The notes below the pieces were generated by a model that ran no database searches, was not told the origin of the DNA, and saw only the letters and a program-made list of their open reading frames with translations. Below, piece after piece: positions 1 to 64,000 of a stretch of 64,000 nt of DNA. A program made the translations under genes and the position numbers. The DNA comes from Adineta vaga. Lineage: Eukaryota; Animalia; Rotifera. The DNA lies in the NCBI GenBank assembly GCA_021613535.1, contig CP075494.1, positions 3,472,001 to 3,536,000 on the forward strand. The letters run 5' to 3'. Position 1 is the first letter of the stretch. Every line of letters starts with the position of its first letter.

Positions 1-1639
1 TGTAAAGATGAGAAGATAGAGTAGGATCGATGGGATTTGTAGAAAGAGTAATAAATAAAACTTAACACGATGAAGAACAATTTGACTATCATCCGGTATG
101 TTCATTTTTTACTAACGACAAATGTAATGGAATTAACTGTTAGTCGTCTTTCTTGAAGAAATACAACACTACGGAATAGTATGTTTCTTTTCTTTATTAA
201 TAACTCTTTAGAAATGAAACGAAGAAAAGAGTTTTATACGCATCAAATCCTCCATGAGAGAATAGAACAAACTATTCAGATAAGACGATCTTTTAATTAA
301 AAAGTATATATTATTATAGAGCAAGAGAAAATAAATGTTGTAGACATGATTCCAGGCAGAAAAGGCTATATAGTTTTACGCCTTCTATATATCTTACAAA
401 AAGCATACCTTTTCATTCGTAAACACGCCGGTAAATATAACTTTATTCCGAAAAATGATAGGTCCTTCAATACTTCAAAACCGATCTTTCTCTCAAAAAC
501 GTATGCAAGAATTTACTATCTTTTTTACGAACGAAATGAACATGTTTTTCTTGTACTAATTTTCTCTGTCTGAGCAATCGAACTATTCAAGATAGCAATA
601 TTTCACAATGATTGTTGCTCGTTTCGAAGATTTGTAATACGAAAGTAATTGTCTCAATAAAAAAAAAGTCAAATAATAGAGACTTACATAGAATTTCTCA
701 AAATTTTCAATCCAGCAAAAGAAAAACAAGAAATAAAACGAAAACTCATGAAGCATTATTTATGTCATGTCGAGCATGAGACTTCATGGAAAAAAATGAT
801 TACATTATCGATTATGACGCATTTTAGATAGAAATAGTGCAATTATATCGAATGCATGAGAATACATGATTAAGAGGTCACATATCGTTTCGTTATAGTT
901 GAAGAAAGAAATGCCGTAAGTATTATTCATTATGTTTTGTTTATATTTTATTTAATAAAGAACGGTAAAGTAGTACTTAAGAATAAACTAGATTCAATAG
1001 TACAGATATACACTATAAATTCAAAGCGTTTGAGTTCGAACACTGTGAGTGTGTGGGGAGAGGAAACATATTCTCAATGACACTTCTGACAAGATATCCA
1101 TGTTTTAATATCATTCAATAAATGATATAGGAATGAATACTTTGTTGAAAAATCAATCTTTATTATATTTGCTTTTTTCACTTTGATTATTATAAAGCAG
1201 TGTCGACGTTGATAATGATCTGTCAAGATAATAAAAACTAAAGTGCATAGAAAATATGAAAATAGCAAAAACATTACTTTATTCTTCAGTTTCTATTTTT
1301 TAGCGTATGATCGTGATGGTTGTCAAAAATATTAATTTCAGCACATCGAATCAGCCATAAAAGAAACACAGTTAACCAAATAGTAAGCTTTTGAATTTCT
1401 CCTTGTCTGAACGATATATGTAGGATCGTTTGCGTTAACCTCGATGAATATAAACTTTTTATCGAATCGTGTCTTTTCCATAATCTACAATTCATCTTAT
1501 AACAAAACTTTCGTTGGATATGACTATCGTAAAGGTTCAATAAGAACGAAACCACCGAATCCATTTACAGCACGGTATATTGATCTATTATGTTATTGTG
1601 AAATTGTTCAAATGCTCCTGTATAGATACTCATTTTTTC

Positions 1640-2787
1640 GAGATAAGAAAACAATAATTGCGTGTATTATCATATGATTGTATACTAACAATTATTCCAA
1701 TAATTGTTATCAAGACGAAGCAGAAAGATTCACCGACACGAACAACAATAGAATAGCAATCACAAACAACGACACGAACATCGAAGACAACGCTATTATC
1801 AACAACGGCAGCATTATTATTCTCGACAACATCAAGAACGATGACAACTGCGTCAACTTCAATAACAACTTTATCACATACGACGACAACACGAGAAACA
1901 CCGGTAGATAAACTTTTATAGAGAAAAATATTTCCATAGTATTCATATGAATTAAAAACAGATTTTCTTATAATCTACTTAATTAAATTAGGTATCTATT
2001 TTCATAGAAAATTTATTAACATTATCTATCTTATGATCATAAAAGGGTCATATTGTAACTACTTTAGATATGTTTTGATCGTAGAGAAGCTCACTGCTAA
2101 TGAAAAAACTTTCCATAAATTAAAGATAAGATCTCAATGAGAATTAATATTTTTCAAAAGTTTCTTTGATAACAAATATTAAATAAAATAAAATGATTGA
2201 ATCACCCATTCGAAGGATGGTCTGCAGTTCCCGACATGAATTCTAGACGACAATATCATCAAGCATGTGTATTGTTAGATGGAAACGTATTAGTTACGGG
2301 AGGATCTAATTGAGATCATTATCTAAAAACGACTGAGTTGTATGATACATTTAGAAAATCCTGGACAGAGGTTGGGCAAATGCTTTATGAACGGCACATG
2401 CATACGATATCTGTTTTAATAAATGGAAAAAAACTAGTTACTGGTGGATATTATGCGAATATTTCTTTGCATACTACTGAATTATATGATCCGTCAACAG
2501 AGACTTGGTCTATTAGTAGTAATATGAATTACCCATGACATCATCATACAGCTTCTTTATTACCAAATGGTAATGTATTAGTTATTGGTGGATTCAATGG
2601 AAATAGTTCTATGAATATCGCTGAAATATACGATCTAGTAACTGAAACTTAGATAATTATTGATAGTATGAAAATACTACGAGCTTTACATACCGCGTCT
2701 GTATTGCCAAATGGTCATATATTAATTTCTGGTGGCACTGATGGTAAGATGATTGTTGGCAAATCAGAATTATATCGATCAATATAG
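1640..2787 (+). pseudogene. Type II membrane kelch-repeat protein pseudogene (TM + Thr/Ser stalk + 4 kelch repeats)
   Basis: The frame 2218-2787 reads WSAVPDMNSRRQYHQACVLLDGNVLVTGG..ELYD..W four times, with in-frame stops at 2311 (TGA), 2536 (TGA) and 2650 (TAG). Upstream are a hydrophobic stretch (ILTIIPIIVIKTK) and a Thr-rich frame at 1712-1906 with a stop at 1754. Confidence 0.85.
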
Positions 2788-3541
2788 ACAAATTAGTACA
2801 CGAAGTGATACATTCACTAATGATATTGATTTCGTTTCAAAAAAACTTTCTTAATGAATGGCGCTTCTGACTAATATTGAATGAGTTCCTTTTTCTAAAT
2901 ATTGATCATCCACGGAAAGATGTGATTGTGTGCACTGTTCACCAGGAATTTAATAATACTGAATTACCAAGTCAATAATAAGTAGTTGACTTCTAGAATA
3001 ATATTTTAGAAATTTTTGAATTAATCCTAAAATGAATCATTCTCACATATAGCAGATTGGTATGAGTCTAATTTTGATACATTCATATTTGATATTTACA
3101 CATCTATACTCGTTATCAACGTTTTATATAAGTATTATGATATAAGATATTCTTAGCGATAAGTGTATGGATGTGTTATATTATAGATTAATAATTCAAG
3201 CCATATCCACACCCTTAAAATGAAAAAATAAAAAGGTTATATATTTTCGACATAGCTCAATCAAATATGACGTTCCACAATGAACGAACGTAGATAACTC
3301 AATCAGTATATGGTCTTCCTTTCAGTACAGGAACTATCAATCATACAGGAAAAAACGTGTTTTTTTCTTCATTACAAATTAAAACGAATATTCTGTAGTT
3401 GACTCATTTACAAAAAAAGTAGTCCTGACTTTATAATGTATAAAAAAATATTTTGCGTAATAAGAGAAAAAAGAACGAAAAATTGATAAAATCGTCGAAT
3501 ATATTTGCATAAATTGTAGGCAATCAAAAGAAAAAAAAAGA

Positions 3542-4579
3542 ATGATGAATAATTTAACATGCCTCTGTTTAATATGTTATAATCGCATATTGTGCAATGA
3601 AAGCGAAGAAGTTCTGTCTCCTGGCTTGTATGATATGTTCACTAGTTGTACATGGAATGGTCGACAGATCTATCTATCTCTTACAACTGTATATATATTC
3701 GCTTTGTTTACAAGTATCATTCTTACACTACAAACGAGTTATTGTGGACGAATTCGTATGACAAATCTTGGATTTTATCTTATTCTCTTGTGTTGGACAG
3801 CTCTATTTTATTCCACTATGGCACTAATATTCTTTATTATCGATTTGACACAATGTCTTCAGATCTCTAATTTTCATCGACAATTTCAGACTATCATCAA
3901 AGTTTCATCGCTGTATCAATGTTTATGGTTAATGAGTTTTATCGCATGTGAACGAATGTTAATTCAATGCTTTGATACAAGTTTATATGCTTCGAGAAAA
4001 CGATCAATTATATTCTCCACATTTTCTTTTGCTTTTATAACGTTAACATGCATTATACCACGTACATTATTTTATATCTATCACATTCAGTTGTACTATG
4101 AGATCTATCGAGCCTTTAGCTGGTTTCATCCTTTATTGGCCTGTTTACTTCAATTCATTGCGAGTATTAGTGTGTTAATCAATATAGCGAAAAGAAAAAT
4201 ATATATAACGGATCAGCATGACACGTGCCATATTTGGCTGCAACAATTATCAAAACATCGCGACTTTTTTGTGCCTATTCTGTTTTTATTATTTTTTGGA
4301 TTACCATGGTATCTTGCTGAACAACTGAATAATCAATGCAGACAAACGGATCCTCTCTATGCGTATCGTGTTCTTGTTGCACTCAAATACCTAAGTCTAA
4401 TACCGTACACTTGTACTTTTTTTGTATTCATCTATCCAAACAATATCTACCTGTCTGAATTTCGAAATACCTCTTGCTGTGCTAAGTATTTTAGATCGAT
4501 CCGTGGGATGACTAGTAACTGTGAACAACATCGAAATTCATCAGTAGTCTTTATCGTTACGCATGAAATCTTATCGTAA
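3542..4579 (+). CDS. Rhodopsin-like 7TM receptor (divergent GPCR)
   Basis: 345-aa single-exon ORF with about 7 hydrophobic helices, FIACER at the DRY position and FVFIYPNNIYLSEF after TM7. It resembles the 7TM part of the 40675-45810 gene. Confidence 0.75.
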   Translation: MMNNLTCLCLICYNRILCNESEEVLSPGLYDMFTSCTWNGRQIYLSLTTVYIFALFTSIILTLQTSYCGRIRMTNLGFYLILLCWTALFYSTMALIFFIIDLTQCLQISNFHRQFQTIIKVSSLYQCLWLMSFIACERMLIQCFDTSLYASRKRSIIFSTFSFAFITLTCIIPRTLFYIYHIQLYYEIYRAFSWFHPLLACLLQFIASISVLINIAKRKIYITDQHDTCHIWLQQLSKHRDFFVPILFLLFFGLPWYLAEQLNNQCRQTDPLYAYRVLVALKYLSLIPYTCTFFVFIYPNNIYLSEFRNTSCCAKYFRSIRGMTSNCEQHRNSSVVFIVTHEILS

Positions 4580-5394
4580 CAAAAAAATAATTGACTATAA
4601 AATGTAATTTTCAACTAAAATATACGATTGGTTAAAAAATATAAGAAAAGATAACATGAAATCTTCGTCCAACCCATCCTTAACACATATTGATTTATTT
4701 GATGCATACTTAAATGTGTAGTACTATAATAAAAAAAAAAACTATAGCACGAAAAAAGCAACAGAAATTTCGACAAATCGAATGATTTTTCTCTGTTGTC
4801 TTTCTTCAATCATTTACCAAACTTCGCAGTTTTTCTATGGTGATTATTCATTCTAACGAAAAACAAAGTTTTTATCCCATTGAAATGTTGAATTTTTCTT
4901 TCGAACACATACACATCATTTCTTTACTTCATTCATATGTAGTATTTCTATGGTGACGGTGAATGTTTGGACAAGTGTGAGTGGATGGATGACGATATAC
5001 TCGCATCATCTCAACCTCACTTATTATCAGGACACACTCTGTAGTAGAACTGAATAACGAATAGTAAACCATGTTTGATTTCTTCATGGCGACTGATGGA
5101 ATTAAATTTTGTTTTTATTCATGCTGGCATTTAAACAAAAGAAAAGAAAACAATCATTCGTATTCGGCGAAAAACGTTGAGTGTCGTAATTTTCTCTAAA
5201 AAGTAAGCAGTGCGAGAGAATTTCATAGTTTGTAAAAAATTCATTTCAGTTTTTTTCACCTATGTGTTAGTCTTTTCTTTGGTATTAATCCACTTGTCTG
5301 TCTTCCTCAATCTTTATCTGGCCATATCGAGTGTATATACAATATTAAAAACAGGGTGATCTGAAAATTATTCTTTTTCTTTTGAGCAGTCATT

Positions 5395-5471
5395 CTATTT
5401 CGTGATGTTGAACATTCCGGAATTGATTCCTATGGCGGAACTTATTCCAGAATATGCAACATCACGGAATA
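5395..5471. repeat. Imperfect palindrome/hairpin with 29-bp arms; possible MITE remnant
   Basis: ctatttcgtgatgttgaacattccggaat (5395-5423) pairs with attccagaatatgcaacatcacggaatag (5443-5471) with about 4 mismatches. Confidence 0.75.
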
Positions 5472-5609
5472 GGAAGCATTTGCCTCCTCTTCTAATCTCG
5501 CTCTCTCTATCTCTATCTCTCTCCTTTGAAGAAATAAGCACCTAAATCTATTTTTTTAAATTTTGTAGCTATCTCTTTCAGAAGTTTAATCACAATTGAA
5601 ACAAAGACA

Positions 5610-5840
5610 ATGTCTTACACTCCGCAACGACGTAGAAAATTTTGTCCCAATGGATTTTGCGGAATCTGCCGACCACCTCAAACACAGAAGCAAATTGAAA
5701 CTCTCGTCCATGTCAAACATATTGTCGACGAAAAGGAGACACCCTATGGTTATGTCCATTTCTATCCAGGTAGGTTCGGTTCTGCAGCATGTAGTACAGA
5801 AACTGACATTGATAGTGACTATGTGGATGACTATGAATAG
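5610..5840 (+). CDS. Small hypothetical protein (76 aa; basic N-terminus, CxxxxCxxC, acidic tail)
   Basis: ATG-started ORF in a GC-richer island with protein-like composition. No family recognised. Confidence 0.45.
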   Translation: MSYTPQRRRKFCPNGFCGICRPPQTQKQIETLVHVKHIVDEKETPYGYVHFYPGRFGSAACSTETDIDSDYVDDYE

Positions 5841-6188
5841 GACATCTCACATTCTTACCCACTCTTTAGAAACTTTTCCTTTCATTTTATCCAACGCACG
5901 AAACACGACTTAGTAAACAAATGCAAAATATTTTTTCGATGGGTTCAGTCATATTACTTCATTTTTTTAGACTGTATTGAGTGACTTCGTAAACAACTAT
6001 TACAGTAGCACTTGTCAATTCGTTTCGATCGGTACTATTATTGACATGCATTGTAATCCGAACGATATTCTTAAAGATTGAGCTTCTAATTGTCTTCAGT
6101 TTTGGGACTTTACAGTAGTTGATCTTTTGGATTTTCGGTCAGTGCAAATTAGCTATAGTTTCAATCCAAGTTTCACTTTTTTTAATCT

Positions 6189-7235
6189 ATGTTTTCACTA
6201 GGTGTTCGGACAACCGAGGACAAGTATACTTGTCCAGTGCTTTCTGTTCATATTTATCGATATTCACAAGCCGCTGCTGACACTGCTCAAGATCAGCGTA
6301 CAGTTCTCTTCGATTATAGTTCGAAACAACAAACTCAACAGGGTCCACAAAAGATGAAAACCGAAGAACAAGCTAGTGCTGAAGAGGAAGTCATAATAAT
6401 ACCAATCGAAGATGTAACACGAATAACGTTCAAAACAGAGATTAAAAAGGGCCTGCAAGCTGATATCGAAACCGAGATTATTCGAGAACATAAATTGACT
6501 GAAAATTGTTTTGATACTTGTTGTGAACGTATCTGTTGCTGTTGTGAACAACTCAAAAAATGTTGTGCAAGTCCCGTTCAAGTTGCTCCTCTTGTCAGGA
6601 GTGACACAGTAATTCACTCTGTTGCCGCTAAGAAAAAAATCCGAAAAACACGTGTTAAAGATGAACTGCTAACTGTTCCTAAAGAACGTTGTAAATCCTT
6701 TTTCGATTGTTGCCGTTGCTGGTGTTGTCGAAGGAACAAATTGGTCGGTCTTTTTAAGCGAACGACAACTGTGGCAGAAGAAGAAGCACAACGTGTTGTA
6801 ACAATGACACTTGAATACGGCCAGTATACTATTCTCGATACAACTTCGAAAGTACGTGTAGCTAATGGCGAGCCACAAGTAATCAACAGCAGACAACAAT
6901 TCGCAACTACAAAACTGGAGTTCTATTTACTTACCAACAGAGAGTATGATTCGAAACATTTCAACGAACAGAAGCAACAGGCTGAGATTCTCTGCCGAAC
7001 AGTAATCCAGTTAAAGGGAATGACAAATCATTATCCATCTGATACTGAATTGGATAATATTTTAGGTCAATCTCATCAAAAGGTATTCGGTAACGTGTTT
7101 GAAGAACCAGTTTTGGCACTCGAACATGACCTGAATACAGAAAATGAAAATCCACAGATTCAAGAATCACATGAACAACCAGCAATTAAACAACAAATGA
7201 ATATAACATTACAGCGAAATGAACAAGATAGTTAA
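6189..7235 (+). CDS. Hypothetical protein with two cysteine-string clusters (probably a terminal exon)
   Basis: 348-codon open frame containing CFDTCCERICCCCEQLKKCC and CKSFFDCCRCWCCRR. A splice acceptor (cactag) lies at 6201. The 5' exon is not resolved. Confidence 0.75.
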   Translation: MFSLGVRTTEDKYTCPVLSVHIYRYSQAAADTAQDQRTVLFDYSSKQQTQQGPQKMKTEEQASAEEEVIIIPIEDVTRITFKTEIKKGLQADIETEIIREHKLTENCFDTCCERICCCCEQLKKCCASPVQVAPLVRSDTVIHSVAAKKKIRKTRVKDELLTVPKERCKSFFDCCRCWCCRRNKLVGLFKRTTTVAEEEAQRVVTMTLEYGQYTILDTTSKVRVANGEPQVINSRQQFATTKLEFYLLTNREYDSKHFNEQKQQAEILCRTVIQLKGMTNHYPSDTELDNILGQSHQKVFGNVFEEPVLALEHDLNTENENPQIQESHEQPAIKQQMNITLQRNEQDS

Positions 7236-8525
7236 ATAAGATATTGATTTAAACAAGAAGCATTTTTAAAGAACATACACAATAAATTTGTGCGATGCTT
7301 TTATTATTTTATTTCCAATAAAGATTTGTTTATGTCACCTTAATCCGTAAAAGTTGGATATTTTTTGGAGCTAACATCTGACTAATCGTGAAATAACTCG
7401 CTATAGGACTTTATATACAGAAAACAATAACTATTCTCCTGAATTGGCATGATGTCTATCTGTATGTTCGTGAATTTTGTATTATTAAAACCGAATATTT
7501 CTGTAGTTAAAGCATTTGTTGAGATTCTCTACCAAAGCCAAAACTATGGAGACACTGCGCTTTAATTCACTCTCATATCGTCACTCGTACGAACAACGTG
7601 TATTAGTTGCAGAACAAAAAACAAAAAGTAACAACATGAGCGAATGAATAGGTGACTACTATTTTTATTACTATAGCAATTATTCAGAGGAAAAGAAAAA
7701 AAATCTGTTAGATATCTGATAAAGAGTCGTTTTAGCTCGGAAGAAAGTCAGGCAGCTGAGTTTTTTTCCAACACCACTTACTTTTATATTATTTCAGCGA
7801 TCAGAAAGCTTCTATTTATATTTTTTTTGTAACTAGTGGCAGAAGTCAGATAATTTCATAGGTTATTTAATTTGAGTTTGAATATAAGCTAAACTTTACT
7901 ACTATAGAATGAGTTCAAAAGTAAATGAAAATATATCGAGTCGATACTTATCTAAAGAAATAGAAAGCGAAACATTTGGTAAGTTATAAATTGCAATTCA
8001 TGCATTGTTTTCGTTTATTTGCTGTTGTAGAGATAAAGGTAGATGCAGTTTCAAAGATCATATGAACGATACTTTAAGTGAGGTTGAAGGATCTACAAAC
8101 GAGAGAGAAGTTAAAAGTATTTACAGAGGACAGAAGAGCCATAAGAATTATAAAATAATATTAGGGAGTGTATTCAGTGAATTTCAATTTAAACGAATAA
8201 AATAATTTTTTGCATTCGCGCGTGCTTATATAAATTTATACTATCTAATTTATAACTGTGGATATTGCATTGCGTTTTTTACGCTTTTGAAATTTTCATT
8301 TGTATTCTATACCTTTTTGTTTTGGTCGACAATTAGTTAGCTTCTGAGACACTACAATAATAACTACTGTTTTACTATATCCAGTAAATAACAGATATAG
8401 CGTACCTCTAATATATATTATTTTGTTTCATAGTAATGCTGATAATTTAAAGATATTTTGTTAAACGTTCCTTTGTTTGCGACTGACAAGTACGAATTGA
8501 AGAACGTCTTGCATCCAAAGCGAAA

Positions 8526-9596
8526 ATGGCCCTAGCCTTCTCTCATCAGCCGGTTATTCGATGGCAATGGAATTCGAATGAAGACCCATTTTCTTCCGAT
8601 TAATATGATAAAGAATGGTGCTGTTACAGTGATGTTGAGACAGTCATCATTGAAGAAGCGTACCAAATGAACCGTGCAGAAGCAATGCTCGATGATTACC
8701 ACATTGATATAAAAAATATGGTTCAGATATCAAATAACAGTTTGAATAAGCAGCGACCCGTAAAACGTATGGATGATAAGAACGGTGAATTACGACTGAG
8801 GCCAGAACGATTCATGCCTAATCCCATATTTCCAGCCGCTCCATTTCTTGATGAATTGGATCATCGAGGAGGTTCTTTTCTTAGAAAGGTTATGGTCTAC
8901 TTAGAAGTTACTGACGTTTCATTTCCATTGCGACAGTCTGGCATTCGTCGAAAAGTAGTTGAAGCGGCAGTTGATGATGGTCTGATTGTCGAAGGAAAAA
9001 AGATGGGTCAACAAAAGATCGGCGAATGGTTAGCTGGGCAATTGAGAGAGGTGACGACAGGAACTGAGAAAGAAGTCGGGGCATGTTGTGCTCGTCTCTA
9101 TTGTATGCAATCGTTTCTCTTCGAAAAACTGAACGAAGTAATGCGTCTCGTAGGCGATCAACAACATGTTAATTTTGTAAAAAGCAAAGTGTCTACTCAC
9201 GGCCCATTTGCTCTACTACTCTGGAGAGTGGCAGAATATGATCGAAAGCAACCAAAATTTTCGACTATTTACCGTGGAGCTAACTTGTCAGATAATCTGA
9301 TTGACCAATACCGTGAAAAATGCGTTGGTACTACACCATACACAAGTGACAAAACGTTCATATTTCCGGCCTATACATCTACCACTTTGAATCGAGACAA
9401 GGCAGAACAATATGGCAATGTACTCTTTATTATTGTAAATGGACGGAGTAGTGGTTGGGATATGACACCTTACTCGCTCTTTTATTATGAGGAAGAAGTG
9501 TTACTTCGTCCTTATTTTCGGTTTAACATCGTTTCGTGTGAATTCGATGACACCAAGGATAAATGGATCATTCACTTAACCTCATGTGGTTATTGA
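8526..9596 (+). CDS. WWE-domain + R-S-E type ADP-ribosyltransferase with an in-frame TAA at 8601 (disrupted or N-truncated)
   Basis: ATG at 8526 is in frame with the ORF at 8667. RWQWNSN..EWCCYSDVETVIIEEAY..YHIDIKNMVQ..KQRPVKR is a WWE domain. YRG, YTSTT and EEEVLLRP are the ART catalytic motifs. Confidence 0.85.
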
Positions 9597-10317
9597 CAAT
9601 CAAAATATTATCTTTATTTTTCTCATATCGTGCTAATATAGATTTTCATGTCACCATTATGGACCAAATGCAATGAAAAAACTGAAAAACTTTTCATTCG
9701 GTAAAAATTTCTTTCTCAAAAGTCTAACTAATTTTTTTGTTCAATCTTTACTCACACTTAATCTAAGGAAATAGAATGATATTCATCTGCGGTTCTCCTA
9801 CTGTAAGAATTTTTCCTCTTATTTATTCACACAAAATTACTGTGACCGTTAACTATGTGATTAGCAGTTGCAGAACAGCAGATTGTTTTATGACCAACAT
9901 AAATTCTGAGTTAGCGAAGGATAAAATGGGAGATGGGGATGCAGATGAAGTACGCATATACACGCATACAGACATCATCAAGATGGTTGTATTTATTATT
10001 GTAGATTCATTGAATGAGCTTTAAAATACTTCTGTCAATTGATGCATTCCTTAAACAACGATGTTATGATATTTTATTATATTGCCATTTCATCTTGGCA
10101 TTCTGAATGCTGTGGATGATATTACAATGAACATGTTGCATATAATTTATTAGTAATCAAAAACTGGAAAACGCACAGAAAAAAATCAAAATAGAAATGA
10201 ATAAGACTGTGATAAGAGAAAATAAAAAGGCTAAAGTAACTGTGTAGTTATTAATATGTTAGTAATAATTAAAGTCAGTGACCCAGGATCTTTCAGTGGC
10301 AAAACATACCTGATTTC

Positions 10318-10610
10318 TCATCCACAATACACATTACAATCACCATTAGGTATACACGTAGTACCTTCACCACAATCCTCATAAACCCAGCCAGGAGCAG
10401 TGCAAGTAACATAACCTTTAAGATTAGTAGCACCGCCAGCACTTATGCAAGCGACGCAACCAACTTTACAAATCGAATTCCGCTTTGCCATATGATTAAG
10501 ATTAATTCTGCTAATCGCATCTCACAATGATGCTGCTTCTGCTACATAACTATAGTTGCGAATAAAACCAACAAGGCAATTAAACACACTTTATTGCTAA
10601 TCAGCGGCAT
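10318..10610 (-). pseudogene. Secreted prepro-peptide with a CBM19-like (fungal chitin-binding) Cys module; frameshift plus nonsense codon
   Basis: Signal MPLISNKVCLIALLVLFATI, 1-nt frameshift, AEAASL*DAISR (TGA at 10522-10524), KR site, then NSICKVGCVACISAGGATNLKGYVTCTAPGWVYEDCGEGTTCIPNGDCNVYCG*. Absent from the ORF track. Confidence 0.7.
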
Positions 10611-11249
10611 GGTCGTTCACGGATGCTTAATGTTAGAGAAATCGTGTTCTATTCCGAGTTTATATATACTTTGGTTGGCAATAGAGAGACAGAAAGGTAA
10701 AAACACGTAGAGTGCAGAGAGTATACAATTCGTTTTTTTTCAAGGACGAAAGTAGGCATGAGAACGAATAGTTAATTATATCACATATATTTGTGATGTA
10801 AAAAGATCTATAAATGAGATGCGATTTCTTTTTTTCTGACATATAATTTTATTGATCACATCAGGCTTACCAACAAATTACTGAGAAAAAGACGAGAAAC
10901 GAAATCTTTTCAAAAGCTGGTATATATATTATTAGTGGTACCCTCTGTGACACCATTCACAGTCATAAAGTAAAGATAAATATTAAATCAAAGAAAAAAT
11001 TACGAAAGATTCTTATAAATAGAAATTTAAATTAGAATGTCGTCGATAAATTATATGAAAATATTAACGGGGTTGTGAAAGTTTTTTTTAAATATTTGTA
11101 AGTAGAAAAGAAAAAGAAATAGGCAGAATTCTTGAGGGTGTACTCTCTATATGCATAGCAATCCATTAAAAAATTTTCTACTCTTAGTTTGATAGATCGC
11201 TAGGAGTATCTTGTTGGTGTATGTTGAAAGCTATAAATATTTCGGAATG

Positions 11250-11900
11250 GTTTTACAATCAATTTGATACAATTCTTACGAAAAGAACCGAATATTGTAC
11301 AACTATTTAGCTATCTAAAAGTGTGAGTAAGTTGTCACCACTTATCAGTTTCTCAGTCATCTTTACATCCTGATCAATCATTTAATTGTCTTTTAGTAGT
11401 AACATTTCAATCGATGCATTCGTAAGTCTAGTACTAGCAAAGAACGGACTAATTATTTCACAGAAAAAAATTAGGCAACAATTACGACTTTACTATTTTA
11501 ACTTTCTTATGGAAGAAAAATATTTCAACAATGAGGTTCTATATCATACGATGGTAAATATGGATAACATGCAAGAAGAATTTTCTCGATTCATAACCTT
11601 TCTAGCTAAGTATAGTTTGAGGGTGATACATTTTTATTGAAGAAGAGATGTTGGTGGTTCTCATAATGGTTCAATTTTTCAAAGCGCTTGCAAATTTATC
11701 AATATTACTTGGTATTTCAAGTATATATTTTCTCCGTATATTCATTCGTTCTCATCACGTTAACATAAACCCTGCTGTGCGACATTCACCATCACCACAG
11801 CAAAACGATTTGGATAAACCATTCGTTGGATAACTATGAATTTAAGGATCATATAGAGTATGTTAACAAAACAGAATACATCACTGGATATCTTGTCATC
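11250..11900 (+). pseudogene. Heavily degraded coding remnant, family unclear
   Basis: Protein-like fragments in shifting frames (RDVGGSHNGSIFQSACKF..*HKPCCATFTITTAKRFG) broken by stops. Confidence 0.3.
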
Positions 11901-12249
11901 GGTTTTGTCCAAACAATCTATGGTATACGGTCGCAAACAAAGTCACTTCTAATACACAGACCGTTGTTACAAAATAGAGCAAATATTTTAATGTTCAAGA
12001 TGAGGATATCGGCGTTGATATTTACTCAGTCAAGAACAATCACCTATATCAAAATTGTTTTTGCATGATATCTATATAGATTTTACTGTCGATTATTGAA
12101 CATCGGCTATATTATGCTCCAAGAAATTTTTTATCAATGATCGTACTCAATAATGAATATGTATTTAGAAGAACCACCCAGTGCGTCACTGGAAAAAAAC
12201 GATAGTGCACTATACAGTTAGAAACGGTGATTTTACTATTCAATCGTAA

Positions 12250-12388
12250 TGAAAATACAATTTTTTTTTGAAAGGAAAAATTCATAAGATCCTTCTGTCT
12301 TCTTTCTAGTATCATTGCTAGGCGCTTTTCAGATAAACATGTTGTTGAATCAATTCCATCAGCAGCCTTGACTCATGGTCGAGGTCTT
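12250..12388 (+). pseudogene. Deletion remnant of the tail-anchored gene at 20811-21666
   Basis: Retains only the intron and the start of exon 2 (..GLTHGRG-like, matching 21149-21288). Exon 1 and the rest of exon 2 are deleted. Confidence 0.8.
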
Positions 12389-12588
12389 TATTAATATTTT
12401 ATTTTTTCTTATTAAAAAGCTATGAATTATTGTTATTGTTATCGTTCGTGTCTTTATGATGGATGTGAGACTGAGAAAGTCAAAAGATAATAATAATACA
12501 GATTGTTGAGAAATTAGTAGGACGATAATGAAAAAATATCAAAGGGTTATACCATAGTGTCTCTTTTCGATGCAAGAGATAAAAAGTG

Positions 12589-14270
12589 TTAGAAACGTAT
12601 GACTGTGTCAGCAACCGAAGCATTTTGGTCATTTTCAGCTGAATTGTTATTGTTAGGTGATGCATCTAGAGTTCCAACATTATCTACATCTTGATCATGA
12701 ATTAATTGTGGATTACACGTGAATGCACCTTTTGGAATAAATGTTGAGATGAACACCAAGACTGAAATGATAGTCAGTTGAATAGCAGCTGTATTGACAA
12801 GTGCTGGTCGGACACTTCCCGTGGAATTGTAAATATTGTCGATATATTTTCCGAGAAGTGGATTGGCAATTGCATAGATGATGATGTAAGATGAATAGAG
12901 AAAAGCCATGACAGCGCCAAGCGGTGAAACTTCCTTATCTTTGGATTCAAGACGTGCCAATGACGTCTCTGAATATAAGCGGCAAGAGACACATCGCCAG
13001 CCGCCCAACCAAAAGAGATAGGAATGAATGTTGCAGCGATAATCCAAGCATATTTCACTTCATCTTCAGGTGGATAGTAGTATGGAATATACCAAATAAT
13101 TAGTAACATGATTGCATCTAAACGCAACCATGGCATTGGTGTTTTGACATAATTAGCAAAAACAAAGACTGAAAACGCTCCGAGCAGTTCACCAAAATTG
13201 GAGCCACCGACAATAATTTGTGACCATTCTGAATTACCAAGATACCGTCTCGCGACTTGTGGAGCAATTCCATTTTCTAGATACCGATGGCCATACAGAG
13301 CAATTGCATATCCACTCCACAGCCAAATAAACTGTCGTCGAGTGAAAATGAGTTTTGCTCCAATGTAGATTGAACGAGCAAAAAGAGACACTTTTTTGAG
13401 AATAGTCTTAATGTAATTTGATTCTTCAGCTTCGCCATTCGCTGAACTCGACTTGTTGAACTGTAAAGTACCAAGAAATATCCACGTAATACCACTCATA
13501 GTAAACAGAATAGGAGTAATTATAAAAGCATAATTGTTGCCAAGACGAGGTATTAAACCTAAGGCAGTCGCAAAAGCTCCCGCAGTTCCTGAAACTTCGT
13601 AGAATATATGTACTAGAGCATCCATCCTTTGCAGCTTTGCAGGATTACCACCCACAATATCTCTCGGAATGACTCTTCTTATCAATTCAACCATTCCATA
13701 AGCTATTCCAGTAACACAATAAATAGGTATAATCCAGTCTGTGTTATAATGACCATAATAACTGAAATCATTCTTATTTGCTGGTGTAAAACTGGCTGGC
13801 TTAATGTAACCACCGGTAGCTGCATCAACAATCAAGAGAATAGCAGTAAATACTGCAAAGACAAGAATAGAAGCAGAGAGTACAGTTCGTGTGGGCCATC
13901 GTTTAATCAATGGAGCAATGAGAACAGAGCCAACACACTGGAATGCCTGGTTGAGACCGGCTAAAAGTCCAATTTTTTCGAATGTTCGTGCAGGTGTTCC
14001 TGTTTTATAAGCATCTTGATCATAACGATTCGTTGCTAGTGTAACAATCGCTCCATTGAATGCTTCCAAACCAAATTTGTATAGCATGATACCAAATATA
14101 TATATTGCAATATTTCGTCTTTCTGTAGCGGTGTACAATGTCCATATTTTCTTGACTCGAGTTTTGATACTATGTGTTATCTTTTCACTAGAATTAAAAT
14201 TACGAGAAATTCGGTAATTTGAATATACGCTTAATTATTTCCTACAGTTTAACTCACAGAGATCCTCCAT
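12589..14270 (-). CDS. MFS transporter (fungal-like), copy A, +2 frameshift at about 12967
   Basis: About 12 TM helices. ORFs 12774-14138 and 12589-13047 join if the duplicated CT is removed, as in copy B. A probable short first exon starts at ATG 14270 (splice uncertain). Confidence 0.85.
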
Positions 14271-15329
14271 GGTTTCTTCAATATCTTTTTTTTCTTCAAA
14301 CGTGAATGTACCAGAATATATTTATACCATTGACTATCATTTAAAATATTTCATCACTCGAAATTAATTCCAGAAGATGTACAAAATCTAACATCTTAGG
14401 AAAATCTCGATAAAATGTCACTGGACTTCCATCCTATACGAAGCTTCGATGTTATTGGGAAGTAGAATTCCTCTTTTACACATCCAATTCAACATTTCGC
14501 TAGTCTTCAGTGATTAGCTACTCTGTGGATAAAAAGTCCATGCTTTTACCTGCTTTCCATCGATTTAGTCATGATTATCACCTGCAAGAGTCGATGTAAA
14601 ATAATCACGTATTATGACTGAAAGAATGATTTATTAATAGCAAGCACAGTATTTATAATTTGTGTAATGAATAATGTAAGATGACTCAAGGTGTGATATA
14701 GAGGAAAAGAAAGTTTTTATTGCTATGAAAAATTTCATTTCGTGAATAATGCATGGTATATGACATCATTTTATTGCTTACATTAATGAAGCGAAAAAAT
14801 GTAATGTTGCACGCATAGCGCGCGTGATCTATTCGTGTTCAGGGTGCGTTTATTGAGTAGGACGATTGAAATCGACTAGTAACTTTCTTGGTTGAGTCAA
14901 CATAAAATGAATTGCGTTGAAGAGAAAAAAAGAACAAGCATAGCACGAAGTCGGAAGGTGATTCGATTAGGAACATTACCCTTTTTGGGTATAAAAATGA
15001 CTTAATAGTGTATTTTATAATATCTCGTTCTGTCAACATTTTCTGTAATGTAACTTTAACCTTTCTCCAAGTAACATTTACTAATTACAAATATCATTTC
15101 ATTATTTTACATAGATTTCATGTCCTAACCTCAAAGGACTGGTTAAAAAATGTTAGATATTTGATATTACTATGAGCTGTTGAATTCAAAAGAAATGCAT
15201 CCAAATATTTTATTAATAAGTTTGATTGGGATAAAGACATTCGAAAGATTAACCGATTGCAACTGATACATATAAAAAATATACATGTGACATTGTCTTC
15301 CTATGTGTTGTAATCATGAATATCGTTTC

Positions 15330-15551
15330 AATCAGCAATATACAACTCTGCGAAGGCAGGTCTACACTTGCCCGAACAATTTTGACAAGTAGTGCCGTAA
15401 CTACAGTCATACCGACGATAATTATTTGATCAACTAAATGTGAAGAAATCATTTCTATCTTCATAAATGTTGATGTTTGTTTACCTGCAAATGCAAAAAT
15501 ATTTGATATCATAACAATCAAACATACAGCAATAATAATATAGGAACTCAT
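15330..15551 (-). CDS. Putative small secreted Cys-rich peptide (2 exons; needs a 1-nt correction)
   Basis: Signal peptide MSSYIIIAVCLIVMISNIFAFA and a GT-AG intron at about 15433-15484. A shifted frame then gives NNYRR-YDCSYGTTCQNCSGKCRPAFAELYIAD*. Confidence 0.45.
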
Positions 15552-15898
15552 TGTTTTCTCTTTTTACATGAATTGACAATGACGTATCTGTATGCAAATG
15601 TGTAGCAAATAGACAAAGAAAAAAAACGAATGATATATCGGAATTATTGAATCCAGTTGTTATTCTATCTATTAAACGAATACTCTTTGTATAGTTCATC
15701 TTAATAACAAAAAAGATTCTTATATAAGAAATGTATATGATTATGAATTTTATCGTAATAATAAAGGAAACAATTGAGTAAATTTTGTTGTTTTTGAATA
15801 GCCTCAATTTCACACCCTCAAGAAATATCAGCGCTGGCAGTCAATGAATTTATTCGAGGAAGTGGTTTGTCCAAGTCTTCAACGAATTGTGACTTTAT

Positions 15899-18780
15899 TC
15901 AGATTTTTACACCATCCTTTATACGTTGGCGTTTTAGAACGTTTCTATTTGTCTTCATCTTTCGGTTCCAACGCCAATTTGCATTTTTGTTCATCGGCAC
16001 CGTTGACATTTTTGATGAATGTGATAATTGGGAATTCCACTGAAAAGAAATAATAAAAAATTTCTATACAAAAGAAAAAAACTTACATCTGTCGCTATAT
16101 GTGTCTGATTCGACTGAAGTTCAATGTCAACAAGATTGTCATGAGATGTTCGAATGCGTCGACGAATCGGATGGAACCAGAGTTTGTAAAGAAGAAAAAT
16201 CATCCCAAATACTTCTATTAGTGAAAAACTAAACAGTACTGTATGAAAGAAAAGTGCCCCTCGACGAATAATTGGTGATTGATTGTTTTGAACGAAGTAT
16301 AGTTCTTCATTAAATTGAATATTAAGAGTCGTTTGTTGAGAAGAATATCGCAAGTATTCACCATTTTCTGCAAAATACGATTCATCGGACAGAATATCAG
16401 TATATATTATGAATGGAGCCCATATACCATCGTAATATGTTTTATCATTGCGTTTCAATGGTTTTGTTACATTGATAACTTTGATGAGACGTACAACGAA
16501 ACTAGTTGAGAGTCCAATAGTTTGATTCTTCGTATAGAAAAGAGTACAAACATCAAGTTCATGTAATTGATGTAATGTAAAATCTTCAGTTTCAGCATCC
16601 GATTGTCCATTTAAACAAAGACGAAGTGCTCCAATAAAGTATGGTCCACTAATACCAACTCGAACTGTGGGCTTATGAGTAGGTAAATCAAAGCTAAATG
16701 AACCACTAGTATTGTTCGGCGACAGTGTGCACTTTGTTTCGACTTCTGAAAAAGGAGTACCCGTACGTATATTACGTTCAACAGTGATATCATGGCATTG
16801 TGCTCGTGTATTTATCAAATGTATAGTCATAGTGAACGGTTGTTTATTGAGCATTTCGAATATTTTCCAATAAGTGCCATCAGTTCCAGGTAAGGGTAAT
16901 TGAAGTGCATTATCGAATTTTGTATTTCGTTGACCATCATCGCATGCTCTGTTGATCGCTTCTGTCGTTTCGATGGGATATGAATAGAAGTAAAAGGATG
17001 CATATATAATACAATAGATGATGATAGTAAAGATGATTACTGATACGAGACCACCAATCCATCGTTCACCTTCTCCAATAAGATCAGTATGTTTGAAAAC
17101 ATTCTTTGCTCGTTGACGATAGATATTAACTGGACCTGATTCTCGCCGTTTCATAAAGAACATAACAGACCACATAATTAAACATAGTATTGTTGCTATT
17201 AGCGTCCAGAAAAGAGGCGTGTATATCAAACAACCAACTTTCATATTTGTAGGGAAAAAATTTAATAACAATAAATCATCGTAATTATCGATAGTCGGTG
17301 CATCGGGATAACTAAATGTTTGAATATACGACTTAAAAACAGTTATATTGACATCATCACTAGCACCCAATGGACAAAACGCAGTCGAAGTACAAGATTG
17401 ACATCTGATTGACGGATAGTTTCCTGGATTTTTTGTATGCGGTGGACAGATCGTGCATGGACCAGGACCTGATGTATTTTTATAAGATCCACTTACACAG
17501 GGTCTTGGCTGGAAGACATACAGATTCAATGAGTTGATTGATACGAGTTTCATAGAACAAAAGCCGGCATCAGCAGATGGAATATATACAATATCAGCAT
17601 TTCTAAGCTGGATTAGTAAACTATTTGAATGTGTTCGAATACGACGAAAAGAATGTTTGCGCCAAGATTTTAAGCGTTGAATACCATCAAACGTCTGTTG
17701 ATTATTCGGAATGATAAAACTAGGTATAATTGAACCACGAGTTCGATTGAGAAATATATTTTTATAGACTTGTATTTCTGATTGCGATGAATTGTGATGT
17801 GTAGATTTAAGTACGAGTATAGCGAGTGTTTCATCATCATTTAGCCAGATAACTGAACGACCAAAGCCAGTCCAAATTTCAGGTTCATTAATCTCATGAA
17901 ATTTCGAAACAAATCGACACGTTTCATTACCAGCCATATATGCAATCGTCACTTTATTCAGCTGAATATCACCAATAGCTAATGTCGTTCCCGAAGGATT
18001 AATTGAAAGTGACATAGCATAATCTTGAGTATAGATAGTTCTTTCAGATCCTTGAATATCATTCACACCAATAGAACTGACGTTAATGACACGTAATGGT
18101 TGAAGTCCAAATATATAAAGACATTGTTTACTTCGAGAATTATTTTGAGTTGAATGAAATCCAGCAACAGCAGCCCAATCATTTTTTAGATCCATTGCAT
18201 AAGGAGTGAATGTTCCATAATTGTTACCGAAAACAACAAAATTCGTTTGATTAATTTCATTGATTTGATCGATAACTAAATCATAAGAAAGTATAAATGA
18301 ATCAGCAAAGACATAGACGAATTTTTCTTGTGGATCAACTTTGAGAAACATATGTTCTTGATGACCTTCGTTCCAAACTGTCGTATGATGAAACAGGGGC
18401 TGCGGTTTCGGATCATTACTACATGTTGTCAAGTTCATAGTGATTCGAGTAAGTACTGTCGATTTACATGTTTTATTTTCGGCAAGTTGAATAAACGAAA
18501 TAATATTATTTTGCTTCATTGTCAAAATTGAAAGATCATAGATATTGAGATCACTATGTGGATTGTTAATGAGACATGAAGAGTTTCGGTTAACATTGAA
18601 TATTGAATAAAAAATATAAGTTTTTCGAAGATTTGAAACTCCAACAATAAAATTATCGTTGAGTGCTATCTTAAAATCATGATTATCTTCTTTCAACTCA
18701 TATTTCATCGCCAATATCTCCCATTTAAATATCAATAATACCAGATATACAATTCCAATCTTTACCATTATATATGTCAT
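15899..18780 (-). CDS. Large membrane protein: signal peptide, beta-rich ectodomain, GCC2/GCC3 (ephrin-receptor-like) Cys motif, 3 TM
   Basis: 930-codon ORF containing PCVSGSYKNTSGPGPCTICPPHT..CQSC..FCPLG. Intron 16040-16086 leads to a last exon ending with TGA at 15899. Confidence 0.85.
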
Positions 18781-19445
18781 CACAAAATGTTTAATCTAAA
18801 ATCTTAAGTAAATGTATATTTTTAACGATCTTTATTAGTCCACTGTTGAATCAAGATATTTGATACTCTTGATGATTATATATAACAATCGATAGAACAA
18901 ATAAAGCTTTCGCATAAAAATTCTTATTACTTTCATTATCGTTTTTTCACATGTGTTTTTATTTTATTATATTGAAGCTGTAACAGTTAAGATACACAAA
19001 GAAAAACACATAGAAAACATCGCTACTGAATTCTTTCTCGTAAATGACAAGAATATATTAGGTTAATCTCTTGTTTTTGCGTTGGTTATACATCGATAAA
19101 CAATGATATGTCCGTCTTTTCCAACAGTTATGAGAAAAATCAGGAAAGAGAACAGATGACAGCTAACGAAGATAAGATTTGTTTCTGAAGAGAGTCTCTA
19201 TCTGGATGAAAGAAAACAGAAAATAGATAATTAGTTGTTTCTTTCCTCTAGCAAGATTAATTATGCGATAAGTAGGGTTATGTAAATAGAATTTATTTTC
19301 AAATTTAAGCGATAATCATATAACAAAATATAGAATATAAAAAACTTTCGAATATTTTCATGAAATAGAGTAGTCGATGGGTATCCCGTCTTTATACACA
19401 CTTTACTTGAGTTGTTGTATTTAATGAAAAACCGATGAGTTTTTC

Positions 19446-20010
19446 AAATGAGTTCATTTAATAGTATCGAAAATTGTTGCTTATAAGATCTAGATGGTAG
19501 AATAGAAATTATACTGGTTAATGTATATAAGGTAAATATGATATAAAATAAGAACATGACTTTTTTGATGGTCTTATACGTCGCATAAAAAAGTAATATT
19601 TAATCTTGGAATTGTAAGTAGAACTAGTATAATTGGACTAATTAATAAAATGATGATTATTGCTGTTGAATATATGAGATTTACAATGAATGGTCCAATC
19701 AAATTGATCAAATGAATTATCGAATCATATGTTTAAAACATGCATGTAACCATAATCACAAATAATAGGTAAAGATTTTAACAGAAATTCCATCATAACA
19801 CAACTACAATAAGAATTCGATTGATTCATTTGTTCAATAAGTATGAATAATAACGAAAAATGAGATCAAAGATAAACTTAATAAATAATTGACTAAGAGC
19901 ACTAATAGAACATAATCCATCTATAATATCACATAAGAAAAGAAATACCTAGACCAATAGAAATACTTTGTGATTGATTAATAAATGATCTATTTGATTT
20001 AATATATGGA
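19446..20010 (-). pseudogene. Degraded GPCR remnant (same family as the 7TM of 40675-45810)
   Basis: The minus strand gives YDSIIHLINLIGPFIVNL..LLISPIILVLLTIPRL..ILPSRSYKQQF, compared with LYITPIIIIFSNLPQL..ILPSTFYTKEF in the intact gene. It carries stops and internal deletions. Confidence 0.75.
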
Positions 20011-20810
20011 CCAAGAATCGTATTCAAAGAAAACACATAACCTTTCGTACTAAATTGAGGGCAGATTCACTTGATTTGTACATCGGGATGTACTCTATTC
20101 TCAGTGGCAAATAGAATAAAATCAGTTTGATTAAATCTATTACAGAGATAGATTTGTATGTCATCATAGAAACATTGGACATGAGTGAGATGTTGATGAC
20201 ACGAACATTTATAGAATTTCACAAATCGAAGATAAAATAAAAATGAAAGATCTTTGTCAAAAAGATCATTAATATCAATTTGTAATGTCTACTATTATTA
20301 AACAATATAACGAAATGAAAGAGAAGATCAGGTGGAATAACAATCGTAGATGAAAATCTCACTTTTAAATCTGGGTGTGGGTGGGTGGGTGTGGGTGAAT
20401 ATAAGAGACACACCGACACTCACTCTCAGTTTTTCTATAGGCTTATCTGTGGTTATTAGCCTTTGTAATGTTCGGGCTGATGGTGTCGCCGTTAATATTT
20501 ACTCAGTCAAGAAGAATCACCAACACTAGAATGGTTTTGCATGACATCTATATAGTTTTTATTCTCGATTATTGAACATCGGGTATATTACGCTCCAATA
20601 AATATTTTTTCTGTTCTGTTATATGATTTTTTATCTGTGATCGTAATTACACAATGACGAGTATCTATTCATACAAACCATTCTACGTGTCACTGGAAAA
20701 AAAAAGTAGTGCAATATATAGTTTATGCACATAATTACTAAAAAACAAACTACAATCTTCAGTTAAAAACGCTTATTTTTCTATTCAATCGTGACTGTCA
20801 TTGACGTACA

Positions 20811-21666
20811 ATGAGTGAATCCGAAATGGCAAATGTTACTTCATCTGAATCGATCGAAAGATCTCTCAAACCGATCACTTCAAATGCTTTAGTGAAGACC
20901 TTTCAAGAGGATGTAGCGGATGAACATATACAAAAAATAATTCGTCAAGAAATGCAAGTCAAAGATTTACCAATTTCGAAAGAACTCGAAGAAATGCGAA
21001 TTGAATCCCGAAATGCACATTTATCAACAAAATTCCAAACAGATCGAGAACATGAACAAAGTACATTTATTGTCAACAGTGTTGATGCCTGGATCGATAC
21101 AGCAGTAGATTCTTTACATATAGCTGCACATGCTAGTGCCATGGGTATAAAAATACAAATTTCTTATTGCAAAGAAAAATTCATAAGATCATTTTGTTTT
21201 CTTTCTAGTATCATTGTTAGGCGACGTTTTAGATAAACATGGTGTTGAATCAATTCCACCGTTAGCCTTGACTCATGGTCGAGGTCTTCATGATAGAACC
21301 GTGGCAATTTATTCTCGATCAATCCAACAAGCATTTGCTGCAACACGTATTTTACTTCATGAAATCGATAAAAATGATAATACTAGAAATAATCCTGCAG
21401 TAAATAAAGCGAAAGAAAATTATGAGAGAAATTGTTTGAGATATAAGGATGATGAGATCGATATTAAAGAAGTGGTAGCATTTCACAGTCAACTCGTACA
21501 GAAAATAGAAGAAGCAGAACCAGATGAAACAACTAAAGTACGAAAAGAAGCTAAGAAATCTTCAAAACTGTGGAAAATAGTTCTTGTAGTTGGTGCTATC
21601 GTAGCAGCAGCAGCCATTGTTGTAGGTGGTGCAGTGGTTATTGGTATTGCGTTATCCAAAAAATAA
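20811..21666 (+). CDS. Helical tail-anchored membrane protein (263 aa, 2 exons)
   Basis: Exons 20811-21144 and 21209-21666 join in phase 1. The C-terminus is IVLVVGAIVAAAAIVVGGAVVIGIAL-SKK. Confidence 0.85.
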
Positions 21667-22096
21667 TAATATTTAATGTTTTATTATTAAATGTCGTACA
21701 CGTGGTGTTGATTTCAGTATATTTTAAAATAAACAAGGAACAATATTTTCATCTTTCGATGAGGCATAAAAGTGTCTACTATACTAATAGTTCTTCATCT
21801 TTTTTCTGTCGAAATCTTGAGGAAGTGGATACGAGTGAGGATGAAGTTATCTCCAGGTAAACTTCATTTGATCATTCACATGCTTATTCCGATCTTTATT
21901 GATATTTTATTTTTTCTTATTAAAAAGCTATGAATTATTGTTATTGTTATCGTTCGTGTCTTTATGATGGATGTGAGACTGAGAAAGTCAAAAGATAATA
22001 ATAATACAGATTGTTGAGAAATTAGTAGGACGATAATGAAAAAATATCAAAGGGTTATACCATAGTGTCTCTTTTCGATGCAAGAGATAAAAAGTG

Positions 22097-23777
22097 TTAG
22101 AAACGTATGACTGTGTCAGCAACCGAAGCATTTTGGTCATTTTCAGCTGAATTGTTATTGTTAGGTGACGCATCTAGAGTTCTAGCATTATCTACATCTT
22201 GATCATAAATTAATTGTGGATTACACGTGAATGCACCTTTTGGAATAAATGTTGAGATGAACACCAAGACTGAAATGATAGTCAGTTGAATAGCAGCTGT
22301 ATTGACAAGTGCTGGTCGGACACTTCCCGTGGAATTGTAAATATTGTCGATATATTTTCCGAGAAGTGGATTGGCAATTGCATAGATGATGATGTAAGAT
22401 GAATAGAGAAAAGCCATGACAGCGCCAAGCGGTGAAACTTCCTTATCTTTGGATTCAAGACGTGCCAATGACGTCTGAATATAAGCGGCAAGAGACACAT
22501 CGCCAGCCGCCCAACCAAAAGAGATAGGAATGAATGTTGCAGCGATAATCCAAGCATATTTCACTTCATCTTCAGGTGGATAGTAGTATGGAATATACCA
22601 AATAATTAGTAACATGATTGCATCTAAACGCAACCATGGCATTGGTGTTTTGACATAATTAGCAAAAACAAAGACTGAAAACGCTCCGAGCAGTTCACCA
22701 AAATTGGAGCCACCGACAATAATTTGTGACCATTCTGAATTACCAAGATACCGTCTCGCGACTTGTGGAGCAATTCCATTTTCTAGATACCGATGGCCAT
22801 ACAGAGCAATTGCATATCCACTCCACAGCCAAATAAACTGTCGTCGAGTGAAAATGAGTTTTGCTCCAATGTAGATTGAACGAGCAAAAAGAGACACTTT
22901 TTTGAGAATAGTCTTAATGTAATTTGATTCTTCAGCTTCGCCATTCGCTGAACTCGACTTGTTGAACTGTAAAGTACCAAGAAATATCCACGTAATACCA
23001 CTCATAGTAAACAGAATAGGAGTAATTATAAAAGCATAATTGTTGCCAAGACGAGGTATTAAACCTAAGGCAGTCGCAAAAGCTCCCGCAGTTCCTGAAA
23101 CTTCGTAGAATATATGTACTAGAGCATCCATCCTTTGCAGCTTTGCAGGATTACCACCCACAATATCTCTCGGAATGACTCTTCTTATCAATTCAACCAT
23201 TCCATAAGCTATTCCAGTAACACAATAAATAGGTATAATCCAGTCTGTGTTATAATGACCATAATAACTGAAATCATTCTTATTTGCTGGTGTAAAACTG
23301 GCTGGCTTAATGTAACCACCGGTAGCTGCATCAACAATCAAGAGAATAGCAGTAAATACTGCAAAGACAAGAATAGAAGCAGAGAGTACAGTTCGTGTGG
23401 GCCATCGTTTAATCAATGGAGCAATGAGAACAGAGCCAACACACTGGAATGCCTGGTTGAGACCGGCTAAAAGTCCAATTTTTCTCGAATGTTTGCGAAT
23501 GTGTTCCTGTTTTATAAGCATTTTGATCATAACGATTCGCTGCTAATGTAACAATCGCTCCACTGAATGCTTCCAAACCAAATTTGTATAGCATGATACC
23601 AAATATATATATTGCAATATTTCGTCTTTCTGTAGCGGTGTACAATGTCCATATTTTCTTGACTCGAGTTTTGATACTATGTGTTATCTTTTCACTAGAA
23701 TTAAAATTACGAGAAATTCGGTAATTTGAATATACGCTTAATTATTTCCTACAGTTTAACTCACAGAGATCCTCCAT
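22097..23777 (-). CDS. MFS transporter (fungal-like), copy B, +1 frameshift at about 23483
   Basis: ORFs 23409-23645 and 22097-23530 join if one T is removed from aatttttctcg. Otherwise near-identical to copy A. Confidence 0.85.
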
Positions 23778-25176
23778 GGTTTCTTCAATATCTTTTTTTT
23801 CTTCAAACGTGAATGTACCAGAATATATTTATACCATTGACTATCATTTAAAATATTTCATCACTCGAAATTAATTCCAGAAAATTTAATAAATTTAACA
23901 TTTTAGGCATCAAAACTGTATTTACATCTATCTGCAAGTTTCCGGTACTAAATATTACTATGAATATAACTGATATTCGACATTTCACTAGTCTTCAATC
24001 ATTTTTCTACTATGTAAATAAAGAGTCCACACTTGTACCTGGTTTCTATCGATTCACTTATGATTATTGGTTCCAAGTGTGGATCAGACATAATTATGTA
24101 CTAGGATGGAATGGCTGATTTATCAATAATAATCGTAGCAACTAGAACTCTTGTGATCAAATACGTAAGGTCGATCAGTGACTAGAAGAGAGAAAAATAG
24201 ATTTTATCGCTATGTGAAATGTTATTTGATGAATATTGTATCGGTATATGACGATGTTTGTTTACCTGTGTTAATGAAGAAAAATGTAATGCTACATACA
24301 CTGTATATATATATTGACTTTCTATATTTATATCACCTTCTTGTTGTACCATCATATAAAAAACCCCTATGCAGAAGAGAGGAAGGAATGAAAGAATGGA
24401 AAAAAGACAGACATAGCACAAAAAAGATACATGTTTCAATTAAGAATATGACGCTTTTTGAAATCAAACTGCGACACACTGTACATAATATATTGTCATT
24501 CTTTAAATAAACTTTCTACAGTGCAAATGTAACCTGTTTTGCACAAAGATGTAACACAGAAATCATTTAGAATGTGGGTTTAAGAATACTCGCATCCACC
24601 CCACATCTACACTCAATCGCAAACCTACTAATGTAGTGCGAGTAAAAGTGATTATATTATTGTTCTCACTATATATATATATGAGTCGAAATATAAGACA
24701 TCATATTCTGTGTAACAGAAGAGAAAAAGAAAAATACGTACCGCATTTGTATCAGTCAGTCAATATGACTTTGTTGATTATTTGCACAAAGTATTGTTAT
24801 ATAAAGCATTCGGAGTGTGCTCTCACATTATTCAACTTTCAATCGAATTCAGGTGAGCCAGATAAAAAAATCAAGTATGACATTCGTTTTCATCAACAGC
24901 GTTAAGATATTGACTAATAATTACCGTTATTTTTGTTCACTTTTTTTAATAAATCATGATTTCATAATTAATTTTCATCCTCCATTGTATCTAGATGAGA
25001 GTGACTGTAGGTGAGGTTATATCTGGAGGTACCATCATCTCTTCATACCCACACCCATACACAACTTCCGCTATGAAAAAAGACACCATGTACAATCAAT
25101 ATTCACAAATCGTTTTATCAAATTTTGATTGTCTCGTATATTTTTTTTCTAGAAGGCAAATTCAAAGTTCACTCAA

Positions 25177-25698
25177 ATGAATAATTTGACTAAAGACAAA
25201 AATGACAACGAAGATCTAGCAATTGAAACATTTGATTCAATTCGCACAAAGAGAAGTCTTTGGTTCAATGCAAAGCCTCAAAATTTAACAGCTGATCAGG
25301 TGAAATCTCTTGTAGAGGAACAAATATCAAATCCAACTATTAGTATTCTTAGTTTACGAAATACTAATTTAAATACAGCAAGTGCCTATCAATTAGCTGA
25401 ACTACTAAAAGTGAACACTAAAATCAAATGGCTTCATTTGTCTTATAACGAAATTACTGATGTTGGTGTGCAAGCCATCTGTAGAGTGATGAAAACTAAG
25501 AATCGAACTCTTACATTTCTAGATCTCGCTAAAAATCGAATCACAGACAAAAGTGTTGATCAAATTATTGAAATGATCCTTAGAAATCGACAGCTGATAG
25601 CGTTGATATTGAAAGATAATTACTTATCAATAGAAGGTCAACAACGAATAGTTGATGTAGCGACATCACGAAAACCTCGTTTGAGAATTTATCTGTAA
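25177..25698 (+). CDS. Ribonuclease-inhibitor-type leucine-rich repeat protein
   Basis: Four 28-29 aa LRRs (LSLRNTNL, LHLSYNEITDVG, LDLAKNRITD, LILKDNYLS). Confidence 0.85.
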   Translation: MNNLTKDKNDNEDLAIETFDSIRTKRSLWFNAKPQNLTADQVKSLVEEQISNPTISILSLRNTNLNTASAYQLAELLKVNTKIKWLHLSYNEITDVGVQAICRVMKTKNRTLTFLDLAKNRITDKSVDQIIEMILRNRQLIALILKDNYLSIEGQQRIVDVATSRKPRLRIYL

Positions 25699-26671
25699 CT
25701 GAATATTTATAAAGAACTTTCAAATCATATCTTATTTGCTTTTTTTAACCTGTTGCCGAGAATATCTATGTATGATAGGTTTAATAACGACTAAAAATTA
25801 TCTTTTAATTAAATTTAATCATTGTGAGGGAATCTTTATAAGATCTAGACGATGTCGATGTAGGCAATGTATCTATACAATATCTTAGATATTAATATTT
25901 AAACTTAGCATAGACTTTGCTACTATTGAATATGATTATTGCATGATGTATATCTGATTTCTCGTCCTGTTTTCAATATGTATTTGTGGCAGTTGGTTAG
26001 AGAATTTAGTTGAGATTGGAATATAGAAAAACAGAAAGATACTATTTAAATCTATATTTTTATTTGTCGTGAGAAAAAATAGTAAAATTAATTATTGTAT
26101 TTGCACGAAAACAATTATGATTTACTTAATGAAGTTGTGAATCGTTAAATAATTATTTTATAAAGAGGATGTTGATTTTTGTATAAGTAGACAGAGAATG
26201 ATTTTTTTTAAAACTAGATAGATTTTTCGTATGCGGGACATAGAAGCTTCTTTCGTTCTGTATTTCGAGAATAATTTAGTGAAGTTTGAAAACATTACGA
26301 GCAGAAAGTAGATAGAAATGGTGACATAAATTAAACAGAAAGAGAGCAATTGAGTTTGAGGAATATCGCTCTTTAGTATCCCTTGAAATCAAAATAAATT
26401 TGGAATATTTTAGACGAAATGATATCCAGCAGTTTCTGAAAAGGCAGGGAATACCATTCGTTAATGAAGTAAATATTTCTACAAAATGTGATAAGTTAAA
26501 CATGAGACAACGAATGAAATAGCTTAATCGAAAAGAGCTATCATAGGAATATTGCTGATTCATCGTTTTGAAGGAACGAACATCCACTAATAGAATATAG
26601 AGTAGAGAAATGACTGTTTCATGTAGGTTCCGTTGAAAAATCCATTTATAATATTCAGATACATTTATTGC

Positions 26672-27161
26672 GCTGCTTTCTAATTGCGGTTACTTTTTTT
26701 AATTAGTTAATTAAAATTGACTGTATTTCGGAACAGGGTAGATACATGAAAAAATTCTTCTAATTGAAAAATGACCACAATTTAACAACCCGCTGCACTG
26801 GGTGGGTATGGGTGAAGAAGATACATCCACAACCACACTCATCCTCGCATACCGTATTCGAGTAAAGCTGGAGTACCGTCTAGTTTCTATAATCATACCT
26901 TTCTGATTTTCACTTTTTTCTGTTGTTCTCTCGATGACGTCACAATTATACGTATTTCTTTCCTTTTCTCTCGTATGACATTATTAGAAATTTCCATGTG
27001 TTGTTCAACTGATTTCTACTTGTGGTTGGGATGTTTCCGATCATCTTATTTTTCTCTGTATTTTTCAATTAGGACAACTTTTTCATTTTTTTTACTCTGT
27101 TTCAGAATGCAGTCACTTTTAATTAACTAATTAAAAAAAGTAACCGCAATTAGGAATTAGC
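26672..27161. mobile_element. Non-autonomous TIR element (Mutator-like MITE)
   Basis: TIRs of about 100 bp (26672-26771 and 27060-27161; core ctaattgcggttacttttttttaattagttaattaaaa). The direct repeat catttatt lies at 26662-26669 and 27162-27169. Confidence 0.85.
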
Positions 27162-27550
27162 CATTTATTAGTGAAGTAATCTATTTTATTTTCCTATCTC
27201 TGTCTATTTTAATTTTTCATTTCTCTCTTTTTTGTCTCTATTTTTTCCGCGCATTCCAATTCCAACTGAATTCTCATGTCAACTGTACCATATATGTATA
27301 TTTAATGTTTATACTCATTTAGTAGATTTCTTCGCGAGAAAAATAACACTATCAGTTAGTTCTCATATGTCAATGACACAACGAATCCAAACATTGTTTA
27401 TCTATTTGATTGAAGTTTTCATCGATGAAACCAAAGCATGATTGAATTTCATATTTATTTTTCATTCATTTCATTCTCTCTCACTCACTCTCATACCTTC
27501 GTTCTTATTTTATATACTTGCAAGAGAAAATACATATTCAAACTAGTGTC

Positions 27551-28296
27551 ATGCAATACCATCAAACAGATGATAATCTAGATATGACGGATAGTATCGA
27601 TATTCCTGCTGTTCAACCATTGATACTACCTGATCATTATTCTCAAATCAAACAAATTCGACAATTCCTTCTGATCCTAATTTGTACTTGTCTGGTAAAC
27701 AATGTGTATAGTTTTCATACAAGGAATCTATCCTAAGTGTTTTTTCTTTGCTAATACTCAATAGGGATTTGCTGTGGTCTATTTAATAATGTCCATCATT
27801 GGCTGGGCTGTTTCGGATGGTCTCTATCGGAGGAGCGAGCGTTTTCAGGTTGTAGAAGCGAGTATTTCAATCTTATTTTATGGTTTTGGACTTTTTGTTA
27901 CACTAAGAAGTCATCAAAAGGGTTTAAGAGTGGTATGATTCTTCGATCGTATTTTACGAGCAAAACTAGTTGTTGTTTCATATTTCTTAATGTTTAGTTT
28001 GGATGGTTGGGTATTATTTTAAGTATTATTTCAGTCATTGTACTTATCGTGTTTCATTTGATTCGTGCCAAATTATTCTTTAAACTTCGTGACAATATAG
28101 TTTGGTTGGTATTTACATATATAACTTTCATAATAAATATTTGGTTTCATCTATTTGCCATAACAGTAAGTTGCATTACTCGTTCAATTAGTGTGTTTGA
28201 CTTCATTTTTTTTTCTAGGTGATTATCATCAAATTTTCATTTCAGCTGGCGCGACTCATGGGTACCAGTGGACAATTCAATACTAGACAAGTCTAG
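27551..28296 (+). CDS. Four-TM membrane protein, paralog 1 (4 exons)
   Basis: Exons of about 27551-27694, 27765-27932, 27998-28165 and 28219-28296 join in phase 0 without stops. The structure is conserved in two paralogs. Confidence 0.85.
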
Positions 28297-28410
28297 TTTT
28301 TCTAATTTAATTTTCAGTCGTACTTTTTTTGCTGTTTTAAATACAGTTAATTCAATAAACGTGATTAAACTATTATAATTTTCAAGAACGTTTGTGTGTG
28401 TGTGCTGAAG

Positions 28411-28459
28411 TTGAGGGTGTGGGTGTGGGTGAAGAAGATATACCCACACCCACCTTCAA
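28411..28459. repeat. Best copy of a dispersed telomere-like hairpin family
   Basis: ttgagggtgtgggtgtgggt-gaagaagatat-acccacacccaccttcaa. Related copies lie at about 3162, 4951, 20372, 24573, 24996, 26799, 34900, 38785, 39859, 45849, 47024, 48481, 51238 and 53854. Confidence 0.8.
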
Positions 28460-28495
28460 GATGCTATTATTCTATTCGGCGTCGAATCAAGAACT

Positions 28496-29114
28496 GTGCG
28501 TGACAGTGAGAAAATACAACAAGAGAAATCAACATATATTCTTGCAGTAGCTACAAATCCAGGAAATATGAATGGAAAGCTCGAATTTGATCAAAGTCAA
28601 ATTAAACATCAACATCTACTTAATGAATTCGTTGTTCTGATGGATTGTATCGAGCAACTCTCAATCTTAGTTAATTGAAATATCAATTATGAAATTTTAC
28701 TACGAGATGCAAGTGATTGGTTCGGAAAGTATGACGTTTGAACAAGATGCTATTGAAATTATCTATCTTTCGACTAAAGAAGATATTCGGATATTAAATT
28801 TCACTGAAGAAAAATTGTTATCAGAAAACTTTCATCCATATTTGACAGTTTCATCAACTTTACTGTGTCATGCTGTTGAAATTATGCAACATATTCGACT
28901 ATTTTGTCCAAAACTATCCGGACAACTCGATACATTAAGAGTATCGATTGAATTTCATGATTTTGATTCATTTTCAACCTGCACACGTACTGATATCGAA
29001 TATACTTTAAACATGAAATATCAACAGTCTTTCAAAGTTACAAAAACGTTACGCAAAATCTACATTATTAGGGAAACACCAATACAACGAAACACGCAAC
29101 AAATTGTCTATTAA
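28496..29114 (+). CDS. Hypothetical or fragmentary coding region
   Basis: Two adjacent ORFs (60 and 141 aa) with globular composition. No family recognised. Confidence 0.3.
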
Positions 29115-29175
29115 AATTCAGTCATCGTATGAACAGTATAACCGACGGAAGTGTAAATGTTTCCTATAAAAACTA

Positions 29176-31055
29176 TTACCACCAGATATAGAATGTACCA
29201 TTAATGTTTGTCATAGAACAGTTATGAAGATGTTTTTTTGACTTAATTAGAATTTTCACTTTATCAATGAGTTCTGTAGGAACATTAACAATGGATAATG
29301 ACGATAAATGACAAATCGTTTTCCTTCTTTTCGATAATAAATAACCAATAATTGTTTTGAAAGCTGGTGAATATAAATTAATAGTAATATGTTGTAGTTG
29401 ACGACAAAGATTCATAAATAATTGAATTACTTTTATTGAATAATTCGTTTTAAAAATGATGTTTTTGATTTTATTTTTACTTGATACCAATTGAAAATTG
29501 CGTCCTTTCGGTAATAATGAATATATATCATTTTGATTGGATGTTATTGAATTTAATATTAACGTATGAACATTGGGAGTCAATTCTAATATTAATAATT
29601 GAATCAATCGATGAAAACGACGATAAGACAGATCAATAGTTATTTTAGTCAATTGTATTAATGGAATAAGAGAACTGAGATCATCAAGGCGAGGCCATTT
29701 AAAAAAAGTTAAACAATTGTTACAGAGACTGAGTTCAGTAGCGTTTGGAAAGTATTTTAAACAATCATTTATTACTTCTCCATCATCGACTATAACATGA
29801 CGAACGGAATGATAAATAGTTTCAATCTCGTTCGAATCCGATTCACTCGCTAATGTAAAATATTCTCTTCTTAAAATATCGAGAAAAACAAGATTAAAAT
29901 AGTAAATAATGTACAATTGTTTTTACCTATATGGTTGAATTGAATAGAAAATTCCATGTAAATGTTCTTTCGAATAAGGTTCATGTGTAAAAAACCATTT
30001 TCTCTCATACCAAAATGACGATGAAAATTTTTTTAATAAAGGTTTATATACAGATACATGCTATCACCATAGAGTATTTTATTTGTATGTTGAAAATCAA
30101 AGATTTGTAAATGTTGCATATAGAACACAATCAAATGTTGCCATCGATCAGCATCTAAATATGTTTCACTTCCATTTGATGATATGTACAATACTTTAAC
30201 ATGACTAAAATACATTTTTATATATTGTTCAATATGATCAAAAGAAACATGATGTAACGTGATAGAAATATGGGTTAAATTGTATGAAACAGGTGTAATT
30301 AATTGTTGTACTTGATCATAAAGTCTGGATAAATATTGAATTGATAAACGACGAAGATGAGGAATATGTGATAGAATTGTATCGAGGATTGTATAATTAC
30401 ATATACCATGGATAATAAGATGTTCAAGAGAATTTGAGGTAATAGTGGATGATGCCATTGATTCAAGATTAACATTTCTAGGAAAGGACATTTGACAAGA
30501 TTTTAATACTGGTAATTGAAATATCAAATCAAAGATGTTGTTTTTATATAATTCATCAGCAATAGAAATGCCTAAAGAAGACAGTTTCGGTAAAGTAACT
30601 AAACGTTCTAAAAGATTTGCCAGATTCTCTGATTCCATAGAATAAAGCATAAGTGTTTGAAGTTTCCAATAAATTGATATATCATCATTTAGAGAGAAAA
30701 AGTATTGTACTGTAAATGGATCTGATAAATGAAGTGATTTAATATGATGTTTATTAGCTGTTATAACTTGAGTATAATAATGTTCAAATGTTGATTTCGA
30801 TAAAGATGGAATATCGATCTCAAATAGAAAGTTGGAATATAAAAGCAAATTTTGAAATCGTTGATTAAGTTTAAAAAAACTTTCATAAATAAAATAAGCA
30901 TCTAGATATTCAAAAATTTCATAGAGAAGTTCATTTGAAAGATCTTCAATAGAAGTTTTCGATTTGTTTTTATTAGTACATTGTAGTTTTATCTTCGTAT
31001 CATCGTCGGAATCATCCAAAATAGTATATCGTCGTCGTCGTTTGGTTTGAATCAT
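29176..31055 (-). CDS. F-box/LRR-like protein with a +2 frameshift at about 30047
   Basis: IEDLSNELLYEIFEYL F-box motif followed by LRR-like repeats. Removing one TA restores LYKPLLKKFSSSFWYERKWFF..YSIQPYR. Intron 29870-29926. Confidence 0.85.
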
Positions 31056-32086
31056 AGTGAAATAAATGTAACAAAATAGATAAACAGCATTTGTTACGAA
31101 AATTTATATATATAAATATTGCACAACACTTGTGAAACTATATGTGTCTCGGTAAGAACAGAACAGAAAGGAAAATTCTTTATTTAGATAAAAAGATATA
31201 CGTTTGGGATTTATACAAGATATAATAATTTGTTTTATTAGAAATCATCTTGAGGATGATAGAGAAAGAAACAGGACATTTTTAATTTTTAAACTTATCT
31301 GATTAAATCATTGCATACACTGATCTTTCTGTATGGTTGGATGAAACAAATGGCATAGATCTATATTTGTTTTGCTTTCGATAGTTATCATCAGTAGAAT
31401 CAGAAGATCATTCTTGATTGAAACTCATACAATATTGGCAATTGTATGATAAACATAATCGTTGAATAAGAATATTCATAAATAAATCTGAAATAAACGA
31501 CAAATCTTTCGTCAAAACTTTAACGTTGACACAACTAAGTCAATAACAAAATAGAAATAATAGCGATCATAATTCCTCTATATATCTTCAGTTATAATTA
31601 AAGAAAGTTTTCTGAAATTTCATACTGACTGATTTGTATATGTCGACATTGCAGCAAAAAATAGAACAGAATATCATATTTAAAAACATGATATTAGAAT
31701 GTATTACACGTACCACCAAAATTTTCAATGTTAATATGACGTATTTCGCATCATCCGCGCTAGAGCGTGAATTTTGACATAGATTTCTTACAATGACTTA
31801 AAAGACTTCTATACACTTCAATTACCACACACACCTATCTTCACAAAGCAATCGATACGAATTATTATTTTTCCGCTTTGTTTATCTTTTATATAACATC
31901 ATCTCTACATACTCGAGATATCTTCGTTGATTTTTAAATTCGAAAGAAAAATTTACGAAAAGCAATCAGAAGAAATCAATCGGAACTTAAAGTTTAAAAT
32001 TTTATTTTCTGAAGATGAAAGAAAAAGAAAAGTGTGTATAAATAATCTATCATAATAAGTGAAAAAAAACTAAGTTTGTTGAGTTA

Positions 32087-33980
32087 TTAAAGATTGTATG
32101 GTTCATAAGCGTTTGCTCGATCAACTGTATGTCGATTTTGAAGTTTCTTTGCTGCTTGTTCAACTTGATCGAATGTAATTTCATCATATAATTGTAAAAT
32201 ACCACGAGCATAATCTGGATGAACTTTATAACATAAAACCAAGAAACAGCTCGCAATGATTTAGCAATATTATAATGGAGATGAGCACGTTCATCATTAT
32301 CTAAACCATGTAAATAGAATTGACGTGTTTGTTCATATTCAGCATCAGATGGAAGTTCATTTTCATGTCATGAATGAAATTTTCGTGCTAAATATCCTTG
32401 AACTGGTTGAGGTGTTTCATTACAAGTTAAATCAGGACGACCATGTGGTGGTTGAGTATATGAATTGGGATAAATATTTGATTCTACACCACCATTCGCA
32501 TCACATCGTAATCGTCCATCGTGAGCAAGTGGATGATGTTGACGAGTCATAAATGGACAATTGACTGGAATTTGATGAAAATTAACACCTAATCGATATA
32601 ATTGAGCATCTCGATAGAGAAAACAACGGAACTGTAAAAGTGCATCGGGCGATGGTTCAATACCAGGTACTAAACTACCTATTAAAAAAAAAGAAAACAA
32701 TAAGAATAATTTTCATTGAAATGTTTTTCTTTTATTAAATAACGATGAAGATCATTTTCTCCTTAAAATCACTTACCAGGTGAAAATGCTACTTGTTCAA
32801 CATCAAGATGATAACTCTCTGGATTTCTATCTAACACTATTCGTCCAAATTCCATTAATGGATATCGATCTTCTGACCACATTTTTGTTGTATCAAATGG
32901 ATCAAAATCTGGTGCATTTTCTGCTTCATTTTCATTCATCACTTGTATATGACATCGAAATTCACATGTACCACCATTATCCAAATGTTGCCAAAGATCA
33001 CGTTTAGCATAATCAGGATCTTCACGACACATACGTATAGCATCAGCATCAGGAAAATTGTTAATACCAGATACAGTACTAAATTTGTAACGTGTATATA
33101 AACATATTGATTTTGAGAATTCACCCATTTAAATGTATGACATGGATATAAGCATCCATATGGCGCCAACCTAACATAGAAAAAAGAAAAATAATTGTTA
33201 TTTCGAAGATTAGAAAATTAATCTTACGAACAGGTTGTTATGATCTGACCAAAACCATGTATTAGCTAACATACTTTCTGGTACAAGTGACATGAAATCA
33301 AATGTTGCATCCAAATTGACCCGAAAATTATTTGGATTACGTTGTTGCGATCGAATCAAATCAGGTCCTTGTGTGGGATCACGAACGAAAATAATACTGG
33401 AAAATTAATGGATAAAATATCATAATTTCCTTCGTCGGTATAAAAACGCATGGCAATACCACGTGGATTACGAGCAGAATCTGGATATTCTCGTCCGTAA
33501 GTTGTCGTCGAAAATCGAATGAAAACTGGAGCTATTTTACCAACTTTCGATAAGAAATCTGCTTTACATAACGATGAAACATCTCGAGTAACTTCAAAAT
33601 AACCAAATGCACCACTACCACAGACATGAACAGCTCGTTCAACAATTTTTGATCGATTAAATGTTTGTTGTTTTTCAAATAGAATACCATCAGATACAAC
33701 CGAATAACCATTAATATTAAAACACTGTGTTACATCGCCAAGACGATATCCATTCACGGATGTTATTGTTGGTGGAACATCAGAAACAGATGACGAAGGA
33801 TCTAAAATAGCTGTAACTTTTATCTATTAAACTGCTGTCTTTATTTGTTTGTTTGTCATCACCTGATATTAAAGTAGATCTACTTTTAACTGGATGATCC
33901 AACTGACCAGATTGAGCATCGATAATTGTCGTTAACGAACGTTTATCAAGATTAACTGGAATACTTTGAGTGTCGACCAT
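32087..33980 (-). pseudogene. cat: Monofunctional heme catalase pseudogene
   Basis: ERAVHVCGSGAFG (distal His), RFST, RNPRG, VEQVAFSPG and RCFLYRDAQLYRLG (proximal Tyr). It has at least 5 small frameshifts, a TGA at 32368 and an internal deletion at about 32245. Two introns. Start uncertain. Confidence 0.92.
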
Positions 33981-35063
33981 CAATACGGTTTCATAATTGA
34001 CGCACCGCCTTCCATTTGTATTGTCGAAATTAGTAATACGAAGAATGTATACCAATACTTGTCGTAACGATTCTAAACTGAAATAATGTTCTTTTCTCTT
34101 GGTTTATATATAATCAATTCGATGATGATAGACAGCAGACGATTGACAAAGAAAAAAAATACTTCGTTTCCTTTCTTTTTCTAATATAAGAGTGATAGAT
34201 GAGGTCAAAGGTAACTGCGTACGAAATTGGAAAGATGAGGGTATTCCGTTCAAAAACAGTTCAATTTCATCTGAACATTCTTATCAATATTAAAATCAAA
34301 TTATATATTCAACTAAACTATTCTCTTATTTGGACAAAAGGTCACAGAGGATAAAATACATTGATGATACTAATGTGTATTTATTTACACGTGTATGAAC
34401 ACGTGCTTGAATAGAGAACAGAAGTTACATAATGGATTATTACATTTTGTACTGCATCTTCATCTCAAGTATTAGTTCGTTAAATTGTGTTCGATCAAAA
34501 TAAACTAAAATTTTAATGAAAGACAAAGTTTTGATGAGACATCGTTATAATATTGAAGGAGTGATCATATGTATTTTATCAATTGAGATATTCATTTAAA
34601 AGAGAGAATCAAATTTTATCCAAATATTCACTCTATTGGTTTTATTTTATAAAGCAATTAACTCGTACTTTTATTGTGATAAGAATTTTTGATCTAGTCA
34701 GACTGGACGTAAATATAGATTCATGCTTTTACTTCTTCTCCACAATAAAACTATCATAATATGTCAATAATACAAGCCTTCTTTTATCAAAAAGATTGAA
34801 AGATAGAAGTACTGTATATTTGGTGGATTATGTTATAATATTAATTAGCTATTGACAACAAAGTTTGCTTCAATGTTTTTCTAGATCAATTTCAAAATTT
34901 GAGGGTGTGAGTGTAGATACAGTAAAAACCAACCTCACCCTCATCCTCAGTACAGTGAAATGCATGTTACCCCATTTATTTCATTAATTGTGTTTTAACA
35001 CATTAAAAATTACGATTCAAGATTATATGGGACACATTCAACAATTCAGTGAATAAAAAAAAC

Positions 35064-35805
35064 CTAGACTTTTCTAGGAATAAACTGGCCATTGGTATCC
35101 ATGAGTCGTGCCAGTTGAAATGAAAATTTGATCATAACAATCTGAAAAAAATGAAGTAAAAAGCACAAATCGAACTGGGAAAGCAACTCACAGTTATGGC
35201 AAATAGATGAAACCAAATAGTTATTAGGCGAGTCACATATGTAAATATCCACCAAACTACATTTTCATAGTAATGAAAGTACAATCTGGCACGAATCAAA
35301 TGATACGCGATAAGTACAATGACTGAAATAATACTTAAAATAATACCCAACCATCCAAACTAAACATTAAGAAATATGAAATAACAACTAGTTTTGTTCG
35401 TCGAATACGATCGAAGAATCATACCACTCGTAAACCCTTTTGATGACTTCTCAGCGTAACAAAAAGTCCAAAACCATAAAATAAGATTGAAATACTCGCT
35501 TCTACAACTTGAAAACGCTCGTCCTTATGAAAGATACCATCTGTTAATGCCCAACCGATGATGGACATTATTAAATAGACCACAGCATATCCCTATTGAA
35601 TATAGCAAAGAAAATACACTTAGAATAGATTCCTTGTATGAAAACTATACACATAGTTTACCAGACAAATACAAATTAGGATCAGAAGGAATTGTCGAAT
35701 TAGTTTGATATGAAAATAATGATTAGATAGTAATAATGGTTTAACACCGGGAATATTGACACGATCCGTCATATCTGGATCTTCACTTGTTTGATGGTAT
35801 TGCAT
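35064..35805 (-). CDS. Four-TM membrane protein, paralog 2
   Basis: Same four-exon structure as 27551-28296, in inverted orientation. Confidence 0.85.
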
Positions 35806-36059
35806 GACACTAGTTTGAATATGTATTTTCACTTGCAAGTATATAAAATAAGAACGAAGGTGTGAGTGAGTGAGAATGAAATGAAAGAAAAATAAATATG
35901 AAATTCAATCATGCTTTGGTTTTATCAATGAAAACTTCAATCAAATAGATAAACAATGTTTGGATTAATTGTGTCATTGACATATGAGAACTAACTGATA
36001 GTGTTGGTTTTTTTCGCAAAAATATAAAATATACTAAACATGGTTAATTTTTCATGTAT

Positions 36060-36577
36060 GGAGAATTTGAAAGTTCTGTTCACTTGAAAATTCAATTCAA
36101 GTTTCAAGTTTAACACTACCCAACAGATGATTCTCAAAGAAAATCAAACTGCTTCTAATTGTCTTCAACTAGCAGTTGACATTTTATTTGTACGAAAATC
36201 CTAATAAGATATATAGTTGTTTACCAAAGCTGGATTTGATGTTCCAACAACATTCAATTGCTGAATATTTGCTAAATAAATCAAAATATGTGCATACACC
36301 TTTTTCATATAATCTATCAATGATCCTTTTCTGTATCGTCACAATCTCCATTGAGAAGATCAAGTTTTCTAATCGGTTGTTTCAAGAGATGTCGAAAAGG
36401 TGAATCATCTATAAAATAAAGTACAATAATGAAACAGTGCATAATCCGCGGTATTTAATTACTTGTAAAATAAAGTAATGAACTGTCGCATTGAAAATTA
36501 GAAATTTTTAGTTGTGTGAAAATATAAAATAACATCTCATTTGGTAGATCAAACAGTTGAACATTTGATCGATTCAT
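36060..36577 (-). pseudogene. F-box gene remnant with internal deletions
   Basis: MNRSNVQLFDLPNEMLFYIFTQL, an intron, then DSPFRHLLKQPIRKLDL followed by stops. Confidence 0.7.
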
Positions 36578-36705
36578 GTTCAATATGATTTCATACACGC
36601 ATATGCATCGTACAGTGGAAATCACGGATGAATATTATTTCGTTTTCACAAATTCTGTTAAATGGATTCAATCACATTGAAACATAGCGAAGTTTAATCA
36701 AAACT

Positions 36706-36960
36706 TAGAGTAACTGTGACAATCTCTCTGACACGCGCTGTACGCGTGATACGGTTTTTCTCATCTAATGGATTATCCTTATCTCTGTACATTCTGATGT
36801 ACTTTGATAGAATATTTTCTTGCGTTTTCTTCTGTAGGAACGAGTATATAAACGCGTGTTTTGTATCAGAACTATGCGATTTACGAGGAAGAAATAAATA
36901 AAGGCGTAGTTCCATCAGCGCATACATCTCTTCCATCAAAAATCGTCACAGTAACCTCTA
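36706..36960. mobile_element. Candidate small TIR element (TAGAG...CTCTA)
   Basis: tagagtaactgtgacaat versus the reverse complement of the right end, tagaggttactgtgacgat. The interior is GC-richer. No clear TSD. Confidence 0.45.
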
Positions 36961-37478
36961 TAATGTCATGAAAAATAATGAATGAGCTGTAAATTCAAGT
37001 GCTAAAAATACCTATTTTCATTTATGAGATAGATAAATCTTTGAAAAGTCATGATTTGTAGGATATTCGACAAAACTAGAGTAGTATTATTGGATAAAAA
37101 TTAAACTTTTAAGCAACGTCATGTCTGTTTATCGATCTATTGACGTATCCGTTTAATTGTTCATTGAGGTCATTGGTCTGACTTATGACGCATTAAGAAT
37201 TAAATTGAGATCAGGCCGAAAAACATAAAACTGAATTAATCAACCAGATGAAATATAATTTCATCAGTGAACGCAAACATCTGGTACTACGGATATTTAT
37301 ACGTTTCATCATTATTTTATTACCATCTTCATTCTACAAATATATTTGAACGTATATATGCGTTCTGGAGAGCTATACAGGGTTAGTTATACGTTTATTT
37401 AATTAAATGTGTCAAAAACACAAAATATTAGGATACAAGATTACATGAGAGAAATAAAATAGTTCACTGGATAAAAAA

Positions 37479-38225
37479 CTAGAATTTTCTGGGAATAAAT
37501 TGTTTATCGTTATCCATGAGTCGTGCCAGTTGAAATGAAAATTTGATCATGACAACCTGAAAAAAATGAAGTAAAAAGCACAAATCGAACTGGGACAGCA
37601 ACTCACAGTTATGGCAAATAGATGAAACCAAACATTTATTATGTAAGTTATATATGTAAATATTAGCCATGCTAGCTTCTCATAGGGGTGATAATACATT
37701 TTGGCACGAATCAAATGAAACACGATAAGTACAATGGTAGAAATAATACTTAAAATAATACCTAACCATCCAAACTAAACATTAAGAAATATGAAATAAA
37801 AACTAGTTAGTTTTGCTCGTCGAATACAATCGAAGAATCATACCACACGTAAACCTTTTTGATGACCTCTTATTGTAACAAGAAGACCAAAACCATAAAA
37901 CAAGATTGAAATAATCGCTTCTATAATTTGAAAACGCTCGTCCTTATGAAAGATACCATCTGTTAATGCCCAGCCGATGATGGACATTATTAAATAGACC
38001 ACAGCAAATCCCTATTGAATATTAGCAAAGAAAAAACACTTAGAATAGATTCCTTGTGTGAAAACGATACACGTAGTTTACCAGACAAATACAAATTAGA
38101 ATCAGAAGAAATTGTCGAATTAGTTTGATATGAAAATAATGATCAGATAGTAATAATGGTTTAACACCGGGAATATCGACACGATTCGTCATATCTGGAT
38201 CTTCACTTGTTTGATGGTATTGCAT
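37479..38225 (-). CDS. Four-TM membrane protein, paralog 3
   Basis: Same four-exon structure, in tandem with paralog 2. Confidence 0.85.
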
Positions 38226-39379
38226 GACACTAGTTTGAATAATTATCTTCACTTTCAACTAAACAAAATAACAATGATAGTGTGTGAGTGAGAATCGAAT
38301 AAATAAATAAAGAGTAAGTTTGAAATTCAATCATGGTTTACTTTCATCGATGAAAACTTCTATTAAGTAGATAAACAATGATTGAATAAAATGTGTCATT
38401 GATATATGAGAACTAATTGATAGTGTTTCTTTTGCGATGGATAGTATAGCTCTGATGAAAATGAAGAGAAACAAATTGAAAATATATCAGTGAAGATAAG
38501 ACGTTCGTTCAACTACAAGCATATATATATATACGTCACTTAAAAGAAAGACTAGGGAATGGGTGTATTTCCCTCTTAAATCACATACTTACCATCATTC
38601 GTAACTAAAAATGAAATCCAGTGACAGACTAATAAAGCCGTTCGGGAAACGATATTTGCCACCACATATGACTATATAAACAAAGAAAATGGTAATATCA
38701 TACTGTTTTTTTCATGCATTTTGTTCAGTCATTTCTGCGAGAAAGAAGAACAAATTTTACGATGTAATTATTCTTGCTTCGTTACGATGCGAGTGTGGAT
38801 TTCGGTACATCTTCTTCACTCACATCTACACCCACACCCACCCATCGATAATATTTGTATTTTAAATGAAAAATCCCTTTGTTGACTGTAATTTCTTCTT
38901 ATTCAGTATATACTTAGTATAGAAATATAATTGCTTAACTTGTTGTTGACGAAATGATCATTTTAGTTGCTTTTATATCGATTGATTGATAAATGATATT
39001 ATTCAATAAATAGTTTTTTGTTTCTCATACTGTCTGAAGATAATTGAGCTCTGCATTGACCTTCGTCCAAATTTTGCAATCGCCGCTGAAAAGCATCTGG
39101 TCTTATATCTCTACATATGATTTCTTAGATAAAATTTCCTACATCATCAGATTCGTCTGTAAAATACATTTTATATTACAAATACTGGTTTCTTTTGCGT
39201 CTCAAATATTTGGCTCGTTGATTTAATCAAAATAAGAGCGAAAATACACGTAATTACCCATGGTTGCGAAAGAAAAGACGAGAAAAAGAGAAAAATAATC
39301 TCGTATAAACGAAATTCGATCTGAGAGGTATTATATAGACACACAAAAAACGATTTCAATACACATTTTGTTACTAAAC

Positions 39380-39703
39380 ATGACGAAACTACTCTTCCTA
39401 TGCGTTTTATTATTGTATACCAGCAACTTGATCGTTGGACAGGTAGAAAAACCATCATCATGTTCGGATCTGTATTGCAAGAGATATTGCAAATATGGTT
39501 TTGTTATCCCTGATGCCAACGGTTGTCACAACTGCCAATGCAGTCCATGTGAATCTGGTAAAGCTCTGAAAATTTCTTGTGACAACGATGATAGCATTTG
39601 CGAGCAAAATGGTGGTATCTGCAGATTTGCCGAAACTGGCGCAAAATATTGTTGTCCAAATAAATGTGCTAAAAGCATTATCGGTGATTCAAGAACATTA
39701 TAA
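39380..39703 (+). CDS. Secreted antistasin-like Cys-rich protein (107 aa)
   Basis: Signal peptide, then CSDLYCKRYCKYGFVIPDANGCHNCQC (antistasin pattern) and a lustrin/WR1-like module ending YCCP. Confidence 0.85.
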   Translation: MTKLLFLCVLLLYTSNLIVGQVEKPSSCSDLYCKRYCKYGFVIPDANGCHNCQCSPCESGKALKISCDNDDSICEQNGGICRFAETGAKYCCPNKCAKSIIGDSRTL

Positions 39704-40149
39704 GCGTGGTAAAACTTTCAACGAAACGTATCACTGTTTTAAAAACACTTTGAATATAAACTAATCCAGCCTTTCTTATCTGAATTTCATTTTTTATCTC
39801 GAAAAATAAACAAGAAGAAAATTTGCGCTAATGAATATGTCACTTCATCTTTACTAGCAAGGGTATGGGTGTATGTAGTCTATTAAATTATACCAACTCT
39901 TATATTCTAGGCACCTGTTTACTATCAAATGTATTCTCATAATGATGAAACGTATAAGTAATATGATAGGTCAATAGTTTGAGATGATGTCAGACGTAAA
40001 TTTGAATGATGATTTATGGTATATTTAAGTTCATGCTCCTGATTAAGATGTCCATTTAGCTGCTGGTATATAGAATATCAAAGGAAGAAAATGTAGTATG
40101 AATTTAATCGTGAGTGTCATTTGCATCGATAATTTACTTCTTGAAATGT

Positions 40150-40596
40150 TTTGAAAGTGCTCAAAAAGGCATTAAACGGTCTTGGTGTTGTTTATAACGA
40201 ACAATATGAGTAATTAAAAGCGAAAGAACGCTTTAAATAGGATATGAAATGATATTGTAGAAACAATAATTAATTTAGGTATTATTCATTATGATCGATG
40301 GAATGAAAGCAAAAAATTACTTTGTATTTTTATTACACATGCTTATTTCTTTGAAATATGATCAATCAATATCGAAGTATCTTCACGCATTACCGCGAGT
40401 TAATCTAGTCAATGATGATTACGAAAAAGCTCTGAAAGAATATAAAAATGCTCTGAAAATTCAACAAATATCATTGCCTGGTAATCATCCAGATATTGCT
40501 CGAAGATTACATAATCTCGCTGTTATTCACCCTCATCATGGAAATAATCAATATGCGAAAGAATATTTCAAACGAGCAAAAAAAACCGTTAATTAA
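40150..40596 (+). pseudogene. TPR-repeat gene remnant
   Basis: DYEKALKEYKNALKIQQISLPGNHPDIARRLHNLAVIH is a kinesin-light-chain-type TPR. The upstream part is broken by stops. Confidence 0.75.
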
Positions 40597-40674
40597 AGAG
40601 TATTTGATAAAATAAAAAGCCTTTTTGCTGAATAAATTCAATATTATATTCGTTTTGAGAAATAAAGACAACGT

Positions 40675-43600
40675 CTAATTACAAAATGATCTTTTAAGTT
40701 GAATGAAAATTCTGTAAGTTGTTGTTTGTTGAAATTCTTTCGTATAAAAAGTCGATGGTAGTATGTGTAAAACGTAACTGAATATTTGAGGAACATACGA
40801 AAGAAAATATCCAATTAATAGAATATATCGTTGCCATGCAAATGACAGTTCAGTACATGCTAAACTAAATGTAAGAATTAATTGAGGTAAATTACTAAAA
40901 ATAATAATTATTGGAGTAATATAAAGTTCTTTTTGTGTTAGAAATTGTTTTGTTAAAAGCTCTTTGAATGAATATTTATTTTCATGTTTGATTACTTTTG
41001 CATGTCCTCGTGTTGTAAATATAATCAAACTAGTCACTGATAATATCTGTATGACAAATGGACAAAGACTATGTAGAAGAACATTGACACGATCATAGGT
41101 TAAAATCGATTGTGTAGCAAAATTCATGACGCATAATGTGGCATTATTTGCATCTTTAACGATTGTATAATAGAAAACTTCATGAATATGTAGACCAAAT
41201 ATGATTAAGATGGTTATTAAACTGAAATAGATTGCTTTATTTGTTTTATGTAAACGATTTTTTCGTATTGATGGATAAAGAACAAGATGTAAACGATCGA
41301 TTGTAACTAAACTTAATAACCAATATATTGATCGATTTGATACAGATAATAGATATGAAAGACTTTTACATAAAATAATATTCATTAGTTGTAGATTATC
41401 AAGAAGATTATTTGAACTTAATAGAATATGAATAAATTTTAAAAGAAGAAGAGATAATGAGAATTGACTCAGAATCGAAATAATATAAAGATAATTTCCC
41501 GTACCAAATTGTCGAACATTTGAACGTTTAAATGTAGAAAAACATGGCACATTATTTAATAAACCGAGCAAGAAATTCATGAATACAATGAATAAATAAA
41601 TAAATCGCATTTCAAAACGATCTTTGGTTATTAAAGAATCAAGTGTAAAACTAAATGCGAGAGTACTGAATTCGCAAACATGTCCATAATAACATCGAGG
41701 GCAAAGACATAAGAATGAAGGTGTCTTCCATGAACTTACAGTTACATCTTCAATACAACGACCATTTGATAAACATTTTGAACAACTATCTGATGGAAAA
41801 GTAAAACATTCTGCACGATTACTATCAGCAGTACAAACACAAAGATAATAAGAATCATGAAAACATACGAGACGAGAATTTGATCGACAAAGTTTATGAT
41901 AATTATAAACATTAGGTACAGACAAATCTGAATAGAAAAGTATATTCTAGTGAAAAGGAATGAGAAATTAAATACTTTTACCATTTGCGAGTATTGAGAG
42001 ATCATTGACATCTGAGCAATGATATTCTAGTGAAGATGTTTTATTTATTGATATTGAATTATGTTGAAATGATAAGATAAAATAAAGAGGTTCATGATCA
42101 TATTTTTCATAAAGAATCAAAAGAGTAAGTGTTGGACCTTGAAGATATTCATGATAGTATTGAAATTGTATTGGAATTGATGAATAAATTTGTTGAAATT
42201 GTGGTCGAAGTCGATAAGTTGAAGAATAGATTTGATAATATCGAACGATCATTTTTAATGGGGAATAACTGATGTTTAAAAGATGAATTTCTATCGTTGG
42301 TTTTGAATATTGACAATGTTTTCCATAGAATCGATCTGTACATTGACATGCATACATATCAATTCCAGCTGGGTTATATTTTTGATAACAAATTCCATGG
42401 TTTTCACACGGTTGTGATTGGCAGACATTATAATGAATGTGACAAGTCGGACCAAAATGATTACGTGGACAAATACATAATGGTTGATTAATTCCATTGA
42501 TAATTCCTCGACAATTTCGTTTACAAATAGCACTTGAATGACAATATGAAATACAAATATCGAAGAATTGTTCACACGTTTTCCCATAGAATCCATTTTG
42601 ACAATGACAAATAAATGATGTGTTTGTATTAAGAATTGGAAAACAAGTGGAATTGTTCGAACAAGGATTACTTAAACATGCATTGTTATATGTTTCAAAT
42701 CGAAGAATTTTACTAAAACGAAATGAAGGAAGAAAATCGAAATAAATTGGATAATTCCAAATAGATTTCAATTGAATATGACTATTTTCTTTAAATTCAT
42801 ATAATTCAAATTGAACATGATAAGGATGAAAATGAATAATATTACTACGATTGAAATATCGCTCTTGTTTATTCTTCAAATAAGAATTCGATCGTGAATA
42901 GACGAAATAAAATCTTTGTCTTGACGAAGAATAAATATATGTCTTAAACATATCAATAATATCTTCATTGTAGAATAATATCGCTACTAAATACATTGTT
43001 TGTATTTCTATACCATTGAATTTAATCAAACAAGTAAGACGATCACTATAAAATTCACAATTCTGACCATAATAGTTTGGTGGACATAAACAGACTAAAT
43101 TACCATATTGTTGTAGAGCCATTCCACGATTACAAGCAGAGAGTTCATTATCAGGAATGCTTTTTCTTTCAAATTGACGATTAACAATCAATAATGGTAG
43201 TGGTCTTTCTGCTAATGATCTCAACAGATCTTTCATCAGTCGATTTCGTAGTGTAAATACCGCGTTTACTTCTGCACACCAATATTCATCTTCCCCGTAT
43301 GTACATTCAGCGCGTTGATTACATCGAGCATCTTTACGACATGTTCCATCAAAGCAAAGAACATCATGTTTTCCTGAACAAGATTGATTTAATCTGTTCT
43401 GTTGATGAAAACACAATGGTTCATCACCCGCACAACGTTTCTTACATAAGAATTCATAAGGAATACATTGCTTGATCGATGAATTTAAACAATGAAAATC
43501 AAAGTCTTGTGGTAATCTTTCAACTGAACACGATCGTCGATGCATACGTTCATCTAAACCACCATAACAATCAACAATATGATCTCCAATTTTTGCTATT

Positions 43601-45810
43601 GGTATACAAGGCCGATTTGTTTGAATATCGAGTGGATTCGATACATTTGCTAATAAACATGGATATTCCCATGTTAAATTACATATGTTATTAAAAGGAT
43701 AATGTTCTTTTGAATGTTTAATTTGACATTTTGATTTCAAATTCTTCAAATTAAAATATTGTCGATTATGATCAGAAAAATGTTGAATAATAAATATTCC
43801 TTGTTCATCTGAACCATCTGGACAATCCCATGATTGATCGCAAATATATGAAGCATGAATACATTGCCCAGATAAACATTGATACTGACCTGGTAAACAT
43901 ATCCACTGTTGACAACCGATGGGTAATTCATCTATCTTTGTTGTTGTATCCCACAATGCATCACAATAATAAATATATGGTATAACAGTTTCTGATGGAA
44001 TTATTCGGTCATGATTTTCAATATATAAACGAATGGTTCGACAAGCTTCTTGATCTCCTATTGTACATCTTAATGTTGAAAATGCTATTCCAGTACCATA
44101 GAAAAGCATATCATGATAATTGAAACATCCAGCAGTTCTTTTAAAATACAATTCTTTCGCTAAATAACATGTCGGCTGTTCGGATGAACATTGAAAACGA
44201 TGTTTATTAGATAAACACTTTGGTATACTTCTATTACCGATAATTTCATCAAGTGAATCATAACAATCGATCATTCGATCAAGTAGACGATGATCGGATA
44301 TACATTCACGTGATATTTCACATACATCATCGAATGTAGAAGGTTTTCCAAGAAAATTACTCTCATTATGATAACAATCTTGATGAAAATGTGGAGCATA
44401 CATTGATTGATTTTGGTGTGTTAAATCTTGATTAAAATTACACCAAGAAAAATCGTATTGAAACATACGAATAAATTCATCGTTCATTGAGAAAGATGTT
44501 ATATTCTCTTGATTAAAAGTTAAATGAAATCCTCGACATCTAAGACTTCCAAGAAGAAAGAAACTTTCAGGCTGAGTATCATACCAATTCGTATGATTAC
44601 GAGCATACATTGTATATGTTAGGATATTTAATAATCGCCCACGAGGATAAATAATCCATGCTGATGAACATATTTTATTGATGAATTCTTTGCAATCATT
44701 ACCAAAACAAGGACACCAAGGTGCGCGTCGAAAAACAAGAGCACATTTAATTAACCAAATGCATTGCCGATCCTGTGACCAATAATTAAAATCATTGATT
44801 TCATCGATATTAACATTATAAGCAGTAAAAGCAAGACAACGACCTTGTTTATTTGTCCATAATGGTAAGCTTCGAGATAATTCACATTGATATAAATACT
44901 CTCTATATGTGTCGCATTGATCATTTAAAGCATTGATTTGTTGAAAAGGTGTCCGAAAAACATACGGTATACATTTTCCATCACCACATGAAAATTGATT
45001 TCGATAACACAAATGTTCATCACAATGAAAACTTGAAAATGTCAATCGACAATTAGTTGGACTTTTCACCTGTTCATCACTATGATCCATACAATCCTGC
45101 TGTCCATCGAGAAAAAATTCCTCCGGTATACACATGCCATTCAAACAGCGATATTCCTCTTCTTCACATTCATTAAATTCTAAAAGATCACAATTCTCTT
45201 CATCCCATCCATCTGTACACTGTTGTCGACCATCACAAATATTTCGATAATCCAAACATAATAGACCTGAATCACATTTCAATGTTGTATAACATAATGT
45301 ATGCCCATACATTTGTTCTTTATGAATATTAAGAAAAAGACCTTTTTGTTTTAATTGTTCATCAAGATCATTCTGAATATTTGAATGAAAGTATAATTCA
45401 TATTCACAATATTTACCAAATGTATTAGGTTTTTTACATTCACATAGAATTTCATCTGTTGGATGTTTACTATTGTTTAAGAACTTTCCATAACCATCGG
45501 CTACTTCAATACTTGAGCTCCATTGCAGAATTTCTTCCATACTAACATTTTGTTCACGTAATTCTGAAAATCGATGTGTTGTAGAATCTGGTGCACATGT
45601 TTCATTCTTTCGACTTCGAGATTTTAAATCACCATCTCGACGACAGAAAGGGACGAATAGATCGGATAATTTATCTTGGTAATACACACAATCATATGCT
45701 TCAACATTCCTTTCATCTTCAGTATTGTATATAAAAACTAACAGATCAATCGATCGTACAAAAACGACTATTATCAACACGAATTTAACGATTAATACTG
45801 AGTTGAACAT
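40675..45810 (-). CDS. LDLa-repeat + EGF + 7TM receptor (about 1693 aa, 2 exons)
   Basis: Signal peptide from ATG 45810, many LDLa repeats (CDGRQQCTDGWDEENC) and EGF repeats, a phase-1 intron at 41928-41981, and a 7TM domain with VTIDR. Confidence 0.92.
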
Positions 45811-47260
45811 TCTAAAAAGAAAAGTTAGATACTCGCCCATATGGAAATTGAGGGTATGGGTGGGTGTGAGGGTCTATAGTCATCTATTACTAATGTCAAG
45901 CTTTTGCGTGTATATGCACCGATGAGCTCTAGGTTTGGGATATACGAAGGTCTAGTAGAATGTATCATTGTCTCTTTCAGGATTGAGTCGAGCGGGATCT
46001 AAAGAACTGACGCGTTACTAATTGTTATTATTTATCTAAAAAATGCACTCCATGAAATGATTAAATATCGTTCTAAAAATACATGAAAAAATCAACTATA
46101 ATCTTTCTAAACTATGTAGTAATTAGATGCATAAACAGATAGAAATTTTTAGTGGATTATATTAAATTAATAAATATTATCCAATTTGTTCGAGTATAGC
46201 TAAAAATGACTCCTAAACACATAGTTTTGTCTTTATCCAAAAAATGTGTGTGGATCGTGTTGTTGGCCTTTTCAGAGTTATATGGGGTTTTACGTAGGAT
46301 TAGAAGAAAAATATTCTCACAATTAACTGTTCAGATGTTTGGTGTTTATCGTAGTTTCATCATTCTAATTCATATTTGCAGTGCGAGATATTTTTACTTG
46401 AGAACCTATTCCAGAAAAAAATAGTGATCTCTATGGAAGTTGATTTTCTCCTCTCTTACCTTTCATAAATAAATACAAATGACTTCTTTTAGTTTTCAGA
46501 AAATCTGGAGGAATTATATAGATATAACCTTTTTCTCTCGTTCTGAAGCGAAGAAAAAATGATTTCATGAAGTAATTTCAGATTAGTATACGCAACTGAT
46601 ATCCATTAGAGATCTTATCTGTAAAAATATCAACATAAAAGAAACGGAAATTTGTTTTATAAAAATAAAACAACACATTAGATATTCAACCATACCGATG
46701 TGCCTTTTCATCAAACTTATGTTTATCGCGATTGTGCACGAACACAGTAGTGAGTCAAATGATTAAAACTTTGAGCGATAAAATCTGTTTTTGACCATTT
46801 GAATAAAAAATTTTCTTTTTTTGTTGATTCATGTCGTTATGACGCGATACCAGTAGATACATTACCTCTACTTTTCTTTCATCTGATTCTTTTCCGATGG
46901 ACATACTTTTGTTTGGAGCTAGGTCAGAAAGTTGCGGATATATCGTTGCGAACACAGAGTACTACATGACCAAAAAGTTGAAAAGTCTATACAGATAAAA
47001 CCTCATTTATGTGTTTTAAACAATGTATGGATATGAGCGTAAAGTTAACAAATCTCACACACCATACCCACATTCACCTATAGCTAAGACGGTCTTCCGT
47101 AAGTAGTTAATATGATTCAGCAAAAATAATCTGCATTATCATTCGTTAGTCAATAATATCAAAGTGTTTCAAAAAAGAAACAATGATGTTCTGTTATCTT
47201 TCTGTATATAAAAAGTAATGCGACATACACACATACAAATTCTTTTTATTCTATCTAGTG

Positions 47261-48478
47261 ATGATAATGCAACGTCAATTTTTATTCTTCTTCTTTTCAC
47301 TATACATCACAACTGTCGTGTCAAGTCACAGTGAGTATGGTCTGTCTCTATCGAAAGGTCAGTATCTCCTGTATCTGTATAAGAGTAAAAAATGGACAAA
47401 TCATATCATATTTTTAGCTGCACACAGTACTATAATGTCATGGACATCGGATGGCAAAACAGTAGCCGGTGGTAATGGTCCAGGTGGTGCGCTCAATCAA
47501 TTGAATGCTTCGTATGGAGTATTTGTTCAAGCAAATGATGATGTCTTTGTCAGTGATTATTTTAACAATCGAGTCGTTAAATGGGCGAAGGGTGCCTCGA
47601 CTGGCATCCTCTATGCGGGAGGTCAATGTGAAGTTAATCAACAGGATCATCTATGCAATCCTACTACTCTCACATTCGATAAGGAAGGCACTTTGTTTGT
47701 CACTGTTGAAAATAGCACAAACGGAGCCGTCATACGAATGAAGCGTGGAGCTGCCGGCACTGAAATGTTCATTACTGCTGATAGTTCTCTTTATGGCATT
47801 GTTTGGGATGAAAAAGAAGAATTTCTTTATCTTACCCATCATCGTGAGCATCGAGTAGTAAAATATTCAAAGGATGGACAATTCGTCAAAGTCGTTGCAG
47901 GAGGTAATGGTCGCGGAGCAGCTCTCAATCAGCTTGACTATCGTACGTAAACTTTCATTATACTCTATTTGCTAAATTGTTCATCTTTGATTTTCGTAGC
48001 ACGAGGTGTTGCCGTGGACCAAGATGGATCTGTCTACGTAGCAGATTCCAACAACCAGCGTTTAATGAAATGGACCGTCAATGCTGAACAAGGAGTTGTT
48101 ATTTTTGGTAGTCATGGTATTGGAAATCGGACTGATCAATTGGACACACCAGCCGCTCTTATTCGTGATAAAAGTGGAACACTTTATGTAGTAGATGAAC
48201 GTAATAATCGCATTATCGCTGTGCCTGTAGGTGCGCAAAATGGTACTGTTATTGCTGGTGGCAATAATCAACTCAATGTACCCATCTATTTGGCATTTAA
48301 CCAAAGGGGAGATTTGTATGTCAGTGATTCGAAAAATTTTCGAGTGCAAATGTTTACAATGAATAGCGATCCGATCAGTGACGGTGGTCACATTCTTGCA
48401 AACAAATCGATAATGTTCTTTTGTTTTCTACTATATGTGATAGATTTGAGCGCGCACTTGAAAATAAATGCTTTCTAA
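47261..48478 (+). CDS. Secreted NHL-repeat beta-propeller, possibly GPI-anchored (3 exons)
   Basis: Signal exon, introns 47332-47417 and 47943-47999, repeats of VAGGNG.G.ALNQL..P.GV.VD..G..YVADS.N.R, and a hydrophobic C-terminus. Confidence 0.92.
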
Positions 48479-48775
48479 TCGAGGGTATGAGATACACCTA
48501 TCACTCTCAAGATGGATGTGGCGGAATAAATATACGACAATTCTTACTCAATGAAATTGTAATATAAATATACGGATTCTACATGTTTCTCTCTAACAAC
48601 TATTTTTCTTCAAAACAATACGAGCTATTCGTAAATTATAACTATATATAATGTCACGAAATATTTATTAATATGAAGAAATTCTTAAATATGAAACTGC
48701 TTGAATATATAACACAATACAGAAGACAACAAAAATTTTCGGAATATCGATGTCGCCTGAAATTCAAATATACTA

Positions 48776-50577
48776 TTATTGGTTAGCACTAAAACGCATA
48801 TCCGGCGTTCCATCTGCTTTGAGTGGACCATCTCCACTCCCATCACCACCAATACTTTCGACACTATTGATCATTCCTAGGAAACAATGAAGATGAAATA
48901 CATTGATCAGAGAATAGCTTAGTTTTTATTTACCTGACGAAGATTCCGCAATTTCACCACTACCACCATTGAGTACATCATCACGACTAATTTCACCGGA
49001 TGCAACAGCATCTTGACTTGCATTGTACCGCATATCAGCTGTACCATCACTTTTAGTTGGGATGGCCGTATTAGTTTCGCTAATTTCGTCCGGTACTGTT
49101 GGATTCATACTTAACTGGCCTTCATCTGATGCCGAAACGTTTACTTCTAAAAAAGTCAAATAAAACGGTTTATTTGTTTGTATGATGTAGATTATGATGA
49201 ATAGAATACCTTGTTGATTTTCTTTGCAGCGCATATCTAAAGATCCATCAGTATTGAGATGTTGATCTTCATCATTAACCAAATTCTCTCGATTTTCAGT
49301 TAAACGCATATCAGCATTGTCTAACAATTCATCACCACTATCATTAGATGAAATATTTGGCGCAGTAATAACTTTATTTTCTACACAGCGCATATCGGGA
49401 GAAGCATCTATATTTAAATGATGACCTTGATTGTCAACCAAATCTTCTCGATTATCCTTCAAACGCATGTCAATATTTCCGTTTGTCTGATTGTTATCAT
49501 TACCTAATGAAGTATTAATTGGAGCTTCAATTTTATTTTCCTCACAACGCTTATCTAGCGTCCCATCAACGTTCAAACGATGGCCAGTTTCATTAACCAA
49601 CCTTTCTCGATGTTCTTTGGCGCGCATATCCTCTGATCCATCCTCATTCAAATGTTGTTCTTGTGTCTGTCTACTTTTATTAGTATGTACCATACGCATG
49701 TCTGGATCGCCATACTTGTTTCGATCTTGATTTGCTGCATATCGTTCGTCAACTGTACCATCTTGCTTTCGAGGATAATTAAAATGATGGTAATTGCTAT
49801 CGCACATGTATTTGCTATTTTCTCCGTACGGATTTTGTCTCCGTTCTCTTGGATTTTTCGTACTGGTCACATGGGGTTTATATGTTTCCCATCTCTTATC
49901 ATCAGGAACGAAATTCTGGTCAATAAGCTTACCGATACTTTGTGTCACATCTCGGATGGTATTACCTTGATCATTCTTCATTTGTATGATGTCAACTTTG
50001 CCATCTTTATCAATAATGGCACGTAAACTGTCACTTATCCTAGCATGTTTGCCTAGCACCAGAATTCCACGTGTTGCCTAAAAAACAGAACAGTCAGTAA
50101 GTTTGTAAATAAGAAATAGATTGAAGAACAAATTACTTTCGTTTCGCACATATCGCGACAGATCTTTTCGTACTCCCTCTTCGGTACTGATCTATGATAA
50201 TCTTTTGCATCGACAACTGCTGTATTTCTGCGTACACCATCACAACTCCATGCAATCATGAAATCAGGACGTATATTTGATCCATTTTGTGAAGGCTGAT
50301 GGTTTTGTTTTGGATGATAAACACAAATGTTCTTATAAGTTTCAGCAGCTACTCGTTGTGCTGCTTGATTGAGTATTTCACCTGTTAATTTTTCATGTTC
50401 ATACCAAGAGCAAGAATTTTTTAATGATACAGCAGCATTTTGTTCGTTCAATGTCAAACCTGCAGTTTGTTGCGTAAAATTGTTTATTGAATAGTTCGAT
50501 CCTTGAGTATCATCTTGCATAAAATAAATTCCCCAAGGATCGGAAAGAATCAGTTCGTTGTCATTATCTGTAGACAT
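48776..50577 (-). CDS. Mrr-like PD-(D/E)XK nuclease domain fused to ten DGxxDMR repeats (540 aa, 4 exons)
   Basis: Exons 50577-50137, 50077-49210, 49146-48934 and 48876-48776 total 1623 nt and are open. Motifs: WYEHEKL, RPDF, VVDAKDY, ATRGILV. Confidence 0.82.
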
Positions 50578-51522
50578 TTTCTGACTTGAATAATTGATTG
50601 AAGGTGACGAAGTATGAATGAAGCAAAAGTTTGTGATATTTATACCGAGTTCTGACATCACCAAATGAAATTCTGTCGTCTACTGGGGTTTTTCCCATTC
50701 TTTCATCGACGAGTGCCATTGAGTCGATAAAAAAAATCCAGCAGCCTCATTATTTTTTTATTTGTCGTTTTTTACTCAGTATAATGATGTAGATTTCTTT
50801 CCAGTCAGCAAAACGAATCAAATCTATGACAATACTCACATTATAACATATGCTTCCATACATTTTAAACGTGTTGAAAAATTTTCAGTTATAAATATGT
50901 TGCCTGAAATAACAAATAAAAAACAACAGCATGTCACATTTGAATTGATAGAAAGCAGTATTTTGATGTGGTGTTCATTCCATTTATCATGTTTTCTCTG
51001 ATGGTAACAAAGAATGGCTAAGAAAATGAATCTGAAATAAGACGAAATGATAGTATTTTTTCTCCTTCTGTAGTCCCTGAAGAAAAAGATAATATTATAT
51101 GCTGCATTAATGAAATTAATTCTATAATTTTTAAAAGGTTTTGTTTGCCGAATAAATATAGATATACATCTGATCAAACGATTAAAGGAATTCAATAAAT
51201 CTTATTATATTCAGACAAATGAAATCAAGAATGATATAGGGTGCGACTACGACGGAAGAGTGTAAAAATTACTTTGAATGCAAATATCTCATCAAGATCC
51301 TCATCTACACCCTTCCATTCACGATTCTATCCCGCATCTTTATTGGTATCAGTACGATGTAACTGTGATGTCCATATCCACATTTACATTCATATTCTTA
51401 TTTTGCTGACACATATAATAACTTGAACATAAAAATACAATGAATATTTTGCCCGCAAAGTGTTTCTGTTTAATTAAACATTTAAATCGTATTCTCAATT
51501 AAACTTTATTGATGAATATAAA

Positions 51523-51948
51523 CTAATAAGAAAGAGAATCTAATGTATGACCGTCCGGCATATCTGCTATTGACTGACAGAAAGTATGCAGACGAGTTAA
51601 TGTACCATTGGTTTGAATTGGTCCAGTTTGCCACCAATGAAAGTGAGCATTTGTTCCATCTCCGATTGGTGTTAGAGAACTGAATCCATGAATGCAGGAA
51701 CCATATGTTATTGTTTCCCGAAAAGTATGCATACCAGTTTGTGCCCAATAACCACCACAGTATGTGGGATTGCCATTTTGCCCATAATCAATTCTCCAAA
51801 TAAAATTTTTTGAATCAATCGTGAGATACACATCGAAACGTATCTCATTGCTGAATTGAAGTGCTTGTCCTTTCCATATTCCATCAATATATATTGAAGC
51901 TGATATGCAATAATGTTGAAAAGTTGTAATTGCAGCAAAAACTAACAT
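51523..51948 (-). CDS. Small, probably secreted beta-rich protein with a bacterial-looking domain
   Basis: GIWKGQALQ..IDY..CGGYW..FRETITYGSC. The frame is open to 52092 and the start is uncertain. Confidence 0.65.
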   Translation of the reverse strand: MLVFAAITTFQHYCISASIYIDGIWKGQALQFSNEIRFDVYLTIDSKNFIWRIDYGQNGNPTYCGGYWAQTGMHTFRETITYGSCIHGFSSLTPIGDGTNAHFHWWQTGPIQTNGTLTRLHTFCQSIADMPDGHTLDSLSY

Positions 51949-52336
51949 ATGAGGAAGTATGCCTACTTCCCTTCTAATTATTTCAATAAAAAGAAAAGAA
52001 AATATGAGAAGAATACAGAGAGAAGAATATACACGAATATGTATAGTTTTGTCGTCGTTATTATCTGCTTTCAGGTGCTTTTTTTTACACATCTATGACT
52101 ATCTGACTTATGTTCTCAATGTAAATCGTCATTAGAAGATAAAAGTTTGACTCATTAAATACTCTTTTTCGCGAAAAATTGTAGTCATTTTGCGGAGCTT
52201 GAGAAGTCATGAATTTCTAGAAACCCACAATATTTACAAACAATCAGAGCTAGACAGTTCAATTTAACAGAGATGGAAAAAAATCGAATACAAATTGTGG
52301 AACTGATGTATCAAATAGAGATTCATTTTAATAAAA

Positions 52337-53250
52337 ATGAGTGTTAAGATAGCTGGAATAAATTATATTCAGACATAGATTAAGAAAGAAATATTTAAGT
52401 ATCTTGAGCATTATGATATTTATGATGCATTTTTCAATCCTAATTATCGTTTTCAACATTTATCAAATGTTTCCCGTATCCACTTAAGATTAAATTTCGT
52501 TTTAAAGCTCCATTTCAACTGCGTACTACATTATAATGATATTATTTCGGAAATGATTTACTCATTAATGATTTTCTGAGACATTGCATCATTGATTCAA
52601 CATTTTATTTTCTTCAATCAATTATTCTTGCGGATGTTTCAGTCGAGTTAGTTGGGATGCTATACTTCTATTTAAAGTCTCTTCGTCAACTCTTTTCATT
52701 TGTCATACATATAAAAGGTGAGTGAAGCTGTGAACTTGCTTGTATCTATCCGTTAATTTCTTCTTTTCATGCATTGAAATATAACAAACTGTCATTGAAA
52801 ATACATGAACGTATAGATTTAAATCTCTAGATACCAGTCGCTATTAACCAATCAGTTAGTAACATCGAACACCTTTGATTTCTTGTTTGATATGATTCGT
52901 CGACTAACTTGTAAGAATATGGTATTATCATATCCAAATTTCGATATTGATGACTTAGTGACGCTACCGAATTTGACGTATCTGTATTTTTATTGATTGG
53001 GAAATATCATTTGAAGCAAAAATATATCTTCTCAATTCAAATTATTGATCATCAGCGAACACTACGATGAGTTGAGATAAACTCTTTCTATACCTGTCAA
53101 TATCAGGATTATTATGAGCACAGGACTTTGAATTATGTAAATATATCGAAGTTGACTGAAGTTTTCTATTTTTTACAATCGATTTAGTGTTAAATGATTT
53201 TTCGATAGAAAACTACTTTATGATAAAAGCCCTATAATTCTACGTTTAAG
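52337..53250 (+). pseudogene. F-box/LRR gene remnant
   Basis: EIFKYLEHYDIYDAFFNPNYRFQHL matches EIFEYLDAYFIYESFFKLNQRFQNL of the 31055 gene. Many stops and frameshifts. Confidence 0.75.
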
Positions 53251-53897
53251 AGTTATGTTATAGATAACAGTAGTATATTAATATTTTGTCTAATCTCGTT
53301 GAAGAAAATGAACTGAGCACAATCAATCAATGGAAGAAACAACTTTCACATTGATAATCATCTTTACTATTTTGAAGTTTTTCGGTGCTTAAAGATGAAT
53401 GAAAAACTTATAGATGCTGCATTTCATTTTCTTACTTTTCACTACGTGTTTATACAGTATAAATATGAAATTCAAATCATTCTAATGTCACACATAGAGA
53501 ACCGAAAGAATTACCAATGAATAATAAGGCTGAATGACTAGATCATAAACAAATAGAAGATAAAGATGCGCAGAAACCCGAGTTGATTGTTTTGATCGTT
53601 TTTGTGATTAGTCATTCTCTCTTGTTAAAATTTGTTGTTCTTGTTCCAAAAAAGTCACAAACTATACCGTTATAACACCCTTATTATCAAGTACAGCAGC
53701 AACTTTGATCACATCTCACCAACTACGTAAGTATCAGTGCAACGCTCCTCTATTTTCTACAAATGCCAATTTTAAATCAATTGCACATGGTTCCTTTTCG
53801 TCAAATAATCGTCAACATCTATCTGAAGATCATATTATACTAGTATATCATTTTGAGGATAGCAATAGGAGAAAACGCTATTCACATCCTCACACCC

Positions 53898-54873
53898 TCA
53901 AATAACGTTTTGAAGTGGATTTATTCGATTTTGTTTGTACGAACAGAACAATTGATTTTTAACATTTTGTCGAAAACGATTGGATGAAATCAAGAATGTG
54001 TAACAACTTCCCTAGAACAACAAAAAACAGACATAAAAATATCAAACAAAGAATCAATTAACATACAGCTGAATAAAAGTAGGTTATCATACTTATAACT
54101 GTGGATGTAAAATATTCTATCAATTATCGATCGAAATCTGTAGCAATTCCATCTGTAATCAAACTGTGAGTAGTATAGATACCATATGGAATGAGACTGA
54201 TAACAACAAGTACGACTTGAACAAAAGTCATTTTTACTAGTTGACGATCAGCACGTGATTTAACGAGAACTCTTGTTTGTCGAATATTATTATAAGTTAA
54301 CCATCCAAATAGAATCAGAATTGAGCATGGTATTGCACAAACTACACTAAGTAGATAAAATATAATATAATCATTGTAATTTAGATTCACGATTGTACAA
54401 GTGTTACTGAATGATTTAATATCATAGAAGATAAGAATAGGTATTCCATGTAAGCAACAGATTAGAATAGTCATAAGAATAATTCAATGAGCCCATTTTA
54501 TATCACTCAAAATTCGAATAGAAACACTTTTTGATGTCACTAAAAATTGATCAATTGTTGCTAAACATGAGCAACTCATCGCAATGAGTGTAGGTGTAAT
54601 AAGAAAATAGTATCGTAGTTTACATCCTGTACGAGACATGCTAGTTAAATCAATTCCATAGCTTACACTTAAAATACGAGCAGGAATATTAAATAGGAGA
54701 TAAAGCAAATTGTCGATTGATCCAATAAGAAAATAAAATGCGCAAGGATTTGTACGATACATAGGCGTTCTTGAAAATACTAAAATATTGATTCCGTTTC
54801 CAATAACACTAAAAATTAGAAAGAAAAAGCCAATGTATGTTGTAAATTGTTGAGCATCGTATATTAATGTCAT
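53898..54873 (-). pseudogene. Rhodopsin-like GPCR with two in-frame stops
   Basis: GNGINILVF, CKLRYY and LATIDQF motifs. TGA at 54484 and TAA at 54124 are in one frame. An intron at about 54012-54067 precedes the last exon (GSCYTFLISSNRFRQ). Confidence 0.85.
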
Positions 54874-55299
54874 GATGAGTTTTCTTAATGATCTTGTTAA
54901 AATAAAATGTATCAAAGAATGTAGATATGAGTATACAGGAATGATTGTATATCTCTGTTTTAGGAGAGAATACTAGGTACATGCCGCACCATTGTCTATA
55001 TAATCTATTGTTGTTAGTGATTATAGAAAATAATTAAAAAAACTCCTCCATATGATAATGAAGAAGAAGAAGATAAAACAATGTTGCCGAATGATAATAA
55101 TTTGAAAGAAAAGTTCAAAAATGTTTTTTTTTGTGATACTATTTTCGCATACTAAATCAAGAATTAATGAATGAACATGCGAGATAATTCTTAATAGAAA
55201 AACAAATTCATTTAAGCATATAATCAGATAAATAGTTTTCTTCTATTGCATCATCTTAATTCTCTCCTAGTTGATTGTTTCATAGAAGACGAAGCATAA

Positions 55300-57706
55300 A
55301 GAAGCACTGTTCTAGTCCAAATCGCCCTCAGGCTTCAGACACTACAATTACAAAGAAAACAATTTCACTTGAGATAATTTTTTTTCTAAATGTTAATATA
55401 TGTGGACATTGACGATGTACTTTCCAAAGTCATTCATTTGTATGTGCTATTACTTGATCTCGTGGATAAAAATGAAGCAATTGAAGAATTCTATCATGAA
55501 ATTGTTCTTCAAATAGATTTCTCGCCTGATAAATACGTAAAATAATGAATTAAATATTGAAATTAATAAATTATGATTTAGTCGTACCCGTTCTATACAA
55601 TCAAGAAAGTTTTTTGATTGTTTTATTGGAGTTATAAATAATTCTTTAAATTTTTCTAATGCTCATACAACTGTATGATCAATCACAAATGGCCAATTTG
55701 CAATACAATCCAATGGAACTAATGTATTGGTGGAATCGTCTGTTGACGAATAGCACTCCGTTAGAAATGGTATAATTACTTGAGTATTTGCTTTTACAGC
55801 TAATGTACCACTATAAACTAATGGCTTTCGATAATAAACACAACGATTATCGATATATTGATCTGAATAAAATCGAAAATAGGAGGAAGTACTTTCATAC
55901 AATACTTACGAGTTTTACGATTATTCGATGTATCAATAATACCATGTAATGATTCGAAAAAATGATCATTATAAATCTCTTCAGTTTTTAGTCCAAAATT
56001 TTCAACATAATCATTAATCGTTATATCTGAATTGATGATTTTGATTACTTCAGCTGCTACTTTGGATTTTATTTTCTAGGAAAAAAGAATCTTTCATGTA
56101 AATTTCCATTTTTAGTAACTTCTTACACCAATATCTGATGAACGATAAAGAAATTATCGATTTAAATTTGCCTTTTTTTATTAAACTTTCATCGGATAGA
56201 AAAATTAAGTTTTCTTTATGACATCCAATACCCATCGCAGCAAAGTTCTTCAATATTTCTCAACCGATAACACCTGCACCAATGTATATATATCTTTTTT
56301 ATTTAAAATAACGAATCTTACTAGAAAATATTTTGATCTCTCTAATTTCTCTTGAAAATCTTCACCAAAAACAATCTCCTGTGAATAATATCGAGATTTT
56401 CTTGTAGATAATGATAAATTCGATTGACTCATATTCTCCGGTAAACATTCAATTGCATCAAAATAAAGAAACTGTTTTATCGGCGTGAAATTTCCTGTTA
56501 TCGCTTTGATTATTTCTCGACTACTAATACCACCGATAACAGTTTGTATTGCACATAGATCTCCTTGACATGTTTTTGAGAATAATTCAATCCAACGTTT
56601 ATTTAACTCGTCGATTATCATTTTTAGACTTAGTTACTTGAAATAGTAAATGTAAATTCGCCGCATTGGACATTTTGGCAAAATCAAAACACAACATTTC
56701 AGGATTAAGTATTGAATCGGAAAAAGATCTCTAAACAGTCGAGATACATGTTTTGACGTCGATACGAGTGTCTACTTACGAAATTTATGACTTCTGATTT
56801 TTTTACTTGTGTTACTATTCCACCAATTTCATAAATATCAAAGATTCTTTTATCATTGATTTTAAATGTATCTTTAATTATCACAGATATCTCGAATTCT
56901 CGCATAATGAAATGTTACATATGAATGATCTTCAAAGCCATGTTTTGTATGTGTTACTATACGGTTATATAATACCTTCTTCATTCTAAATAAGAAAAAA
57001 AATGAAATAATCTATGAAATACTCATTTTGATATAATACATAATTAATATCACTAATCACTTGTGTTAAAGGATCTTCACCATTTGTATCATATGCGGTA
57101 AAATTCTCGCCAAAATCACAAAAGATTTGTCTAGAAAGAAATCGAAGAAAATCTTTCAAATATAATCTTCTTTATTTATCCAAATAAACCTTTCGTATTT
57201 GCATTAATAAATTTAATTCCATATTTATGACAATAATCTCCAATTTTAATTTGATCATCAAATGTTGCATTCGTCAACACACATACCTAGGAAAATTAAT
57301 TCAAAACAAGCAGAATAGAAGAAAGACTAATACATCCACTTTAGTTTTCTCTAGAAATTCTTCATTGACGATTTCAGATGCCCATGTAACATGAACATAA
57401 TCATTTAATTTCAATAATTTCTTATGAGCAATTTCAACTTGATTGCTGTCATCCACATTTATTAGAACTGATTTAACACCACATAAAATAATATTTTTCG
57501 CAATTTCAATTCCGAGTGTACTCGTGGCTGCTACAAGAACATGAGCATTGGTTAAATTAGACATGGCTGCTGATCCTACAGCATAACTAAAATCGATATT
57601 ATGAGATCATTGATTTATTATTGATTGAGAAAAAAAAGAATGTTTACAATTGTCGAGAATAATAATCTTCGTCGATTTCGCAAGATTTTATTGATGATGT
57701 CGACAT
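55300..57706 (-). pseudogene. UBA1: Divergent UBA1-like ubiquitin-activating enzyme (E1) pseudogene
   Basis: EIDEDYYSRQLY, LGIEIAKNIILCGVKSV, GNFTPIKQFLYFDAIECLP, GAGVIG*EILKN and YIDNRCVYYRKPL..TQVIIPFLTECYSS. Stops at 56260 and 55663. The C-terminal third is not found. Confidence 0.88.
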
Positions 57707-57906
57707 TGCAAATGGTTTTTTCCTTCTATAGGATAGCATAACAATAAACTCAATGTAATAATAATACGTTGAATATCAATTTGGTTAAATAGAATTTATT
57801 TTAAAAGAAGAAAAAACGGATAGGTTAAATAGTCAAGTATAAGAATGAAAAAGAAATGTATATGTTAAAATTTAAGAAAAATTTGAATAATTGAAAAATA
57901 AGAAGT

Positions 57907-60900
57907 TTATGCATTTTGAACAGGCTGATTGCCACCAAAAGCATCGAGATAAACATAACCTCGATGACCTGATTGTGAGCAATCGGCAGCAGCAACACTT
58001 AATACAAAATCATGACCTTTACGTGCAGGATCGATGGATAAATGTTCAACTTGCCACTGTGGTGTATAAAAATATGCACCAGATTGCTGAAAACGTCCAT
58101 CAACACCACCACCAGCATTATAACGAAGATCAATGAGTGCTTCATTAGTTGTAGCATCAGTTAATGTTATTATTACAAGAGAAGATTCAGCTGGGATATG
58201 TCCACCGTTTTCTAAAACAGCTAACCATGCGAAATAAATATCTGCACAAATAAAACCAGCTATTTTCTGAGTTATAAGTGATATATAACCGCCAGAAGTT
58301 AAATCTTCAACCCGCCATGAGTATGTTCCACTATAAACAATATTAGGCATTAGAGAAGTAAGAGTTGGATCTAGACCACTAGTAACTATCTTTGAATGTG
58401 TTGTAGCGATTACTGAATCATACTTATCACCATTTGGTAAATATCTTTGTGGATCTAATACATCTGAAGTTATAGATGAACGACTTCCACCACCAATAAT
58501 CCATCCATCCTGGTTTCCTCTTTCAAAATCACCATTAACAAAGTTTGAAGTAGACGCTGAGAGTCCTATAATATTCATAAACAATTCATATAGAGTTTTC
58601 TTCCATATCTACACACTTTTCTCTTCAATACTCATTCATCTCAAGAAAAAAACCTTTAAAAACAGCTCGACTTACTTGTACAAATACCACTAATACATTG
58701 AACAACATTACAACCATCAGCACAATCTGCATTTACTGTACATGCATTTCCTTCTGTACAAACTGGACATGTTGCACCACCACAATCAATACCTAATTCA
58801 TCTTGATTTTTGATTCCATCAATACATGTTGCTACGCGAAAAAAAGAAAAAAACTATTGAATGAATCTTTTGTTAATACTATAATATATTACCCCAGCAT
58901 ATTCCACCTGCACATGTCTTTCCAGCACAGTCCGCATCGTTCAAACAATTTTTCTTCTCAATACATTTCGTACATGTTGAACCACCACAATCAACATCAG
59001 TTTCTCCACCATTGAATAATCCATCCGTACATGATGGTGCTGTTTTAAACAAAAAGAAGCAAATCAATATTTTCGTCTTTTATGTTTCATAAATTCGAAT
59101 ATTTACGTTGACAAATATCATTGGTACAAAGAACATTGTTACAATCATTATTTTTATGACATTTTTTACCAGAAACACATTTCGGACATGTATTTCCTCC
59201 ACAATCAACGTCTGTTTCATCTCCATTCATAATATTATCCGTACATGATTTAACTATATAGAAGATTATTTTGTCTATTGAATTCGGTTCTCTGTTTTCT
59301 TACCTAAACAAACAGCATTATCACAATGACTACTTTTACAATCATTATTATTTCCACATTTCTTATTAGCATCACATGCAGGACATGTTGTACCACCACA
59401 ATCAATATCTGTTTCATCTGCATTTTTTAAACCATCAGCACATGTTGGTGCTTTAAGAAATCAAATATATTAATAATAAAAAACCATACTATTTTAAATT
59501 TACCTTGACATAAACTATTGGTACATAGAACATTGTCACAATCAAGATTCAATTCACATGTTTTACCGGTTATACATGGTGAACATTGAGTTCCACCACA
59601 ATCAATATCTGTTTCACCTTCATTTTTTTTATTATCAAAACAATCAGGTACTAAAAACAAACAATAAGATCGATCTTGTTTTTCTTCTTCAAAAACAAAT
59701 TCCTTTACCTGAACAAACACCACTTTGACAATTTTTACTCATACAATCGGAATCTAGTATACAATTCTTGTTACTATCACATGCATTACAAGTCGCACCT
59801 CCACAATCAACGTCGGTTTCAAGACCATTTTTCAATAAATCAAAACATGTTGGTTCTATAAGAGATAAAATGAAATTTAATCAATTATAAATATTTCTTT
59901 TACTTTGACAAACATCATTTGTACATAAAACGTCTTTACAATCTCGATTTAAATGACAAACTTCATTTGGATCACATTTTGGACAATACGTTCCTCCACA
60001 ATCAACATCTGTTTCATCGCCATTCATAATATTATCATCACATGATGGAACTAAAATAATAAAAATCTGTTTCAATCTTCCTTTTGAAATTAAGCAAATC
60101 ATATACTTGAACATATTCCATTTAAACAATGTTTACTTATACAATCACGATTAGTCAAACATTTCTTATTATTAATACATGGATAACAAACTGAACCACC
60201 ACAATCAACATCTGTTTCATCACCATTCATTAAATCATCAACACATGTTGCACCTACATTATACAAATCTTAGATTTGATTTTATTCGTTTCATTATCGA
60301 AACATACGTTGACATGTACTATTGATACAAAGTACATTTTTACAATCAGAATTCAAATCACATAATTGACCAGTTTCACATTTTGGACATAGGCCACCTC
60401 CACAATCCACATCTGTTTCTTTCATATTTTTGATTTGATCTTGACAATCCGGTACTAAATAAAATACATAGGAAATATATTTATTGATTATTCGATTAGA
60501 TCATTCAAATCAAATAAATACCTGAACAAATATAATTCTCACAAACTTGACTTTTACAATCACTACTTATTAAACATTTTTTATTATTATTACAAGGATA
60601 ACAATTCTTTCCACCACAATCAATATCAGTTTCATAATTATTTTCCAGACCATCAAAACATGTTGGTTCTAGAAAACAAAAATCAATCGTTTTGCTTTCA
60701 AATCAAATCACAGTTCAACATACTTTGACATGTACTATTCATACAAAGAACATTTTCACAATCACGATTTAATTTACATCGTTTATCAATTTGACATTTT
60801 AGACATTTTTGTCCTCCACAATCCACATCGGTTTCTCTACCATTTTTGATTCCATCATGACAATCAGGTGCTAAAGGAAATGCAATTGATTGATGAATTA

Positions 60901-63071
60901 ATAAAGAAAAAAATCTTTCGAATACCTGAACAAAATCCTCCATCACAATCTTTACTTAAACAATCACGATCTTTGAGACATTTCTTTTTATTATGACATG
61001 GAGAACATTTCATACCACCACAATCAACATCAGTTTCGTTTCCGTTTTCAAGTCCATCACTACATGTTGGTTCTAAGAAGAAAACAATTCATAGAAAAGA
61101 TTTTTTTTCCGAAAAAAAAACAAATTTACTTTGACAAATATCATCGGTGCAAAGAACATTGTTACAATCTCTATTTTCATGACATTTTTGACCTGACTGA
61201 CATTTTCGACAAGTATTTCCTCCACAATCGATATCAGTTTCTTTACCATTTTTGATTCCATCTTGACAATCAGGTGCTAAAAGAAATCAAACTGATTGAT
61301 GAATTAATGAAGAAGAAAATCTTTCGAATACCTGAACAAAATCCTCTTTCACAATCTTTACTTAAACAATCACGATCTTTGAGACATTTCTTTTTATTAT
61401 GACATGGAGAACATTTCATACCACCACAATCAATATCAGTTTCATCATAATTTCTTAATTGATCAAAACATGTTGGTTCTAAAAGGAAAATAATGATATC
61501 GATTTTAATAAAAACAACAAGAAACTTTACTTTGACATGTACTATTCGTGCAGAGAACATTATCACAATCTCGATTTAATCGACAAGTATCACCAAATGA
61601 ACATGTTGGACATTTTATGCCTCCACAATCAACATCTGTTTCATCATTATTCATTTTATCATCATCACAAGTTGCAGCTGAAATCAATAATTATTATTTT
61701 GTTTAATTAAAATCGAAGATCACATTTACCTAAGCATTTTTTATTCGAACAATGTTTACTTAAACAATCATCATCAATTGAACAATCTTTTCGATTTTCA
61801 CATGGTAAACAGCCTTCACCACCACAATCAACATCAGTTTCAGCCGCATTCTTTTTACCATCACAACATGTCGGCACTAGAAAATTCAAATGAAAATATC
61901 CTTTTTATCAAAAACAAAACACAGATTCATTTCGTTCGTCGAGGTTCTTAAACTTTCGCGTTTAACCTTTTCTTTCTATAAATGTTTGCGAAATGCGAAA
62001 AGGGAAAGGTAGTTGCGCGCAAGTTCTCTTTCATAAGCATACTTTTATAATAAGGTGAAGGTTGACGATAATTATTTTGAGAATATGATGACGAATCATC
62101 ATTATCATTTGATAAGTAATGATTTGTATGATATCCATCATCAAATATTCTTTTATGTGAATTAAAACTTGGAATATCCGAATCATGCACTATAAAATTA
62201 GAAAATATTTGTTTGAAAAAACAAAGAAGATAATGTTTACTTGGACCAAGATCATTCAATTTATCGAGATGAAAATTTCGTGAAATTTTTTGTCCATTAT
62301 TTGATAAACTAGCATATCCGGATTTGATTAAATCACCTAATGAATAACGTTTGCCATTTTGAGTTATCAATGAAGGAAAAACATAAACTAAATTCAATGA
62401 AAGATTTTATTTTTATTTTAATCAAGGAATTTGTTTACCATCATCGGATGAATAAATAATTGTTTGTAAATTACGTCGATCAGAAAATATTGGTAAAAAT
62501 GCTAAAGAGAAAATGTTTGTTTTTTTAATTCAATTTTGTATTACTCTTACGAGAGTCATGACGATCATATCGAACAAATGGATAACGAACTCGTTTGTAT
62601 GAAGATTTTCTATCATTGCTATTGGAATCACGAATATAAAAATTTAATGAACCCATTTCACTTCCTTCATCATACTATATGTAAAAGAATTTTTATCGAT
62701 TAAATATCTATCAAAATAAAAACTTACATTGGATGATTTGATATTTAGTAATTGATAATTATCTTTCGTCGAATCTATTTTTAAATAGAAAGATATATAC
62801 ATTTCTTTTATTTTCTTCATTTACTTCGATTTGTCAAATAACGATGAACAAATACTGTGAGAGGAATAAGACTGACTAGAACAGCAAATCCAATTAGAAT
62901 AAAAGGTTTTCTTGGAATCTTTGGACTTAGTGTGCTAAAAGATATTGAAAGCTATTGAAATAACAAAATAAGAACCGAAACCAACCGCGATGATAATATT
63001 TGTTGGTTTTTATTCGCCAATAATTTCTGTTGTTGTTCATCGTGCACAAATGTTATATCATCAGGCTCCAT
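57907..63071 (-). CDS. Type II membrane protein with 16 exon-encoded CxDGxxNxxETDVDCGG repeats and a C-terminal jelly-roll/CBM-like domain
   Basis: ATG at 63071, TM (FILIGFAVLVSLIPLTVFV), 16 repeat exons of about 147 nt between 58676 and 61878, and a last exon NFVNGDFERG..ADCSQSGHRGYVYLDAFGG. The 5' exons are approximate. Confidence 0.85.
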
Positions 63072-64000
63072 AACGACAAAGAGACTCTCTTTGAATATTG
63101 CTTAGAAAAGGAGATTTCATTGACTATTTATACGTCTAAACAGTAATACCAAAAATATCAAAAGTGAGAAAAACAAATGACTGATGATTATAAATCATCT
63201 GATATTTGTTTATTCATCAAAAATCAAAAGGTGTATTTGGGCCTAGTTCTTGACACTGAGCATTCATCAATTTTGATCGATTGTATTTATGGATGATTGA
63301 TAATATTTGTTTGATAATTTATCTATTCATAATATGACAGCTTCTGTTTTCTTTGTATTTATGCAATCATACCTATAGATATAGGTGCTTCGATTATTTT
63401 TTGATTACTAAGGGCATTTATGCCTCGTTTATTGTTATGAATATTTTTCCTATTGATCTAATCGAATACATATATTTTAAATCTTACAGAATTATCAGAT
63501 TTTAGTTGAAATTCACGTCTATGTCCAGGAAAAAAAATCATATATCTCTTTTTTTTCTTTAGGAACATTTGAAATATAAGAAAATAAATTATTTCAACGA
63601 TTAATTTCTCTTTTTGCCTCTCATATGGCGCAATTGATAGGAACAAAGGTAATATACGAGTAATAAAAGAGAATGTGAAATTTATTTGTGTAATTGTTAA
63701 AATAATAGGCAATGGAAATTAGTTATTGCAAAGAAAAGTTCCTGTTAAAAGTTAGAGGAAGAAAACATGATCAAAATCGAAGTTTACATTGTTCATCAAA
63801 TTATTTCGATTGAGTTCTTATCCAACAGAATGAAATCCAGATATTAATTTATGGTAAATAAGTGGACATCCGACATCATCGAATATGCTTGTTCGATGTC
63901 ATCATTTTTTAACAGAAAATAGATTCTTATTGATCAAATGAGTATATGAACTCAACTGAAGAAAGCAAAATGTAAAATAAAATAATGTTGTCTCGAAATC

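Follow-up and report, generated by a model that had tools for sequence, protein, structure and literature searches.

A four-exon gene on the minus strand of the 64-kb stretch of Adineta vaga DNA that we analysed (the window) encodes a 540-aa protein in which a divergent PD-(D/E)XK nuclease domain of Mrr_cat affinity is joined to a long, acidic tail carrying ten copies of a short motif that recurs in other animals. Taken as a whole, our best explanation, to which we give about an even chance, is that the gene is expressed, is an animal gene specific to bdelloids and encodes a protein of two parts, namely an active nuclease and a motif tail that would serve as a docking array. The docking part is suggested by the predicted disorder of the tail, by the conservation of the motif and by the range of domains to which the motif is fused.

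Structure and conservation of the gene

The gene extends from 50577 to 48776 and comprises four exons and three introns (Table 1). The exons sum to 1623 nt, i.e., 540 codons and the stop, and each of the three introns (59, 63 and 57 nt) starts with GT and ends with AG. The original prediction of four exons joined into one 540-aa frame agrees throughout with the public A. vaga model I4U23_022847 (P0001, 540 aa), which is the window gene, 540 of 540 residues being collinear with the four exons. P0001, which was retrieved with the stop-free stretch 48929-50077 of the window as query, was used in the full-length analyses, and the exons were additionally searched one by one. Intron 2 preserves the reading frame and contains no stop, and thereby explains the 377-aa read-through ORF seen at this position. 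Moreover, the end of the nuclease domain and eight of the motif copies lie together in exon 2; hence, the nuclease and the repeats belong to a single gene, as had been supposed.

Table 1. Features of the nuclease/motif-tail gene; positions are those of the window, and residues are those of P0001
Feature	Position	Strand	Description
Whole gene	48776..50577	-	4 exons, 540 aa, identical to I4U23_022847 (P0001)
Exon 1	50137..50577	-	Residues 1-147: predicted disordered acidic N-terminus (1-55), then nuclease helix 1, strands 1-3 and helix 2
Intron 1	50078..50136	-	59 nt, GT..AG, phase 0; interrupts the nuclease domain
Exon 2	49210..50077	-	Residues 148-436 and one base: remaining nuclease domain, helix/beta-hairpin extension (to ~247), motif copies 1-8
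Intron 2	49147..49209	-	63 nt, GT..AG, in frame, without stops; retention would add 21 aa
Exon 3	48934..49146	-	Motif copy 9
Intron 3	48877..48933	-	57 nt, GT..AG
Exon 4	48776..48876	-	Motif copy 10 and stop codon; C-terminal peptide ends ...GPLKADGTPDMRFSANQ
Predicted PD-(D/E)XK (Mrr_cat-like) nuclease domain and extension	49778..50412	-	Residues 56-247, split by intron 1
E62 codon	50392..50394	-	Helix-1 glutamate, nearly invariant
D105 codon (D of RPD motif)	50263..50265	-	Invariant in 19 sequences
D123-A-K125 codons, (D/E)xK motif	50203..50211	-	D and K invariant
Acidic tail, predicted disordered	48779..49777	-	Residues 248-540, split by introns 2 and 3; ten DG-x-x-DMR copies

Splicing was followed in contigs from four 2024 runs, which are only guessed to be RNA and have a depth of ~3. 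These contigs cover exonic segments only; one from run X4 contains the spliced junction of intron 1 (skipping 59 nt) and one from run X1 that of intron 3 (skipping 57 nt), while intron 2 is bridged by none of them, one contig stopping at its acceptor. Two of the three predicted introns, the first and the third, are thus seen to be removed in presumptive transcripts.

Orthologs with 50-58% identity over the query are present in A. steineri, A. ricciae and two Rotaria species. The position of intron 1 is common to the A. vaga paralog, A. ricciae and Rotaria, and that of intron 2 is shared with Rotaria. Between species, dN/dS amounts to 0.07-0.23 in the nuclease and the aligned tail alike (dN ~0.15-0.24, with dS saturated at 0.8-2.8), and the selection postulated earlier can therefore be described as long-term purifying selection. 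A transposable element or a pseudogene was considered and rejected, given the orthologs in four other bdelloids, the conserved introns and the low interspecies dN/dS.

The claim that the gene is intact among decaying neighbours did not survive, since the immediate neighbours (an LDLa/EGF gene, an NHL-repeat gene and a 7TM gene) look like ordinary genes. The first of these is an intact single ORF of 1290 aa with LDL-receptor class A and EGF domains (41968-45840 of the window, minus strand). The NHL-repeat gene (47258-48478, plus strand) appears as two same-frame ORFs with one stop between them; as this stop probably lies inside a short intron, the gene does not have a decayed look.

The A. vaga assembly (6 contigs, 100.8 Mb) contains three motif loci, namely the window gene, a paralog on contig 3 and a tail-only gene on contig 5. 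The contig 3 paralog (L002:1279-3194, at ~16.159-16.161 Mb) has the same architecture: its nuclease domain is 33-37% identical, intron 1 occupies the corresponding position, and the C-terminal peptide, after which a stop follows, is unchanged. Its tail contains 7.0 copies of a 69-nt unit at 97% identity, which points to a recent expansion. The public model of this paralog, P0015 (842 aa), extends into a beta-1,4-galactosyltransferase; because the stop comes directly after the conserved ...MRFSANQ, P0015 probably represents two merged genes. The contig 5 gene (L005:3790-4330; 5637867-5638292) has about three exons and four motif copies without a nuclease domain; it is a remnant or else encodes a self-contained tail protein.

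In A. ricciae the ortholog has one intron more than in A. vaga and is tandemly duplicated (L008:1915-3682 and L008:8001-9768). The two copies are equal in length and differ at 54 of 1768 positions (3%), and their dN/dS of 0.69 (12 synonymous and 32 non-synonymous among 44 coding changes) is indistinguishable from neutrality. They lie within a repeated block that also includes genes for an SSF transporter and an AIG1/GIMAP-like GTPase.

The nuclease domain, its family and its origin

The AlphaFold (AF2) model of residues 40-235 (mean pLDDT 82.3, pTM 0.77) predicts a helix, three strands, a helix and a strand, which is the order of the canonical alpha-beta-beta-beta-alpha-beta PD-(D/E)XK core. 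The full-length AF2 model is confident for residues 55-255 only, including an extra helix and beta-hairpin at 207-246. The PD-(D/E)XK signature is present, with E on helix 1, (P)D on strand 2 and (D/E)xK on strand 3, and the sequence elements quoted in the original prediction were all found, each on the secondary-structure element named for it.

Structural comparison with the PDB, which had been proposed as a check for a restriction-endonuclease fold, gave such folds as the top matches. The best Foldseek matches were MspJI, EcoT38I, AspBHI, AF1548, PaqCI, R2 endonuclease domains, FokI and LlaBIII. With VIA-align the top matches were again restriction-endonuclease folds throughout (Z up to 12.0), led by the nuclease domain of VC1899 (Z 12.0, rmsd 2.5 over 129 residues) and including PaqCI (Z 10.2), Can2 and Cdn1 (Z ~10), AF1548 (Z 9.9), LlaBIII (Z 9.1, 22% identity over 116 residues) and MspJI, AspBHI and McrC (Z 7.8-8.8).

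In an alignment of 19 sequences that includes distant relatives, no substitution affects D105, D123, K125, K138 or D142, and E62 is nearly invariant; the catalytic D/D/K triad is accordingly kept in the orthologs. Given the predicted fold, the structure matches and the residue conservation, we accept the N-terminal part (residues ~56-201) as a divergent, Mrr_cat-like PD-(D/E)XK nuclease domain with an intact predicted active site (E62, D105, D123 and K125), in agreement with the layout and catalytic set first proposed. Such a domain would cut DNA, or less likely RNA, as a Mg2+-dependent phosphodiesterase.

The relation to Mrr_cat is a transitive one, suggested by sequence comparison through relatives. 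Neither P0001 nor its single exons gave a Pfam or NCBIfam Mrr_cat match, their scores staying below the Pfam gathering cut-off (21 bits for Mrr_cat, PF04471), and a six-frame search of the A. vaga genome with the Pfam Mrr_cat model returned no match. Three orthologs have sub-threshold Mrr_cat similarity (E 0.012-0.019, 15.5-16.2 bits), and relatives found by the family's own profile exceed the cut-off (P0087 with 30.4 bits, P0099 with 32.1 and P0096 with 22.3); P0087 matches the family profile at E 4e-15 and carries the UniRef name Mrr domain protein. When the 19-sequence profile was compared with PDB sequences, the Mrr-type domain of LlaBIII was the sole nuclease among the matches (E 0.016), the family DAK being aligned to the LlaBIII QAK; a six-sequence profile found nothing among the PDB sequences.

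Outside the nuclease core, neither Pfam nor NCBIfam detected an Mrr_N winged-helix or any other reader domain for modified bases, and the full-length AF2 model predicts disorder for residues 1-55. These two observations, together with the lack of a Pfam match in the A. vaga genome, do not allow us to place the protein in the Mrr restriction-enzyme family proper. Hence, the term Mrr-type, as first applied to this gene, stands for the Mrr_cat-type affinity reached via relatives and falls in the functional sense, P0001 having no Pfam Mrr_cat match and no reader domain. For want of a modified-base reader domain, the notion of a modification-dependent enzyme is not supported either.

A search of 1.84 billion representative proteins with the nuclease-domain profile yielded 22 matches at E <=0.001, mostly bdelloid proteins or exon-sized fragments; the named ones come from Adineta steineri and Didymodactylos carnosus. 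No close prokaryotic donor was found among these representatives, the nearest non-bdelloid matches (E 5e-5 to 8e-4) having mixed contexts. One distant relative, P0095 (127 aa with a very acidic C-terminus; L010:658-1041), is encoded just upstream of two CD-NTase genes and a Cap15-like gene, a neighbourhood that represents a prokaryotic CBASS-type defence setting. Another non-bdelloid relative is encoded on a compact contig of 69.7 kb, possibly a giant virus, together with genes for ribonucleotide reductase, YqaJ and ankyrin proteins. Scans of viral contigs with P0013 and P0098 gave no confirmed relatives.

The introns are older than the paralog split, and any transfer must be older than both this split and the divergence of the bdelloid orders. 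Given its animal-type tail, the gene is most aptly called a chimera. The idea of a domesticated bacterial gene is thus not borne out, in view of the missing close donor among the 1.84 billion representatives, the metazoan-type tail and the age of the introns.

The motif tail and what it may do

Ten motif copies, the number first proposed, were mapped to residues 251-259, 267-275, 291-299, 316-324, 344-352, 369-377, 397-405, 422-430, 468-476 and 527-535. The middle six form three units of ~53 aa with two motifs per unit 25 aa apart. In a six-frame scan of the 64-kb window the strict motif was found eight times, always within this gene. Tandem Repeats Finder detected no DNA-level repeat in the tail, which indicates that the motif copies are old. 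Among five orthologs the motif cores are 66% identical vs. 49% for the other tail residues, and the C-terminal peptide ...GPLKADGTPDMRFSANQ is unchanged in the 33%-identical paralog and in three orthologs. The full-length AF2 model gives the tail pLDDT values below 50 across residues 260-540, which increase a little at the motifs.

When this tail and a second one rich in the motif served as queries, at least 286 motif-carrying proteins were identified at E <=0.001; the motif is present in P0013, P0016, P0046, P0058, P0081, P0185, P0194, P0207 and P0212. It spans 18 residues with the consensus GPLKKDGTPDMRYxxNK and the core D-G-[ST]-x-D-M-R; the consensus of 43 copies reads x-x-L-K-x-D-G-T-x-D-M-R-x-x-x-N-x-x, in which both aspartates and the arginine are invariant. 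The carriers include Cul3-type BTB-BACK adaptors of the corals Porites, Stylophora and Oculina and of the brachiopod Lingula, a kinase of the hemichordate Ptychodera and an uncharacterised protein of the amphioxus Branchiostoma, and among metagenome proteins there are carriers with a GIY-YIG nuclease, with another kinase domain, and with WWE, ankyrin-WWE or PARP catalytic domains. Identity between the rotifer and hemichordate two-motif units reaches 51%.

Pfam detected no repeat family in the tails of seven motif proteins, giving short look-alikes only, and the motif profile found only a chance 11-residue match in the PDB. An ESM Atlas feature search with the tail had no usable match. In the literature we found no paper on the motif, none on bdelloids together with Mrr and no relevant one for the locus tag I4U23_022847; the 4mC paper PMC8885841 mentions nothing relevant. 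Judged by these sequence comparisons, the motif appears as an ancient metazoan module that carries no annotation in Pfam, structures or literature.

Three resemblances were examined and set aside. For the motif array (P0058:68-113 and other copies), positions 87-132 of PF01795, the Pfam model of RsmH/MraW methyltransferases, gave a match at E 9e-7, which we take as a short local look-alike and not as homology. In an EF-hand or DxDxDG calcium loop, positions 1 and 3 ahead of D-G are occupied by acidic or Asn ligands, whereas the 43 copies mostly have L, K or N ahead of D-G. The tankyrase-binding consensus R-x-x-x-[DE]-G places an arginine four residues ahead of D-G, whereas most copies have P, H or G at this position and only a few have R.

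The tail of the window gene has a net charge of -30 and a pI of 4.4; in the orthologs the net charge is -19 to -35 and in the paralog -46 (pI ~4.3-4.6 for rotifer tails). Motif arrays outside the rotifers are basic, so that the feature conserved among the arrays is the motif and not the charge. Such a strongly acidic tail argues against direct binding of nucleic acid. Most likely, the disordered acidic tail (residues 248-540) would be a multivalent docking array, which would not itself bind nucleic acid and would bring the nuclease to a partner or an assembly common to other motif-bearing enzymes; the invariant C-terminal copy is probably the key docking site. A link to stress, DNA-damage or defence signalling may be envisaged.

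The tail was originally thought to be a multivalent nucleic-acid- or ion-binding element placing a modification-dependent (Mrr-type) nuclease on foreign or broken DNA, a proposal that we now consider unlikely. The D-G-x-x-D core, with two invariant aspartates and a glycine, loosely resembles calcium-binding loops, two distinct nuclease folds (Mrr-like and GIY-YIG) bear the motif tail, and the structural neighbours MspJI, AspBHI and McrC are modification-dependent enzymes. However, the positions of the first and third calcium ligands are usually L or K, the invariant Met-Arg is, to our knowledge, not a feature of calcium loops, and the search for a modified-base reader domain with Pfam and NCBIfam was negative. 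Moreover, the carriers are mostly non-nucleases (BTB-BACK, WWE, PARP and kinase proteins), and charge is not conserved between the rotifer tails (-19 to -46) and the basic arrays elsewhere. The nucleic-acid-binding part of this proposal is in addition opposed by the acidity and predicted disorder of the tail, and is not supported.

The opposite charges of the two parts, +6 (pI 9.0) for the nuclease domain against -30 for the tail and -46 for that of the paralog, would also suit autoinhibition, in which the acidic tail mimics nucleic acid and masks the basic nuclease until it is released by a signal, which could be proteolysis, a modification or the binding of a partner; inhibition of DNA-binding domains by acidic tails is familiar from other proteins. 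We regard this as distinctly unlikely, because in the full-length AF2 model the tail is not confidently packed against the domain and because an acidity specific to rotifers, given the basic arrays of other families, leaves the conservation of the motif unexplained.

That the nuclease fold is kept for binding and not for catalysis, making the protein a non-enzymatic adaptor or a DNA-binding scaffold like Rpb5 or the NACHT-associated inactive REase, is the most doubtful of these alternatives: Rpb5 chains do occur among the structural matches (Z ~7), relatives give weak NA-iREase1 Pfam matches (E 0.004-0.16) and a target-recognition domain was not seen, but two paralog groups and distant relatives keep the four canonical catalytic positions with little or no variation, whereas inactive REase derivatives have normally lost them.

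Known systems and significance

Restriction-type Mrr_cat nucleases are mostly prokaryotic. With the Mrr_cat (PF04471) proteins LlaBIII (Type ISP, 4xqk) and AF1548 (1y88), the rotifer domain shares the alpha-beta-beta-beta-alpha-beta core and the E...D...(D/Q/E)xK layout. Unlike these enzymes, however, it is encoded by an intron-bearing animal gene, P0001 scores below the Pfam cut-off, and the protein has no helicase, methylase or Mrr_N winged-helix and is fused to a disordered motif array.

The catalytic-domain fold is also common to the modification-dependent Type IV/IIM enzymes MspJI, AspBHI and McrC. Enzymes of this kind sense modified bases via an SRA-like or other reader domain or via the McrB GTPase, whereas the rotifer protein has neither a reader domain nor a McrB-type GTPase. 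The best superpositions were obtained with the CARF-linked PD-(D/E)XK effectors VC1899, Can2 and Cdn1, which exemplify a nuclease controlled by an attached sensor. In contrast to them, the rotifer protein has no CARF or SAVED domain, the identity is ~7-12%, and control, if there is any, would be exerted via the motif tail.

With the invertebrate motif-array proteins, none of which has been characterised, the rotifer protein shares the 18-aa motif and the two-motif unit, the terminal copy often lying at the very C-terminus. In these proteins the arrays are basic and rich in Ser and Gly, whereas the rotifer array is acidic, and the attached domain differs. A broader reading, which we regard as rather unlikely, is that the motif array is an ancient animal adaptor module that wires PARP, WWE readers, Cul3 adaptors, kinases, GIY-YIG and Mrr-like nucleases to one hub, the bdelloid protein being its DNA-cutting effector, in which a nuclease of prokaryotic or viral type was fused to an animal module. 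If true, it would amount to a signalling or defence network that has not yet been described.

Bdelloid rotifers are noted for their tolerance of DNA breakage and for the uptake of foreign genes. As a conserved, intron-bearing bdelloid family with a predicted intact catalytic site, the gene described here is a concrete candidate for an animal DNA-cutting effector. Moreover, its tail reveals a short motif shared across phyla, found beside ADP-ribosylation, ubiquitin-ligase, kinase and nuclease domains and carrying no database annotation. The binding partner of this motif could point to a recruitment system common to invertebrates.
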